IMG/VR virus record: IMGVR_UViG_3300025645_000038
Location: 100,846 to 164,845 of that record
DNA length: 64,000 nt
Direction: 5' to 3' (one strand)
Origin: a virus
Shown: piece by piece, positions 1-64,000 of the stretch
Numbering within the stretch: the stretch's first letter is position 1
Layout of the letters: the number at the start of each line of letters is the position of its first letter
The notes under the pieces: model-generated
Told to the model about the DNA's origin: nothing
What the model saw: the letters and a program-made list of their open reading frames with translations, nothing else
The model's database searches: none
Translations under genes and position numbers: made by a program

Positions 1-78
1 ATACAACCTACAAGGACTGCTGAGTTTATTGTATTAGACTTCTCAGTACTTCCAACGGGTGCTGCATTTCCTGAATAA
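1..78 (+). CDS. Tail sheath protein, C-terminal fragment (partial)
   Basis: Frame 1 reads IQPTRTAEFIVLDFSVLPTGAAFPE*, a typical sheath C-terminus (QPxxxAEFI), directly upstream of the tail tube gene. Confidence 0.85.
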   Translation: MQPTRTAEFIVLDFSVLPTGAAFPE

Positions 79-102
79 TAGGGAGGTGTAAAACAGTAGA
101 AG

Positions 103-127
103 AGGGGAACAATAGTTCCCCTTTTTT
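103..127 (+). terminator. Rho-independent terminator after the sheath gene
   Basis: AGGGGAAC-AATA-GTTCCCCT hairpin followed by a T run. Confidence 0.85.
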
Positions 128-135
128 ATTATATC

Positions 136-157
136 AAAAAACTATGAAAAAACTATG
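136..157 (+). repeat. 11-bp tandem repeat AAAAAACTATG x2
   Basis: Direct sequence in the sheath-tube intergenic region. Confidence 0.7.
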
Positions 158-199
158 AAATAATAACTCAATATTCTGTATCGATTTTTCAGTTTGTTT

Positions 200-208
200 A
201 TATTTATA
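200..208 (+). promoter_or_regulatory. Putative phage promoter motif ATA(T/C)TTAT(A/T)
   Basis: ATATTTATA 35 nt before the tube ATG; the same motif recurs before several transcription units. Confidence 0.55.
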
Positions 209-243
209 TATGAAAGAATTAAACACTTATTAGGAGAACTGAA

Positions 244-732
244 ATGGCAGATATAATCGATCCTTCAGAAATTATGTTTACACCCTTTGAACCGAAAGTT
301 AAAAATCGGTTTATTATGTACATAGAAGGAATCCCTGCATACCTTATTAGAGCTGCTGCTCGACCAACTATTACATTCGAAGAAATAGAATTAAATCATA
401 TCAACGTTAAAAGATATGTTAAAGGAAAAGGTTCTTGGGAACCATTGGAAATCACTCTTTACGATCCTATTGTACCATCAGGTGCACAGGCAGTTATGGA
501 GTGGGTTCGTTTACACAAAGAATCTGTTACAGGTAGAGATGGATACTCAGACTTTTACAAGAAAGATGTTACTTTCAACGTATTGGGTCCTGTAGGAGAT
601 AAAGTAGAAGAATGGACACTAAAAGGTTCTATGATTCAATCTGCTAACTTTGGTGACATGAACTTTGAAACCAATGAACCTAATGAGATTACATTAACAC
701 TAAGATACGATTACGCTATCTTACAATTCTAA
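244..732 (+). CDS. Tail tube protein (T4 gp19-like)
   Basis: 162 aa after the sheath; FEPK..NRF, W..I.ITLYDP, EEW.LKG and ITLTLRYD motifs. Confidence 0.9.
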   Translation: MADIIDPSEIMFTPFEPKVKNRFIMYIEGIPAYLIRAAARPTITFEEIELNHINVKRYVKGKGSWEPLEITLYDPIVPSGAQAVMEWVRLHKESVTGRDGYSDFYKKDVTFNVLGPVGDKVEEWTLKGSMIQSANFGDMNFETNEPNEITLTLRYDYAILQF

Positions 733-741
733 GAGGATAAT

Positions 742-951
742 ATGAGTTTTTTAAGAGAAATGCTTTCTAGTGATGCTAAAATCTCTAGTAAAAGATTTGT
801 CGGTTTTATGGCTTTCTTTATGCTGATTTGTAGTTGGGGTGCTGATACCTTTTCTGCATTTGAGGTCAAGGATAAGATATTGGAATGTTTTATGTACATT
901 TCAGTAGTTGGACTTGGTGTTACAGCGGCTGAGAAGTTCGGTAAAAAATAG
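742..951 (+). CDS. Small two-TM membrane protein (holin-like)
   Basis: 69 aa, SSKR followed by two hydrophobic helices and a basic C-terminus; SD GAGGA. Confidence 0.5.
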   Translation: MSFLREMLSSDAKISSKRFVGFMAFFMLICSWGADTFSAFEVKDKILECFMYISVVGLGVTAAEKFGKK

Positions 952-984
952 TTATAGTTCAAAACTAAATCATAGGAGTCAAAT

Positions 985-1728
985 ATGGCTGAAGTCAAAT
1001 TCCCTACAGAAGTAGTGGATTTGCCGTCAAAGGGATTATTGTATCCAGAAGGTAGCCCTCTATCATCTGGTAAAATAGAAATCAAATACATGACGGCAAG
1101 AGAAGAAGATATTCTAACATCTGCTAACCTTATTAAACAAGGTGTGGTGGTTCAAAAATTATTAGAGTCTCTTATTATAGACAAATCAATTAAGGTAGAT
1201 GATTTACTGATTGGTGATAAAAATGCTGTTTTAATAGCAGCTCGTATTCTTGCTTATGGTAAAGAGTATGAAGTTGAAATATTTGGTAGGAAGGTAGAAG
1301 TTGATTTAACTCAATTAAAAGATAACAAGTTAGATGAGAGTATAGTTACAAAAGGAGTTAATGAGTTTGAGTTTGAATTACCCGCTACAAAAAGAAAATT
1401 AACTTTTAAAATGCTTGTATCAGGCGATGAAAAAACAATTGATGATGAGGTTAAAGGTTATGAGAAAATACATGGTATTGGATACGAACTAACCACAAGA
1501 TTAAAACACCAAATTATTTCAGTAGATGGTGATACTAAAAGAGCTAGTATTAACTCTTTTGTAGATAATGAGTTCTTATCAAGAGATTCAATGGCTTTTA
1601 GAAATCATATATCTGATATTATGCCAGATGTGGATATGACATCAACTTTTACTGATGAGGATGGAAACGAAAAGGAGTTCACGGTCCCTATGACCGTTAC
1701 GTTTCTTTGGCCTAACGCCGGAATATAA
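985..1728 (+). CDS. Baseplate hub / tail assembly chaperone (T4 gp26-like)
   Basis: LPSKG..YP, MTAREEDIL, GD.NA.L.AARI..YG, C-terminal FLWP; lies between tube and tape measure. Confidence 0.8.
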   Translation: MAEVKFPTEVVDLPSKGLLYPEGSPLSSGKIEIKYMTAREEDILTSANLIKQGVVVQKLLESLIIDKSIKVDDLLIGDKNAVLIAARILAYGKEYEVEIFGRKVEVDLTQLKDNKLDESIVTKGVNEFEFELPATKRKLTFKMLVSGDEKTIDDEVKGYEKIHGIGYELTTRLKHQIISVDGDTKRASINSFVDNEFLSRDSMAFRNHISDIMPDVDMTSTFTDEDGNEKEFTVPMTVTFLWPNAGI

Positions 1729-1927
1729 ACCACAAATACACGAACAACTTTTTCAAATAAGTTTTAACTCACAAGGTATGTTCTCTTTTTCAGAGGTATA
1801 TAACATGCCTATATATCTCCGTACATTCTACTTTAAGAGATTACAAAAACATTTTAAGGATGAAGCTGAAGAGGTCAAGAAAGCTCAACAAAGTAACAAA
1901 TCATCTATTCCATCTTATAAAAAATGA
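1706..1927 (+). CDS. Unannotated +1-frame extension of the chaperone (gp51-like segment), probably expressed by frameshift
   Basis: Open frame FGLTPEYKPQIHEQLF...VYNMPIYLRTFYFKRL...KK*, beginning at TTT_CTT_TGG; no start codon before 1778. Confidence 0.7.
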   Translation, partial: FGLTPEYKPQIHEQLFQISFNSQGMFSFSEVYNMPIYLRTFYFKRLQKHFKDEAEEVKKAQQSNKSSIPSYKK

Positions 1928-1935
1928 TAAATGTG

Positions 1936-1944
1936 ATATTTATT
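1936..1944 (+). promoter_or_regulatory. Putative phage promoter motif (ATATTTATT)
   Basis: Recurring motif upstream of the 1987/tape-measure unit. Confidence 0.5.
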
Positions 1945-1986
1945 ATTGAATAATTCCACACAAAAATAATCTTATGGAGAACAGAA

Positions 1987-2187
1987 ATGGCTGACAGAGA
2001 AGGTTTAATATTTAAATTCTTTGATAAATGGAAAAGAAAACGTTTAAATAGATTCGCAAAACAGTTAGTAAAAGACGATCCTTCCATAGAAAAAAACTTA
2101 GATAATTTAGGAAAAGCTTTTTCAGATTTAGAGAGTAAACTAAAAAAGAAGTATCCTGATGCTTATAAGAAAGCTATGGGGAAGTAA
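1987..2187 (+). CDS. Hypothetical protein
   Basis: 66-aa ORF with SD GGAG, ending 3 nt before the tape measure gene. Confidence 0.7.
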   Translation: MADREGLIFKFFDKWKRKRLNRFAKQLVKDDPSIEKNLDNLGKAFSDLESKLKKKYPDAYKKAMGK

Positions 2188-2190
2188 TAA

Positions 2191-3924
2191 ATGGCTAAAA
2201 AAGTTGATAGTAGAGAACAGGTAATAAACTTAAAAAAACAGACTGAAGAGTTAAGAAAACAAAGTGAAGTTATGCGTAGTCATAACGACTACTCTAAGTC
2301 ATATACTCAGTCTCTTGAAAAGGGTAGATCTATTCTCAAAGATATAACTGGTTTACAAAGTGACCAAGCACAGATTTCAAAAAATACTCAAAGTATTGAG
2401 AAGAATATAAGCGCTCTTTTCGCAAAAAAAGAAAAGAGTGAAGCACTAATAAATAGTCTAAAGATAAGTCAATACTCTAATAGTAAAAAATTAACATCAG
2501 AAGCAAAAAACTTTTCTGGTCTTACCGATAGATTTTTGAAAGGTGAAGTAGAGTTGGATGAACTTTACAGAGCTAGAGAACAATTTATTGGAACAGACTT
2601 TTACAACACACTCGAAGAGTTAATTGAACTTATGGAAAAGTCCCCAAACTTATCAGAAAAATTAAGTTTAGAGGCTGATGCTCAAAAGAAGATAGACGAT
2701 TTTAGAAAAAAGGTAAAAGAAACTTCAGCTTTTCTAAGTAGTCCAAAGGCTATGGGAGTAGCTGCTGTAGGATTACTGGTTCAACAGATGGGTGATTTTG
2801 CTAGTAAGGCTTTTGAAGCTAGACAATCTTTAGGAACAACAGCAGTTGAGTCAGCTAGAGTAGCTGGTAATCTAAAAGTAGCTGGGTTAGCTGCTAAAGC
2901 TGTTGGTGGTAGTTCAGAACAAGCTGAAGCAGCTGTAATGTCATTGGTTGATGAGTTTGGTTCTGTATCCGTTATAAGTGCTGGTGTATCAAAACAATTA
3001 GGTTTGGTAACAGGTCAGTTTGGTTTAAGTGGAGACAATGCTGGTAAGTTATTAAAACAAATGCAGGCTATAAATGGTTCTTCAATAGAAACCAATCTAA
3101 ATCTAATAAGTTCTGTTGGTGAACTTGCAAGAGCTGAAGGAGTTGCGCCTGCTAAAGTTCTAAACGACATAGCTGGAGATACGGAGACATTTGCTAAGTT
3201 CGCAAAAGATGGTGGAAAAAATATAGGTGCAGCTGCTATTCAAGCTGCTAAGTTAGGTTTAAATATGTCTACAGTAGCCGGTATAGCTGAAAATCTATTA
3301 GACTTTGAGAGTTCGATAGAAAAGCAGATGGAAGCATCTGTTCTATTGGGTAGACAACTTAACTTAGATAAAGCTAGAGAGTTGTCCTTAATGGGAGACT
3401 TAGAAGGTTTACAAAAAGAAGTATTAAAACAAGTTGGTTCAGAAGCTGATTTTAACGCTATGAATGTGATGCAAAGAAAAGCTCTTGCTGATGCTATCGG
3501 TGTTAGTGTTGCCGACTTAGGTAAGATGGTAGCTGGTGAACAAACATCAGCACAGGCAGCAGCTGATAAGGTTAAAGCTCAAGAGAAATCATTAAAATTA
3601 CAAGAAAAAGCTTCTTACGCAGCTTTAGTGACAGCAGCTGCACAAATCGGTGCAAGTTTTGGAAAATTTGGTCCAGTTGGATTTGCACTAGCCATACCCG
3701 CAATTATGAAGTTATATTCTTTAGCAAAAGGAGCTCCAAAAGCTCAAACCGGTGGTGTAGTAAGAGAAACCGGTATGGCTGTAGTGCACAAAGGTGAGAC
3801 GATAGCTGGAACTCAGTTTGGTGGTAGAGAAAGTAATAACTTACTAAAAGAATTAATTAAACAAAACTCAACCTTAATGGGTAGACTAACAAACAAAGTT
3901 GGTGAAATGGCATTAGGTTCATAG
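2191..3924 (+). CDS. Tape measure protein
   Basis: 577 aa, helical, Ala/Gly/Leu-rich; LLDFESSIE..MEAS.LLGR.LNL.KAR motif; position after the chaperone. Confidence 0.8.
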   Translation: MAKKVDSREQVINLKKQTEELRKQSEVMRSHNDYSKSYTQSLEKGRSILKDITGLQSDQAQISKNTQSIEKNISALFAKKEKSEALINSLKISQYSNSKKLTSEAKNFSGLTDRFLKGEVELDELYRAREQFIGTDFYNTLEELIELMEKSPNLSEKLSLEADAQKKIDDFRKKVKETSAFLSSPKAMGVAAVGLLVQQMGDFASKAFEARQSLGTTAVESARVAGNLKVAGLAAKAVGGSSEQAEAAVMSLVDEFGSVSVISAGVSKQLGLVTGQFGLSGDNAGKLLKQMQAINGSSIETNLNLISSVGELARAEGVAPAKVLNDIAGDTETFAKFAKDGGKNIGAAAIQAAKLGLNMSTVAGIAENLLDFESSIEKQMEASVLLGRQLNLDKARELSLMGDLEGLQKEVLKQVGSEADFNAMNVMQRKALADAIGVSVADLGKMVAGEQTSAQAAADKVKAQEKSLKLQEKASYAALVTAAAQIGASFGKFGPVGFALAIPAIMKLYSLAKGAPKAQTGGVVRETGMAVVHKGETIAGTQFGGRESNNLLKELIKQNSTLMGRLTNKVGEMALGS

Positions 3925-3934
3925 GAGATAAGAA

Positions 3935-6385
3935 GTGGCTTTAGAAGACTTAGTATCAGACTTATCTAATTTCAAAGGACAATCTCAGTACGATGATTTA
4001 GATGGTCAGATAAAAAATGGTGTGGATTTTATTCCTAATACGGATGCTCCTGGTTTTACTCCTAAAACAGATTTAGAGTCTTTATACAATAAAGTTAAAG
4101 ATGGTACAGTGGTTGCTCCAAACTCTGGAGTGGTATCTAATGAGAAAACAAGAAATCCTTATGGTGCACAAGGAGAGTATCTTGTTGCTAACGGAATAGG
4201 TATAGCAAATCCATCTCATATAATAAGTGGTGATAATATCTTGGGAGTCAAGGTACAACCACAATTCGTAACAGACTTTATGACCACACCATTAGCTGAT
4301 TACAATAGTAGATTTTCACTATCCACACCTTTGGGTGCAGGAACTAAAACACTTAAAGTTAGAAAAGAGTCTTTTAGAACAGTAGAGGGTGAATCTCCAT
4401 TTGATAAATTTATAAAACCATTTTCTGTAGAAACAACAAAAAACATTTACGGAGATAGCGACTATATAAAAGATTTATTTGAGTTTAGAAAAGATGGTAG
4501 GGATACATTTAAAAACGTTCCAAATGGAGTGGATGGTAATGGTTTATTTAGTACTGCTGATTTTAGAAAGGTAGCTAACAAAGGCCCATTTGATGGTAAC
4601 AACACTCATCCAATTATATTAAGAAAGCCGGGTTCAAATTGGGACAGTGTTCTATCAGAAACACCTGGATTAGGTGGAACGATAGGTGGTGTTTTACAAG
4701 GTGCTTTAAGCGTATTTGGTTTACTAACAAAGAGTTCAAGAAATATTGCTGATAAAGCTAGAATAGGTACTTATTTGTTATCAGATCCTGGTAAATTATT
4801 TATTGCTAAACAATTTGGTATGCAATTACTTAATCCTACAATAGAAAGTAAGATATACAATCCTCTTTCTACTTTAGGTATAGCTGGAGCAAATAGTTTA
4901 CTGGATGGAGATGTAAGGGGATTATTACAGGCAGCTGCTTCTTTTATCTTACCTGTAAGTCATGTAGAAAGACATTTAGGTGGTGGTAGATATGAGGATA
5001 TAATGCCGTTAAGAGAATTGCCTGCTATGGCAAAACTTTTACTACCTGGCGCAATAAAAAGTGTAATTCCTGATAATGGCTTTGATACAAAAGCTAAATA
5101 TGGTTTTGGTAGTAGACTTGCTTTACAAAGTAATCCTGAAATAATACCAGAAGTATCAGCATACGGTTACACCATTGGTGGAAAAGATTTAGGAACTTCT
5201 TTACTTTTTATGAATCCTAATAAATATTTATTCCCAATTTCATCTGCTCCTAAAAGTATTGGTCCTGATGGTAGTATTTCATTTTTAGGTGGTCCTAGAT
5301 TTGCTGCTGTGGATGCTGATAGAGCTGAAAATACACAAAAAATAGGAAATACTCATGGTGGTGTTACTTTCAATGACGCAGCTTCAAATAATTTTGGTAG
5401 AGCAGCAAATGGTACTGGTGATAGAACAAGATTTCATACATCAACATATTCTGAACTAAGAAGAGAAAACAGATATGAGAAAGATATTAAAACATCAGCA
5501 GTAAACCAAAATACACATATGCAAAATACTGAAGAAAGAAGAAAAGAGTATAAAAAGATAAATGATAATATAGGTAATCCTGGAGGAACTACTTTTTCAA
5601 CAACAAATGGTACAGGAATAGTTGTTAATGAAATACTTGGTGGTGGTGTAAAAAGAGGACAAGGCCCTAGTACAATATCAAGTGCTGTAGATAAAGTTAA
5701 CATTATTCCATATGGTAGTGATGGTAATGGGGACATACCTACCGATCATCAAAGTACAAAAGATTTTATTAAATTTAGGTTCTTTGATGTGGTGAACAAA
5801 AAGTTCATTATATTTAGAGCTATTTTAGAAGGCATAACAGATACCATTACGCCGGAGTATAGTGAGGAAAGATATATTGGTAGGCCTGATAAACTATTTA
5901 CATATCAAGGTGTTGATAGAAGTTTATCGTTTACTTTTAGTATCTATCCCAAAACAAAACAAGAGTTGCCAGTTTTGATGGAGAAATTAAATTACTTAAT
6001 AGGGTTGTGTTATCCATCATTTACAACAGGTGACAGAATGGTTACACCATTTATAGATTTAACATTAGGTGATATGTTTGTGAGTACTCCTGGTATTTTG
6101 AGTTCTCTAACAGTTACTGTTGAGGAGCAAAGCACATGGGAAATAACCGATGGTTTACAATTTCCACATTTTATAAAAGCTGCATGTGAGTTTAGACATA
6201 TTGGTAAGCATGTTCCTGTATCAACAGGTAGACATTATGATTTACCATTTGGGTTAGATGACGCAAGACAAAAACAAATTGATAGATTTACAAGCGATAA
6301 AGCATTTGGATTTAATCAGTATCCAAGTAGAAAAGAAGATTTTAGAAAAGAAATATTTGGTTCTTTAGGACAACCAAACGAATAG
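3935..6385 (+). CDS. Baseplate / tail-tube initiator protein (gp48-like C-terminal domain)
   Basis: C-terminal FRA.L..ITD....Y....YIGR.D..FTY.G.DRS.SF.F tube-fold motif; follows tape measure. Confidence 0.6.
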   Translation: MALEDLVSDLSNFKGQSQYDDLDGQIKNGVDFIPNTDAPGFTPKTDLESLYNKVKDGTVVAPNSGVVSNEKTRNPYGAQGEYLVANGIGIANPSHIISGDNILGVKVQPQFVTDFMTTPLADYNSRFSLSTPLGAGTKTLKVRKESFRTVEGESPFDKFIKPFSVETTKNIYGDSDYIKDLFEFRKDGRDTFKNVPNGVDGNGLFSTADFRKVANKGPFDGNNTHPIILRKPGSNWDSVLSETPGLGGTIGGVLQGALSVFGLLTKSSRNIADKARIGTYLLSDPGKLFIAKQFGMQLLNPTIESKIYNPLSTLGIAGANSLLDGDVRGLLQAAASFILPVSHVERHLGGGRYEDIMPLRELPAMAKLLLPGAIKSVIPDNGFDTKAKYGFGSRLALQSNPEIIPEVSAYGYTIGGKDLGTSLLFMNPNKYLFPISSAPKSIGPDGSISFLGGPRFAAVDADRAENTQKIGNTHGGVTFNDAASNNFGRAANGTGDRTRFHTSTYSELRRENRYEKDIKTSAVNQNTHMQNTEERRKEYKKINDNIGNPGGTTFSTTNGTGIVVNEILGGGVKRGQGPSTISSAVDKVNIIPYGSDGNGDIPTDHQSTKDFIKFRFFDVVNKKFIIFRAILEGITDTITPEYSEERYIGRPDKLFTYQGVDRSLSFTFSIYPKTKQELPVLMEKLNYLIGLCYPSFTTGDRMVTPFIDLTLGDMFVSTPGILSSLTVTVEEQSTWEITDGLQFPHFIKAACEFRHIGKHVPVSTGRHYDLPFGLDDARQKQIDRFTSDKAFGFNQYPSRKEDFRKEIFGSLGQPNE

Positions 6386-6393
6386 GGTAAGTT

Positions 6394-6684
6394 ATGAGAT
6401 ACAAAAGTAATGTAATAAAAAAAGATAGAAACAATGTCAGATACTATAAACCAAGAATAGTACCTAACATACCTATAAAAGATAGTGATATTTTTATTTA
6501 TCCATTATATGGTGATAGGTTTGATACATTAGCTCAAAGGTATTATGAAGACTCTAATCTTTGGTGGATTATTGCTAAAGCTAATGAAATCGGTAACGGT
6601 AAAATAGCTCCAAATCCTGAAAAAAAACTTAGAATACCAACAGAGATAGATGATATATTAGAATCAATAAACAAAGCTAATTAA
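6394..6684 (+). CDS. LysM-like baseplate wedge protein (gp53/tail X-like)
   Basis: GDRFDTLAQRYYEDSNLWWIIAKAN...LRIP. Confidence 0.8.
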   Translation: MRYKSNVIKKDRNNVRYYKPRIVPNIPIKDSDIFIYPLYGDRFDTLAQRYYEDSNLWWIIAKANEIGNGKIAPNPEKKLRIPTEIDDILESINKAN

Positions 6685-6686
6685 AT

Positions 6687-9600
6687 ATGTATACAAAGTT
6701 TATATCAAAACCCATTCAAGAAAAGTTGAAAGCTAAAGAACGAGCGCTCGCACGTTTAGGTAAACCATCACAACAACAACAGAATGACGACTCTTTGGAG
6801 CTAAAAGATTTAGCAAGTAGAACAATTTTCGTGAGAATGTGTTCTAACAAATCTAAAGTTCCAAATATATTAATATCAGGTGGTGAACACAACGAAAGGG
6901 GTATACCTTTAGGATTTGGAGATTCCTATAAAGATAGAACAGGTAATGTAGACGAAGAAGGTAATCCTATAGATAATTCTGGCATAAAAGCAGTGCCTGG
7001 TGTAAAGGATATTAGTGTTGAGTATAAAGGTGGATTTAAAGCTATTAGAGAGTGTACAATAAATTGGACTGTACCTGCTATAGAAGATTTAGATAGATTA
7101 ACACCATACTTTTTAACTGTTGGTAAGACAGTTGTTGTAGATTGGGGTTGGGTAAATGCTAATAAAAAGAGTTTAAGGCAACAGATTGGTGTCGAACCTT
7201 TTATTCAAAGAAATATAGATGTTGCGAATAACACTGTAAACTATTCCGTTGACCAAGAGATATTTACAAATCCCCAACAAAGAGTTATAGAGGCTGGTGG
7301 TGATTATGATGCAATAGGTGGAAGGATAAAAAACTTTAATTATACTCTAAGAGAAGATGGTGGGTTTGATTGTATAACCACTATTACCGCTCTAGGTGCA
7401 GCCCTTTTCCATAAACCAGTAGATGTTAGTGGTGATAAACAAGGAACAAGAAAGTCTAAGAAAGATAATAGTCCTGTATTCACACCACCTGATACTTTGA
7501 TTAATTTTTTACTTAATTTAAAGAATGTGCTTAAATACGATGTATTGGGTATAGAAAAAGACAGAGAATTTGAATCATTATACGAATTATCTAAAGGGGA
7601 AAGAGGATTGTATAGTAGTGCTGTTTACCATACAAGCTACTCACTTAGTGGTAAGAAAAAATTCGCTGTATCAAAAAATTTTTCTTGTATAATAGTTAAT
7701 GATTCTAAAAATCCTGATGTTATTTTAACTGTTCATCCAGAAGGAAAAACTGATATTTTCGTGACTTGGGGATATTTTGAAGACCAAATATTAAACAGAT
7801 ACTTATCTTACAGTGGTGGTTCAGAAGATGGTTCTGGAATAAAAATGACTATGAGAAGTACAGATACAATTTTAGATGCAGAAGGAAAGGCTATTTCTAC
7901 TGAAGATTTAGATGGAGCTATTATTGAAAGATATGGTGTGAATTTAGACATACCATCTGACGATTATAACTCCACATTAAAACAGACTACTCTAATTAGA
8001 TATCCGTCTTTACTTTATCCTACAGACCCAATGAAGTTTTTTATTTTAGAGACAAACTCATTGATTGTCGCTACTGATAAGAAAACAGGAGCTATTAGTG
8101 AAGAGGGTTTGAAAACATCTTTTTTCAAAGAGAAACTTCAGGCTGCAGGGGATGTCAAAAAAAGAATTAAAGAGTTTTTACACGCTTTTTTAGATATGGG
8201 ATTTCAAAACAAAGCTGACTTTTCTTCTAAATCATTTAATGCACAGAACATTGGAACTCGTGGTAAAGGTAAACTTAGAAATATATACGTTAATATAAAA
8301 GAGATACAGAGAGCATTTGGTATAACTAATGCCGATTCTAATGATACGACTAAAAATAATGTGAGTCCACCTGGAACCATCGGCGCAGCTATGACAAATC
8401 TTCTTAATGAACTTAATGGTAATTTTCATAATTGTTGGGATTTTGATTTAGCGGTTGACCAATACGATTCGACAAATATAAAAGTTGTAGATAAATCCGA
8501 TACAAATACTGATAACCCTAAATACACAACTTATGAGGGCGGGGTAGATGATAAAGAGGGTAGGAACAGTCACAAGGTTCAAGACTTGGGTTTATTTAAG
8601 TTTCCATCATTTAAGATAGGCAGTATAGTCAAGACACAGAATTTAGAATTTAAGATTCCTGACGCACAAGCAATCACGATACTATATGGTTCTAATAAAG
8701 AAAAAGGACAAAGTGATTCCTCTGCTAAATCACGATTGGATAAACTCTTTAGGTTGGATAAAGTAGATACTGATAAAGATCCTTACGCAGATAAATTTTT
8801 AGAAAGTTTGGAAACATCAAACTTTAAGGTAGAAGATAAAGTTATAGGTGAAGCTACCCAGAGTATAGTTGTTAGTAGACGGGTGGGTAGTTATCAATCG
8901 GATGAAAATTCAAAAATTGTTGAGGGAGAAGGTATATCTCTGAATATCAAAGAATCTCCGTATGAGTGGAAACGATACTTACCTGATGTTGAAAAGACTG
9001 ATAAACCCGATTCTAATCCAAAAACAACAACTAATTATGAAGTAGACGATTTTGGTAATCTTAAATATGTGACTAGAAAAATAACGAAAGACGGAAAAAA
9101 TCCCATACATTTATCTCGCGATAATACTTTCTATAGTTACGATACAACAAACAAAACATTAGTATTAGAATCAAATGCACAAGGTGCTTTAAATAGTTAC
9201 ATAAATGCTAGTTCACCGACTGCTGAGTACGATGTCAACTCTTTGATACCAGCAGATTTAACTTTAGAAATAGATGGTACAGGAGGTATAATACCAGGTG
9301 ACATAATTCAAACCGACTACATACAGAACAAATATAAAGCTTCCATCTCATTTACAGACTTAAAAGGAAAAAGAACAGACGCAGGTCCTTTGACTTATTT
9401 TCAGCTATTCGGAGTTACTCAAAAGATAGACCCGAGTGGTTGGAAGACAGAACTAACAAGTAAAATGAGAATCAATTATATAAATGATGGTATAGACTTA
9501 GAGTACAAAGTTCCTGTTGATAATCCCCTTAATCCCAAAACATCCACAATCCAAAATTCAGACGAACCTGAAAGACCATTTATTTCAATACCAATAGAAG

Positions 9601-10667
9601 AAGAGGATATAGTAGGTGACCAAGTACTAGATGATTTAGATTTTGAAGATATTCCGGAGTTTCAAGAAATACCAGCTCCTGTGAGTAGACCAAACATACC
9701 AGTTCCTATTGATGATGAGGACATTGCAGATGACGTTGAATTAGAAGATTTAGACTTTGATGAAATACCACCTTGGATACCACCACCTTACCCATCTACA
9801 TTATCTTTGAGAAGAGCTAAAATTGAAATAGAAAACCAACCGGAGAGAGTTCCTGATGAGTCTCCACCTGATGTTCCACTAATTCCTGTAGGTGGTATGT
9901 TATCATCTGAAGATATAAATGCTCTTATAGCACAAGGACTTGAAAGTAGTAATATATCAGGCAACAGTACAGACTTAGTAGAGTACCCACCTGAACCAGA
10001 CCCAAGAGCTGAACCAGCTCTACCATCTCAACCGATAAGAAGAGGTGGGGATTATGGTAATCTAGATCCATTATCTTTACTTGACCAGATAAAGTCACAG
10101 AAGATTATATATGTTCAACCAGCTCCTGAGCTAACCAATGAAACTGGAGAAGTTCAGAAACCACAAAGGTTTGAAGCACCACAAGTAGAAGAGCTTAACT
10201 TTGAAAGTCCTGTTGAGGCTACGATTGCTGTAAATGAAAATATTAAGAAAGAGTTACCAAAGGAGATAGTGGTTGCAACTCCACAAGAGTTGAACTTCAT
10301 CGAAAAGAAGTCTACATACAACTTCAGTCTTGACCATAATCGAATACTTTACAATCTAAGAGAGGATTGGAGACCTTTATACAAAAAAACTAATGGTAGT
10401 TTGACCGGTGCTAGATTTTCAGGTAAAGGTGAGGATAGGGTTGAGAATACATTGGTCAGAAGTGGACAACCAAAAGAGATAAGACAAGCTTATTGGGATG
10501 CTTACATTGAAGGTAAGAATGAAAGTGGTAAATCACAAACTAAATTTGTGGATAAGGATAATTTTACAATATTTCCTCCTGTACAACCAACAGGTGATTT
10601 ATTAAGAAGAGAAAGAGATACTTATTGGTATGGGGAGTGGAATCCAGGATACACACCACCATCATAG
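6687..10667 (+). CDS. Large baseplate hub-like structural protein with Pro/acidic C-terminal extension
   Basis: 1326 aa; G.TV.VDWGW, GG.I.NF.Y....DGGFDC.T and LTLEIDG..GI.PGD motifs of hub-type proteins; position in baseplate module. Confidence 0.55.
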   Translation: MYTKFISKPIQEKLKAKERALARLGKPSQQQQNDDSLELKDLASRTIFVRMCSNKSKVPNILISGGEHNERGIPLGFGDSYKDRTGNVDEEGNPIDNSGIKAVPGVKDISVEYKGGFKAIRECTINWTVPAIEDLDRLTPYFLTVGKTVVVDWGWVNANKKSLRQQIGVEPFIQRNIDVANNTVNYSVDQEIFTNPQQRVIEAGGDYDAIGGRIKNFNYTLREDGGFDCITTITALGAALFHKPVDVSGDKQGTRKSKKDNSPVFTPPDTLINFLLNLKNVLKYDVLGIEKDREFESLYELSKGERGLYSSAVYHTSYSLSGKKKFAVSKNFSCIIVNDSKNPDVILTVHPEGKTDIFVTWGYFEDQILNRYLSYSGGSEDGSGIKMTMRSTDTILDAEGKAISTEDLDGAIIERYGVNLDIPSDDYNSTLKQTTLIRYPSLLYPTDPMKFFILETNSLIVATDKKTGAISEEGLKTSFFKEKLQAAGDVKKRIKEFLHAFLDMGFQNKADFSSKSFNAQNIGTRGKGKLRNIYVNIKEIQRAFGITNADSNDTTKNNVSPPGTIGAAMTNLLNELNGNFHNCWDFDLAVDQYDSTNIKVVDKSDTNTDNPKYTTYEGGVDDKEGRNSHKVQDLGLFKFPSFKIGSIVKTQNLEFKIPDAQAITILYGSNKEKGQSDSSAKSRLDKLFRLDKVDTDKDPYADKFLESLETSNFKVEDKVIGEATQSIVVSRRVGSYQSDENSKIVEGEGISLNIKESPYEWKRYLPDVEKTDKPDSNPKTTTNYEVDDFGNLKYVTRKITKDGKNPIHLSRDNTFYSYDTTNKTLVLESNAQGALNSYINASSPTAEYDVNSLIPADLTLEIDGTGGIIPGDIIQTDYIQNKYKASISFTDLKGKRTDAGPLTYFQLFGVTQKIDPSGWKTELTSKMRINYINDGIDLEYKVPVDNPLNPKTSTIQNSDEPERPFISIPIEEEDIVGDQVLDDLDFEDIPEFQEIPAPVSRPNIPVPIDDEDIADDVELEDLDFDEIPPWIPPPYPSTLSLRRAKIEIENQPERVPDESPPDVPLIPVGGMLSSEDINALIAQGLESSNISGNSTDLVEYPPEPDPRAEPALPSQPIRRGGDYGNLDPLSLLDQIKSQKIIYVQPAPELTNETGEVQKPQRFEAPQVEELNFESPVEATIAVNENIKKELPKEIVVATPQELNFIEKKSTYNFSLDHNRILYNLREDWRPLYKKTNGSLTGARFSGKGEDRVENTLVRSGQPKEIRQAYWDAYIEGKNESGKSQTKFVDKDNFTIFPPVQPTGDLLRRERDTYWYGEWNPGYTPPS
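9573..9795 (+). repeat. Intragenic ~38-aa (114-nt) acidic Pro-rich repeat x2
   Basis: RPFISIPIEEEDIVGDQVLDDLDFEDIP vs RPNIPVPIDDEDIADDVELEDLDFDEIP. Confidence 0.8.
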
Positions 10668-10677
10668 GAGATAAAGA

Positions 10678-11466
10678 ATGAGTGTTCAACTACAAGAATT
10701 TTTAGAAAAAAGAAGTAATAAGCTACCAAGAGTATCTCCTGCTATATCTGCTATACACGAAAATACGGACAGAGTAGAAAAGAATAAGGTTGCTAAAGAG
10801 AAAGAATTTTACTCTAAAAGAGGAAAGTATATTTCAAAAGGATCTCTTTATCATGTACACTATACAAAAGATTTAGAGGTTCATTATATGACTGGTGGAG
10901 AACACAACGAAAGAACTCAGTTGATATTTAGAAAGAGTATTTTTGATAGCGACTTTGATTACTACAATACTTTAAACAAACAAGAGGTTGTACAATTAAA
11001 ATCAACATCTAAACCACCAACCGAAGATGATTACAAGAATGGTACGATGACTAGATACTTTGCTAAAAAAGCTAACGATACAAGGTCACCAGCATTCGAA
11101 GTTTCAGAAGATGATTTTGAATCATCACCTATGTACAACTTTGTATCATTACGCTGGTATATTAGAGGAAATAAGATTAGGGTTACTAAGTCAAATCAGA
11201 GAGAAATAAAGGTGGCTTCAATAAAGATACCTAACATTGGTAAGTTGCTACCTATTCTACAATACTATCGTTCAGATTCTAAAGTTGGTGTTAGACAATC
11301 GATAATCGATAGGTTAGGAATAACAAGTGAACAAGGAGAGGCTCAACAAGAAACTACCACAACAACACAAACAACAACTACTCCAAAAACTAATACACAA
11401 CAAAACGCACCAACTGGTACTCCACCAGAAGTAATAACGCGTGGGGCTTACGGTGCTGGTAATTAA
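10678..11466 (+). CDS. Hypothetical (probably virion/baseplate-associated) protein with Thr-rich tail
   Basis: PTEDDY.NG...RYF.KK.N motif; tail ETTTTTQTTTTPKT; last gene of the tail module. Confidence 0.55.
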   Translation: MSVQLQEFLEKRSNKLPRVSPAISAIHENTDRVEKNKVAKEKEFYSKRGKYISKGSLYHVHYTKDLEVHYMTGGEHNERTQLIFRKSIFDSDFDYYNTLNKQEVVQLKSTSKPPTEDDYKNGTMTRYFAKKANDTRSPAFEVSEDDFESSPMYNFVSLRWYIRGNKIRVTKSNQREIKVASIKIPNIGKLLPILQYYRSDSKVGVRQSIIDRLGITSEQGEAQQETTTTTQTTTTPKTNTQQNAPTGTPPEVITRGAYGAGN

Positions 11467-11490
11467 TTTACATTTTGGGTTATCTATATA

Positions 11491-11499
11491 ATACTTATA
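11491..11499 (+). promoter_or_regulatory. Putative phage promoter motif (ATACTTATA)
   Basis: Recurring motif 18 nt before the thyX ATG. Confidence 0.55.
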
Positions 11500-11517
11500 T
11501 ACAAATAGAGGTTACAT

Positions 11518-12219
11518 ATGAAAAGTAAAGTTTTAGACAAAGGCTTTATTGAGGTTATTGATTCGTTAGGAAACGATTTAACAGTCGTCAATTCAGCTAG
11601 AGTATCATTCGGTAAAAGAAAAACAAAGTTCGATAAGTCAGACGAAAGACTTGTTCGTTATCTTGCTAAACACAAACACTATTCACCATTCAGACATTTA
11701 CAAGTTCAGTTCCATTTAAAAGCACCTGAGTTCGTGATGAGACAATGGTATAAACATGTAGTTGGGATAGAGACTACATCTAATAGTTCTACTAAAGACC
11801 ATGCTTGGAATGAAATAAGTGGAAGATATGTTGAGTATGATGAGTTTTACGAACCAACCATTTACAGAAAACAATCTGATGATAACAAACAAGCATCAGA
11901 AGGTCAGTTTGAAGGTCAGTCTGAAATAGCAATAGCTGCTAATTGGAAACAAGCACATAGTATGACTTTGACTGCTTACAAAAATATGATAGATGCTGGT
12001 ATGGCTAAAGAACAAGCTCGTTGTATATTACCACTTACATTATACACAGAGGTATATTGGACAGCTTCCTTTCAGGCCGTAATGAATTTTATTGAGTTGA
12101 GAAACGAAAAGACTGCACAGATAGAGATACAAGATTATGCTAAGGTTCTATTAGATTTAATGTTAGAGGTTTATCCGATGACAACTAAACTATGGGCTGA
12201 GGCACACGATTGGTTATAG
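11518..12219 (+). CDS. thyX: FAD-dependent thymidylate synthase
   Basis: VVNSARVSF, H.SPF.H, NEISGRY, KEQAR..LP, NF..LR....AQ.EI. Confidence 0.93.
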   Translation: MKSKVLDKGFIEVIDSLGNDLTVVNSARVSFGKRKTKFDKSDERLVRYLAKHKHYSPFRHLQVQFHLKAPEFVMRQWYKHVVGIETTSNSSTKDHAWNEISGRYVEYDEFYEPTIYRKQSDDNKQASEGQFEGQSEIAIAANWKQAHSMTLTAYKNMIDAGMAKEQARCILPLTLYTEVYWTASFQAVMNFIELRNEKTAQIEIQDYAKVLLDLMLEVYPMTTKLWAEAHDWL

Positions 12220-13514
12220 TAGAAACAAAGAAAGAGTATAGAAAGTTTGCTAGGATATTCAGTAAAGAGGATTCCATAGTTATACCAATCGAATGTGATT
12301 TTAATAAACATCCAAGAAGTACTAGATTGTGTATACTCTATGTAAAAACTATAGATAAAGATTCCAAAGAATATATCCTACCATTTAGACATTCAGATAC
12401 TCTTAACTTAGAAGAGCATATCATTGATAGTCTTTGGACTCCCAAAAATGTTTACACTCACGATAAGAAGAAGCTACTACATTTCTTTGATTGGAAGAAC
12501 ACACACGATGTACAGATGAATCATTACTTAGAAAAGAACGAACCATTGTCTATAGATGATATATTGACAAATGCACATGAATACTTTTATAGAAAGTATT
12601 ATGGTAAGTCTAACATAAATTGTGTGATACCTATCATGAAGCATTTAGAATGGTGTAGGAAAGTGGTAGAGGTTCTAAAGGTAGCTGGTATCATTGGACT
12701 GAAAGAAACTCAATCGGTGTATAACATTTATAATGAGGATGTATTGGAGAACCTACAAAAGATAGAATCAAATGGATTACAGACTGTAGATGGTATGGTA
12801 TATTCAGAATACAATCCTTACACCGCTACAGGCCGCCCATCAAATAGATTCGGTGGTTTAAACTTTGCTGCTCTTAATAAGAAGGATGGTAGTAGAAAGA
12901 AGTTTGTAAGTAGATATGGTAAAGAGGGTATGTTGGTAGAGATGGATTATGATGCTTATCATCTAAGATTGATCGGTGAGGTAGTAGACTATCAGTTTCC
13001 AAAGGGTTCGGTACATAATCATATGGCTAAATTATATGATACCGATTATGACGAAGCAAAGTCTTTATCATTTCAGTTTTTGTATGGTCATATACCTGAT
13101 GAGGTGATAAAAACCAATCCGTTTTTCGCTAAAGTTCAAGTATATATAGATGAGGTTTGGAGTCAATATAAATCAATGAATTTCATAGAATCTTATATTT
13201 ATAATAAGAGAATATATAAGAAAAATCTGTCTGATATGAACAAAAATAAGGTATTTAACTATCTTATACAGTTAATGGAAACAGAGAATAATATGAAGAT
13301 ACTAACAGAGCTTCTACCTAAAATAGATGGTTACAAAAGTAAATTAGTTCTGTATAGTTACGATTCATTTTTATTTGACTTTTACCTGCCAGATGGATTA
13401 GATTTTCTACAGAAGGTAAAAGGTATTATTGAACAAAAGGGTAAGTTTCCAGTCAAAGTTGGCAAAGGTTGGAACTATCATGAAATGGAAGATATAACGA
13501 GGAAGTTTAAATGA
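12210..13514 (+). CDS. Truncated, atypical family A DNA polymerase-like protein
   Basis: TATGRPS, motif A DYDAYHLR, motif B AKSLSFQFLYG, motif C YSYDSF; degenerate exonuclease-like N-terminus. Confidence 0.8.
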   Translation: MVIVETKKEYRKFARIFSKEDSIVIPIECDFNKHPRSTRLCILYVKTIDKDSKEYILPFRHSDTLNLEEHIIDSLWTPKNVYTHDKKKLLHFFDWKNTHDVQMNHYLEKNEPLSIDDILTNAHEYFYRKYYGKSNINCVIPIMKHLEWCRKVVEVLKVAGIIGLKETQSVYNIYNEDVLENLQKIESNGLQTVDGMVYSEYNPYTATGRPSNRFGGLNFAALNKKDGSRKKFVSRYGKEGMLVEMDYDAYHLRLIGEVVDYQFPKGSVHNHMAKLYDTDYDEAKSLSFQFLYGHIPDEVIKTNPFFAKVQVYIDEVWSQYKSMNFIESYIYNKRIYKKNLSDMNKNKVFNYLIQLMETENNMKILTELLPKIDGYKSKLVLYSYDSFLFDFYLPDGLDFLQKVKGIIEQKGKFPVKVGKGWNYHEMEDITRKFK

Positions 13515-15598
13515 TTACAGATTTAAATGAAATATTAGTAGAATGGTCTTATCGTACAAGCGATGGTAAGCCAGATGTAAAGAATAATGCTAAGTTGATA
13601 ATACTAGAGTCAGTACTGAATGACTTTGGTTGGAGTAGAGAAGCGAGAGCTGAGTTGTTAAATACGTTGATGGAAGTGGACATAGTTAGAAAAAAACAAC
13701 CAGATGGAAGTATGGGCTCTTCATACACAGTACAAAAACACAATCCTGAAAAAGGACAGGTTTTAGTAACAAAGAATGCTTCCGATGATGCTGTTGCTAA
13801 AGTGACAAAGGGTAAAGTAGATAAAGAAAAAGACAAAGGTGAAGAAAAACCAAAGGATAATGAAGAAGGGCCAAAAGTCTCTATGTCTAACACAATAGAT
13901 AGAGGTGGAGATAGTAAGGTTAAAAATTTAGCATTTAAATATGGTTTTAAAGAGGTAAAAGATAAAGATGGAAATACTATATTTAAACCTGCGCCAGGTA
14001 ATGCAGGTTCATTGTTAAATGAGGTTGTTTCAGGTGAAGTCGCACAGATGCTTGAAGAGAATCCAAATTTATCAGATGAAGAGCTTATTGATATATTGGA
14101 AGATAGATTTGGTGAAACTGAATTATTTAAAAGTAAAGGCAAAAATGGAAATTCAGGTAGTAAACTTGCAGGAGGACTAACAAAAAAAGATATTGATGTT
14201 CCTGAAGGAAAAAATGTTGGTTTGTATAGTAAATTATTCTTAGCTGTAAAGAGTGGAAGAAGAAAACATAACAAAGCTGTAGATAAAGCTGAGAAAAGAG
14301 GTTTTAAAAATCCAAAGATGGAAAACTACTACGGTCACTCATCATCATTTGACGCGATGGTGGATGCTATTAAGGACAAACAAGTGATTGGTCCCGAAGG
14401 TGAAAAAATATCACAAGAAGAGGCAGAAGAATTAATTAGGTCAGGTGGTGGTGGAGATAACCCATCGGATACTGGAACATTGGTATTTGATGAAGCTTCT
14501 AATAAAGTTATAATGCTATTTCACTCCGATAAAGATAGTTTAGATGCGATTGTCGCACAATCAAGCGCAAACGCAGAAGCTGTAGCAAATGAAAAAAATG
14601 TTGATAGGCTGGTTAAAGATGGTAAAATTACAGAAGAACAAGCTGAAGCAGTTAAGGGTAAAAATAGAGAGTTGGTAGATACTTTAGATGATACAGAAAA
14701 AGAATTGAAACAAGTGGTTACAGGTCCAGGTAAGTGGTTTCAGAAAAATGTAGAACCAAAAGATGCAATTAATAGTATAAAGAATGATGAGAATCTTGAT
14801 GGTAGTAAAGATAAAAATGCAACATCTACAAAGTGGAAATCTGTTGTTAACCAAAGAGGTGAACTAAATTCAAAATTGAGAAAATATTTACCGGATGGAG
14901 TAAACCATAGAACTGTAACTGATGAACAAGCCTTAGATGCATTCTTAAAATTTATGGCTGATGAAGATAAGGGAGTAGATGTAAAAGGTAATCCTATAGA
15001 ACCAACTGATGACCAAGTAACATTGATGGAAAGATTAAATTCAAGGTTTGTCGAAAAAGGTGCACCTGATATATTTACTCAATTAGAAGATATAAGAAAT
15101 AGAACATTACAAGCCCAAAGAGATTTCACAAAAGATAATGATGAAATAAAAATAGATGTAGATGGTAAAGAAGTAGGATTAGGAACATTTTTAGAGGGTG
15201 GAACTGTGTGGAAACAATTTCATTTGGAAGCATCCAATTCTGATTCAAAGACAGGTGTTCATAAGTATCCTGGTATGTTTGAAACTAATCACGCTGGACT
15301 TGCAGTTGATGGCGAGACGTTGGTTGGTTGTATGGGTGGTGATGTTAAAAACAAAAATGATTTCGTAACTCGTTTAGAAGTTGGTGATATTGAAGCACAA
15401 AAAGGTGTTAGTGGAACACAAAAAGGATTAACTACAGGTGGAAAAAGATTAGTGTATGCTATAACTGCTGGTGGTGAAAAAATTGAAATAGGTCAGAAAA
15501 CAATGAGAACAAAACGAGGTAAAACAGGTAAATTAGCAACCGATTACAAGTGGTCTAAAGATATGAAAGATTGTTTTTCTAAAAAGGGAAAGAAGTAA
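13511..15598 (+). CDS. Large hypothetical protein (possible internal virion protein)
   Basis: 695 aa, charged; N-terminal IL.EWSYR..DGKP domain followed by a Lys/Glu-rich linker. Confidence 0.6.
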   Translation: MITDLNEILVEWSYRTSDGKPDVKNNAKLIILESVLNDFGWSREARAELLNTLMEVDIVRKKQPDGSMGSSYTVQKHNPEKGQVLVTKNASDDAVAKVTKGKVDKEKDKGEEKPKDNEEGPKVSMSNTIDRGGDSKVKNLAFKYGFKEVKDKDGNTIFKPAPGNAGSLLNEVVSGEVAQMLEENPNLSDEELIDILEDRFGETELFKSKGKNGNSGSKLAGGLTKKDIDVPEGKNVGLYSKLFLAVKSGRRKHNKAVDKAEKRGFKNPKMENYYGHSSSFDAMVDAIKDKQVIGPEGEKISQEEAEELIRSGGGGDNPSDTGTLVFDEASNKVIMLFHSDKDSLDAIVAQSSANAEAVANEKNVDRLVKDGKITEEQAEAVKGKNRELVDTLDDTEKELKQVVTGPGKWFQKNVEPKDAINSIKNDENLDGSKDKNATSTKWKSVVNQRGELNSKLRKYLPDGVNHRTVTDEQALDAFLKFMADEDKGVDVKGNPIEPTDDQVTLMERLNSRFVEKGAPDIFTQLEDIRNRTLQAQRDFTKDNDEIKIDVDGKEVGLGTFLEGGTVWKQFHLEASNSDSKTGVHKYPGMFETNHAGLAVDGETLVGCMGGDVKNKNDFVTRLEVGDIEAQKGVSGTQKGLTTGGKRLVYAITAGGEKIEIGQKTMRTKRGKTGKLATDYKWSKDMKDCFSKKGKK

Positions 15599-16011
15599 TG
15601 AAAACACAACTACTCTGCACATTCACCCAAAAAGAAAATCTAAATGATATTCTTGACCTAATCATTTTATGTAATGATATACTCTACGATAAGATATATG
15701 TATTTCAGAATGGTAAAGACCACAACCAGCTTATCTGTACATACAATGTTGAGTACGATGGTGATAATCATCCTGAAGATATTCCAAATACGATATCACT
15801 ACATAGAAAGAAACAAAGTAATACACTATACACAATCAACGCACTCAACGAAGTTATCAGAGAACTAAATGGTGGTGTGCTTGATAAGAGATTTCCCATA
15901 CCTTGGGATGATTACTATAATAGTTTATTACTAACTAATGAGAACGGACTAAATAAAATACCGACAAAAATACACAGCATCGTTGATACAAAAAATCATA
16001 AAGAAAATTAA
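15598..16011 (+). CDS. Hypothetical phage protein upstream of SSB
   Basis: 137 aa, TAATG coupling; KTQLLCTF and HRKKQSNTLYTINALN motifs. Confidence 0.7.
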   Translation: MKTQLLCTFTQKENLNDILDLIILCNDILYDKIYVFQNGKDHNQLICTYNVEYDGDNHPEDIPNTISLHRKKQSNTLYTINALNEVIRELNGGVLDKRFPIPWDDYYNSLLLTNENGLNKIPTKIHSIVDTKNHKEN

Positions 16012-16113
16012 AAAAATAATTGTATTTCACTATTACGGGTGATATATATTATTGGTTACAGAATGATGTAACTAACAAATGAATAATAACTAATAAAATA
16101 AGGAGAATAAAAA

Positions 16114-16869
16114 ATGGATATTAATTCTATTCGTAAGCGTCTTAATCAATTACAAACCACAAACAATAGGACTTCAAACCTATGGAAACCTCAACCAGGA
16201 AAACAAGTCATTAGGGTATTACCTTACAAACATAATAAGGATAATCCTTTCATTGAGTTGTTCTTTCATTTTGGTTTGAATAACAAAACCTATTTATCAC
16301 CAATCTCTTTTGGTCGTCCAGACCCAATTGAAGAGTTTGCTCAGAAACTAAAAACAAGTGGAAACAGAGAAGAGTATCAGATGGCTCGTAAGTTAGAAGC
16401 CAAGATGAGAACTTTTGCTCCTGTTATTGTTAGAGGTGAAGAGACTCAAGGTGTTCGTTTTTGGGGATTTGGTAAGACGGTCTATCAAGAATTACTTTCT
16501 GTAATAGCAGATCCAGACTATGGTGATATCACAGACGCTGTTAGTGGTCGTGATGTATCAGTAGAGTTTATTACTGCTGAAGAAAGTGGTGCTTCTTTTC
16601 CTAAGACTACCATTCGTGTTAAACCTAATCAGAATCCTATCGTAGAGGATAAAGCACAATTGGAAAATCTCTTAGAAAACCAAAAAGACATTACTGAATT
16701 ATATCAGGAATTATCTTATGAGGAGCTAACAGATGTTCTTAACACTTGGTTGAATCCAGATGATACATCAACCGAGAGTGGAACTCAGACTGAAGCTTCG
16801 TCAGTAGTAGCTGAAACAGCAAAAGTTGAAGATGCTAGTGCTGCATTTGATGAGTTATTCAATAAGTAA
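16114..16869 (+). CDS. Single-stranded DNA-binding protein (T4 gp32-like)
   Basis: LWKP..GK..IR.LP, DPI.E, WGFGK.VY, DITD...GRD; acidic tail AFDELF. Confidence 0.88.
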   Translation: MDINSIRKRLNQLQTTNNRTSNLWKPQPGKQVIRVLPYKHNKDNPFIELFFHFGLNNKTYLSPISFGRPDPIEEFAQKLKTSGNREEYQMARKLEAKMRTFAPVIVRGEETQGVRFWGFGKTVYQELLSVIADPDYGDITDAVSGRDVSVEFITAEESGASFPKTTIRVKPNQNPIVEDKAQLENLLENQKDITELYQELSYEELTDVLNTWLNPDDTSTESGTQTEASSVVAETAKVEDASAAFDELFNK

Positions 16870-16876
16870 ATAAAGT

Positions 16877-16954
16877 GTAGTGGGTGTTGAAGCCAACACT
16901 AATAAAACCGAGTGTGTGCGAAGGATTCTTTACAAAGCCGGACACACCCACTAT
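16877..16954 (+). ncRNA. Candidate structured cis-regulatory RNA in the recA leader
   Basis: Perfect 10-bp stem TAGTGGGTGT/ACACCCACTA enclosing inner hairpins; GC-rich for this genome; ends 6 nt before the SD. Confidence 0.5.
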
Positions 16955-16970
16955 CTAATAGGAGAAATAT

Positions 16971-18068
16971 ATGTCAGTTAAAGACGATTTAGCTGGGGTT
17001 CTTGCCGACTCTCTAAATAAGAAGTTCAAAGATTATAAGGTTGCTTACTTCTTGGATGGAGTTCAAGAAACACCAACAGATATCAAAGAGTTCATTTCAA
17101 CAGGTTCAACAATGTTAGACTTAGCAATTTCAAATCGCCCTAATGGTGGTATTGCAGTTGGTAGGATTACAGAACTGAATGGATTGGAAAGTAGTGGTAA
17201 ATCATTAGTAGGTGCTCACCTACTTTCAGAGACTCAAAAGAAAGGTGGTGTCGCTGTTTATATAGATACAGAGACTGCCGTAAGTGAAGAATTTTTAGGT
17301 GTTATAGGTGTTGATATAAATAATATGTTGTATCTACATTTAGAAACAGTAGAAGATATCTTTGAAGCTATTGAAGAAATCGTAACCAAAGTTCGTGAGT
17401 CTGATAAGGATAGGTTAGTAACCATCTTAGTAGATTCATTAGCTGCTGCTACAACTAAGGTTGAGTTAAATGCAGACTTTGATAAGGATGGTTGGGCTAC
17501 TTCAAAAGCTATCGTAATATCTAAAGCTATGAGAAAGATTACTCAGATGATTGGAAGACAAAGAGTAGCTTTGGTATTCACAAATCAGTTAAGGGTAAAG
17601 TTAGGTGCTATGTTTGGAGATCCTTATACCACATCAGGTGGTAAGGCTCTTCCTTTTCATGCATCAACTCGTATTCGTTTAAAGAATAAAGGTCAAATAA
17701 AGGATACTAAAAAGAATGTAATCGGTATGACTATTCTGGCACAAGTGATTAAGAATCGTTTGGGTCCTCCACTTAGAAAAGCAGAGTTTCCTCTGTACTT
17801 TGAAAGTGGTGTAGATGATGAGGGTAGTTGGTTACAAGTTCTTAAAGACCACAACTTAGTCAAAGTTGGTGGTGCTTGGTATACTATGAAAGACCACAAT
17901 GATGAAGAGATTAAGTTTCAATCTAAGGATTGGGCTGAAAAGTTAGAAGATGAAGATTTCAAAGACTATTGTTACAAGTTGATTTGTGATAAAGTCATAC
18001 TGAAATACACTAAAGCTGATTTAGGTATCGATGATGTAGAGATTACAGAAGAGGTGTTGGGTGACTAA
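16971..18068 (+). CDS. recA: RecA/UvsX recombinase
   Basis: STGS..LD, GRITE..GLESSGKS Walker A, YIDTE, VDSLAA, FTNQLR, GGKALPFHAS.R. Confidence 0.95.
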   Translation: MSVKDDLAGVLADSLNKKFKDYKVAYFLDGVQETPTDIKEFISTGSTMLDLAISNRPNGGIAVGRITELNGLESSGKSLVGAHLLSETQKKGGVAVYIDTETAVSEEFLGVIGVDINNMLYLHLETVEDIFEAIEEIVTKVRESDKDRLVTILVDSLAAATTKVELNADFDKDGWATSKAIVISKAMRKITQMIGRQRVALVFTNQLRVKLGAMFGDPYTTSGGKALPFHASTRIRLKNKGQIKDTKKNVIGMTILAQVIKNRLGPPLRKAEFPLYFESGVDDEGSWLQVLKDHNLVKVGGAWYTMKDHNDEEIKFQSKDWAEKLEDEDFKDYCYKLICDKVILKYTKADLGIDDVEITEEVLGD

Positions 18069-28161: not shown

Positions 28162-28878
28162 ATGAATAAACATTCGTTAAACCGATTCATTGATAAATAT
28201 TATCTTGGTGGGAACTGCTCATCAGTTGTGATTAATAGTAAGGGAGATTCTCTTTCTACTAGATTCATTACGGGTGATAAGAATCTACTTGGTGAACTAA
28301 CCATGAGTGGTTGGAGTTTTGATGAAGCTGACTTAGGTGTGTATAACACAGAGCAGCTCGTTAAACTTCTATCTGTTCTATCAGAGAATATTTCAATGAA
28401 CCTAACCAAAGCTGGTGACAAAGCTGTTTCATTAAAAATATCAGATACAAAGTCTGATGTAAATTATATGCTATCAGATTTGTCTGTTATCAGTTCACCA
28501 CCTAACCTAAAGTCTATACCTGATTTCGAGGTAAAGATTAAAGTTGACAAATCTTTTATGTCAAAGTTTGTTGCAGGTAAGGGTGCTCTAACTGATACGG
28601 ATAACTTTACAGTCATCACAGATGATGAGGGTGTAAAGGTTGTTATTGGTTATGCTGAGATTAACACTAATCGTGTTACTCTTCCTGTAGAAACAGAATC
28701 TTATGATAAGATTGAGAATGTTTCTTTCAATGCTAATCTGTTCAGAGATGTATTAGTGGCTAACAAAGAATGTGAAAGTGCTACATTAGAAGTAAGTTCA
28801 CAAGGTTTGGCTCGTATCAATTTTAAGATTGATGAGTATGATGCTACTTATTACTTGGTTGCTGATACAGATGTATAA
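28162..28878 (+). CDS. Sliding clamp (gp45-like)
   Basis: 238 aa between PolB and clamp loader; clamp-like size; C-terminal S..GLARINF...ATYYLV. Confidence 0.8.
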   Translation: MNKHSLNRFIDKYYLGGNCSSVVINSKGDSLSTRFITGDKNLLGELTMSGWSFDEADLGVYNTEQLVKLLSVLSENISMNLTKAGDKAVSLKISDTKSDVNYMLSDLSVISSPPNLKSIPDFEVKIKVDKSFMSKFVAGKGALTDTDNFTVITDDEGVKVVIGYAEINTNRVTLPVETESYDKIENVSFNANLFRDVLVANKECESATLEVSSQGLARINFKIDEYDATYYLVADTDV

Positions 28879-29639
28879 TGGAATCTTATGTAGATAAATC
28901 TAAAGTATCTTTACGGCCAGTCAATAAAAAACTGGCCAAAGATATGATAGAAAAATACCATTATAGTGGTGTAATGTCGGCTTGTAGATATACTCTTGGT
29001 GTATTTTACAAGTCAGACAACCACAAGTTTTTCGATGGAGATGTCGATGACTTTATTGGTGTAGCTTGTTATGGTTTTCCAGTTGGCAGAAGCGTAGTAT
29101 CTTCTATGTTTACAGAAGATGTATTAGAAAATAAGAATGTTTTGGAATTAAAAAGACTATTTATACATGATGGTTATGGAAAGAACATAGAATCCTATGT
29201 TATATCGCAGAGTTTCAAATGGTTAAAAGAATATTCGCCTGATATTAAAGTATTAATATCTTACGCTGATCCTGAACAAGCTCATGATGGTTGTATCTAC
29301 CAAGCTACTAATTGGATTTATCAAGGTTGTGGTAGTTTTCAGTTGATGCCGACATACTCATTAAGATTAAACGAAGAAGATGATTGGATGCATAGTAGAA
29401 ATGTTTACTCTATGTATGGTTCTAATAATCTTGATAAGATGAAGAAGGCTATAGGACATGACTTCTGGTTAAAAAGAGAAACCACGAAACATAGATATAT
29501 TTACTTTCTCGGTAATAAAAAAGAGAATAGAAATTTTAATAAGATATTGAAACACCCATCGATGGACTATCCAAAAGATACAGAGTTCATTGATGAAGTA
29601 ATTAAAGTAGAAGTAAAGGATAACAAATGGAAAAATTAG
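28878..29639 (+). CDS. Mom-like DNA adenine-modification enzyme (GNAT fold), paralog 1
   Basis: HYS, LEL.RL, N.ESY.I, ISYADP...H.G.IYQATNW.Y.G, K.RY. Confidence 0.8.
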   Translation: MESYVDKSKVSLRPVNKKLAKDMIEKYHYSGVMSACRYTLGVFYKSDNHKFFDGDVDDFIGVACYGFPVGRSVVSSMFTEDVLENKNVLELKRLFIHDGYGKNIESYVISQSFKWLKEYSPDIKVLISYADPEQAHDGCIYQATNWIYQGCGSFQLMPTYSLRLNEEDDWMHSRNVYSMYGSNNLDKMKKAIGHDFWLKRETTKHRYIYFLGNKKENRNFNKILKHPSMDYPKDTEFIDEVIKVEVKDNKWKN

Positions 29640-30550
29640 AACATAGTTTATGGGTTGAGAAATACCGGCCGACATCACTAGATACTTACATTGGGAATGA
29701 ACATCTCAAAAGTAAAGTATCTGTATATCTTGAGAGTGGGGACTTACCACACCTTTTACTGTATGGGAAAGCCGGTACAGGTAAAACCACTCTCGCTAAA
29801 ATATTAGTCAACAACATAGAATGTGACTATATGTATATTAACGCCTCCGATGAGAATAGTGTGGATACGGTTCGTACTAAAGTTCGTGGGTTCGCTTCTA
29901 CGATGGGGTTCAAAGATTATAAGATTATAATCTTAGATGAGTGTGATTACATCACACCTAACGCTCAAGCCGCTTTGCGTAACCTTATGGAGACTTTTTC
30001 TAAACACTGTAGGTTCATTCTAACTTGTAACTTTGTAGAAAGAATAATTGACCCGATACAATCTCGTTGTCAATCATTTCAGGTGATACCACCATCAAAG
30101 AAAGAAGTTGCTATTCATATGACTAATATCCTAAAAGAAGAGGGTGTTGCTTCTAAGATGGATGATATAGCTGGTTTGGTTAACGCTGGTTATCCTGATA
30201 TTCGTAGGGTGATAAACTCTTGTCAAAGGCAAGTCGTAGATGGTATGTTGGTTGTAGACAAACAATCTTTAGTTGAGAGTGACTATAAGATGAAGTTGAT
30301 GGAAATAATTAAGAAAGAAAGTAAGAAAGATGCATTTAAAAGTGCAAGAAAGTTATTGGCTGATAGTCAAGTAACAGACTTCGCTGAACTATATAAGTTG
30401 ATGTATGATGAGGTAGATTCATATGGTACAGGACATATAGCGGAATGTATTTTGATTATAGCTAAGTATCAGTTATCGGATAGTCAGGTAGTTGATAAGG
30501 AAATAAATGCTATGGCTATGATAATAGAATTATTAGGAGTAATAAAATGA
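29627..30550 (+). CDS. Clamp loader large subunit (gp44/RFC AAA+)
   Basis: LWVEKYRP, GKAGTGKT, NASDE, LDECD, SRC. Confidence 0.95.
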   Translation: MEKLEHSLWVEKYRPTSLDTYIGNEHLKSKVSVYLESGDLPHLLLYGKAGTGKTTLAKILVNNIECDYMYINASDENSVDTVRTKVRGFASTMGFKDYKIIILDECDYITPNAQAALRNLMETFSKHCRFILTCNFVERIIDPIQSRCQSFQVIPPSKKEVAIHMTNILKEEGVASKMDDIAGLVNAGYPDIRRVINSCQRQVVDGMLVVDKQSLVESDYKMKLMEIIKKESKKDAFKSARKLLADSQVTDFAELYKLMYDEVDSYGTGHIAECILIIAKYQLSDSQVVDKEINAMAMIIELLGVIK

Positions 30551-30795
30551 GTACGAAACCAATGAAACCATTACCAGGTGGACAACCACCACAACAAGAA
30601 ATAAGTATAGAAGATACAGAATCAATCAAGTGTGATGATTGCGGTAACTATTCTTTTATTAAATCTTACTTTATAAGAAGAATATCACCAATCGTATCAC
30701 CGACAGGTCAAGAAGCATTAGTACCAATCGAAGTATTCAGTTGTGGTAATTGTGGTAAAGTGCCAGACTCAATGATGCCAAAAGGTAATGAGTAA
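30547..30795 (+). CDS. Small zinc-ribbon protein
   Basis: CDDC...CGNC. Confidence 0.75.
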   Translation: MSTKPMKPLPGGQPPQQEISIEDTESIKCDDCGNYSFIKSYFIRRISPIVSPTGQEALVPIEVFSCGNCGKVPDSMMPKGNE

Positions 30796-30937
30796 AGATA
30801 CTGGCGCTGGTAAAGGTGACAAACTAAGAAGAGGAATAACTCAAGATGAGTGGGAAAAGAAATGGGAAAAAATCTTTGGTAAAAAAGAAAAGTCTGTTCG
30901 ACCACATAAATCAAATAACAGCAGTTCAAAATCCTAA
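30788..30937 (+). CDS. Unannotated 49-aa ORF overlapping the clamp-loader small subunit gene
   Basis: MSKDTGAGKGDKLRRGITQDEWEKKWEKIFGKK...; GKG.K.R...W..IF pattern seen in small phage proteins; ATG overlaps the end of the upstream gene. Confidence 0.55.
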   Translation: MSKDTGAGKGDKLRRGITQDEWEKKWEKIFGKKEKSVRPHKSNNSSSKS

Positions 30938-31322
30938 CTATTGGGATGATATATCAGACGAAGATAAGAAGTCTTGGTCTAATTATATGGTAAATAGATT
31001 TCTATCTATGAACTCTGATTGGACAGATTTGGTTAATGAGATTCAGAAGTATCCTATTGAACCTAAAGATTTATATAAAGTTTATACAAGCATCTTACCA
31101 AAGAAAAAACAATGGTTAAGATATATCAAAGGAGATAAAAAAATGAAGTATCCTATATGGGTTTACGAAATAGTCGGTAAACATTTACAATGTAGTATTA
31201 AAGAAGCTAACGAAGCAGTAGAGATGTATCGTATATCAGCTGGTGGACAATCAGAGTTAGCAGACATCATGTTTAAGTATGGTGTAGAAGATAAAGAAGT
31301 AAGGAAGCTTGGACTTATATAG
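30846..31322 (+). CDS. Clamp loader small subunit (gp62-like)
   Basis: YMVNRFLSM, LPKKKQW..YIK; near the gp44-like gene; SD GAGGA. Confidence 0.75.
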   Translation: MSGKRNGKKSLVKKKSLFDHINQITAVQNPNYWDDISDEDKKSWSNYMVNRFLSMNSDWTDLVNEIQKYPIEPKDLYKVYTSILPKKKQWLRYIKGDKKMKYPIWVYEIVGKHLQCSIKEANEAVEMYRISAGGQSELADIMFKYGVEDKEVRKLGLI

Positions 31323-31963
31323 TGTCTGTTACCAACTTCACAGTCGAATCAATACCAAGAAAATCATTAGTACCTTTCGTAGAAAAACATCACTACTCTC
31401 ATAATACAAATGGTGTACAATCGATATACCATTTTGGGTTATATGGTGAAGGTAACTTTGGTTTACCTAAGATGATTGGAGCAGCTATGTACGCTTATCC
31501 ATCTATGCCCGATACCGCTAAGAAGTACAATCCAATCAATCCAACCAAATGTTTAGAACTTAGAAGGTTGGTTTGTATCGATGATACACCTAAGAATACA
31601 GAGAGTTACTTTATAGGTCAGACTTTCAAGTGGTTGAAACAGAATACGGATATGGAAGTTATAGTATCATTTGCTGATGAACATCATGGACATACAGGTG
31701 TGATATACAAAGCTACTAACTTTGAGTATTGGGGTGAAACTGCTGGTGGTAGGATACTGATGGTTGATGGAAAAGAAACACATAGTCGGTCACTTAATCA
31801 AATAAAGAGACCATATGGTAGAGAACTTAATCGTAGATATAAAGCTGGTGATGAAAATATATTTTGGAAGAAGACAAAACCAAAGCATATTTATGTATAC
31901 TATCTCAATAAAATAATTAAAAGAAAAATAAAAAAGCTTGACTTTATCAAGAAAAAGTCGTAG
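31322..31963 (+). CDS. Mom-like DNA adenine-modification enzyme, paralog 2
   Basis: HHYS, LELRRL, NTESYFI, VSFADE..GH.G.IYKATNF.Y.G, KH.Y. Confidence 0.8.
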   Translation: MSVTNFTVESIPRKSLVPFVEKHHYSHNTNGVQSIYHFGLYGEGNFGLPKMIGAAMYAYPSMPDTAKKYNPINPTKCLELRRLVCIDDTPKNTESYFIGQTFKWLKQNTDMEVIVSFADEHHGHTGVIYKATNFEYWGETAGGRILMVDGKETHSRSLNQIKRPYGRELNRRYKAGDENIFWKKTKPKHIYVYYLNKIIKRKIKKLDFIKKKS

Positions 31964-31968
31964 CTTTA
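31937..31968 (+). promoter_or_regulatory. Sigma70-like (early) promoter
   Basis: CTTGACTT...TCGTAGCTTTA with 17-nt spacer, upstream of the Nmad1-type gene. Confidence 0.75.
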
Positions 31969-31989
31969 TACTGTAAATTGGAGTGATAT

Positions 31990-32373
31990 ATGAAGGTTAT
32001 AAAAGACACATCTAAAGGAACAGAAGAAGAATACACAGATATTGTATCTTACATGGAAGATAAATATCCTGAGATGACATCGGAGTTCAAAAAGATACAA
32101 CAAGAACAATATGAATTGTTTCTTCACAAACAACATGACTATGGCCCACAAAACATAGCCGTTGGTCAGATGTTGGTAAACGAAGAAGAGAAGAGACTAT
32201 CCCTTATGGGTATTTGGTTTAGGATAAACGATAAGGTGGAACGTATCAAAACCATACTAATGCGTGGAGACAATGGTTCTCTTGAAGGTGAAGGTTTGGT
32301 AGATAGTTATTCAGACATATCTAACTATGGAGTTATGGCTCAAGTTGTAGCTAGAGGAAAGTGGGCTAAGTGA
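31990..32373 (+). CDS. Nucleotide modification associated domain 1 (DUF1599-type, all-alpha NTP-PPase-like)
   Basis: K..DYG, R..DK..R, DS..DI.NY motifs. Confidence 0.75.
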   Translation: MKVIKDTSKGTEEEYTDIVSYMEDKYPEMTSEFKKIQQEQYELFLHKQHDYGPQNIAVGQMLVNEEEKRLSLMGIWFRINDKVERIKTILMRGDNGSLEGEGLVDSYSDISNYGVMAQVVARGKWAK

Positions 32374-33236
32374 AGAAGATAAGTTATAGTCAGTATTCAA
32401 TGTGGGCTCAATGTCCTCATAGATGGAAAACTGCATACATAGATGGGAACAGAGAGTTTTCTGATAACATACACACACTTTTTGGTACATCAATGCATGA
32501 GGTTATACAAACCTTTCTAACAGTTATGTACAATGACACAGCAAAGATGGCTGAGGCTCTACCATTGGAAGATATGTTACTCACAAGAATGAAGAGAAAC
32601 TTTGAAAGAGTGTTAGAAACGAATGGTGGTGAGATGTTCTGTACTGAAAAGGACATGGTTGAGTTTTATGGTCATGGTGTGGAGATACTAAAGTTTATTA
32701 AGAAGAGAAGAGCTCAATACTTTAGTAAGAAAGGTTATGAACTCGTTGGTATAGAGGTTCCACTAAACTATGACTTACCAAACAATATAAAGTTTATAGG
32801 TTATATAGATATAGTAATCAAAGATACAGTTAGAGATGTAATTAAGATATATGATATTAAGACATCTACTATGGGTTGGAACAAATGGATGAAGGCTGAT
32901 AAGAATAAGACAGACCAATTACTATTATACAAACAATTCTACTCAAAACAATTCAATCATCCTATGGATAGAATAGAAGTGGAATACTTTATTGTGAAGA
33001 GAAAGCTGTATGAGAACTTAGACTTCCCTCAAAAGAGAGTTCAAAAGTTTGTACCAGCAAATGGTAAGCCATCAATCAATCAAGTTGTGAATAGATTAGA
33101 TGAATTTATAAAAGATGGGTTTAATGATGATGGAGAATATCGAACTGAACATATTTATAGGAAAGAGGCATCTAAGAAAAATTGCAAGTATTGTGATTTC
33201 AATCAAACAGAATTTTGTGATGTGGGAGTAAAGTAA
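32370..33236 (+). CDS. PD-(D/E)XK exonuclease (RecB/Cas4-like)
   Basis: SYSQ......CP, FGT..HE, G.ID, D.KTS, QL..Y, C..C.F....C. Confidence 0.85.
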   Translation: MKKISYSQYSMWAQCPHRWKTAYIDGNREFSDNIHTLFGTSMHEVIQTFLTVMYNDTAKMAEALPLEDMLLTRMKRNFERVLETNGGEMFCTEKDMVEFYGHGVEILKFIKKRRAQYFSKKGYELVGIEVPLNYDLPNNIKFIGYIDIVIKDTVRDVIKIYDIKTSTMGWNKWMKADKNKTDQLLLYKQFYSKQFNHPMDRIEVEYFIVKRKLYENLDFPQKRVQKFVPANGKPSINQVVNRLDEFIKDGFNDDGEYRTEHIYRKEASKKNCKYCDFNQTEFCDVGVK

Positions 33237-33667
33237 TGAAAATAAGCTTGAGAATGAACCTTTCTGATTTTATAAACAAAGATAATGAGAAAGATATTAT
33301 TGATAAATTAGAAAGCGTGCATAACGATGATGTAAAGTATTATATTACTTTTTGGTATAAAGATGGAACTGTATCACCACAAGACATAAAAAGATTTCTG
33401 TTAGACTATGAATCCAATTTACACTTCAAGACAAAGATAAAAGTAGATGGTAGGTTACATCCAAATGATTTTATCTGGTATGATATAGTCAGTAGAGAAA
33501 ATGTAAATCCAAAACAAAGGGTTAGATTTCAACATATCTACGACAATGATATTCAGATGTTAAAAGCTATTGATGAGTTTCATAAAGCAGCTAAGTTCTG
33601 TACTACAGAGAAACCACCAAGAGTTCAAAAGAGGAATGACTATGAGAGTAGCAATAGTAGGAAGTAG
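33236..33667 (+). CDS. Hypothetical protein
   Basis: 143-aa ORF with TAATG coupling. Confidence 0.7.
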   Translation: MKISLRMNLSDFINKDNEKDIIDKLESVHNDDVKYYITFWYKDGTVSPQDIKRFLLDYESNLHFKTKIKVDGRLHPNDFIWYDIVSRENVNPKQRVRFQHIYDNDIQMLKAIDEFHKAAKFCTTEKPPRVQKRNDYESSNSRK

Positions 33668-34043
33668 AAAGTATACAAATAAAAGGCGTATACAAGAGTT
33701 TGTATTTAAACTAAAGCAGAAGTATGGTGAAGAGTTAGAGATAGTAAGTGGTGGACAAAAAGATGGTGCTGATGGATACGCTAAGAAATATGCTTTAGAG
33801 TTTGATATAAACTATTCAGAATTTCCACCATCACATTACGCTTACAATCAACATTGTGTCCTCGAAAGTTTTAAATACGGAAGACCATATGCTAGTTGGC
33901 ATTATCATGATAGAAACAAAAAGATAGTTGAATATAGTGATGTTGTAGCAGCATTCATACCTAAAGATACCACATCCAAAGGAACAGAAAGCACACTAAA
34001 AGAAGCTCAGAAAAAAGAAAAAAAATATTGTATAATAAGTTAG
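33642..34043 (+). CDS. SLOG-superfamily protein (YspA/DUF2493-like)
   Basis: AIVGSR, IVSGG..GAD..A..YA, RN..IV..SD...AF, S.GT; start placed at MRVAIVG. Confidence 0.8.
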   Translation: MRVAIVGSRKYTNKRRIQEFVFKLKQKYGEELEIVSGGQKDGADGYAKKYALEFDINYSEFPPSHYAYNQHCVLESFKYGRPYASWHYHDRNKKIVEYSDVVAAFIPKDTTSKGTESTLKEAQKKEKKYCIIS

Positions 34044-34050
34044 TTCTTAT

Positions 34051-34070
34051 ATACTTATATACATATATAC
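34051..34070 (+). promoter_or_regulatory. Phage promoter motif ATACTTATA with ATATAC repeats (candidate RHH operator)
   Basis: ATACTTATATACATATATAC immediately before SD GGAGG. Confidence 0.5.
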
Positions 34071-34082
34071 GGAGGAAATGTT

Positions 34083-34271
34083 ATGTTGAAACTAACATCC
34101 GTAAAGTTATTAGACAATCTATACAAGAAGTTTAAAATAAGCAATTTAGATGATAACTTTACATTACAAAAGCTAATCAATCGCTCAATGGACTTATATG
34201 TTCACAATGAGGACTTTAGACATCAAATAAACGAATGGCAAAATCTTAAACCAAGCGGGAGTGCATTATGA
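34083..34271 (+). CDS. Ribbon-helix-helix-like small DNA-binding protein
   Basis: LTSVKL strand, LY..FK helix, TLQKLINRSMDLY helix. Confidence 0.55.
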   Translation: MLKLTSVKLLDNLYKKFKISNLDDNFTLQKLINRSMDLYVHNEDFRHQINEWQNLKPSGSAL

Positions 34272-34501
34272 GAACTGATTTAATTAAAGCTAGTGAACTA
34301 CACTTTAAAGCACATATTGAAAAACATAGAATAAATGTAGAAAATTTATTAGAAAATGGTGTGGGTGTTGCTGAACATGCAGATATTATGGATACGATAG
34401 AAAAAGAGTTAGAGATTATGGCTGAATATGATGATAAGCTATCTATCTTAAATAAATACTTCACAATCAATGGTGGTTCTAAAGAGGTTATAAATGGTTA
34501 A
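34268..34501 (+). CDS. Hypothetical phage protein
   Basis: 77 aa, GVAEH.DI..TIE.EL motif. Confidence 0.7.
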   Translation: MRTDLIKASELHFKAHIEKHRINVENLLENGVGVAEHADIMDTIEKELEIMAEYDDKLSILNKYFTINGGSKEVING

Positions 34502-35888
34502 GAAAAAGATTTTACTATTATCGGATGATTTAAGAATGTCTTCTGGCGTAGGTACGATGTCAAGAGAGTTTGTTTTAGGAACTCTCAAACATTACGATTG
34601 GGTACAAGTTGGTGGTGCTATTAAACATCCTGATGAAGGTAAGATTATAGACATGAATGAATCTGTGAGAAAAGATACAGGTATAGAAGACGCTTATCTT
34701 AAAATATATCCTGTGAGTGGTTATGGTAGTCCAGATGTAATCAGGCAAGTTACCCAAATGGAAAATGGTATTGACGCTATTTTACATTATACAGACCCAA
34801 GATTTTGGGGATGGTTGTATCAGATGGAACATGAGTTAAGAAGAACCACTCCGATATTTTACTATAATATATGGGATGATTTACCTTATCCAATGTGGAA
34901 TGAACCATTCTATGAGTCTTGTGATTTGATTATGAATATATCTAAACAAACAGTCAATATTGTAGACAATGTATGTCAGATTAAACCAAGAACAGAGTGG
35001 GATAATACTTACATTCCACATGGCATAAATGAAAATAACTTTTATCCTATCGACTCTTCTCATACAGAATGGAATGATTTACTAAAATTCAAAAGAAATG
35101 TGACTAATGGTAAAGACTACAAATACATAGTATTTTGGAACAATAGAAACATCAGAAGAAAGTTACCTGGTGATGTTATAATGGCTTACAAACAATTCTG
35201 TGACCAATTACCAAAAGAAGAAGCTGAAAAATGTGCTCTCATAATGCACACCCAACCAAGAGATGAAAATGGTACAGATTTACCAGAGGTTGTAAAACAA
35301 TGTTGTCCAGATTATGATGTAATATTTTCACATCAAAAGTTAAGTGATAAAGAACTTTGTTTCTTATATAACATAGCAGATGTTGGAATGAACATGGCTT
35401 CTAATGAAGGATTTGGTTTAGGAACTTGTGAGGCTCTAATGTGTGGTACACCGATATCGGTAAATGTCACAGGTGGATTACAAGACCAATGTGGTTTTAA
35501 ATACAAAGGTGAGTTTATAACTTACAAAGACTATAGTTGGATTCATTCATTACATGATGATAAGAAGTGGAAAGATAATGAAGATTTGGCTCATGGTGAG
35601 TGGGTAAAGCCGGTATGGCCGTCTAACAGGAGTCTACAAGGTTCAATACCAACACCATATATCTATGATGACAGACCTCGTTCAGAAGACTTTGGTGATG
35701 CCCTAAAAGAGTGGTATGATATGGGGGATGAAGAAAGAAAAAGATGTGGTAAGTTAGGTCATGAGTTTGTTATGAGTGATGATGCTAGTATGTCAGCCAC
35801 CGCTATGTCCAACTTATTCATAGAACATATGGATACAGCATTTGAGAAGTGGACACCTCGTAAACGATTTACAATGTTTAAAGCATAG
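34494..35888 (+). CDS. Glycosyltransferase, GT-B fold (GT4-like)
   Basis: DD....SGVG, IPHGI, RNIRRK, EGFGL...EA..CGTP. Confidence 0.88.
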   Translation: MVKKKILLLSDDLRMSSGVGTMSREFVLGTLKHYDWVQVGGAIKHPDEGKIIDMNESVRKDTGIEDAYLKIYPVSGYGSPDVIRQVTQMENGIDAILHYTDPRFWGWLYQMEHELRRTTPIFYYNIWDDLPYPMWNEPFYESCDLIMNISKQTVNIVDNVCQIKPRTEWDNTYIPHGINENNFYPIDSSHTEWNDLLKFKRNVTNGKDYKYIVFWNNRNIRRKLPGDVIMAYKQFCDQLPKEEAEKCALIMHTQPRDENGTDLPEVVKQCCPDYDVIFSHQKLSDKELCFLYNIADVGMNMASNEGFGLGTCEALMCGTPISVNVTGGLQDQCGFKYKGEFITYKDYSWIHSLHDDKKWKDNEDLAHGEWVKPVWPSNRSLQGSIPTPYIYDDRPRSEDFGDALKEWYDMGDEERKRCGKLGHEFVMSDDASMSATAMSNLFIEHMDTAFEKWTPRKRFTMFKA

Positions 35889-35896
35889 GAGTTATA

Positions 35897-37231
35897 ATGA
35901 AACCATTAATGTTAATCACAGGACCAGTTGCTACAAGAAGTGGGTATGGTTCACATAGTAGAGATTTATGTAGAAGTCTAATAGCTATGGATAAGTTTGA
36001 TATAAAGATTAATTCACTTCGTTGGGGTAATTGTCCAATGAATGCTTTAGATGAAAGTAAACCAGAGGATGTAGAAATACTTAGTAGAATATTATCTAAC
36101 AATGAGTTACCGAGACAACCCGAAGTTCACATACAGATAAGTGTACCTAATGAATTTACTCCTATAGCTAAGTATAATATAGGTGTAACTGCTGGTATAG
36201 AAAATACAGCACCTAAAGCTGAGTGGATTCAAGGTATGAATCGTATGAATATGAATATAGTTCCATCTAAGTTTGTGAAAGGTATATTTGAGTCAGTTTC
36301 ATACGAAGAGATAAATGAACAAACAAAACAGAAGACGGGTGAGCTGAAATGTACATCACCGATAGAGGTTCTTTTTGAAGGAGCCGATACTAAAATCTAT
36401 GGTAAGACAAAAGATATATCAGATGACTTAAAAGCTGAAATGGACAACATAGAGGAAAGATTTGTATTCTTATACACAGGACATTGGTTGCAAGGTGATA
36501 TAGGACAAGACAGAAAAGATACAGGAATGTTACTACAGACTTTCTTAGAGACATTTAAAAACAAACCTAATCCACCAGCTTTGGTTATGAAAACAAGTGG
36601 TGCTACTTTTTCTGTTATAGATAGAAATGAAATTAAAGGTAAGATAGAAGATATTAAGAACACTGTCAAGGGACAACTTCCTCCTGTTTATTTCTTACAC
36701 GGTGATTTAACTGATGAGGAAATGAATCAGTTATACAACCATCCTAAAGTTAAAGCTCATATTACATTTACTCATGGTGAAGGTTTTGGTCGTCCTCTAT
36801 TAGAAGCTAGTTTATCAGAAAAGATAGTTATAGCTCCTAATTGGAGTGGTCATATAGATTTTCTTAATAAAAATAACTCAGTTCTTTTGCCTGGTGTGAT
36901 GACAGATGTTCACAAATCAGCTCTACCTAAAGAGATGTTAGTCGAAGGAGCTAAATGGTTTACTGTAAACTATCAATACGCTTCTCAGGTTATGAAAGAT
37001 GTGCTTAAAGATAATAGAAAGTATACTATGATGGCTAAAAAACAATCTATGTATAATAGGGTAAACTTTTCTATGGATAAGATGACTAAAGACTTTGGTA
37101 AAATATTGGATAGATATCTACCTAAGTTTGAAGAACAACCACAACAGGTTGATTTAAAGTTGCCAAAGCTAAAAAAAGTTGGCGATAGTAAACCAAAACA
37201 AATAAAACTACCAAAGTTAAAGAAGGTGTAA
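35897..37231 (+). CDS. Glycosyltransferase, GT-B fold (GT4-like)
   Basis: SGYG, RKD, GEGFGRPLLEA, WSGH.DF. Confidence 0.88.
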   Translation: MKPLMLITGPVATRSGYGSHSRDLCRSLIAMDKFDIKINSLRWGNCPMNALDESKPEDVEILSRILSNNELPRQPEVHIQISVPNEFTPIAKYNIGVTAGIENTAPKAEWIQGMNRMNMNIVPSKFVKGIFESVSYEEINEQTKQKTGELKCTSPIEVLFEGADTKIYGKTKDISDDLKAEMDNIEERFVFLYTGHWLQGDIGQDRKDTGMLLQTFLETFKNKPNPPALVMKTSGATFSVIDRNEIKGKIEDIKNTVKGQLPPVYFLHGDLTDEEMNQLYNHPKVKAHITFTHGEGFGRPLLEASLSEKIVIAPNWSGHIDFLNKNNSVLLPGVMTDVHKSALPKEMLVEGAKWFTVNYQYASQVMKDVLKDNRKYTMMAKKQSMYNRVNFSMDKMTKDFGKILDRYLPKFEEQPQQVDLKLPKLKKVGDSKPKQIKLPKLKKV

Positions 37232-37232
37232 T

Positions 37233-37688
37233 ATGGAAGAGAAATCAAAATGTCCTCTGTGTAATGATTTGTATGACAATTGTTTTGTAGAAAAAACAGA
37301 AATAGAAGGTAAACCATTTGAATCTTACATGTGCTTTCAATGTGGTATGACTTCCAATTCTTATCTGGCTTTCGATAGTGAGAAGCTAGAAGAGTACACA
37401 AAGAGTCACAGTGAACTAATGAACGACTTGAAGATAATGGATGAAAAAAGAGGAATAGTTTGGTTCCCATCTGTAATTAATATGGGTGAAAAAGGTATTA
37501 TATATCCTGATGGACAACTTGCTGATTGGCATTGGCATTATGCTAAGGTTATAGATATACCTGAAGAAGATAGAGAAAAATATGATGGTCACGAAAAAAG
37601 ATTAGATGTAGAGAACTCTGAAAAGTTTGGTCAGTTTGAATTTATGGAAGCTTGTAAATCTATGGGGATAATAAAAGACAATGGCTAA
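37233..37688 (+). CDS. Hypothetical zinc-finger protein
   Basis: CPLC...CFQCG. Confidence 0.7.
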   Translation: MEEKSKCPLCNDLYDNCFVEKTEIEGKPFESYMCFQCGMTSNSYLAFDSEKLEEYTKSHSELMNDLKIMDEKRGIVWFPSVINMGEKGIIYPDGQLADWHWHYAKVIDIPEEDREKYDGHEKRLDVENSEKFGQFEFMEACKSMGIIKDNG

Positions 37689-38121
37689 ATTACCTTACAG
37701 TTGGAATAAAGTAAGTCCTGGTGATATAGTATCTTTCGTCTATGAAAATAGAGATGGTAGAAAACTTCGTAGAACTATATTAGTGTTAGACCCAAAGTTA
37801 AGAAACAGAGCTAAAAATCCATCAAGTCAGTATTTGGTTCATGGTATTCAGTTAGAGGTATCCAATCAACCAACATTAGTACAGATGAAAACTCTTTTAG
37901 AACAAGCTGGTGTAACAGAGATAGTCGATGAGAAAAAGAAGATATACAGAGTTCAGTTAGATGGTACTGCTAGACAGATTTACAAAAAGATGAGAACTAT
38001 AATAAATAAGTATGGTATCTACAGAAGTTATAATTATGATAAAGCTAGAAAAAGCTCGGTAACCTTAGAAGATTTAAGACTACCAACACAATTTGTACAA
38101 GAGTTAAAGAATGAAAATTAG
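37681..38121 (+). CDS. Hypothetical protein
   Basis: 146-aa coupled ORF. Confidence 0.7.
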   Translation: MAKLPYSWNKVSPGDIVSFVYENRDGRKLRRTILVLDPKLRNRAKNPSSQYLVHGIQLEVSNQPTLVQMKTLLEQAGVTEIVDEKKKIYRVQLDGTARQIYKKMRTIINKYGIYRSYNYDKARKSSVTLEDLRLPTQFVQELKNEN

Positions 38122-38758
38122 TTATGGCATTACAGTTCACAATGAAGCTGAAGAGCTACAGAAGTTATTAGAAGTATTAAATAAGAATATAGATAAAGAA
38201 GATGAGATAGTAGTTTGTGTAGATGGTGATGATGAAAAGGTAGAAGCTGTTTTGGGTGAATCATTGTCTAGTTGGCAGAATTACATTGTTTACAAAAGAA
38301 AACTTGATGGTAACTTTGCAGAACATAAAAATTCAGTTATAGAAAAAGCAAGTGGTGATTATGTATTTCATATTGATGCGGATGAATATCCAAATGAAAT
38401 ATTAATACAACAACTTAAAGAAATATTAGAGATAAACGAAGTTGATTTGATTTGGATACCAAGAGTGAATACAATCGAAGGTATGAAACAAGAACATGTA
38501 CAAAAATGGGGATGGAGAATTACAGGAAAAGGTTGGGTAAATTATCCTGATTATCAAGCTCGTGTATTTAGAAGAGATGAGTCTATAAGATGGACAAGAC
38601 CATTACATGAGTATATTAAAGGATGTAAGACATACGCTCATCTACCACCACATGAAGAGTTGAGTTTGTATCATCCAAAAACAATACAGAAGCAAGAAAA
38701 ACAAAATCTCTTTTACAATGAAAACTTTAGTAAAGAAATGAATGTGAGGAAACTTTGA
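38111..38758 (+). CDS. Glycosyltransferase family 2
   Basis: ISY.ITVHNE, F...KN, IDADE, YPDYQ.R, LHE. Confidence 0.88.
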   Translation: MKISYGITVHNEAEELQKLLEVLNKNIDKEDEIVVCVDGDDEKVEAVLGESLSSWQNYIVYKRKLDGNFAEHKNSVIEKASGDYVFHIDADEYPNEILIQQLKEILEINEVDLIWIPRVNTIEGMKQEHVQKWGWRITGKGWVNYPDYQARVFRRDESIRWTRPLHEYIKGCKTYAHLPPHEELSLYHPKTIQKQEKQNLFYNENFSKEMNVRKL

Positions 38759-39681
38759 TATTTTGGAGAGTATTAGATAATAATCTGTACACAGTAGGTA
38801 ATGTTGATAAACTTGGGTTTGAAAAATCTGAAGGTTTTAGAATACCAGATGAATACTTAGAAAAAAAAGAGTTCACAATTATGAGAACTGCTCATGGTGT
38901 TGGTGATTGGGGTATCATATCTGCTATGCCAAGACTAATAAAAGAAAAGTATCCAGACAGCAAAGTTTATGTACCATCTGTAAATTTACTTGAAAAATTA
39001 TTTGGTCAAATGAAATCTAATTGGGGAACTTGGGACAATCCTTTTAAAAATGTAGAATATATATTCGGTAATAATCCTTATGTTGATGGTTACAAAGATT
39101 ATATTATTGGTGAAATTTTTCATGACCATTACAGAATATATGACAAAGATAATAAGGGAATACCTTTGACTAAACAAATGTTAAAGTTTTGGCAGTTTGA
39201 AGAAGATGAGTATGTAAATTATTATCCGGAACTTTATTTTTCCAATCAAGAAATTGAAATGGGAGATGAGATTATAAACAGGTTTGTAGGCAATAATGAG
39301 TTTGGGGGTTTATTAATTACTAATAGATTTGAAAGTAGTGGTGGTAGATATGATGAAGAAAGTAATAAAATGTTAATGAATACACTTTTAGAAAAGTGTG
39401 GAGACTTGCCATTCTTTTATTGGACTTACAAAAAGCCAGAAGATTTACCGATTAGTTTCAATAAAGGTTTTGATTTAAGACATGTCCCTACTAGATTACA
39501 ATTGTATATAAGATCTAAAGCAAAATTAAATATCGGGACTCATTGTGGATTTTTAGATTGTGTGTCTAAATACTCAAAGGTGTTTCAGATACAAAGAGTA
39601 TTTCCATTAAATCAAAATATAATAGAAGCTGAGTATTATGTAAACAAGGAAAATTACAAGGAGCAAGTAGAGTATGTTTAA
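38755..39681 (+). CDS. GT9-like (heptosyltransferase-like) glycosyltransferase
   Basis: G.GD...SAMP..IK..YP, .NNPYVD, PELYFS, IG..SG-like (IGTHCG) motif. Confidence 0.55.
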   Translation: MIFWRVLDNNLYTVGNVDKLGFEKSEGFRIPDEYLEKKEFTIMRTAHGVGDWGIISAMPRLIKEKYPDSKVYVPSVNLLEKLFGQMKSNWGTWDNPFKNVEYIFGNNPYVDGYKDYIIGEIFHDHYRIYDKDNKGIPLTKQMLKFWQFEEDEYVNYYPELYFSNQEIEMGDEIINRFVGNNEFGGLLITNRFESSGGRYDEESNKMLMNTLLEKCGDLPFFYWTYKKPEDLPISFNKGFDLRHVPTRLQLYIRSKAKLNIGTHCGFLDCVSKYSKVFQIQRVFPLNQNIIEAEYYVNKENYKEQVEYV

Positions 39682-40852
39682 AGAATTTTTAGATTTAGGT
39701 AGACACCCAATAGCAAATGCATTTTTAAATGAAGAAGATTTTAAAGATGAGTTTCTATTTGATTTAAAAGTGTGTTGGGATGAGGAAACAAAGTTAGTAT
39801 CTATCAAAGAGTTTGTAGAGCCAGAGAAAATATTCAATGAGGACTATCCTTATAATACCTCTAATTCTTTTCCAATGATAGAACATTTTAAAAATACTGC
39901 TGAGATGTTGAAGATGAAATTCAAACCAAGTAAAGTTTTAGAGATAGGCTCTAACTCAGGTCCTTTTATAGAGAACTTTGATAAAGAAAATTCTGTATGT
40001 GTAGAACCATGTGGAAACTTTGCGAAAGCTACAGAGAATATGGGATATAAAACTCATGTAGATTTTTGGACAACCGATTTAGCTGATAAGATTGTAAAAG
40101 AAGATGGGTACATGGATTTAATATATGCAGCTAATTGTATCTGTCACATACACGACTTAGACGATACGTTTAAAGCTGTAAAGAATATCCTAAAGCCAAA
40201 TGGTGCTTTTGTATTTGAAGATCCGTCACTACTTAGAATACTGGAAAGAGGTTCATACGACCAAATATACGATGAACATCCTCATATATTTTCAGTAACT
40301 GCATTAGACAACTTGTTGAGAAGGAATGGATTACAAATATTTAAAGTAGACAATTTATCAGTACATGGTGGTTCTAATAGAATTTATGCTTGTCACTTTG
40401 ATGGTATTACAATCGGAGATAGTGTGAAGTTTAATCTAAATGAAGAGTCTATATTTGGTATAAATAACTTTCAGACTTATGAAATATTTGCTGAAAGGGT
40501 AGCTAACTCAAAAGAGAAATTGGTAAAATTACTGAAAGATTTGAAGAGTGATGGTAAGAAGATAATGAGTATAGGTGCTACAGCAAAGTCAACCACTGTC
40601 TTTAATTACTGTGGTATAGATAATAGTTTGATAGATGTTATAACAGATACTACGATAGATAAGCAAGGTAAGTGTTCACCAGGCATGCATATTCCTATTG
40701 TTGCTAGAGAGGACATAAACATACTTGATTATGATTATGTATATTTAGGAGCTTGGAATTTTAAAGATGTGATAGCTACAAAAGAAAAAGAGTTCGTAGA
40801 AAATGGTGGTAAATTTATAACTCATGTGCCGGATGTAATGGTGTTCTCATGA
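39674..40852 (+). CDS. NDP-hexose C-methyltransferase (TcaB9/EryBIII-like)
   Basis: FLDLG..P, LEIGSN.G, H..D, YDEH, HGGS, GATAKS, AWNF. Confidence 0.88.
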   Translation: MFKEFLDLGRHPIANAFLNEEDFKDEFLFDLKVCWDEETKLVSIKEFVEPEKIFNEDYPYNTSNSFPMIEHFKNTAEMLKMKFKPSKVLEIGSNSGPFIENFDKENSVCVEPCGNFAKATENMGYKTHVDFWTTDLADKIVKEDGYMDLIYAANCICHIHDLDDTFKAVKNILKPNGAFVFEDPSLLRILERGSYDQIYDEHPHIFSVTALDNLLRRNGLQIFKVDNLSVHGGSNRIYACHFDGITIGDSVKFNLNEESIFGINNFQTYEIFAERVANSKEKLVKLLKDLKSDGKKIMSIGATAKSTTVFNYCGIDNSLIDVITDTTIDKQGKCSPGMHIPIVAREDINILDYDYVYLGAWNFKDVIATKEKEFVENGGKFITHVPDVMVFS

Positions 40853-41547
40853 TTTTAGTTAGTGGCAGTGGTAGGTTAGCTAAAGAGTTGGAAGAATTAT
40901 CTAACGATTCTTTACCAATAAGAATACTTTCAAGAAGAGAAATGGATATTACCGATGAACATCGTGTTTCTGAAGTAATTAAAACTTATATGATGAAACC
41001 TGATTATCCTAAGTATTTTATACATACAGCTGCTTTAACTAAACCTATGGAAGTTAATGATAGAAATCCATTAATGAGTATGGACACCAACATAGTTGGT
41101 ACTGCTAATGTGGCTAGAATATGTGATAAGTATGGTATAAAATTTATCTACATATCAACAGATTTTGTTTACGGAGATTCAAATTTAGTTGATGAAGAGA
41201 GTGAAGTAAAACCATCAAACAATTATGGATGGTCTAAATTAGGTGGTGAATGTGTCACAAGACTTATACCAAACTCTTTGATATTGAGATGTTCTTTATG
41301 TGATATACCTTTCAGACACAATGTTGCATTTGATGATGTCTATAGAAATTCAATAACACATAAGGATGTTGCTAATATTATAGTAAAAGTAAAAGAAGAG
41401 ATTGGGGTTATAAATGTTGGTGGTGAATATCAAAGTGTGTATGATTTTGTATCTAAACATCAAGATGTGAAGAAAGGGAGTGGTTCTGATATAGCGCCAT
41501 CATTACATCTTTTAACAGGTAAACTAATGAGTATAGTAAATGAATAA
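40849..41547 (+). CDS. RmlD-like NDP-4-keto-sugar reductase
   Basis: SG.G.L, H.AA, YISTDFVY, P.N.YG.SK. Confidence 0.82.
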   Translation: MILVSGSGRLAKELEELSNDSLPIRILSRREMDITDEHRVSEVIKTYMMKPDYPKYFIHTAALTKPMEVNDRNPLMSMDTNIVGTANVARICDKYGIKFIYISTDFVYGDSNLVDEESEVKPSNNYGWSKLGGECVTRLIPNSLILRCSLCDIPFRHNVAFDDVYRNSITHKDVANIIVKVKEEIGVINVGGEYQSVYDFVSKHQDVKKGSGSDIAPSLHLLTGKLMSIVNE

Positions 41548-43222
41548 AAAAGTAATATACACATCAGTATTTGGTTGTACAGAAGAAAACAATTACCATC
41601 TACATAAGCCTGATGTTGACTTGAGTGGTTGGGATTTCATATGTTTTACAGACAATCCAAATTTTAAGTCTGATTTATGGGATGTTAAATTAGTGAAACC
41701 ACTTTATGATGATAACGCCAGAAATGCTAAAAGATATAAATTAAAACCACATTTGTTTCTGAAAGATTACGATGTGAGTGTTTGGCATGATATAGAAGTT
41801 AAGATTACAAAAGATATAGATGAGATAGTAGATAAAATGCTATCTAATAACAATCTTGCTATACTAAATCATGAGTTGTGTGGTAGAAGTGTGTCCGGAA
41901 ATCTTAACGTAAGAAAGTGTGTATATGAAGAAGCTAGATTTATACAATGGTTAGGTGACAATAATCCTAAGAAAATATATAAAGATAATATGGATATAAT
42001 TCATGCTCAAGTAGATAGGTATAGAAAAGATGGTTACCCTGAAAATAATGGTTTAGCCAGAACTACTGTTATGTTTATGAAACATAATGAAGAAGATGTA
42101 AAACAACAGATGAATAGGTGGTGGGAAGAAATGAAATATGGTAGTAGAAGAGACCAAATAAGTTTTAACTACAGCGCTTGGAAAAATAAATTTAATTTTT
42201 CTTACATACAAGAAGATATAGATGATAATCCTTACTTTCTTTACATGAAAAAGTGGAGACAAATTAAAAGAAAAGAGATGAGGAACAATCGTATAGATGC
42301 TGCTCCAATATCATTTGATTACTTTATGAATATGGAAATAGCTAATGGTGGTGGTGGAAAAGAAATAATTAAACAAAATGGTAAACTAAAAACTGTAAAA
42401 GATGTCTGTATGTTTTACTCTGTTCCTGGTAATCTTAAAACAGTAAGAGATAGATTGAATCCTAACAACTGGCAATACTTTAATTGTATGGTAGCAGAGT
42501 TTAGAAAAGATGTTGGAGACCATCATGAATTGGGATGGGATAACATGACAGAGGATTATTACAATTCTTTAGAAATGATGACAGATGAAGAGTTAGAAAT
42601 ATTTTTAAAAAACAATCCTGTTGAATTTGATAATGGTTTTATCAGACATAGTTATCATAGGGCTTGTGCGATGATTGGTAGATTGATAAATGGAAAATCT
42701 TACATACCATTTTATATGAAAAAATCACAAATATATGATGAACCAAGAAAGCATGATGGTATGTCTAGGGTAGAACCTTTAATAAATAATGTAAAAGGTT
42801 TATCTAATATTACAATACCATCTGGTGAGTTTACTGTATGCCAATCTGGAATACTAGCGTTGATGGGTATTAGAGATAATGATGATGTGGATATTATAAT
42901 ATCTACAGAAGCTAGAAATCAGTTATTTGAAGGTAACATTAATTTTATTAGAACTAATGGTGCAGAAATATTCGAACCAAACAGAGGTAAGTTTAGAATA
43001 TTTGATGCTCAAGGTGATGATGATTTAATAGATAACTACAGCTTCAAAGTAAATGGCTACAACTTTTTAGAACCAAGATTTTATTTCAGTAGAAAGAACA
43101 AATATACTGATAGAGACAAATCAGATTGGGAAGGTATAAGAAAGTTTTTTAAGATGAAAAGTTATTTAGGATACCCTTTCAATCAACTTACTGAAGAACA
43201 ATGGGGAGTGCAATACATATGA
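41540..43222 (+). CDS. DUF616-type glycosyltransferase fused to extra C-terminal domains
   Basis: VIYT..FG, CFTD, K..PH, C.Y.EA, RDQISF; later HSYHR and SG.LA..GIR..DD.D motifs. Confidence 0.7.
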   Translation: MNKKVIYTSVFGCTEENNYHLHKPDVDLSGWDFICFTDNPNFKSDLWDVKLVKPLYDDNARNAKRYKLKPHLFLKDYDVSVWHDIEVKITKDIDEIVDKMLSNNNLAILNHELCGRSVSGNLNVRKCVYEEARFIQWLGDNNPKKIYKDNMDIIHAQVDRYRKDGYPENNGLARTTVMFMKHNEEDVKQQMNRWWEEMKYGSRRDQISFNYSAWKNKFNFSYIQEDIDDNPYFLYMKKWRQIKRKEMRNNRIDAAPISFDYFMNMEIANGGGGKEIIKQNGKLKTVKDVCMFYSVPGNLKTVRDRLNPNNWQYFNCMVAEFRKDVGDHHELGWDNMTEDYYNSLEMMTDEELEIFLKNNPVEFDNGFIRHSYHRACAMIGRLINGKSYIPFYMKKSQIYDEPRKHDGMSRVEPLINNVKGLSNITIPSGEFTVCQSGILALMGIRDNDDVDIIISTEARNQLFEGNINFIRTNGAEIFEPNRGKFRIFDAQGDDDLIDNYSFKVNGYNFLEPRFYFSRKNKYTDRDKSDWEGIRKFFKMKSYLGYPFNQLTEEQWGVQYI

Positions 43223-43986
43223 AAAATATAGTATTTATTCCTAACATAGATTTAGGTAATGGTAGAAGTAATAACTATTCCTATTGTATTAAGAGTTGGA
43301 AATATTGGTGTGATAGAAACGATTGTGAACTTTTGTTACTAGAAGACTTACTCGTTCCTGTAGAACAAATGAAAATTACATGGCAACGTTATTATGTGTT
43401 TGATATTTTAGATAATAGTGACATAGATTACAATCAAGTATTAGTCGTTGACGCTGACACGATAGTACATCCTGATTGTCCTAACTTTTTTGATGAAACT
43501 GATGGTAAGTATGCGGCTGTAATGAATGATGGTGATTATGAGTGGGTAAATAAAAGTATATCACAATATGGTCTTAAGTTTTTTGGAAAGGATTCATTCC
43601 CAACTTGGAGATATGTAAATGGTGGTTTTCAAATATTTAACAAATCGCATAAAGAATATCTAAAGGGACTAACAGATTGGTATAACAAAAACACCACAGA
43701 GTTAAATCAAGTTTTTGGTAAGTGGAACTCTACAGACCAAACTTGTATAAACTTTTACAGAGAAGAACAAAAGCTTCCAATGACGATACTACCACCATGT
43801 TATAACTTACAAGATATATCGAGAAAAAACCTAATGTATTGGCATCCACAACATTGGTGGACAGATGAATTACATTACTTAAAAAATGGTTGGGTTTATC
43901 ACTTCAATGCTATACCTCAAAATCAAATGGGTAGGGATGCCAACTATTGGATAAAAAGAACTTATGAGGAGTTGTACAATGTGTAG
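43219..43986 (+). CDS. GT-A glycosyltransferase (GT8 / nucleotide-diphospho-sugar transferase-like)
   Basis: VDAD, Y.NGG, DQT..N, YHF; start placed at MKNIVF (SD GGAG). Confidence 0.75.
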   Translation: MKNIVFIPNIDLGNGRSNNYSYCIKSWKYWCDRNDCELLLLEDLLVPVEQMKITWQRYYVFDILDNSDIDYNQVLVVDADTIVHPDCPNFFDETDGKYAAVMNDGDYEWVNKSISQYGLKFFGKDSFPTWRYVNGGFQIFNKSHKEYLKGLTDWYNKNTTELNQVFGKWNSTDQTCINFYREEQKLPMTILPPCYNLQDISRKNLMYWHPQHWWTDELHYLKNGWVYHFNAIPQNQMGRDANYWIKRTYEELYNV

Positions 43987-45331
43987 TATATTGTGTACAA
44001 GTAAAGACATAAAAGACTATGATGATATAAATTATTATTTAAAGTTTAGAGGACCTGATGATACATCAATTGTAAAAGATGAAGTAAATAATTTTACATT
44101 TTTACATAACCTATTAAGTATGACTGGCAAATTTACGACTCAACCTTTTCAAGAAGATGGTATTATTTGTCTGTACAACGGTGAGATATATAATTACAAA
44201 GATTTTGGAGATTACGAAAGTGATGGTTATTGTATTATAGATTTGTACAAAGAGTATGGTGTTGATTTTGTCAAAAAATTAGATGGTGAATTTGCTATAG
44301 TTCTTTTAGATTTTCATAATGATTTAATACTGATGGTTACAGACCCATTCAAAACCAAACCATTATTTTATTCAAATGCTGATGGTCATTTTGGTTGTTC
44401 TACTTACAGAACTGCTTTAGATAAGGTTAACCATAGAGATGTAAAGAAAGCTAAACCTAATACGGCTATGATTTTTAAGATATCAGATGCTAGCTATGTA
44501 AGAGAGTTTACTGTATGTGAGTTTGATTTAAATCAACACAAAGATACTTTTGATGATTGGACTAAATCATTTGAAAATTCTATTTTTAAAAGAACTCGTG
44601 ATACTACACAGAATATATTTATAGGTTTAAGTTCTGGATACGATAGTGGAGCTATATGTTGTGAACTTTTAAAACAAAGTGTTCCATTTAAATCTTATAG
44701 TGTTTTGACTCCTGTTATCGTTCATGAAAATGTTCGTATAGTAGAAGATAGGCAGAAGCTAATATCTCAAAGCGGTATATCTTCTTACCATAATTTTATG
44801 AAAGACCAAGATATTAGAGTTCAACATAGAAATTTTATAAAAAGTGGGACAGAGGAGTTTTACTATACTATAAAATCTGATACTAGTAGTTATAATGAGT
44901 ATGACAGAAGACTCATAGATGATAAAGCTGCTTCGTGGATGTCTTGGGTTTGTGATACTGCTAAAAAAGAAAACAATAAATTGTATTTAACAGGTATGGG
45001 AGCTGATGAAATATTTTCAGATTATGGATTCGGTGGTATTAAGAAAACTCAACATAGTAACTTCGGTGGTTTGTTTCCAAAAGATTTGTCTACTGTATTT
45101 CCTTGGGCTAGTTTTTATTATAGTAGCATGGAATCTTATTTAGCTAAAGAAGAATATGTCGCGGGGTTACATGGTTTGGAAGCTAGATATCCCTTTCTTG
45201 ACAGAGATGTAGTTCAAGAATTTTTATGGTTGACTTCTGATTTAAAAAATAGTAGTTACAAGTCGGTATTGGATAATTATTTTACAGAAAATAGTTTTCC
45301 TTTTTCAAGAGGGGAGAAGAAAGGTTTCTAA
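43979..45331 (+). CDS. Asparagine synthetase-like glutamine amidotransferase
   Basis: N-terminal MC, RGPD, QP, NGEIYN, LDGEFA, LSSGYDS, G.GADE, E.RYPFLD. Confidence 0.9.
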   Translation: MCSILCTSKDIKDYDDINYYLKFRGPDDTSIVKDEVNNFTFLHNLLSMTGKFTTQPFQEDGIICLYNGEIYNYKDFGDYESDGYCIIDLYKEYGVDFVKKLDGEFAIVLLDFHNDLILMVTDPFKTKPLFYSNADGHFGCSTYRTALDKVNHRDVKKAKPNTAMIFKISDASYVREFTVCEFDLNQHKDTFDDWTKSFENSIFKRTRDTTQNIFIGLSSGYDSGAICCELLKQSVPFKSYSVLTPVIVHENVRIVEDRQKLISQSGISSYHNFMKDQDIRVQHRNFIKSGTEEFYYTIKSDTSSYNEYDRRLIDDKAASWMSWVCDTAKKENNKLYLTGMGADEIFSDYGFGGIKKTQHSNFGGLFPKDLSTVFPWASFYYSSMESYLAKEEYVAGLHGLEARYPFLDRDVVQEFLWLTSDLKNSSYKSVLDNYFTENSFPFSRGEKKGF

Positions 45332-46146
45332 TGATAAAAGCAGAAAATAAACAAATTCATAAATCCGTATCTATTGGAGAAAATGTTTCTATAGAGTGTG
45401 AAAGTGTAAAGATAGGAAAGTACTCAAAGATAGGAAACAACGTAAAGATAAGATGTAAAGAACTTATCATAGGTGACCATCTGTATATGGCTGATAATGT
45501 TGAGATAGGTAGGGGTGGCTGTACTAATCCTGAATCAGTTGTTAAGATAGGTAATGGTGTTGGTATATTTGAGAACACTATAATAAATCCAAACTCATCT
45601 GTTGAGATAGGGGACAACACAGGAATAGGAGCAGAGGTAATGATATGGACTCATGGAGCTTGGTTAGACATTACCCAAGGATTTCCATCAGACTTCGGTC
45701 CTGTAAAAATAGGTAAGAATGTTTGGTTGCCAGCTAGAAGTATAGTTTTACCTAATGTAACAATAGGTGACAATGTAGTTGTGGGTATAAACTCAATCGT
45801 AAACAGAAGTTTGCCTGATGGTAGTTTAGCTGCTGGTTTACCCTGTAAAGTTATCAAGGAGAATATGTATCCTAAAAAACTTAGTGATGAACAGATAAAA
45901 GAAATGGTGGAAGGTATTATTTCAGATTGGTTAGAGTTGATAAAATATAAAGGTGTGACCAGAACTGTAAAAATTAGTTATGATAATAATAAAATAATTT
46001 TGAATCAAGGATACGAACAGACTATTTATAATATAAGAGATAAGACTGTAGAAGGTGAAGTCAACATAGTATCAGAGGACTTGAGAGATTATCTAAGAAG
46101 AAGAGGTATAAAAATATACGCAGATAGGTTTTTTAAATCAATATGA
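45331..46146 (+). CDS. Hexapeptide-repeat acyltransferase
   Basis: IG..V.I repeats, IWTH, V.IG.NVW, AG.P.K.I. Confidence 0.9.
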   Translation: MIKAENKQIHKSVSIGENVSIECESVKIGKYSKIGNNVKIRCKELIIGDHLYMADNVEIGRGGCTNPESVVKIGNGVGIFENTIINPNSSVEIGDNTGIGAEVMIWTHGAWLDITQGFPSDFGPVKIGKNVWLPARSIVLPNVTIGDNVVVGINSIVNRSLPDGSLAAGLPCKVIKENMYPKKLSDEQIKEMVEGIISDWLELIKYKGVTRTVKISYDNNKIILNQGYEQTIYNIRDKTVEGEVNIVSEDLRDYLRRRGIKIYADRFFKSI

Positions 46147-46772
46147 AATTCTTAAATTTAAATAAAGTATTATGTTTATCAGCTCATCCAGATGATGTTG
46201 AGTATGGTGTTTTGGGTTCAATGATAAAGTTTGGAGACACACAATTTGATGTGGTCGTACTTTCAAATGGTGGTGATTTTGATGTGACTACAGGCAACTC
46301 AAGGTTTGAGGAGTGTCGTTGGATTTGGAATCAGCTTGATGGTGTAAATGGTACTTGTTTGGATTTTACTTGTGTTAGAGATAGTTCAGAAGACTTTTGG
46401 GTTAATCATCTTGAAAATAATTTTGATATAAAAAGTTATGATGCAATATTATCTTTACCAGAATATGACTCACACTTTGAACATAGAAAGGTAAATAATA
46501 TATCCAAAGCTCTACTACGAGGAGTTAATGTGGGACTTATTACATACAGAACTCCATCCACATTGGAACAATGGATACCAAATTATTATACTGAATTGAG
46601 AAACGAGCTGATGGAATCTAAAATAGATATACTTAGAGATGGGTTTGATTCTCAGAAAGATAAGTTATATTTTCAAAGACAAAGAATAAAAGATTTTCAT
46701 ATCAATTACCAATGTTCAAAAGTTGGAGTAAGTTATGTTGAACAATTTAAAGTAGAGAGGTTATTTGGATGA
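46143..46772 (+). CDS. PIG-L/LmbE family N-acetyl deacetylase
   Basis: AHPDD.E.G, R..E, D.H..H. Confidence 0.85.
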   Translation: MKFLNLNKVLCLSAHPDDVEYGVLGSMIKFGDTQFDVVVLSNGGDFDVTTGNSRFEECRWIWNQLDGVNGTCLDFTCVRDSSEDFWVNHLENNFDIKSYDAILSLPEYDSHFEHRKVNNISKALLRGVNVGLITYRTPSTLEQWIPNYYTELRNELMESKIDILRDGFDSQKDKLYFQRQRIKDFHINYQCSKVGVSYVEQFKVERLFG

Positions 46773-47320
46773 ACACTGCTTTAGTCGTTGTGGATGCTTG
46801 GAACACTTCAAAATCATCCTTACATAAAGAAAAACCAATGTGGGATAAAGATGTTAAAGATAATGTGAAGAGCTTTTCAAATTTTATTAATTATGTTTGT
46901 AGAGTTGAGAGAAAGAAAAATACAACGATAGTACATAGTTTTGGTATGGATGTACAAACGGCTGATGTATACGATAGAAATCTATCAGCTATTACCATTG
47001 ATAAAAAAGACGAAGTGACAAACTCTCTTGAGTTAGGAAAAGTTATTGAAAACATGGATGAGATATTCTTTTGTGGTTTTCATTTTGGAAAATGTGTTCA
47101 AATGCACATGAAAATGTCAAATAAATACCTCTCTCAGAGTAACAATATACTACATACTAAAAATAAAAATATAGCTTTAAATTTGTGTATGATATTACCA
47201 TTCAATCAAGAGCCTGGTTTTAATCCTAGAAACTCTTGGAAATTTGAAATTCGTGAGGAATATTACAGGTATTTTATGTGGTCTCCTTGGAAGTTTGAAC
47301 AGATTTTAGGAAGAGGATAA
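46769..47320 (+). CDS. Isochorismatase-like cysteine hydrolase
   Basis: ALVVVDAW and FCGFH.G.CV motifs. Confidence 0.5.
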   Translation: MNTALVVVDAWNTSKSSLHKEKPMWDKDVKDNVKSFSNFINYVCRVERKKNTTIVHSFGMDVQTADVYDRNLSAITIDKKDEVTNSLELGKVIENMDEIFFCGFHFGKCVQMHMKMSNKYLSQSNNILHTKNKNIALNLCMILPFNQEPGFNPRNSWKFEIREEYYRYFMWSPWKFEQILGRG

Positions 47321-48297
47321 TGAAGATAGGATTCTTTTCAGAGGCTGGATACGAAGGTAAAGTACCAAGAAACCATCCTAACATGAGAACGGATGTTGCT
47401 TGGGTTTGCGCTTTAGATGCAACACATCATCCAATACCAACACTACAAAATTTACCTAATAATTTATATGATGTTGGTATTATGATAATACCAAAAAAGA
47501 GAGAAAGATTACTTAACTATCCTTTGCTAGAACAATATCGTAGAGTTTGTAAAAAGGTTACAGTTATGCAAGAGAGTTACTACAATTACTGGCAAGATAG
47601 TGAAATAGCTGAACAAATTTGGTACTTCAATTTTATTACAGAGATGGATTTAATATTTTGTCATAATGATGTGGACTTATCATATTATAGTGGTCTGACA
47701 AACGTTAGAACTGAATTACTACCATCATTGATGATAACAGATGGTATAGTCAGAAGAGCGGATAAGTTAGTTGACCATTACAATGACATAGAATCAACTT
47801 TCAGTCATATTCAGCGTGACATAATAATTGGTGGTAATTGGGTAAGAGATTATGGTGGATTTGATTCTTATCAAGTTGGGTTAGAGATTAGTGATGATAT
47901 TACTGCAGTAACTACAGGCAGAATGAAACCTGAAGAAGAACAAGTAATGAAACATTTACCTTGGATGTTATGGAAAGAGTGGATAAATACTTTGAGTAAC
48001 TTTAAGTATGGTATACAATTAGGCACAGCAGCCGCTGGTACATTTAATCTTAATTGTAGTTTTCATGGTATACCTTGTATTGCATACTCAAACTCAAACA
48101 CTCAAAATATTTTACATCCATTAACCACAGTTGAACTTGGTGATATGGATAAAGCTAAACATATAGCTAAGAAGCTGAAGAATGATAAATTTTATAATTT
48201 GTGCTCAGATACTACATTGAAGAGGTACGACTTATACTATTCAGAATCCAAGTTTATTGAAAATACACAAAGAATTTTTAGTACTTTAGTAAATTAG
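47320..48297 (+). CDS. Putative GT-B glycosyltransferase
   Basis: MKIGFFSE start, AAGTF.LNC...GIPCI C-terminal motif; island context. Confidence 0.5.
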   Translation: MKIGFFSEAGYEGKVPRNHPNMRTDVAWVCALDATHHPIPTLQNLPNNLYDVGIMIIPKKRERLLNYPLLEQYRRVCKKVTVMQESYYNYWQDSEIAEQIWYFNFITEMDLIFCHNDVDLSYYSGLTNVRTELLPSLMITDGIVRRADKLVDHYNDIESTFSHIQRDIIIGGNWVRDYGGFDSYQVGLEISDDITAVTTGRMKPEEEQVMKHLPWMLWKEWINTLSNFKYGIQLGTAAAGTFNLNCSFHGIPCIAYSNSNTQNILHPLTTVELGDMDKAKHIAKKLKNDKFYNLCSDTTLKRYDLYYSESKFIENTQRIFSTLVN

Positions 48298-48300
48298 TAT

Positions 48301-48309
48301 ATACTTATA
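48301..48309 (+). promoter_or_regulatory. Putative phage promoter motif (ATACTTATA)
   Basis: Recurring motif at the head of the HAD-cupin-NTase-GmhA-transketolase block. Confidence 0.55.
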
Positions 48310-48325
48310 TATAGGAATAAAAGTT

Positions 48326-48694
48326 ATGAACAAACCAAAGACAATATTTTGTGATATAGATGGAACACTAAGTGAATACCCGTATTCAGCTGAAATGGGT
48401 AATTATCAGTTTGATAAATGGAATATGAAACCACTACCAGGAACTATAGCTAAACTATGGGAATGGGACAAGGCTGGTCATATGATTATTTTAACGACTG
48501 GTAGAAAAGAAGGAATGAGAAGAATCACAGAAGAACAACTAGAGGCTGCTGGTATTATCTATGATAGATTGATTATGGGTATAGGTGGTGGCGCAAGAGT
48601 TTTAATAAATGATTTGAAACCAGACAGAGATGGTGATACAGCAATCGCTATAAATTTAAAAAGAGACACAGGAGTTAAAAATGTCAAAATATGA
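48326..48694 (+). CDS. Small HAD-superfamily phosphatase
   Basis: DIDGTL, LTTGR, IND motifs. Confidence 0.85.
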   Translation: MNKPKTIFCDIDGTLSEYPYSAEMGNYQFDKWNMKPLPGTIAKLWEWDKAGHMIILTTGRKEGMRRITEEQLEAAGIIYDRLIMGIGGGARVLINDLKPDRDGDTAIAINLKRDTGVKNVKI

Positions 48695-49157
48695 CCACAT
48701 TGAAGATGCTTGGGTAAAAGAAGCATTAGAAGAATATAAAGATAAAATAGATGAGAACAAATCTCATCGTTTAGATATAAGTTCATACAGAGTTGAAAAA
48801 CCTTGGGGATATGAACTATGGTTAGAACTAAATGAACATTATGCTTACAAACTAATTCATATGAACAAAGGTTATCAGAGTAGTTTACAATGGCATGAAA
48901 AGAAAGTTGAAACTAACTATGTTATTGAAGGTGAAGCTGAGGTTCTACTTCAAAATGAAGATGGTACTATGGAGTCAAGAACATACAAAGCTGGTGATGG
49001 TTGGTGTGTTCCTCTAAAAACAAAACATAGAGTCATTGCTACAACCGATTATACAGCACTAGAATGTTCAACTGCTCATCTAAATGATTGTATTAGATTT
49101 GAAGATGATTCAGATAGAGGTAGTGGTAAGATAAACACAGAGCACGAAGGCAATTAA
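48681..49157 (+). CDS. Cupin (mannose-6-phosphate isomerase type II-like)
   Basis: KPWG.E, SLQ.H..K.ET, P....HR, E.ST, R.EDD..R. Confidence 0.82.
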   Translation: MSKYDHIEDAWVKEALEEYKDKIDENKSHRLDISSYRVEKPWGYELWLELNEHYAYKLIHMNKGYQSSLQWHEKKVETNYVIEGEAEVLLQNEDGTMESRTYKAGDGWCVPLKTKHRVIATTDYTALECSTAHLNDCIRFEDDSDRGSGKINTEHEGN

Positions 49158-50759
49158 TTGAACAAATTTTGCATACTCGCAGCCGGTAGAGGTACAAGAA
49201 ATAATCACATAGTTGGGTTACACAAAGCTTTACTTCCTTTAGAAAATAAACCTGTAATATCCCATATTATAGACAAGTTAGATAAAAGTGTTGAGATAGT
49301 AATAGCTGTAGGTTATAAATCAGAACAAATAAAAACTTATATGAGTTTAGTTCATTCAGATAAAAAGATAACTTACATTGATGTTGATAATTTTGATGGG
49401 ATTGGTTCGGGACCTGGCTATAGTTTATTGTGTTGTAAACAAGAGTTGCAAGAACCATTTGTTTTTACATCTGTAGATACATTGGTTGGTGAAGATATTG
49501 ATTTGATGTCCATAGATGAAAATTGGTTAGGTGTATCACCTGTTGAAAAAGAAGATTCTTTAAATTACTGCTTGGTAAATGGTAGTAAATATTTAGATAA
49601 TCTTTATTATGGAACAGGTGATTCTGCTTATATTGGTATGGCTGGTATCTATGACTATGAATCTTTTTGGGATTCTTTAGAAAACCATAAAATAGTAAAA
49701 GATGAATATCAAGTTATTCATGGTTTTGATGGATTAGAACACATGAAATTAATTAATTTTACTTGGTATGATACAGGAAACAATCAATCTTATATTGAGA
49801 CAAAGAAAGTTTTTTGTAATGATGTTGTCGCCAATAAAAGTGATGAAGCTATATTCATAGACAATAAAAAAGTTATTAAGTATTTTGATGACAATCAAAA
49901 GGTATCTAAAAGAATAAAAAGAGCAGAATATCTAAATGGAAACTCTCCTAAAATAGAATCTGTAAACGATAATATGTACGCTTACGACTTTGTAAAGGGT
50001 GATTTGCTCTCAAACATATATGATGAATCTTTGATGTGGGAATTTCTTTCTTATTGTAAAAGTAATTTATGGTTGCATACCGAAAAGAACAATACATTTT
50101 TAGATAATTGTAAAGAAATGTATGAAACTAAAACTAAAAGTAGAGTGAAATCTTTATCTGGTACTGAAATAGATAATATTAAAACAGTAAATGGTATAGA
50201 AGTAAAGCCAATTGAAGAAATGTTAGATGATATAGATTGGTCAAAGTTTTATGCTGATTCAATACCAACTCTTTTTCATGGTGATTTACAACCTGAAAAC
50301 ATTCTTTTTGATTTTGAAAAAAAGAAGTTTGTATTGATAGATTGGAGACAACAATTTGGAGATAGTTTGAAGGTAGGTGATGTTTATTATGACCTAGCTA
50401 AGTTGTATCATGCGATTATGATAAATGGGCAAACTATATTACAAGATATGTTTGATTGTAAAATAAATGGTAACGAAGCCAGCGTAAGTTTTTACGCAAA
50501 AAGTAATTTAGTATTTTTAAATGAAATCTTTCGTGAGTTTTGTCACAAAAATGATTACAAATGGATTAATGTAGAACTCTTGGGTATACTACAATATTTC
50601 AGTATTTGTACATTATATGACAACTTCAAAGATGGGAAATATGGAAAGTTTTTATTTTTATATGGTAAATATCAATTAGCAAAGTTAATAAATAGGAGCA
50701 AAAATGCAGAAACAAAAGTTAATAAATTTATACAAAAACGAGTCAGCAGAGGTATTTAG
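49158..50759 (+). CDS. Sugar-phosphate nucleotidyltransferase fused to an APH/choline-kinase-like domain
   Basis: LAAGRGTR...K.LLP, W.DTG; HGDLQPENIL, LIDWR, YDLAK. Confidence 0.85.
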   Translation: MNKFCILAAGRGTRNNHIVGLHKALLPLENKPVISHIIDKLDKSVEIVIAVGYKSEQIKTYMSLVHSDKKITYIDVDNFDGIGSGPGYSLLCCKQELQEPFVFTSVDTLVGEDIDLMSIDENWLGVSPVEKEDSLNYCLVNGSKYLDNLYYGTGDSAYIGMAGIYDYESFWDSLENHKIVKDEYQVIHGFDGLEHMKLINFTWYDTGNNQSYIETKKVFCNDVVANKSDEAIFIDNKKVIKYFDDNQKVSKRIKRAEYLNGNSPKIESVNDNMYAYDFVKGDLLSNIYDESLMWEFLSYCKSNLWLHTEKNNTFLDNCKEMYETKTKSRVKSLSGTEIDNIKTVNGIEVKPIEEMLDDIDWSKFYADSIPTLFHGDLQPENILFDFEKKKFVLIDWRQQFGDSLKVGDVYYDLAKLYHAIMINGQTILQDMFDCKINGNEASVSFYAKSNLVFLNEIFREFCHKNDYKWINVELLGILQYFSICTLYDNFKDGKYGKFLFLYGKYQLAKLINRSKNAETKVNKFIQKRVSRGI

Positions 50760-51336
50760 TAATATACCAACATCAAAAATAGTTGAGTTCGTGGACATGG
50801 TTTTTGAAGCATATGAAAACGAACAAACTATATTTGCCTGTGGTAATGGTGGTAATGTAGCATCAGTTCAAAACTTGGTTGTGGATATGAATATGCACCC
50901 ATTTGTTTCTGAAGACAAAGGAGCTCAGACTATTCCACGAAACAAGTTTAAGTGTGTTAGTCTATGTAGTGACCAAGCTAGTATTACAGGCATTGGTAAT
51001 GATTTAGGATTTCGTTTTATATTTAGTGAACAATTAAAATATCAAGGTATAAAGGGTGATGTTGTATTCGGTATGTCTGGTTCAGGTAATTCAAAGAATG
51101 TGTTAGAAGCATTTAGGGTTGCTAAAGAAAGAGGAATGAAGACTATATTGGTTACAAGAAACTCTGTAAACAATTGCAATGATTTTGCTGATTTAACTAT
51201 ATCTTTAGAAGGTACATCAGAATTTCCTGGTCAAACAGGTGGTAATAATAATAACTTTCACTTTGAAGATATACTATCAAAAATAACTCACATTGCTGTG
51301 GGGTTACTAAAGGAGAAAGTACATAATGAAAATTAA
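50704..51336 (+). CDS. gmhA: Sedoheptulose-7-phosphate isomerase (SIS domain)
   Basis: CGNGG, T...ND.G...IF..Q, GD....S.SGNS.NV, ED.....H. Confidence 0.8.
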   Translation: MQKQKLINLYKNESAEVFSNIPTSKIVEFVDMVFEAYENEQTIFACGNGGNVASVQNLVVDMNMHPFVSEDKGAQTIPRNKFKCVSLCSDQASITGIGNDLGFRFIFSEQLKYQGIKGDVVFGMSGSGNSKNVLEAFRVAKERGMKTILVTRNSVNNCNDFADLTISLEGTSEFPGQTGGNNNNFHFEDILSKITHIAVGLLKEKVHNEN

Positions 51337-52093
51337 TCCAAATATATTAAGAAAGAAAGTTATAGATATGGTTGTTGCAAAACAATCAGGTCACATAGGT
51401 GGTGCTTTTTCTATGGCTGAACTAACGAGTGTATTGTATGAAGATTATGAAATTGGTGGTAAAGATAAGTTGATTCTATCTAAAGGACACGCGGTTCCAA
51501 TTATATACGCTGTGTTACATGAAACTGGTCAAATATCAGATGAAGATTTAGATTTGTTTAGAGAAATAGATTCACCACTTCAAGGTCATCCTGATAAGTT
51601 AAGACTACCTCTGATGGATGCTACAACAGGTTCTTTAGGACAAGGTTTGAGTATTGCTATCGGACACTCACTTGGTAAGAAGTTAAAGAATGAAGATGGT
51701 ACTATATTTTGTGTGTTGGGTGATGGAGAACTTCAAGAAGGACAAGTTTGGGAAGCTCTTATGCATTATCCAAAAACTAAAATGAACAACATGATTTGTA
51801 TCATCGATTGGAATAAAGGACAAAATGATGGTTACACTAAAGACTTCAGTATTATGTATGATAATTTAGAAGAAAGGGTTTCATCTTTTGGTTGGACTAC
51901 AAAAGTTATTGATGGTCATGATATGGGTGCAATAAGAAAATCATTTGAAGAAGTAGAAGTTGACAAACCTTTGTGTGTTATATTAGATACTGTAAAGGGT
52001 AAAGGAGTTTCTTTTATGGAACATCCAAGTTGGCACTGTAAAGTTCCTACAGAAGAGGAATATGAAATAGCTATGAAAGAATTAGGAGTATAA
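51326..52093 (+). CDS. Transketolase, N-terminal TPP-binding subunit
   Basis: SGH.GG, LSKGHA, LQGHP, TGSLGQG, GDGELQEG..WE, KGKGVSFME. Confidence 0.93.
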   Translation: MKINPNILRKKVIDMVVAKQSGHIGGAFSMAELTSVLYEDYEIGGKDKLILSKGHAVPIIYAVLHETGQISDEDLDLFREIDSPLQGHPDKLRLPLMDATTGSLGQGLSIAIGHSLGKKLKNEDGTIFCVLGDGELQEGQVWEALMHYPKTKMNNMICIIDWNKGQNDGYTKDFSIMYDNLEERVSSFGWTTKVIDGHDMGAIRKSFEEVEVDKPLCVILDTVKGKGVSFMEHPSWHCKVPTEEEYEIAMKELGV

Positions 52094-52094
52094 C

Positions 52095-53018
52095 ATGAGA
52101 GCTACAAGAGAAGCATTCGGTGAACATTTACCTGTAATGGGTGAGAAACATAATAATATAGTAGCGTTAGATGCTGATTTAGGTAAAGCAACTAAGATAG
52201 CTAGTTTTAGAGATTCACATCCTGATAGGTTCTTTCAGATTGGTATAGCTGAAGCTAACATGATTGGAGTTGCATCTGGTATATCGGAGTATGGATATAA
52301 AGTATTTCTAGCATCATTTGGTTCATTTCTAACAGGAAGATATGACCAAATTAGATGTAGTCTAGCTTATTCTAATCGTCCTGTTGTATTGGTTGGTACT
52401 CATGTAGGTATGGCTATTGGTAAAGATGGTGTAACTCAAATGGGATTGGAAGATGTCAGTATTATGAGAGCACTACCAAATATGAAAGTATTGAATCCAG
52501 CTACATTTTCAGAAGCTAAAAAGGTAATAGAGTTTCTTGCAGAAACAGAATTAGATTCACCATACTATTTAAGGTTAGGTAGACAACCTGTAAAGGACAT
52601 TGATATACCTTTTGAGATTGGTAAAGGTCAGATTATAAAAGAAGGTGATGATATTACTCTTTTATCTACTGGTTGTATATTAAGTGATGTTATGGACTCT
52701 GCTAGTATTATTGAAGATATGACACAAATGAGTGTTAGAGTAGTTAGTTTTACATCATTAAAACCAATAGATAGAGATATGATTGTTAAGTGTGCTCAAG
52801 AAACAAAACGATTATTTACTATAGAAGACCATTCCATAATAGGTGGTTTGGGTTCTATAGTATCAGATGTTTTATCAGAAGAGTATCCAGCAAAAGTGGT
52901 AAAGATAGGATTGAATGATGTATTTCCTGAATCTGCTCCACCAGCTGATTTGTATGAAAAGTATGGACTAAGTTCTAACCAAATATCTAAAAGGGTTGTA
53001 AGTGAGTTGGATAAATAA
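52095..53018 (+). CDS. Transketolase, C-terminal subunit
   Basis: LDADL, GIAEANM, DG.T, Y.RLGR, EDH..GGLG. Confidence 0.93.
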   Translation: MRATREAFGEHLPVMGEKHNNIVALDADLGKATKIASFRDSHPDRFFQIGIAEANMIGVASGISEYGYKVFLASFGSFLTGRYDQIRCSLAYSNRPVVLVGTHVGMAIGKDGVTQMGLEDVSIMRALPNMKVLNPATFSEAKKVIEFLAETELDSPYYLRLGRQPVKDIDIPFEIGKGQIIKEGDDITLLSTGCILSDVMDSASIIEDMTQMSVRVVSFTSLKPIDRDMIVKCAQETKRLFTIEDHSIIGGLGSIVSDVLSEEYPAKVVKIGLNDVFPESAPPADLYEKYGLSSNQISKRVVSELDK

Positions 53019-53640
53019 AGATACGGAAATATATTGTTCATTTGCTAAAGAAGCCGGTGATACAGGTTGTAGGATGATGAACACAGCTTTCTACTTTTAT
53101 AGACTAAATAAAATATACAAATCATTTTCTGTTGATAGTATAGAGAAGGCTGTAGATTCTGTAAGAACTTTAGGTATAAAGGGTTTTGCTATAACAATGC
53201 CCTACAAAGAAGAAGTTCTAAAGTATGTAGACACAACAGATGCTGCTGTATCACAGATAGGAGCAGCTAACACTGTTATTAATGAGGATGGTAGACTATC
53301 AGCTTACAACACAGATTCTTATTCCGCTCTAGCTTATTTAGATTTATATGATAACGGAAAACCTTTATACATAATCGGCGATGGTGGTTATGCTAAAGCT
53401 GTAAAATGGGCTAGTAAGGGTTTTGATGTAAATCAAATCACTAGAGATAATTGGGATGAGTTGTTTGATATAAAGGATTCTATTGTATATAATTGTACAC
53501 CATTGGATATTACAGATTGGATTCACAAATCAAATGACTTTATTAATTGTTTAGTTACTACACAAACAGGTATAGATTTAGCTACATTACAAGCTTCTAA
53601 ACAGTTTGAATTATATACTGGATTAGACTTTCCGTTATGA
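53002..53640 (+). CDS. aroE: Shikimate dehydrogenase-like protein
   Basis: G..ITMPYK, GA.NT, YNTD, G.GG.A.A, NCTP, QA..QF. Confidence 0.8.
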   Translation: MSWINKDTEIYCSFAKEAGDTGCRMMNTAFYFYRLNKIYKSFSVDSIEKAVDSVRTLGIKGFAITMPYKEEVLKYVDTTDAAVSQIGAANTVINEDGRLSAYNTDSYSALAYLDLYDNGKPLYIIGDGGYAKAVKWASKGFDVNQITRDNWDELFDIKDSIVYNCTPLDITDWIHKSNDFINCLVTTQTGIDLATLQASKQFELYTGLDFPL

Positions 53641-54440
53641 AAGATATAGTAGAAAAGTATAAAAGAGATGGTTATTATATATTCAAAAACCTTTATTCAG
53701 AAAAATATTGTGACGAATTAAAAGATTATGTTAACACTTTAGAGATAAAGAGATACATACCTTTCAGCAATATTGCTTGGGGTTGGGGTAGTTTACTCAA
53801 TAAAGGTCCTTTCTCCAAAGTAGTTAAAAACAAAACACTAAATCACTTTTGTGAGTCTGTTTTTCAAAGTGATGACTATGTTTTTCCAAACATGATGATT
53901 AACAACAAAGCACCTTGGATAGGACCTGAGGCTGAGTGGCATAGAGAAATATTCAATGTAGATACATATGCTCCAGGATACACAGAAGATGATTGGGAAA
54001 GTTTTATAAGGGTATATATAGCTCTTGATAAACAAACTATTGAAAATGGGTGTTTAAGATTATATTCTGGTTCTCATAAGATAGGATATTTACCATCAGA
54101 GGATATTATAGATGGTAATCTTGGACACAAGAGAAGGATACCAAGTGAAAATATGGATGATGTTAATGATTCTTGTGAACAGATTTTTGCTGAGATGGAA
54201 GTTGGTGATATGTTGGTTTTTACTGATAAAACCGTACATGGTTCTAATAGCAACAAAGGTCCCAATGAGAGAAAATCAATAGTGTTAGGAGTTAGAAATA
54301 ATATAAAAGAATTTGATGAGAAGATATACCAAAAGGCTACAGATTATAGAAGAAATTTTTTGTGTAATGAACTTCAAAAAATTGTAGATAAAACTAAAGG
54401 TATAAATATGTACCAAGACTTTAATCAGGATAAGAAATGA
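53637..54440 (+). CDS. PhyH-family 2OG-Fe(II) dioxygenase
   Basis: Y..DGY, WH.E, IALD....ENGCL...GSH, GD...F....HGS..N....R. Confidence 0.85.
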   Translation: MKDIVEKYKRDGYYIFKNLYSEKYCDELKDYVNTLEIKRYIPFSNIAWGWGSLLNKGPFSKVVKNKTLNHFCESVFQSDDYVFPNMMINNKAPWIGPEAEWHREIFNVDTYAPGYTEDDWESFIRVYIALDKQTIENGCLRLYSGSHKIGYLPSEDIIDGNLGHKRRIPSENMDDVNDSCEQIFAEMEVGDMLVFTDKTVHGSNSNKGPNERKSIVLGVRNNIKEFDEKIYQKATDYRRNFLCNELQKIVDKTKGINMYQDFNQDKK

Positions 54441-55519
54441 AATATAATTATTGGATAGAAAATATAAAAAGAATGTTTATTCCTAGACCTACGAAGGAAG
54501 AAAACAAAAGATTTGATATGGCTGAAAGAACATTTAGCTTTCCGAAGTCATATATGAGTAATTTCATGGATACAATTTCTCAAGAAGATTTGATTACCTA
54601 TCCATCATATGCAGAGTATGATTTACTGAAAGATGATATTGCTAACTACAACAGTTTAGGTAGAGAAAACGTATATCTTTCAACAGGCTCGGGTGCTTGT
54701 ATAAAATCTTTATGTGAGATTACAATGAATACTAACTCTAATGTGGTTTCTCCAGTTCCTTGTTACCCAATGTATGGCATTTATGGTAGGATATTTGGTG
54801 GTAAACATATTGGTGTGGACTATGATGATTCTATTGTTTTTGATTTAAATAAATTAATAAATAGTATAAATAACGATACAACTCTAGTGGTTATATCAAA
54901 TCCTTTTAGCCCGATTGGTGAGTATAAAACAATTGAAGAGGTAAGAAAACTATGTCAGGTGTGTCATGATAAAGGTATTATTCTGTTGATAGATGAAGCT
55001 TATGTGGATTTTTCACCTGGTACATTGCTTCCTTTAATTAAAGAGTATGATAATGTAGTTATATCAAGAACATTTTCTAAAGCATTTGGTGCTGCTGGAA
55101 TAAGAGTTGGTTACTTACTTGGTAGCAAAAAGTTAATTGATGTAGTTACAAAAGTACAACTAACTTATCCATTGAGTAATATTTCTGTAAAGTTTGCTTC
55201 TTACTTACTAAACAATTCAGATGAAGTCAGTAGTTATGCTCAAAATACAGTAATTGCTAGAGAAAACTTGTGTGAAATATTACATGGTGGTGGTTACAAT
55301 GTTATCAACTCACATACAAACTCAATACACTTTCATGAAAAACATGGTGATAATAGTGAAACCGTGAATGTAATGAATAGATATGGACTAGCATTCAAAA
55401 GTGGGAATACAAAAACAGGAACACCAGTAACAATTCCTGGCGACAAAAGAAAGACTTGGATACGTTTATCAGTAGGTCCTGATATTGATAAGATGAATTT
55501 TGTAGGAGATATTTTATGA
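54437..55519 (+). CDS. PLP-dependent class I/II aminotransferase (HisC-like)
   Basis: YP, SNP..P.G, IDEAY.DF, SRTFSKAFG.AG.RVG, RLSVG. Confidence 0.9.
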   Translation: MKYNYWIENIKRMFIPRPTKEENKRFDMAERTFSFPKSYMSNFMDTISQEDLITYPSYAEYDLLKDDIANYNSLGRENVYLSTGSGACIKSLCEITMNTNSNVVSPVPCYPMYGIYGRIFGGKHIGVDYDDSIVFDLNKLINSINNDTTLVVISNPFSPIGEYKTIEEVRKLCQVCHDKGIILLIDEAYVDFSPGTLLPLIKEYDNVVISRTFSKAFGAAGIRVGYLLGSKKLIDVVTKVQLTYPLSNISVKFASYLLNNSDEVSSYAQNTVIARENLCEILHGGGYNVINSHTNSIHFHEKHGDNSETVNVMNRYGLAFKSGNTKTGTPVTIPGDKRKTWIRLSVGPDIDKMNFVGDIL

Positions 55520-56439
55520 GAGTAGCACTTTGTTTATATGGTTTAACAGGCTCTGTTGATTTTGGGTTGGGTTTAGGAAAACCAATAGACCCTAGAATAG
55601 CACATTACCATCACACAAAAAGAATTATTGAACCAAATGAAAATGTAGATGTTTTCTTCCACACTTGGAGTACAGACTTTGAGGATATGTTAGTGGACAT
55701 ATATAAACCTAAAGGACATATAGCTGAAGAACAAATATTATTTAATCCTGATTCTGTTGGTAAAAATTCAATACCAAGTAGATGGTGGTCTAATGCTATG
55801 GTAATGCAGTTAAAAAGGAAGTATGAAGAAGAGAATAATTTTAAATACGATTGGGTTATGTTGTATAGATTTGACCATATATTTTTAGTAAATTTAAATT
55901 TCTCACAATTTGATAATCAGTATATATACTTCAGACATACTAATGGTTTAAGAGCTCCACAACAATTCTCACATGGATATACAGGCAGAGAAGAATGTAG
56001 ATGTTACGATAAAAGGGGAAAGCATGGTATAAGGTTACAAGATGTATTTACATTTAGTAGTTCAGAAAATATGGATAAATTTGCTTCTGTTTATGATTAT
56101 CATGAGGCTAGTGGTACTCCATTTTTAGATCCCCATGATGGTTGTTATGCTCATTTAAAATATACAAATTTAGAAAGTAAACTAAAATTTGCTTTCTTTG
56201 GTTACGATCCTCACGCACCAAAAAATATAATGCAGTGTGAAATAATGAGAGCTTTGTTTGAAGATCCATCGTATGATGAAACTAAAGAATTTGACATAAA
56301 TAATTTTAATATGTTTACAGATAATTTGACTTCTAATCCAATAGTTCAATCAAGATTTCCAGGTTGGGCTGGATGGAGTGGTGTTGATAAAGCAGAATTA
56401 AAAGAAAATGCTGGATTTAGTCCAGATGCTAAAATTTAA
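55516..56439 (+). CDS. Putative glycan-modifying / glycosyltransferase-like protein
   Basis: MRVALCL.G, DVF.HTW, YD.V...RFD pattern common in polysaccharide loci. Confidence 0.55.
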   Translation: MRVALCLYGLTGSVDFGLGLGKPIDPRIAHYHHTKRIIEPNENVDVFFHTWSTDFEDMLVDIYKPKGHIAEEQILFNPDSVGKNSIPSRWWSNAMVMQLKRKYEEENNFKYDWVMLYRFDHIFLVNLNFSQFDNQYIYFRHTNGLRAPQQFSHGYTGREECRCYDKRGKHGIRLQDVFTFSSSENMDKFASVYDYHEASGTPFLDPHDGCYAHLKYTNLESKLKFAFFGYDPHAPKNIMQCEIMRALFEDPSYDETKEFDINNFNMFTDNLTSNPIVQSRFPGWAGWSGVDKAELKENAGFSPDAKI

Positions 56440-56451
56440 AAGGAGTTACAA

Positions 56452-57630
56452 ATGATTTCAGAAGAATTAAAACAGAGATTAAAAGATAATGGTCAGTTTC
56501 CATATGGTAAAAGAGATAGAGCTTATCAATCAATAGATGGTAATCCTGGTATAAGGGATATGGAACATCGGTATGAAATAATTAATTTCCCTAAATCATT
56601 TGATGGAGAAACAGTTATTGATTTTGGATGTAGTGCTGGTGCTATATGTTTAGAAGCTAAAAAAAGAGGAGCTAAAAGAGCGGTAGGTTTGGATTATAAA
56701 GATGAAACAATCCAAGTAGCTAAAAGTTTAGCTAAAGAGATGAACTTAGATGTCGAGTTTTACACCTTTAATATAGATGATGGTTTAGATAAACTGAAAT
56801 CTTTGATAGGTGAAGATAAATTTGACCATGTGTTTGCCTTATCTATATGGGCTCATTGTGATGAGAATAAATTAGCTGATATGATTAATTTTTATACTGA
56901 TAAATTATGTTGGTTTGAAGGACATAACACTATTACATATGGTGATACTAAATCTAAAATGGATGTTGAGTTAGAAAGACTTTTAGATTTACCCTATCAT
57001 GAATACATAGGAGAAACTAACGATAGGAGTACAAGGCAAAACTACAAACTTAGCAGAAGTCTAAGAATAGAGATTGGAGAAAAGAATGAATATGTTTATT
57101 TCTCAGGAGATATCTATAATACTGTCACAGAAGCTAACCATAATTATGAGAACAAAGAAGTGGGTGGAGCTCATCTAATTGGAAACAATTCTTATCAGAA
57201 AGGAAACTATAACTACAATGGAAAATATAGTTGTTATATATCAAACTCAGAGTCAGAATTTGGGTATAAGATTCTAAGTTTCGATCCTTCTGTCACTAAT
57301 TTAGAGGATAAATACAATCATGTTAAAAACATATTTGATATACAATCCAAGTTAAGTTCAGCCGGATTTGCACCAAAACCTTTGGAGATAGTAACATGTC
57401 ACGATTCACAAACATTTTATTATGCAATTAAGATGCAGAATATAAAAGGTCAGTTTGTACAGCCAAGTGAAGATTGGAAAGAATCTTTAGTTTCTTTCTG
57501 TGACGAAAATGGTATATCAAGAGATGGTTGGTCTATCAAGAAAGATTGTGTACCAAAGAATTGTATTGAGATGAATGAAACTATATACATTGTTGATATA
57601 GACTACAAGTGGGTATACAAAAATGCTTGA
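56452..57630 (+). CDS. SAM methyltransferase fused to a kinase-like domain
   Basis: VIDFGCSAG, FD.V..LS; C-terminal YKI, APKP, D....N, IVDID. Confidence 0.7.
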   Translation: MISEELKQRLKDNGQFPYGKRDRAYQSIDGNPGIRDMEHRYEIINFPKSFDGETVIDFGCSAGAICLEAKKRGAKRAVGLDYKDETIQVAKSLAKEMNLDVEFYTFNIDDGLDKLKSLIGEDKFDHVFALSIWAHCDENKLADMINFYTDKLCWFEGHNTITYGDTKSKMDVELERLLDLPYHEYIGETNDRSTRQNYKLSRSLRIEIGEKNEYVYFSGDIYNTVTEANHNYENKEVGGAHLIGNNSYQKGNYNYNGKYSCYISNSESEFGYKILSFDPSVTNLEDKYNHVKNIFDIQSKLSSAGFAPKPLEIVTCHDSQTFYYAIKMQNIKGQFVQPSEDWKESLVSFCDENGISRDGWSIKKDCVPKNCIEMNETIYIVDIDYKWVYKNA

Positions 57631-58477
57631 TAAAAATCTCAGTATAATTCAATGTCATATTCTCTTTGATGATGAGAGAGGAAAAAAAAGATTAGAGCAT
57701 CAAAAGTCTTATAAAGGTATCCCATCTTTTGGTAGTATATTTGAAGATTGTGACTTTTATGTTAACTACAAGACAAAGGTTTTTTTAGAAGATATAAAAG
57801 AAACCTATGAAAAGTATATAAAAAATATAAATTTATACAACAACTTAGAGGGTACTGATTTTAATTGGGTTGCTATAAAACTACTTCTTGTTAAAGAATC
57901 CAAAACACCTTACGTTATGTTTTCTACAGAGGACAGAATGTTCCACAAAACAAACAAAAAAGAGTTTGAGAGAGTAATGCAAGATATTATAGATAATGAT
58001 GTTCATTACATGCCAATAGGTAAATTAGACCACTTAACTGTTGGTACTAGATACAAAACTACTGATGAACTAATGGCTCCAATGAGTGTACATGGTAGAA
58101 CTTGTATAAAAAAATATAAAGATAGTGGTAAAGAACTATTTTTGTTTAAAGCTGAGGATGCTCCTGTTAAGATGACAAGTTTTTCTGCTGATGCGATATA
58201 CAAAAGAGAGTTGATAATAGATTTACTCGAAGAGATGGTTAATGTTTATGGACTTAAACCCGTATCACCTAATGCAAAATTAGGACAGAATACATCTAAA
58301 TATTTTGAGGACTATTACACAGATGTGTATGGAAAGGGAATAAGACAGCAAGGTAGTATGATGTGTGCAGTACCTAAAAGGGAAATAGTAGTGTCTGATG
58401 AGACTCCTGGTGAAGAGCTTGGTACTTTAAATGAAACACCGAAAGAGGTATTAGAGTATGATGTTAGAAAAAATTAA
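57623..58477 (+). CDS. Hypothetical protein, possibly GT-A fold
   Basis: TPYVMF..ED motif; island context. Confidence 0.45.
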   Translation: MLDKNLSIIQCHILFDDERGKKRLEHQKSYKGIPSFGSIFEDCDFYVNYKTKVFLEDIKETYEKYIKNINLYNNLEGTDFNWVAIKLLLVKESKTPYVMFSTEDRMFHKTNKKEFERVMQDIIDNDVHYMPIGKLDHLTVGTRYKTTDELMAPMSVHGRTCIKKYKDSGKELFLFKAEDAPVKMTSFSADAIYKRELIIDLLEEMVNVYGLKPVSPNAKLGQNTSKYFEDYYTDVYGKGIRQQGSMMCAVPKREIVVSDETPGEELGTLNETPKEVLEYDVRKN

Positions 58478-60203
58478 ATTAAAAGATATAGATTTAGGTT
58501 CTCTTGGTATTATACTCAACAAAGCTGGTAGAGTAGTTGATGGTGTGAATCATGGTAGAATGGTTCTCAAAGGAGATGGTGTCTATTATAAGATATTTGA
58601 TAAAGAGTATTGTCGTAGAGAAAACTTTGTAAAAGCTCTTGAGGCTGGTTTCTTTGAAGAGGTTGCACCAGCTCTTCAATCACTAATAGTTGATGGAGAT
58701 GATATAGTTGGTTATGTCTGTGAGCTTGGGGAGTTAATAGGTTCAGAGTTTGATAAAGTTCCCGATGATTTCTATCAAAAGGTACTATCTTTGGTAAATG
58801 AAAAAAAAATGTTCTTTTACGATTTGGTCTCGATAAATATTATTAGAACAAAGAATGGTGAACTAAGTCTTATTGATTTGGAAAGCGTGTATGACATAGA
58901 TGAGTTATATACCATAGACAAACATAATGCTAAAGTTAAACCAGACTATTATTACACAGAGTTACAAAGGTTATGGAAGAAAAATATGAAAAAGATAAGT
59001 TTTATACAACCAAGTAGAAACAACTTAAAATACCTCAAATGGTCTTACAATAGTATCAGAAAAAACTTAGGTTCTGAACATGAAATATGTTGGGCTGATG
59101 ATTTCTCAGATGATGGTACTTGGGATTGGATGAATAAGATAATGAGAAAAGACGAAAACGTACAGATAATGAGAAACGATGGGCCCGATAGGTTAGGACA
59201 TACAATACTGTATGATAGGTTAGTAGATATGGCTACCAATGATATTGTGATGATATATCATGCTGATATGTATGCGTGTCCTAATATGGATGTGGAAGTT
59301 CTAAAACATCTACAGCCTGGAAAGGTTGTCTCAGCCACACGCATAGAGCCACCACTACATCCTGATGGTCCCGAAAAGATACTACAGGATTTCGGTATAG
59401 AACCTGAAGAGTTCGATGAGTTAGGATTAATGAGTTTTCTTAACGAAGATAAACAAACGGGTGATAATAAACTTACCGAAGGTATATTCGCACCTTGGGC
59501 TATATACAAAGAAGACTTTCAATCCATTGGTGGACACGATCCTTTATACGCTCCACAATCAAAAGAGGACTCTGATATATTCAATCGGTTTGTATTAGCT
59601 GGTTATAATACGATACAGACTTGGAAAGGGTTCGTATACCATATGACTTGTAGAGGTAGTAGATTTAAGGATGGAGCTATGAGAAACCCAGCAGGTCAAG
59701 TATTTATGAAGGGTAGAGAATCATCAGAGTGGTTAGCTCAAAATCTTAGGTCAACTCGTAACTTTATTCGTAAGTGGGGACATATGGTAAAACATGATGA
59801 GTATCTTAAACCGATAGTACCACCTAAATATGATATAGGTTTTGTGGCTTATAATTGTGATAAGAACCTATTAAGAGAATTAGAACCTTGGTGTAGTAAG
59901 ATATACCTTGACTTTGGTTCAGACTATTTGGGTGATTATATAAAGGAAGAGCAACCAGATACTCAGTTTGATTTGGGAGAGAGGATAAAGTTATATGGTA
60001 ACAGTAAAATATCAGAGTTGCATGATATTTGTGTTGAGTTTGATTGTCGTAATCTCAACGCTAATAACTTTCAAGTAATAGTAAACCTATCAGAGATAAT
60101 AAAAGAAAGTGGTGAAGTAGGTATAATGGAACATGAGATATTCAAGTTTTATATAAATTCATTGGATACATACGAAAAGGATTTAATTATATGCAAGTCT
60201 TAG
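58458..60203 (+). CDS. Kinase-like domain fused to GT2 glycosyltransferase
   Basis: YYKIF, DL...NII, LIDLES; then ISFI.P.RNN, DD.S.DGT, HADM, GG.D, EDSD, YH. Confidence 0.8.
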   Translation: MMLEKIKLKDIDLGSLGIILNKAGRVVDGVNHGRMVLKGDGVYYKIFDKEYCRRENFVKALEAGFFEEVAPALQSLIVDGDDIVGYVCELGELIGSEFDKVPDDFYQKVLSLVNEKKMFFYDLVSINIIRTKNGELSLIDLESVYDIDELYTIDKHNAKVKPDYYYTELQRLWKKNMKKISFIQPSRNNLKYLKWSYNSIRKNLGSEHEICWADDFSDDGTWDWMNKIMRKDENVQIMRNDGPDRLGHTILYDRLVDMATNDIVMIYHADMYACPNMDVEVLKHLQPGKVVSATRIEPPLHPDGPEKILQDFGIEPEEFDELGLMSFLNEDKQTGDNKLTEGIFAPWAIYKEDFQSIGGHDPLYAPQSKEDSDIFNRFVLAGYNTIQTWKGFVYHMTCRGSRFKDGAMRNPAGQVFMKGRESSEWLAQNLRSTRNFIRKWGHMVKHDEYLKPIVPPKYDIGFVAYNCDKNLLRELEPWCSKIYLDFGSDYLGDYIKEEQPDTQFDLGERIKLYGNSKISELHDICVEFDCRNLNANNFQVIVNLSEIIKESGEVGIMEHEIFKFYINSLDTYEKDLIICKS

Positions 60204-61069
60204 TTACAGGAGGAGTAGGATTCGTAGGTTCTAATTTAATAGAAAAACTACATAAACAAGGACATGAAGTGATATCTGTAGATAACTATTCTACAGGCAA
60301 AAAAGAGAATGAACATTCTTTTTGTAAATATCATAATGTCGATTTACAAGAACATCCTTTGGAATATGTAAAGATGGAGAAACCAGACATTATATATCAT
60401 TTAGCAGCTAAAGCTAGGATACTACCATCAATACAGAATCCATTACACACTATGAAAAATAATGTAAATAGTATGATACATGTATTAGATTATGCTAGAA
60501 GTAAGAATGTACCCGTAGTATATGCTGGTTCATCGTCTGTTGTTGGTGACATCTATTCTAATCCGTACACATTGTCTAAATTTTATGGTGAAGAACTATG
60601 CAAGATGTATTCAGAGGTTTATGATACACCAATATCTATATGTAGGTTTTATAATGTTTATGGTAAGTATCAGCTTACTGAAGGGGCTTATTGTACGCTT
60701 ATTGGTATCTTTGAGAGACTATATAACAACAACCAGCCCTTGACTATTACAGGTGATGGAGAACAAAGACGAGATTTTACTCATGTTGATGACATTGTGG
60801 ATGGGTTGATTAGATGTGGTAAAGGATTAAATAGTTCTGGTGATAGATTAGTTATCATGGGAAAAACTTTTGAATTGGGTAGGGGTAAAAACTATTCAGT
60901 AAATGAGATAGCTGATACATTTGGTGATTATCCAAGAGAGTATATAGATGTAAGGCCTGGTGAAATGAGAAACACGCTAAATACTGATACAATGGCTAAA
61001 GATATGTTAGGTTGGAATCCAAAGGGTGATGTGATAGATTACATAAAAAATAACATTTTGAAGAAATGA
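60191..61069 (+). CDS. NAD-dependent nucleotide-sugar epimerase/dehydratase
   Basis: TGG.GF.GS, HLAA, SSS, Y..SK, R.YNVYG, GDG.Q.RDF.HV.D. Confidence 0.93.
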   Translation: MQVLVTGGVGFVGSNLIEKLHKQGHEVISVDNYSTGKKENEHSFCKYHNVDLQEHPLEYVKMEKPDIIYHLAAKARILPSIQNPLHTMKNNVNSMIHVLDYARSKNVPVVYAGSSSVVGDIYSNPYTLSKFYGEELCKMYSEVYDTPISICRFYNVYGKYQLTEGAYCTLIGIFERLYNNNQPLTITGDGEQRRDFTHVDDIVDGLIRCGKGLNSSGDRLVIMGKTFELGRGKNYSVNEIADTFGDYPREYIDVRPGEMRNTLNTDTMAKDMLGWNPKGDVIDYIKNNILKK

Positions 61070-61302
61070 CATACTATATATTATTAGAAGGAGATTCCAA
61101 AAACGCTATTTGGGATGAGAATACGTTAGGAGAAGAATCCTTTGGAACATTTTATACAGGAGCTGGTTTTAAGGCGTTAAATACAATAGTTATGAGTGAA
61201 TCACATTTAGTAGAAACAGTCAAAATAGTAGATGAAAAGAATCAGTCTTATTCAGTAGAAGAGTTTGTAAAATTAATATCAAAATGGAAAATTAGGTCTT
61301 GA
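61066..61302 (+). CDS. Hypothetical protein
   Basis: 78-aa coupled ORF. Confidence 0.7.
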   Translation: MTYYILLEGDSKNAIWDENTLGEESFGTFYTGAGFKALNTIVMSESHLVETVKIVDEKNQSYSVEEFVKLISKWKIRS

Positions 61303-61330
61303 CTTATATACCATTTTGTTCGTAGCTTTA
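61298..61330 (+). promoter_or_regulatory. Sigma70-like (early) promoter
   Basis: CTTGACTT...TCGTAGCTTTA with 18-nt spacer. Confidence 0.72.
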
Positions 61331-61341
61331 GGAGTAAGTTA

Positions 61342-61512
61342 ATGGTGGATTATAGATATTTAGAAGAGCTTGAAGACGAAGCATTTGAAGAAAAAACTAA
61401 ACCAAAAAGAAAACCAAAGAAACAAAAGAAAAAATGGAAGGAATTAAGTAATGAGTCTAAAAGGAATAAAAAGACTGGTAAGCTATGGACTAATAAGTCT
61501 AACGGGATTTAA
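61342..61512 (+). CDS. Unannotated 56-aa acidic/basic bipartite protein
   Basis: SD GGAG; MVDYRYLEELEDEAFEEKTKPKRKPKKQKKKW... Confidence 0.55.
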   Translation: MVDYRYLEELEDEAFEEKTKPKRKPKKQKKKWKELSNESKRNKKTGKLWTNKSNGI

Positions 61513-62005
61513 TTTATTTGTAGGGTGTTCATCTCCCTACGAACCAACAGAACTATCTACAATAGAATTTGAGTTAGACACTCGTATGTCTATAGATGGT
61601 AATGGTTATTATCATCTAACATTGGATACAACAAAGTGGCAGACACCTCATAGATTGAGTGGACATGTTTACAGAGATGGTAAACCAATGAATATACTGA
61701 AGTTTGGTTGGGGTAGTAATCACTATTGGATTATAGGAGACGACTTCGGTTATTTTGTAGCAAATACAGGACTAACTGATAATGGAACATATATTGGCTA
61801 TGATACAACATATGTAGATTGGTTTGAAGGATATACAGTACCTATAGTCAACGGTTCATCTTATAGTAACGAGAGTGGAGAAGTAAACACAATGATGGCT
61901 CCTACACGAAACATGAAAGGTGATACTGCTACTATATTCTATGGTTGGTATGATGATTGGAAAGATGAAGAGATAATCGGTGAATTTTATGTAATATTTG
62001 ATTAG
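61451..62005 (+). CDS. Putative lipoprotein
   Basis: Basic N-terminus, hydrophobic stretch and lipobox LFVGC. Confidence 0.65.
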   Translation: MSLKGIKRLVSYGLISLTGFNLFVGCSSPYEPTELSTIEFELDTRMSIDGNGYYHLTLDTTKWQTPHRLSGHVYRDGKPMNILKFGWGSNHYWIIGDDFGYFVANTGLTDNGTYIGYDTTYVDWFEGYTVPIVNGSSYSNESGEVNTMMAPTRNMKGDTATIFYGWYDDWKDEEIIGEFYVIFD

Positions 62006-62016
62006 GAGTTATTATT

Positions 62017-62289
62017 ATGTTGTACGTTATGATAGATAAAAACTATGAGATAGTTAATACTATAGAAGCAGAAAGTTTGAATCACGCTGAAGAATATTTT
62101 GTATCAAGAAAACAATTCGTAGACAAGGATACATTCGATAGTCTGTATAAGGTGTTGTCAAAACAAGAGTATAATTTAAATCAAGAAGCCTTTGAAAGAA
62201 AACCATCATCGGAACAGATACAATGGTGGAAAGACGAAGAGACTTATTTGGATGCTGATGCACCCATAACAAAGAGTAATCATGGCTAA
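62017..62289 (+). CDS. Hypothetical protein
   Basis: 90 aa, SD AGGAG. Confidence 0.7.
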   Translation: MLYVMIDKNYEIVNTIEAESLNHAEEYFVSRKQFVDKDTFDSLYKVLSKQEYNLNQEAFERKPSSEQIQWWKDEETYLDADAPITKSNHG

Positions 62290-62449
62290 ATTAACAAAAG
62301 AACAACAAAAAGAATTAGAGATACTAGCAGCTGAGATAGAGGCTGAAGCTATCCAAATGAAATTAGACTACGAACAAACACCATCGGAAGAGAGTGGTAG
62401 CATAGTGGTGGTTCATGAAAACGCTAAAATATTGGATGAAGAAGAATAA
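62282..62449 (+). CDS. Unannotated 55-aa acidic protein
   Basis: MAKLTKEQQKELEILAAEIEAEAIQM...; fills the gap and overlaps both neighbours. Confidence 0.6.
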   Translation: MAKLTKEQQKELEILAAEIEAEAIQMKLDYEQTPSEESGSIVVVHENAKILDEEE

Positions 62450-63188
62450 ATACGTAGACACATCTAAACTATCTGTTAGGGAGATAGATAGAAAAGTGGC
62501 TAAGGATATGGTGGTAAAATACCATTACTCTAAACAATGGACTAAATGTAGTGTTGCTCTTGGGTTATACTATACCACAGGTAATGAACATCAGTTCTTT
62601 GATGAGCCAGAAGAAAAGTTAATCGGTACGATATGTTATGGAGACCCTATAGGAAGACACTCAGGAGCCTCTATATCAGCGGCTATACCAAGAGAGAATG
62701 TCTATGAGTTGGTAAGGTTATTCGTACATGATGGTTATGGTAGTAATATTGAGTCTTATCTAATAGGAGAAGGATTCAATTGGTTAAAGAAGAATAGAGA
62801 CGATATAAAGGCTCTCATATCATACTCAGATCCACAACAAGGTCATGTCGGTACGATATATCAAGCTACTAATTGGTTATATCAAGGTAATAAGATAAGA
62901 CCAAATGATAGCTGGTTATTTAAATGGGAAGAGGAAGGTAAGTGGCAACATGGTAGAACTATCTTTCCATACTACGGGACAAACGACATAGAGAAGATGA
63001 AAGATTTAGTTGAGAAAGACTTTTGGATAAAGAAAGAGCTAAGAAAACATAGGTATGTATATCTGCTCGGTAGTAAGAATGAAAAGAGGAAGGCTCTAAA
63101 GAATTTAAAACATCCACTATTCCCCTATCCTAAGACAGCGGATATAGTGGAACCAGAAGTAATTAAAATTAATGTAAGGAGTAAATAA
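62436..63188 (+). CDS. Mom-like DNA adenine-modification enzyme, paralog 3
   Basis: YHYS, YEL.RLF.HDGYG.NIES, ISYSDP.QGH.G.IYQATNW.YQG, KHRY; start placed at MKKNKYVD. Confidence 0.8.
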   Translation: MKKNKYVDTSKLSVREIDRKVAKDMVVKYHYSKQWTKCSVALGLYYTTGNEHQFFDEPEEKLIGTICYGDPIGRHSGASISAAIPRENVYELVRLFVHDGYGSNIESYLIGEGFNWLKKNRDDIKALISYSDPQQGHVGTIYQATNWLYQGNKIRPNDSWLFKWEEEGKWQHGRTIFPYYGTNDIEKMKDLVEKDFWIKKELRKHRYVYLLGSKNEKRKALKNLKHPLFPYPKTADIVEPEVIKINVRSK

Positions 63189-63301
63189 TGGACACAATAG
63201 GAATGTGGAACGAACTAGGTTATCTAGATGGTATATTATTCACGGTATGGTTAGGTATACTATACTATGGTAAGTGCTGGATAGATAGTAAATTTAAATA
63301 A
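63188..63301 (+). CDS. Unannotated 37-aa membrane peptide
   Basis: TAATG coupling; MDTIGMWNELGYLDGILFTVWLGILYYGKCWIDSKFK. Confidence 0.55.
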   Translation: MDTIGMWNELGYLDGILFTVWLGILYYGKCWIDSKFK

Positions 63302-63319
63302 ATAATAAGGAGTAATATA

Positions 63320-63427
63320 ATGAACGAAACACAAGCAAATCAGATGATTAATCTTTTGGTATCAATAGAACATAAGTTAAATTCTATAGTTAAAAAGCTA
63401 GAAGAAAAGAAACCAAAAGGTAAATAA
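63320..63427 (+). CDS. Unannotated 35-aa protein
   Basis: SD AAGGAG; TAATG coupling to the next gene. Confidence 0.55.
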   Translation: MNETQANQMINLLVSIEHKLNSIVKKLEEKKPKGK

Positions 63428-63666
63428 TGGATATAACAATAATAGGCTGGGTATGGTTAGGAATATTAGTAGGAACCATACTCGGCTTCATGTTGTGTTC
63501 TTGGTTAACACAATCTAAAGTATCAGACTTAGAGTCAGAGATAGTACATCACATATTCGTAAGAGACTCGCTAAAAGAAGAGATAATCAAGCTAGATAAT
63601 CAAGCTAAACCAAAGCCAAGAAAACGAAGAAATATTAAAGCAAAATCAATAAAAGTTGGTGATTAA
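63427..63666 (+). CDS. Small membrane-anchored protein
   Basis: N-terminal TM helix, coiled coil, basic tail. Confidence 0.65.
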   Translation: MDITIIGWVWLGILVGTILGFMLCSWLTQSKVSDLESEIVHHIFVRDSLKEEIIKLDNQAKPKPRKRRNIKAKSIKVGD

Positions 63667-63678
63667 ATAACTTACTAT

Positions 63679-63687
63679 ATACTTATT
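63679..63687 (+). promoter_or_regulatory. Putative phage promoter motif (ATACTTATT)
   Basis: Recurring motif upstream of the last ORF. Confidence 0.5.
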
Positions 63688-63734
63688 ACTAAGTTAGAAA
63701 CTTGCAAGACTATAACTTAAACGGAGATTAGATA

Positions 63735-64000
63735 GTGAATCAAAATGACCGAAAGGAATTTGAGATTGTTCATTTGAAGATAGATGAACTCAAAAATGAT
63801 ATAGTAGAACTAAAAGCAGATATGGAAAAGGCTCATTCTAAAACGGATGAAAATCTCAGCTTCATTAAGGAAAATCTATTTAATCCCAATCAAGGCTTGT
63901 GGGCTGAAACAAAAGAGAACACACGACATAGACAAGACTCACAGAAGTGGAGAATGACTATCGGTGCCGGTTTTATAGGGTTATTTTTTAAACAAATATA
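63735..64000 (+). CDS. Partial ORF, coiled coil followed by a hydrophobic segment
   Basis: SD GGAG, GTG start, MNQNDRKEFEIVHLKIDELK...; open to the window end. Confidence 0.6.
   Translation, partial: MNQNDRKEFEIVHLKIDELKNDIVELKADMEKAHSKTDENLSFIKENLFNPNQGLWAETKENTRHRQDSQKWRMTIGAGFIGLFFKQI

What the first reader, a model, noticed from the sequence alone, without database searches (positions are those of the whole stretch)
12210..13514. Thumb-less family A polymerase with a rewired active site, next to a complete PolB replisome
Seen: only a few residues separate IESNGLQT from VYSEYNPYTATGRPS, where Pol I has a thumb subdomain of about 100 aa. Both catalytic Asp remain, but the steric-gate Glu (DYSQIELR) is His (DYDAYHLR), the motif B Arg is Tyr (YDEAK), motif C reads YDSF (T7 RNA polymerase has HDSF; DNA Pol A has HDE), and the exonuclease-like domain lacks a clear ExoI DxE. 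The phage already has PolB, clamp and loader, and no primase lies in this window. Inference: not a replicase. It may be a distributive nucleotidyltransferase that makes primers, adds ribo- or modified nucleotides, or fills gaps, or its thumb may be supplied by a partner protein. This is a candidate uncharacterised PolA subfamily.
Basis: partly seen in the sequence, partly recalled or inferred. Interest (0 to 1): 0.75.

Follow-up and report, generated by a model that had tools for sequence, protein, structure and literature searches.

The report
Thumbless second phage polymerase (divPolA1)
This marine phage gene encodes a shrunken relative of DNA polymerase I with no thumb and no proofreading site; it belongs to the untested "divPolA1" family described by computer analysis in 2024, and it always travels with a small unknown protein that may be its partner.

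Summary
ORF 12210-13514 (434 aa) folds confidently (pLDDT 95.6) as a Klenow-type exo-like domain plus palm and fingers. Eleven residues stand where Klenow has 114, so about 100 aa of thumb are gone.

In 215 family members both catalytic Asp, the K758, Y766, R668 and Q849 equivalents and a Tyr at H881 are invariant or nearly so. His replaces the steric-gate Glu in 214 of 215. dN/dS is 0.05-0.24.

It is not a new subfamily. It belongs to divPolA1 (Yutin et al. 2024, PMC11348598), which is described only in silico. This scan has flagged the same family before on other DNA.

A PolB, clamp and clamp loader lie in the window, and a DnaG-type primase lies elsewhere in the genome. A related phage, immuto, has a full PolA instead of PolB but keeps divPolA1. 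The fold is much closer to DNA polymerases (Z 24-25) than to T7-type RNA polymerases (Z 9-13).

New here:
- The family is very abundant in marine metagenomes.
- A 137-aa protein of unknown fold class (15598-16011) accompanies divPolA1 wherever the contig reaches far enough (75/75 and 39/39 loci).

Most likely function: an active, non-proofreading, low-processivity auxiliary DNA polymerase of the replication-recombination module. No experiment has tested this.

The parts
12210..13514 (+). divPolA1-type thumb-less family-A polymerase, 434 aa, TTG start, overlaps the thyX stop by 10 nt
   Evidence: ORF. No Pfam, PHROG or NCBIfam hit. AF2 pLDDT 95.6. Pol I large fragments Z 28, Klenow Z 24.3 with 414 residues aligned. 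Homolog of immuto gene 1.
12210..12695 (+). N-terminal 3'-5' exonuclease-like (DEDD-fold) domain, residues ~1-162, without the DEDD residues. Carries family-specific conserved H34, H61, D100 and P141.
   Evidence: Matches RNase D, ExnV1, Rrp6 and WRN exonuclease domains at Z 8-11 over residues 1-~189. Position 28 is F/L/Y and K87 is conserved near the expected ExoII site. H34 is kept in 209/215, H61 in 208/215 and D100 in 206/215.
12777..12809 (+). Stump that replaces the thumb: 11 residues (190-200) between IESNG and YSEY
   Evidence: Klenow has 114 residues between the equivalent Gly and Tyr. The family has 7-30. DSSP shows two short strands at 190-192 and 195-197.
12828..12842 (+). Motif 2, TGRPS. 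R209 corresponds to Klenow R668, the contact to the primer-terminus minor groove.
   Evidence: R209 is kept in 215/215. Aligned to TGRLS.
12933..12971 (+). Motif A, LVEMDYDAYHLRL. D246 is the catalytic Asp (D705). H251 sits at the steric-gate Glu position (E710).
   Evidence: D246 is kept in 215/215 and H251 in 214/215. Alignments.
13047..13088 (+). Motif B (O-helix), YDEAKSLSFQFLYG. Y280 is at R754; K284 = K758; F288 = F762; Y292 = Y766.
   Evidence: K284 is kept in 215/215, Y292 in 214/215 and F288 in 209/215. Position 280 is Y in 175, I in 14 and R in 12.
13257..13286 (+). Motif 6, NYLIQLMETE. N350 = N845 and Q354 = Q849, followed by family-specific invariant E357 and conserved E359.
   Evidence: Q354 and E357 are kept in 215/215, N350 in 210/215. 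Alignment.
13350..13379 (+). Motif C, LYSYDSFLFD. Y384 is at H881; D385 is the catalytic Asp (D882); S386 is at E883.
   Evidence: Y384 and D385 are kept in 215/215. Position 386 is S in 180 and A in 31.
13511..15598 (+). Variable 695-aa ORF wedged between divPolA1 and the small protein. It evolves fast and is largely disordered. Its function is unknown.
   Evidence: No family hit. The Atlas model has pLDDT 0.51. Most loci carry a 340-825-aa ORF at this position, falling into two loose homology groups; 7 loci have none.
15598..16011 (+). Strictly co-occurring 137-aa protein of unknown function, a candidate partner of divPolA1 or a mediator of the gp32/UvsX module
   Evidence: Present in 75/83 divPolA1 loci; the other 8 are cut short downstream. 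In the reverse search, 39/39 loci with enough upstream DNA carry divPolA1. It hits the same six phage records that hold near-full-length divPolA1. dN/dS is 0.03-0.15. AF2 pLDDT 92.5. The only fold match is a generic ferredoxin/ACT/RRM-like half at Z 6.7.
16114..20606 (+). Conserved downstream module: gp32-like SSB (16114-16869), UvsX/RecA (16971-18068), 5'-3' exonuclease/FEN (18061-19095), DnaB-like helicase (19248-20606)
   Evidence: Pfam and PHROG hits. The same order occurs in immuto and Mel-JY01 and across IMG/VR loci.
25604..31322 (+). The regular replisome: PolB (25604-28099), sliding clamp (28162-28878), clamp-loader large subunit (29627-30550) and small subunit (30846-31322), with Mom-like genes interleaved
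   Evidence: Pfam PF00136 and PF03104; PHROGs 262, 223, 168 and 225.
11518..12219 (+). ThyX thymidylate synthase immediately upstream. It is not a conserved neighbour.
   Evidence: PF02511, E 7.5e-41. Present in only 14 of the 84 sources compared, the window included.

Best explanation
The gene encodes a member of the divPolA1 family. It is a catalytically active, template- and primer-dependent family-A DNA polymerase that has lost its thumb and its proofreading site.

Shown:
- A Klenow-type fold.
- The two metal-binding Asp, the O-helix Lys and Tyr, and the two minor-groove readers of the primer-template (the R668 and Q849 equivalents) are invariant across 215 diverse members.
- Purifying selection is strong.
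- The gene holds a fixed place at the head of the SSB-UvsX-FEN-helicase module.
- It coexists with a regular replicase, which is PolB here and a full PolA in immuto.

Inferred:
- Without a thumb it should grip duplex DNA weakly and add only short stretches.
- It would therefore act as an auxiliary short-patch polymerase of the replication-recombination module. Candidate jobs are filling gaps after primer removal by the neighbouring FEN, or extending invading 3' ends made by UvsX and gp32. The PolB-clamp replisome would do the bulk synthesis.
- The strictly co-occurring 137-aa protein may be a second subunit that supplies DNA binding.
For: - Fold: pLDDT 95.6. Z 28 to Pol I large fragments. Klenow Z 24.3 with 414 residues aligned, against T7 RNAP Z 10.9.
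- Motif mapping to Klenow.
- Invariance of R209, D246, K284, Q354 and D385 in 215/215, and of H251 and Y292 in 214/215.
- dN/dS 0.05-0.24.
- Thumb absent in all members.
- Synteny with SSB-RecA-FEN-DnaB in immuto, Mel-JY01 and 83 loci.
- A regular DNAP is present in all nine genomes or large contigs checked: PolB in eight and a 778-aa PolA in immuto.
- PolB, clamp and clamp loader lie in this window.
- A DnaG-type primase is present, so a primase role is not required.
- Yutin et al. 2024 reached the same structural reading and proposed retained DNAP activity and a role in replication.
[quoted passage not shown] 1996, as cited in PMC10061031).
Against: - No member has been assayed.
- Three nucleotide-pocket residues that are nearly universal in PolA are changed: E710 to His, R754 to Tyr or Ile, and H881 to Tyr. 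The substrate or the chemistry may therefore differ.
- The specific job (gap filling or D-loop extension) rests only on gene neighbourhood within one phage lineage.
- T4-type replisomes manage without a second polymerase.
- The regular DNAP is the gene that gets swapped in this clade while divPolA1 stays fixed. This could equally mean that divPolA1 is the core enzyme.
Confidence: 0.55

Rival explanations
1. divPolA1 and the 137-aa protein form a two-subunit enzyme that starts DNA or RNA chains de novo. This would be a PolA-derived primase or initiator, analogous to CcPol-MP of SCCmec elements. Loss of the thumb, including its last helix, would open room for the triphosphate of an initiating nucleotide.
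For: - The small protein co-occurs strictly with divPolA1.
- CcPol-MP is a proven PolA-based primase that needs a small partner, and S. aureus CcPols have a shortened thumb.
- Rice 2023 argues that the last thumb helix of Pol I blocks an initiating triphosphate.
- The module contains a helicase.
- Two singleton database proteins fuse the divPolA1 C-terminal half to the small protein.
Against: - A DnaG-type primase candidate is found in this genome, and a Toprim ORF in all four complete relatives and in one 73%-complete contig.
- The partner is not recognisably an OB-fold SSB.
- The invariant R668 and Q849 equivalents point to work on an existing primer-template duplex.
- The fused proteins are singletons and could be assembly or frameshift artefacts. 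One fuses the small protein to gp32, and others are plain chimeras.
Confidence: 0.12
2. divPolA1 is the conserved core replicative polymerase of this phage lineage. The helicase, the small protein or another factor would make it processive. The swappable regular PolA, PolB or PolC would serve another purpose.
For: - divPolA1 is fixed at the head of the conserved replication module, while the regular DNAP differs in family between relatives.
- Yutin et al. note that the regular DNAPs sit in a less clearly replicative context.
Against: - Here PolB lies with a sliding clamp and both clamp-loader subunits, the standard T4-type replicase set.
- divPolA1 has neither a thumb nor proofreading, which suits a genome of about 160 kb or more poorly.
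- No fused or longer forms that would add a processivity domain were found.
Confidence: 0.1
3. It is a specialised polymerase whose rewired pocket (His at the steric gate, Tyr at R754 and at H881) lets it insert ribonucleotides or modified nucleotides, or copy modified template DNA, that the main replicase handles poorly.
For: - The three substitutions are almost invariant in the family and lie at positions that contact the incoming nucleotide in Pol I (established knowledge of Klenow E710, R754 and H881).
- The phage carries two Mom-like modification genes, thyX and glycosyltransferases.
Against: - His is as bulky as Glu, so the gate may still exclude a 2'-OH.
- F762 and Y766 are DNAP-like.
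- ThyX is next to divPolA1 in only 14 of the 84 sources compared.
- The fold is far closer to DNAPs than to RNAPs.
- No modification pathway is shown to co-vary with divPolA1.
Confidence: 0.13
4. It is a catalytically dead polymerase fossil kept as a structural or loading factor of the replisome.
For: The thumb and the exonuclease site are lost, and several canonical pocket residues are replaced.
Against: Every residue needed for two-metal catalysis and nucleotide binding is invariant in 215 members that are as little as 30% identical. A scaffold would not require this.
Confidence: 0.05

Closest known systems
divPolA1 (Yutin et al. 2024, Virol J 21:200, PMC11348598; exemplar Flavobacterium phage vB_FspM_immuto gene 1)
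   Same: - Homologous: 31.7% identity over 90% of the protein, E 1e-54.
- About 430-470 aa, with a truncated thumb and the exonuclease catalytic acids replaced.
- Palm catalytic residues are kept.
- It lies upstream of SSB-RecA-FEN-DnaB.
- It coexists with a regular DNAP.
   Different: - This copy is a divergent marine member beside a PolB replisome, and it has the shortest thumb stump in the family (11 residues).
- The paper listed 14 phages. Here the family is seen in thousands of metagenomic clusters.
- I found no mention in the paper of the co-occurring small protein, the His at the steric gate or the Tyr in motif C (term searches of the text only).
E. coli DNA polymerase I Klenow fragment and Bacillus/Taq large fragments
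   Same: - Same two-domain fold: Z 24-28, with 393-414 of 434 residues aligned.
- Motifs 2, A, B, C and 6 are in order, with D705, D882, K758, F762, Y766, R668, N845 and Q849 equivalents.
   Different: - About 100 aa of thumb are absent.
- E710 is His, R754 is Tyr, H881 is Tyr and E883 is Ser.
- There is no DEDD exonuclease site and no 5'-3' exonuclease domain. A separate FEN gene lies 4.5 kb downstream.
CcPol-MP / PolA-SSB primases of Bacillota mobile elements (Bebel et al. 2020, PMC7581432; Rice 2023, PMC10061031)
   Same: - A trimmed family-A polymerase encoded with a small obligatory partner gene and a helicase.
- Shortened thumb in the S. aureus CcPols.
- Precedent that such a pair can gain a new activity.
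   Different: - CcPol trims the exonuclease domain and only shortens the thumb.
- Its partner is an OB-fold SSB. The partner candidate here is an alpha/beta protein with no OB match.
- The context is a large lytic-type phage that already has a DnaG-type primase, not an integrative element.
divPolA2 (same paper; barbaviruses)
   Same: A second divergent PolA that lacks a canonical thumb and is encoded beside a regular PolB.
   Different: divPolA2 has an unrelated N-terminal globular domain, a variable gene context and RNAP-like structural hits. The protein here keeps the exo-like domain, a fixed replication context and DNAP-like hits.
T7-type single-subunit RNA polymerases (T7 RNAP, N4 mini-vRNAP, mitochondrial RNAP)
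   Same: Same palm and fingers core. Ser follows the motif C Asp.
   Different: - Much weaker structural match: Z 8.6-13 with about 245 residues aligned, against Z 21-25 for DNAPs.
- There is no promoter-binding N-terminal domain.
- A bulky His sits at the steric-gate position. From memory, not tested here, T7 RNAP has a small residue there.
- The R668 and Q849 equivalents are kept.

Membership tests
divPolA1 (Yutin et al. 2024) | Sequence homology to the exemplar proteins (immuto gene 1 and relatives) | tested here: met
   tblastn gives 31.7% identity, 90% coverage and E 1e-54 to immuto 'DNA polymerase family A' gene 1. It also hits Mel-JY01 and LR756508. All lie within one HMMER family.
divPolA1 (Yutin et al. 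2024) | Truncated thumb with palm catalytic residues conserved | tested here: met
   11 residues against 114 in Klenow. D246 and D385 are invariant.
divPolA1 (Yutin et al. 2024) | 3'-5' exonuclease domain present but with its catalytic acids replaced | tested here: met
   The DEDD-fold domain matches RNase D and ExnV1 at Z ~11. There is no DxE: position 28 is F/L/Y, and the expected ExoII site carries conserved Lys. The mapping of ExoII and ExoIII is by secondary-structure register, not by superposed coordinates.
divPolA1 (Yutin et al. 2024) | Conserved position upstream of replication genes, and coexistence with a regular DNAP | tested here: met
   SSB-UvsX-FEN-DnaB lie downstream. PolB is in the window. 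Relatives carry PolB or PolA.
Canonical family-A DNA polymerase (Pol I type, Pfam PF00476) | Motifs A, B and C with the two catalytic Asp, the O-helix Lys and Tyr, and a Klenow fold | tested here: met
Canonical family-A DNA polymerase (Pol I type, Pfam PF00476) | Complete right hand including the thumb subdomain, and a score above the Pfam threshold | tested here: not met
   The thumb is absent. There is no PF00476 hit even at E 10.
PolA-SSB primase (CcPol-MP type) | Small partner protein with an OB fold that confers ssDNA binding | tested here: inconclusive
   The co-occurring 137-aa protein is modelled as beta-alpha-beta sheets. Its best matches are generic ACT/RRM-like domains at Z 6.7. No OB-fold entry was among the rows listed by those searches, which does not exclude one.
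PolA-SSB primase (CcPol-MP type) | Primer-independent synthesis by the complex | not testable with these tools
   This needs biochemistry.
PolA-SSB primase (CcPol-MP type) | Stands in place of a conventional primase in its element | tested here: not met
   A candidate primase ORF is present in this genome: its Pfam matches to the DnaG zinc ribbon, the DnaG core and Toprim are each below the curated cut-off but collinear. Relatives each have a Toprim-matching ORF of similar size.
T7-type single-subunit RNA polymerase | Fold closer to single-subunit RNAPs than to DNAPs | tested here: not met
   Family-A DNAPs score Z 21-25. Mitochondrial RNAP scores 13.1, T7 RNAP 10.9 and N4 mini-vRNAP 8.6.

The most novel reading that the evidence does not exclude
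divPolA1 and the strictly co-inherited 137-aa protein form an obligate two-subunit family-A polymerase. The small subunit would take over the DNA-holding role of the lost thumb and give the enzyme a new activity, for example starting chains de novo or restarting replication at recombination intermediates. This would be a new polymerase architecture carried by a very abundant group of marine phages.
Probability: 0.18. Interest if true: 0.75.

Novelty: new member of a known kind. Interest (0 to 1): 0.42.

Why it matters
Family-A polymerases are among the best understood enzymes, and the thumb is considered part of their basic working hand. Here a naturally thumb-less version has been kept under strong selection in thousands of ocean phage variants, always beside a regular replicase. 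This raises the question of what a second, probably distributive polymerase does in a T4-like replisome.

The family has never been assayed. The nearly invariant His at the steric gate, the Tyr in motif C and the constant small companion protein give concrete handles for experiments. A compact polymerase with an altered nucleotide pocket could also interest enzyme engineers.

The gene itself is not a discovery, because the family was named in 2024.

Tried and rejected
- Pfam, PHROGs and NCBIfam on the target gave no hit even at E 10 or E 1. A single-sequence search of PDB sequences gave noise only. Homology became visible only with a family profile or by fold.
- A search for fused or longer forms of the polymerase (>760 aa) found none. 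This is weak evidence.
- Longer proteins containing the small protein: 13 hits, all but one a single sequence. Two join it to the divPolA1 C-terminal half and one to gp32. One joins it to a RecA fragment and one to a FEN fragment plus a weak divPolA1 match; three carry unrelated enzyme domains and the rest have no recognised partner domain. I treat them as possible assembly or frameshift artefacts, not as Rosetta-stone proof.
- Small protein against Pfam, PHROGs and PDB sequences: nothing. Against the UvsY-like protein of phage Nachito by hhalign: probability 0.1%. Foldseek PDB found nothing below E 0.001. BFVD returned only its own uncharacterised homolog. ESM Atlas returned nothing usable for it or for the 695-aa ORF.
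- UvsY (PF11056) and gp59 (PF08993) were not found in four genomes, but neither search had a positive control.
- The idea that thyX adjacency is functional is rejected. ThyX is present in only 14 of the 84 sources compared.
- Promoter and terminator scans around the gene were no better than shuffled sequence.
- The isoelectric points of the proteins were uninformative.
Full report
**What is there**

The finding covers one ORF, 12210-13514 on the + strand (434 aa). It starts at a TTG that overlaps the stop of the upstream thyX gene by 10 nt, with GAGG 8 nt upstream. Close homologs align from residue 1, so the start is sound. The protein matches nothing in Pfam (even at E 10), PHROGs or NCBIfam, and a single-sequence search of PDB sequences gives only noise.

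**Checking the observation**

BLASTP against the replicative PolA of Bacillus phage Nachito aligns residues 192-408 with 571-820 (24% identity, E 2e-11). It places IESNG about 170 residues earlier in that enzyme.

A profile of 75 diverse homologs (A1) finds the Klenow fragment at E 2.6e-11. In that alignment IESNG pairs with IERNG, and VYSEY..TGRPS pairs with VHTSY..TGRLS. Between the Gly and the Tyr lie 11 residues here and 114 in Klenow, so about 100 aa, the thumb, are missing.

The same alignment gives these equivalences:

| This protein | Klenow |
|---|---|
| R209 | R668 |
| D246 | D705 |
| H251 | E710 |
| Y280 | R754 |
| K284 | K758 |
| F288 | F762 |
| Y292 | Y766 |
| N350 | N845 |
| Q354 | Q849 |
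| Y384 | H881 |
| D385 | D882 |
| S386 | E883 |

The AlphaFold2 model is very confident (pLDDT 95.6, pTM 0.93). Foldseek and VIA-align place it with Pol I large fragments: Z 28 with 393-397 of 434 residues aligned.

Against one representative per PDB cluster, family-A DNA polymerases score Z 21-25 (full-length Taq 18.4). Klenow scores 24.3 with 414 residues aligned. Single-subunit RNA polymerases score only 8.6-13. The N-terminal ~160-190 residues match DEDD exonuclease domains (RNase D, ExnV1, Rrp6, WRN) at Z 8-11. The ExoI DxE is absent, however: position 28 is F/L/Y in the family.

The window also holds a PolB, a sliding clamp and both clamp-loader subunits.

**Is it functional?**

The family is large. 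More than 3,000 clusters at 90% identity matched. In a library clustered at 50% identity, 568 representatives matched at E<1e-30, and all of the 150 best listed are 471 aa or shorter. At least 595 IMG/VR stretches encode a relative.

Conservation in 215 full-length members:
- R209, D246, K284, Q354, E357, Y384 and D385 are invariant.
- H251 and Y292 are kept in 214 of 215.
- Position 280 is Tyr in 175, Ile in 14 and Arg in 12.

The thumb stump is 7-30 residues in all members. Nei-Gojobori dN/dS between close pairs is 0.05-0.24. Neither is seen.

The invariant R668 and Q849 equivalents read the minor groove of the primer-template in Pol I. This argues for templated extension of an existing primer.

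**Is it new?**

An earlier follow-up note of this scan, on another genome, pointed to Yutin et al. 2024. I read the paper. It describes divPolA1 in 14 phages, namely Flavobacterium phage immuto and relatives.
- Genomes are 155-190 kb.
- Each also encodes a regular DNAP of family A, B or C.
- The thumb is truncated and the exonuclease catalytic Asp are replaced.
- The palm is intact.
- A conserved set of replication genes lies downstream.
- The authors infer retained polymerase activity and a role in replication.

My protein hits immuto gene 1 at 31.7% identity over 90% of its length (E 1e-54). It shares the same downstream order, SSB, RecA/UvsX, 5'-3' exonuclease, DnaB. It is therefore a divergent marine member of a family already named. 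No paper in the library reports an experiment on it. The scan has flagged this family several times on other DNA.

**Context tests**

- This genome, Mel-JY01 and LR756508 have PolB.
- Immuto has no PolB but has a 778-aa canonical PolA.
- LR756508 also has a DnaE-type enzyme.
- Five further large IMG/VR contigs all carry PolB beside divPolA1. One of them is a complete 159.6-kb genome with terminal repeats.

The regular replicase thus varies while divPolA1 stays. This agrees with the paper.

A 313-aa ORF with collinear DnaG zinc-ribbon, DnaG-core and Toprim matches lies at 35337-36278 of the 164,845-bp record. Each of those Pfam matches is below the curated cut-off. Toprim ORFs of similar size occur in immuto, Mel-JY01, LR756508, the complete IMG/VR genome and one 73%-complete contig. 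The absence of a primase from the window is therefore not an absence from the phage.

**A constant companion**

I called ORFs in 83 loci carrying a homolog and clustered them. The most conserved neighbour is not SSB or UvsX. It is the 137-aa ORF at 15598-16011.
- It is present in 75 loci. The other 8 are all cut less than 2.8 kb downstream.
- In the reverse direction, of 80 loci found through the small protein, all 39 with enough upstream DNA carry divPolA1 on the same strand, 1.3-3.8 kb away.
- Among cultured or deposited phages it hits the same six records that hold near-full-length divPolA1.
- It is more conserved than the polymerase. For example, it is 84% identical in a locus where the polymerase is 71% identical. 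Its dN/dS is 0.03-0.15.
- It has no sequence family.
- Its model is confident (pLDDT 92.5) and alpha/beta. Only a generic ferredoxin/ACT/RRM-like match was found, for its first half (Z 6.7).
- It is neither a helical hairpin like a thumb nor a recognisable OB fold.

Between the two genes most loci carry one fast-evolving ORF of about 340-825 aa. Here it is the disordered 695-aa protein at 13511-15598. Seven loci have the two genes directly adjacent.

The linkage fits a partner role. It fits equally a role with gp32 and UvsX, which follow it directly. These phages show no recognisable UvsY or gp59 (no positive control). All carriers appear to belong to one broad lineage, so co-occurrence alone cannot settle the matter. 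A few database proteins fuse the small protein to the polymerase's C-terminal half, to gp32 or to unrelated fragments. All but one are single sequences and may be artefacts.

**How it most likely works**

Shown:
- an intact two-metal polymerase site and nucleotide-binding O-helix in a Klenow fold;
- no thumb and no proofreading site;
- strong purifying selection;
- fixed membership of the SSB-UvsX-FEN-helicase module;
- coexistence with a full replisome and a primase.

Inferred: it extends primers with dNTPs in short patches as an auxiliary polymerase, for example filling gaps with the neighbouring FEN or extending recombination intermediates. Thumb truncation in Klenow keeps activity but lowers processivity and fidelity (Minnick 1996, as cited in PMC10061031). 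I put this at about 0.55.

Rivals:
- A CcPol-MP-like initiator formed with the small protein, 0.12. A DnaG-type primase is present, and the partner is not OB-like.
- The true core replicase, 0.10.
- A polymerase for ribonucleotides, modified nucleotides or modified templates, 0.13. This rests on His at E710, Tyr at R754 and H881, and on the Mom-like genes, thyX and glycosyltransferases in the genome.
- A dead scaffold, 0.05. The invariant catalytic residues contradict this.

**Verdict**

It is an untested member of a family already described in silico.

- the scale of the family in marine metagenomes;
- residue-level invariance, including the steric-gate His and family-specific E357, H34, H61 and D100;
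- quantitative selection estimates;
- structural distance from RNA polymerases;
- presence of a primase;
- the strictly linked small protein.

Noticed in passing
window 13511-15598: This 695-aa ORF lies between divPolA1 and the small protein. It is Lys/Glu/Asp-rich and mostly disordered. It occupies a slot that in other loci holds unrelated-looking ORFs of about 340-825 aa, in two loose homology groups. Its N-terminus reads MITDLNE, which contains an L-x-E like the T4 prohead-protease sites noted by earlier readers. It might be a packaged or injected protein.
   Followed up: partly
window 28878-29639 and 31322-31963: Two Mom-like DNA-modification paralogs (PF25680, phrog_1384) are interleaved with the clamp and clamp-loader genes. 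They suggest that this phage modifies its DNA.
   Followed up: no
window 22754-25492: A 912-aa phage protein has CarboxypepD_reg and TonB-dependent-receptor Plug domains. It sits between the class II ribonucleotide reductase and PolB. This is an odd place for an outer-membrane-receptor-like protein and hints at a Bacteroidota host.
   Followed up: no
whole record G000, plus immuto, Mel-JY01 and G003: No UvsY (PF11056) or gp59 (PF08993) match was found, although gp32, UvsX and a DnaB-like helicase are present. The conserved 137-aa protein just upstream of gp32 could be an unrecognised mediator or loader. The searches had no positive control.
   Followed up: partly
P0275, P0278, P0277 (database proteins): These singleton ORFs fuse the small protein to the C-terminal half of divPolA1 (P0275 on a 159-kb contig, and P0278) or to gp32 (P0277). 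They could be real fusions or frameshift or assembly artefacts.
   Followed up: partly
LR756508.1 259363-267278 (L015-L018): The PolB of this 484-kb phage matches in four pieces spread over two long ORFs (1022 and 625 aa), with unmatched inserts between them. This suggests inteins or a split polymerase.
   Followed up: no
G000 24474-97972 (outside the window): A run of giant ORFs (2273, 1051, 4583, 1214, 2091, 2018, 1738 and 2047 aa) takes up much of the rest of the record.
   Followed up: no
window 34494-37231: Two adjacent GT4-type glycosyltransferase-like genes, with weak Pfam matches.
   Followed up: no

What the first reader, a model, noticed from the sequence alone, without database searches (positions are those of the whole stretch)
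28878..32373. Mom-like DNA hypermodification genes interleaved with the sliding clamp and clamp loader, plus Nmad1
Seen: clamp - Mom1 - loader large - Zn ribbon - loader small - Mom2 - Nmad1-type - nuclease - SLOG, with overlapping stop/start codons around both Mom genes. Both keep HY, EL.RL, ES and S(Y/F)AD...H.G.IY.A.N(W/F).Y.G. Known: Mu Mom is a GNAT-fold enzyme making N6-carbamoylmethyladenine against restriction; Nmad1 domains associate with base-modification loci. Inference: a replisome-coupled, multi-enzyme adenine hypermodification system in a T4-like lytic phage, possibly clamp-tethered, with Nmad1/SLOG handling the nucleotide pool.
Basis: partly seen in the sequence, partly recalled or inferred. 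Interest (0 to 1): 0.75.

Follow-up and report, generated by a model that had tools for sequence, protein, structure and literature searches.

The report
Three Mom DNA-modifier genes among replisome genes
An uncultured marine T4-like phage carries three intact copies of Mom, the enzyme that phage Mu uses to decorate adenines in its DNA against restriction; two copies sit between its sliding-clamp and clamp-loader genes, and many related phages show the same undescribed arrangement.

Summary
The order on the + strand is PolB, clamp, Mom1, clamp-loader large subunit, Zn-ribbon, clamp-loader small subunit, Mom2, Nmad1/DUF1599, PD-(D/E)XK nuclease, unknown ORF, SLOG. Three of the four junctions around the Mom genes overlap. 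A third Mom gene lies at 62415-63188.

All three match Pfam Mom (about 150 bits against a 27-bit cut-off). They keep the family-wide residues H58, Y59, R111, S124, D149 and Y159. The Mom1 model matches Mu Mom (8bv8) far better than any other GNAT.

The three belong to old, separately retained lineages. Of 65 distinct related viral loci, 42 hold two or more Mom genes beside PolB, clamp or loader. The lineages differ most in the HTH-like insertion proposed to bind DNA. My reading is several tRNA-dependent adenine-N6 modifiers made together with the replisome, each covering a different sequence context.

Clamp tethering is plausible for the Mom1 lineage, whose tails resemble the PolB tail in relatives. 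It is weak for this phage's own Mom1 and could not be tested. Nothing ties Nmad1, the nuclease or SLOG to Mom chemistry.

The genome's only tRNA is tRNA-Gly(UCC), the donor type Mu Mom uses; this is a lead only. Earlier notes of this scan describe the same pattern in other genomes.

The parts
25604..28099 (+). Family B DNA polymerase (context). Its C-terminus ends ...KKTSMERFF.
   Evidence: phrog_262, 5.1e-187. C-terminus. A strong terminator-like site at 25505-25525 precedes it.
28162..28878 (+). gp45-like sliding clamp.
   Evidence: phrog_223, 4.5e-13. Orthologues follow PolB in related loci.
28878..29639 (+). Mom1, a Mom-family GNAT of the Mom1 lineage. The start overlaps the clamp stop (TAATG).
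   Evidence: PF25680, 149.7 bits. AF2 model pLDDT 82; best PDB match 8bv8, E 4.3e-13, TMt 0.72. H58/Y59/R111/S124/D149/Y159 equivalents kept.
29627..30550 (+). gp44-like clamp-loader large subunit (AAA+). It overlaps the end of Mom1 by 13 nt.
   Evidence: phrog_168, 5.6e-85. Pfam AAA 1.9e-18; a weak Gp44_lid hit (20.9 bits, below the 27-bit cut-off).
30547..30795 (+). Small 4-Cys zinc-ribbon protein between the two loader subunits.
   Evidence: CDDCG ... CGNCG in the translation. Only sub-threshold Pfam Zn-ribbon hits. Conserved at this position in relatives at 40-100% identity.
30846..31322 (+). gp62-like clamp-loader small subunit.
   Evidence: phrog_225, 3.5e-12.
31322..31963 (+). Mom2, a divergent Mom-family GNAT of the Mom2 lineage. 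GTG start overlapping the loader stop (TAGTG).
   Evidence: PF25680, 149.1 bits. phmmer against 8bv8, 1.8e-13. 32% identical to Mom1 but 45% to a Bacillus phage Mom-like protein.
31990..32373 (+). Nmad1/DUF1599 protein, all-helical, function unknown.
   Evidence: PF07659, 31 bits against a 25-bit cut-off. AF2 model pLDDT 68.8, helices only. No informative PDB match.
32370..33236 (+). PD-(D/E)XK (RecB/Cas4-like) nuclease.
   Evidence: PF12705, 1.9e-19; phrog_69 exonuclease. Syntenic after the loader in relatives without Mom2.
33236..33667 (+). 143-aa ORF with no family match.
   Evidence: No Pfam, PHROG or NCBIfam hit. Conserved between the nuclease and SLOG in relatives.
33570..34043 (+). SLOG / DprA-like protein. 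The real start is probably the ATG near 33636.
   Evidence: YAcAr 2.2e-09, cpYpsA 2.1e-07, DNA_processg_A 2.2e-07. Translation.
62415..63188 (+). Mom3, the third Mom-family GNAT (Mom3 lineage), about 33 kb from Mom1. The start could also be the ATG at 62436.
   Evidence: PF25680, 151.3 bits. phrog_1384, 2.5e-50. 48% identical to Mom1.

Best explanation
The phage encodes three catalytically competent Mom-family enzymes. By homology with phage Mu Mom, each takes an aminoacyl group, most likely glycine from Gly-tRNAGly. It transfers that group to N6 of adenine in double-stranded phage DNA after replication. This would give N6-carbamoylmethyl-adenine or a close relative, which blocks host restriction.

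Mom1 and Mom2 are translated from the same long transcript as the polymerase, clamp and clamp loader. The modifiers would therefore appear together with the replication machinery, unlike Mu's late mom gene.

The three are old, separately retained lineages that differ most in the HTH-like insertion thought to lie in the DNA major groove. They probably recognise different sequence contexts. Together they would modify a larger share of the adenines in a 34% G+C genome than one enzyme could.

Shown here: family membership, fold, conserved catalytic residues, gene arrangement and its conservation in relatives. Inferred: activity, donor, product, division of labour and co-transcription.

Nmad1, the PD-(D/E)XK nuclease and SLOG are ordinary neighbours in the replication/recombination block, not parts of the Mom chemistry.
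For: Family and fold
- Pfam Mom scores are 149.7, 149.1 and 151.3 bits against a 27.1-bit cut-off.
- The Mom1 AF2 model's best PDB match is Mu Mom 8bv8 (E 4.3e-13, TMt 0.72). The next GNATs score around 1e-5.
- The model has two helices (173-180, 185-192) where Mu has its essential HTH-like insertion.

Residues
- All three paralogs and all 47 non-redundant relatives keep R111, S124, D149 and Y159; H58 and Y59 are kept wherever the N-terminus is present (two relatives are truncated there).
- These six are also near-universal in 118 family representatives.
- Mutating them in Mu Mom greatly reduces or abolishes activity, except D149 and Y159 which were reported with reduced activity only (PMC13219725).

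Lineages
- The tree gives three well-supported lineages (SH-aLRT 98-99).
- 42 of 65 distinct related loci carry two or more Mom genes next to PolB, clamp or loader.
- Large related contigs carry 1 to 4 copies.
- In the HTH-like insertion, identity is 0.54/0.64 within lineages and 0.28 between them. This is the lowest between/within ratio (0.48) of six regions.

Context and need
- Mu Mom modifies the SAS context, which holds about 20% of Mu's adenines. SAS holds only 11.9% of adenines in this genome.
- Start/stop overlaps occur at three junctions.
- No terminator-like site lies between 25.6 and 35 kb.
Against: - No activity, product or target is measured for any of these proteins.
- R151 and the dimer residue W48, both needed in Mu Mom, are not kept. 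Position 151 is E, H and Q in Mom1-3; position 48 is K in all three. Neither is conserved across the family either.
- Insertions often evolve fast, so divergence in the HTH-like insertion may only partly reflect specificity.
- Position 151, near the flipped adenine and the tRNA 3' end in the published AF3 model, differs by lineage: E/A/G in the Mom1 lineage, K/N/Q in Mom3, H/T in Mom2. This fits a difference in donor as well as a difference in DNA site.
- One 90%-complete relative manages with a single Mom, so multiplicity is not essential.
Confidence: 0.6

Rival explanations
1. Clamp-riding modifiers. Mom1-lineage enzymes dock on the phage sliding clamp through a short aromatic C-terminal tail, as the polymerase does. 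New DNA would then be modified directly behind the fork. This can be true together with the main explanation.
For: - 24 of 25 full-length Mom1-lineage proteins end, after a variable linker, in K/N/G followed by aromatic residues: KFI, NFW, KFW, KYW, KFFDI, GFYE, KWKN.
- The cognate PolBs end in ERFF, DRFF, EKYF or EKFFSF.
- One Mom1-lineage representative (P0143) ends ...KTKSMERYF, against the window PolB's ...KKTSMERFF.
- Only 14 of 118 family representatives have such an ending, and Mom3-lineage tails have none.
- Mom1 sits between the clamp and loader genes.
- From my own knowledge, not tested here: T4 and RB69 polymerases, gp33 and gp55 bind gp45 through extreme C-terminal hydrophobic peptides.
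Against: - The window's own Mom1 and its two closest relatives end in KWK(N/D/Q), which resembles ERFF poorly.
- In the AF2 model, residues 240-244 of the extension form a strand with pLDDT about 80, leaving only about 6 flexible residues.
- No binding test could be run.
- Mu Mom works without any clamp.
Confidence: 0.25
2. Different donors. The paralogs use different aminoacyl-tRNAs, or target different bases, and put chemically different adducts on the DNA.
For: - Position 151 differs by lineage: acidic or small in Mom1, basic or polar in Mom3, H/T in Mom2.
- W181 is kept in the Mom1 and Mom3 lineages but is E/R in Mom2.
- Silva et al. state that co-substrate and substrate could not be predicted from the structure.
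Against: - The core 111-160 is the most similar region between lineages (0.60 identity).
- The two metagenomic homologues tested by Silva et al. are described as active in the same assay.
- The only tRNAs encoded by this phage and its two nearest large relatives are glycine tRNAs or glycine-like.
Confidence: 0.15
3. Obligate hetero-oligomer. Mom3-lineage and Mom1-lineage proteins work only as a mixed dimer, as Mu Mom works only as a homodimer.
For: - The two lineages are usually adjacent, often with overlapping stop and start (gaps of -17 to +4 nt in 14 pairs).
- Mu Mom is a tight dimer, and its monomeric W48A form is nearly inactive.
Against: - In this genome Mom1 and Mom3 lie 33 kb apart.
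- A 90%-complete relative (G002) has only one Mom gene.
- Both lineages keep the full catalytic set.
- Several loci with full 6-kb flanks hold only one lineage.
Confidence: 0.1
4. This is a multi-enzyme system in which Nmad1 and SLOG process nucleotides for the Mom enzymes.
For: - Nmad1 lies 26 nt after Mom2.
- Pfam names DUF1599 'nucleotide modification associated domain 1'.
Against: - Mu Mom needs only charged tRNA and dsDNA.
- The nuclease, the unknown ORF and SLOG keep their place after the loader in relatives that lack Mom2 or Nmad1.
- Nmad1 lies next to gp32 in another clade.
- The Nmad1 model is a plain helical hairpin with no informative match.
Confidence: 0.07
5. The proteins act on something other than DNA, such as tRNA, other RNA or protein.
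For: - GNATs are versatile.
- R151 and W48 of Mu Mom are not kept.
Against: - The Mom-specific HTH-like insertion is present, and the closest fold match is Mu Mom itself.
- The genes sit among DNA-replication genes in many lineages.
Confidence: 0.05

Closest known systems
Phage Mu Mom (Pfam PF25680; PDB 8bv8; Silva et al., Nat Commun 2026, PMC13219725)
   Same: - GNAT fold with the HTH-like insertion.
- H58, Y59, R111, S124, D149 and Y159 conserved.
- Phage-encoded, with a presumed anti-restriction role through adenine N6 modification.
   Different: - Three paralogs rather than one.
- Placed in the early/replication gene run of a lytic T4-like phage. Mu has a late gene controlled by Com.
- R151 and W48 are not kept.
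- Mom1 and Mom3 carry a 20-residue C-terminal extension beyond Mu's terminal YPK.
- Only 22% identity in the structural alignment.
Single-copy Mom-like genes of cultured phages (e.g. Polaribacter phage P12002L gp53, Bacillus phage SplendidRed, Listeria phage A511 gp178)
   Same: Same Pfam and PHROG family. Identity is 45% (Mom1 to the Polaribacter phage; Mom2 to the Bacillus phage).
   Different: - Every one of the 263 and 310 matching GenBank phage records showed a single matching place.
- The P12002L gene sits beside a methyltransferase, not replisome genes.
C-terminal clamp-binding peptides of T4-family gp43, gp33 and gp55 (recalled from the literature, not tested here)
   Same: Extreme C-terminal position, aromatic pair and variable linker. 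In relatives the Mom tail closely resembles the PolB tail.
   Different: - The window's Mom1 tail (KWKN) is a poor copy.
- No DNA-modifying enzyme is known to me to use this route in phages.
Fem aminoacyl-transferases of Staphylococcus with their non-proteinogenic tRNA-Gly (recalled from the literature)
   Same: - GNAT-fold enzymes that draw glycine from tRNA-Gly outside translation.
- This phage and two relatives encode glycine tRNAs, some of them non-canonical.
   Different: - The substrate is peptidoglycan, not DNA.
- The window's own tRNA-Gly looks canonical and lies 118 kb from Mom1.

Membership tests
Mom (PF25680) | Score above Pfam's gathering cut-off over the whole domain. | tested here: met
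   149.7, 149.1 and 151.3 bits against 27.1, covering profile positions 1-3 to 194-202.
Mom (PF25680) | GNAT fold closest to Mu Mom, with the HTH-like insertion (Mu 175-209). | tested here: met
   Mom1 model pLDDT 82. 8bv8 is the top match at E 4.3e-13; other GNATs score around 1e-5. Helices 173-180 and 185-192 fill the insertion. Mom2 matches 8bv8 by phmmer at 1.8e-13. Mom2 and Mom3 were not folded.
Mom (PF25680) | Residues important for Mu Mom activity that are conserved family-wide: H58, Y59, R111, S124, D149, Y159. | tested here: met
   All are present in Mom1, Mom2 and Mom3 and in 110-118 of 118 representatives.
Mom (PF25680) | R151 (essential in Mu) and W48 (Mu dimer contact). | tested here: not met
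   Position 151 is E, H and Q; position 48 is K in all three. Neither is conserved in the family: position 151 is mostly S/E/N/G, position 48 mostly K/S/D/E. They appear to be features of the Mu lineage rather than of the family.
Mom (PF25680) | Gly-tRNAGly-dependent modification of adenine N6 in dsDNA. | not testable with these tools
   This needs expression plus nucleoside LC-MS, or an in vitro assay.
T4-type sliding-clamp client | Extreme C-terminal hydrophobic/aromatic peptide like that of the cognate polymerase. | tested here: inconclusive
   Window Mom1 ends KWKN and its PolB ends ERFF. Relatives of the Mom1 lineage end KFI, NFW, KFFDI or SMERYF; their PolBs end DRFF, EKFFSF or ERFF.
T4-type sliding-clamp client | Physical binding to the clamp. 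| not testable with these tools
Nmad1 / DUF1599 (PF07659) | Score above Pfam's gathering cut-off. | tested here: met
   31.0 bits against 25. Atlas neighbours are all DUF1599 clusters from viruses. The family has no known function.
T4-like replisome (gp43, gp45, gp44/62) | Polymerase, clamp and two-subunit loader in one gene run, in a phage with a T4-type capsid and portal. | tested here: met
   PHROG hits. Gp23 2.6e-74 and Portal_T4 5.8e-77 in the same record.

The most novel reading that the evidence does not exclude
A replication-coupled momylation machine. Several Mom paralogs with complementary sequence preferences are made with the replisome. At least the Mom1 lineage is carried on the sliding clamp by a polymerase-like tail. 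They draw on a phage-encoded glycine tRNA, so that most adenines of the new DNA are hypermodified as it is copied.
Probability: 0.13. Interest if true: 0.8.

Novelty: new variant of a known kind. Interest (0 to 1): 0.6.

Why it matters
Mom's chemistry was solved only in 2026, and for one enzyme in one temperate phage. This marine group of T4-like phages keeps two to four diverged Mom genes inside its replication genes. The arrangement was absent from the 50,697 GenBank phage records searched and from the papers found here.

If the paralogs differ in DNA context or in donor, they are a ready-made natural panel for learning what sets Mom's specificity. They could also serve as new site-specific DNA-labelling enzymes.

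If the aromatic tails dock on the clamp, this would be, to my knowledge, a first case of a phage DNA-modifying enzyme recruited by the sliding clamp. The eukaryotic parallel is DNMT1 on PCNA.

Tried and rejected
- Megablast of 28000-34100 against GenBank phages found no match.
Clamp binding and expression therefore remain untested.
- Nmad1 gave nothing beyond a generic helical hairpin. The AF2 model has pLDDT 68.8. Foldseek PDB found nothing at E <= 0.001. VIA wide search gave a best Z of 7.8, on designed helical proteins. The profile against PDB sequences gave a best E of 0.13. NCBIfam had no hit.
- Paper searches for Nmad1/DUF1599 found nothing useful, and the 2013 Iyer et al. paper is not held.
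- A private tRNA-Gly mimic beside the Mom genes, as earlier notes of this scan report in other genomes, was not found. Rfam at E <= 10 over 28000-34500 and 61000-64000 found no tRNA-like match. A covariance model built from six glycine tRNAs of this phage group found nothing in the window with filters off (best E 1.5). It found nothing at E <= 0.1 in 80 related loci.
- tRNA-Gly as a general partner of these Mom arrays was not borne out. Other Mom-pair contigs carry tRNA-Met, tRNA-Ala or tRNA-Arg, or large tRNA sets. Many contigs carry none, but most of these are fragments.
- An obligate Mom1/Mom3 heterodimer is unlikely, because a 90%-complete relative has one Mom only.
- The contig of the Mom protein with the SMERYF tail is only 938 bp, so its own polymerase could not be read.

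Full report
WHAT IS THERE

The window is the last 64 kb of a 164,845-bp linear IMG/VR virus record, about 79% complete. All genes of the region lie on the + strand:
- PolB, 25604-28099.
- gp45-like clamp, 28162-28878.
- Mom1, 28878-29639.
- gp44-like loader, 29627-30550.
- 4-Cys zinc ribbon, 30547-30795.
- gp62-like loader, 30846-31322.
- Mom2, 31322-31963.
- Nmad1/DUF1599, 31990-32373.
- PD-(D/E)XK nuclease, 32370-33236.
- 143-aa ORF without a family, 33236-33667.
- SLOG/DprA-like protein, 33570-34043.

Three of the four Mom junctions overlap: TAATG, 13 nt, and TAGTG with a GTG start. A strong terminator-like hairpin at 25505-25525 precedes PolB, and none follows up to 35 kb. One transcript is therefore likely, though this is an inference. 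The record also encodes a T4-type capsid and portal, so 'T4-like' is right. A Pfam search of the whole record found a third Mom gene at window 62415-63188.

ARE THEY MOM ENZYMES?

All three score about 150 bits on Pfam Mom against a 27-bit cut-off. Mom2 matches the Mu Mom crystal sequence directly at 1.8e-13. An AF2 model of Mom1 (pLDDT 82) has Mu Mom 8bv8 as its best PDB match: E 4.3e-13, against about 1e-5 for ordinary GNATs. The model has two helices where Mu has its HTH-like insertion.

The current mechanism comes from Silva et al. 2026 (PMC13219725). Mu Mom alone transfers glycine from Gly-tRNAGly to N6 of adenine in dsDNA after replication. The adduct then rearranges to N6-carbamoylmethyl-adenine.
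- H58, Y59, R111, S124, D149 and Y159 are kept in all three paralogs. R111, S124, D149 and Y159 are kept in all 47 non-redundant relatives, and H58/Y59 wherever the N-terminus is present.
- The same six are kept in 110-118 of 118 family representatives.
- R151 and W48, which Mu needs, are not kept here. They are not conserved across the family either, so their absence does not argue against activity.

THE PARALOGS ARE OLD AND THE ARRANGEMENT IS CONSERVED

Mom1 and Mom3 are 48% identical; Mom2 is 32-35% identical to them. Mom2 is closer (45%) to Mom-like proteins of unrelated cultured phages.

A search of IMG/VR with Mom1 returned 80 loci. The tree of 48 non-redundant Mom proteins from them, rooted on Mu Mom, has three supported lineages. 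Most relatives carry a Mom3-lineage gene followed by a Mom1-lineage gene, often with overlapping stop and start. In all, 42 of 65 distinct loci have two or more Mom genes within 6 kb.

The position within the replication block varies:
- between clamp and loader in the window's clade;
- between the large loader subunit and the zinc ribbon, in two or three copies, in L019-L024;
- after gp32, UvsX and RNase H and before PolB in others.

Large contigs hold 1 to 4 copies. Every GenBank phage record matched by Mom1 or Mom2 (310 and 263 records) showed a single matching place. The papers that mention Mom-like genes or momylation do not describe paralog arrays.

WHAT THE PARALOGS MAY DIVIDE BETWEEN THEM

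I compared identity within and between the Mom1 and Mom3 lineages by region, in Mu numbering.
- The core 111-160 is the most alike: 0.60 between lineages.
- The HTH-like insertion 175-209 is the least alike: 0.28 between, against 0.54 and 0.64 within. Its ratio of 0.48 is the lowest of six regions.

Silva et al. propose that this insertion lies in the major groove, so different sequence contexts are the simplest reading. There is also a plausible need. Mu Mom modifies SAS sites, which hold about 20% of Mu's adenines. In this 34% G+C genome SAS holds only 11.9% of adenines, WAW 39%, and WAS and SAW about 24% each.

A difference in donor cannot be excluded. Position 151, near the flipped base and the tRNA end in the published model, differs by lineage.

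CLAMP TETHERING

After the YPK that ends Mu Mom, Mom1- and Mom3-lineage proteins carry about 20 more residues.
- In the Mom1 lineage, 24 of 25 full-length proteins end in K/N/G plus aromatics: KFI, NFW, KFW, KYW, KFFDI, GFYE.
- The polymerases of the same phages end in ERFF, DRFF, EKYF or EKFFSF.
- One Mom1-lineage representative ends ...KTKSMERYF, close to the window PolB's ...KKTSMERFF.
- Mom3-lineage tails have no aromatics. Only 14 of 118 family representatives have such an ending.

This looks like the C-terminal clamp-binding peptides of T4-family polymerases and late transcription factors, which I recall from the literature. For the window itself the case is weaker. Mom1 ends KWKN, and in the model residues 240-244 of the extension form a strand on the domain. 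I reached this idea before reading earlier notes of this scan that make the same point for other genomes.

THE NEIGHBOURS

The nuclease, the unknown ORF and SLOG follow the small loader subunit in all clades that have it, with or without Mom2 and Nmad1. Nmad1 is present without Mom2 in L010, and it sits beside gp32 in the L029 clade. Its model is a helical hairpin with no informative match. Mu Mom needs no helper. I therefore see no support for a nucleotide-pool role.

THE GLYCINE tRNA LEAD

ARAGORN finds one tRNA in the whole record: tRNA-Gly(UCC), 118 kb from Mom1 and next to a tmRNA.

Two related lineages carry glycine tRNAs about 1.4 kb upstream of PolB.
- The triple-Mom contigs G003/G008 carry tRNA-Gly(UCC), tRNA-Gly(ACC) and a glycine-like tRNA with a 6-nt anticodon loop.
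- The double-Mom contigs G006/G007 carry tRNA-Gly(UCC) and the same odd tRNA. Its stem shows compensatory changes between the two lineages.
- All six RNAs have G1-C72, C2-G71, G3-C70 and U73. As I recall, these are the bacterial GlyRS identity set.

Against a link:
- Other Mom-pair contigs carry Met, Ala or Arg tRNAs, or none.
- No tRNA-like RNA lies near the Mom genes in the window or in 80 loci.
- Glycine makes up 8.6% of this phage's codons, 29% of them GGA, so a translational role is enough to explain the tRNA.

I rate a functional link at about one in five.

VERDICT

The proteins are new members of a known family. The multi-paralog, replisome-embedded arrangement with polymerase-like tails is a new variant that I did not find in print.

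Noticed in passing
Outside the window: G000:C1:10909-10981 (L140:210-282), with a tmRNA at G000:C1:9378-9797: The only tRNA in the 164.8-kb record is tRNA-Gly(UCC), canonical in shape, next to a tmRNA. Gly-tRNAGly is Mu Mom's co-substrate, but glycine is also 8.6% of the phage's codons.
   Followed up: partly
L090:1501-1573 (+) and L118:1584-1655 (-), relatives G003 and G006, about 1.4 kb upstream of PolB: A conserved glycine-like tRNA with a 6-nt anticodon loop (TTTCCA). It keeps the glycine acceptor-stem identity set, and its anticodon stem shows compensatory changes between the two lineages. It sits beside normal tRNA-Gly(UCC) and, in G003, tRNA-Gly(ACC). ARAGORN calls it only at relaxed settings. 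It may be a non-translational glycine carrier.
   Followed up: partly
window 34494-61069: About 25 kb of sugar-nucleotide and glycosyltransferase genes lie between the replication block and Mom3. They include GT1, GT2 and TOD1-like transferases, a sugar C-methyltransferase, an RmlD-like reductase, an asparagine-synthase-like amidotransferase and a hexapeptide acyltransferase. Also present are a PIG-L deacetylase, a HAD phosphatase, a cupin, an NTP-transferase with a kinase domain, a SIS isomerase, a transketolase, a GtrB-like protein and an epimerase. The target (DNA, virion or host surface) is unknown.
   Followed up: partly
window 22754-25492 and 25505-25525: The 912-aa gene between the ribonucleotide reductase and PolB had only a weak PHROG hit here. 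Another note of this scan calls it a TonB-dependent receptor. It is followed by the only strong terminator-like hairpin of the region.
   Followed up: no
window 30547-30795: A small 4-Cys zinc-ribbon gene sits between the two clamp-loader subunits and is conserved at that spot across the related loci. As far as I recall, T4 itself has nothing there.
   Followed up: partly
L029:6795-7472 and L029:8376-9893: In a related clade the Mom pair is followed by a sulfotransferase-like gene and a GmrSD_N (DUF262)-like gene before PolB. These may be further parts of DNA-modification or anti-modification conflict systems.
   Followed up: no
G003:C1:42844-43290: The triple-Mom relative has a fourth, weak Mom-like match (26.5 bits, just under the cut-off) inside a 573-aa open frame. 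It may be a distant Mom/DruA-like fusion.
   Followed up: no
window 33570-33667: The longest SLOG frame overlaps the preceding ORF by 98 nt. The Pfam match starts at residue 25, and an ATG near 33636 is the likelier start.
   Followed up: partly
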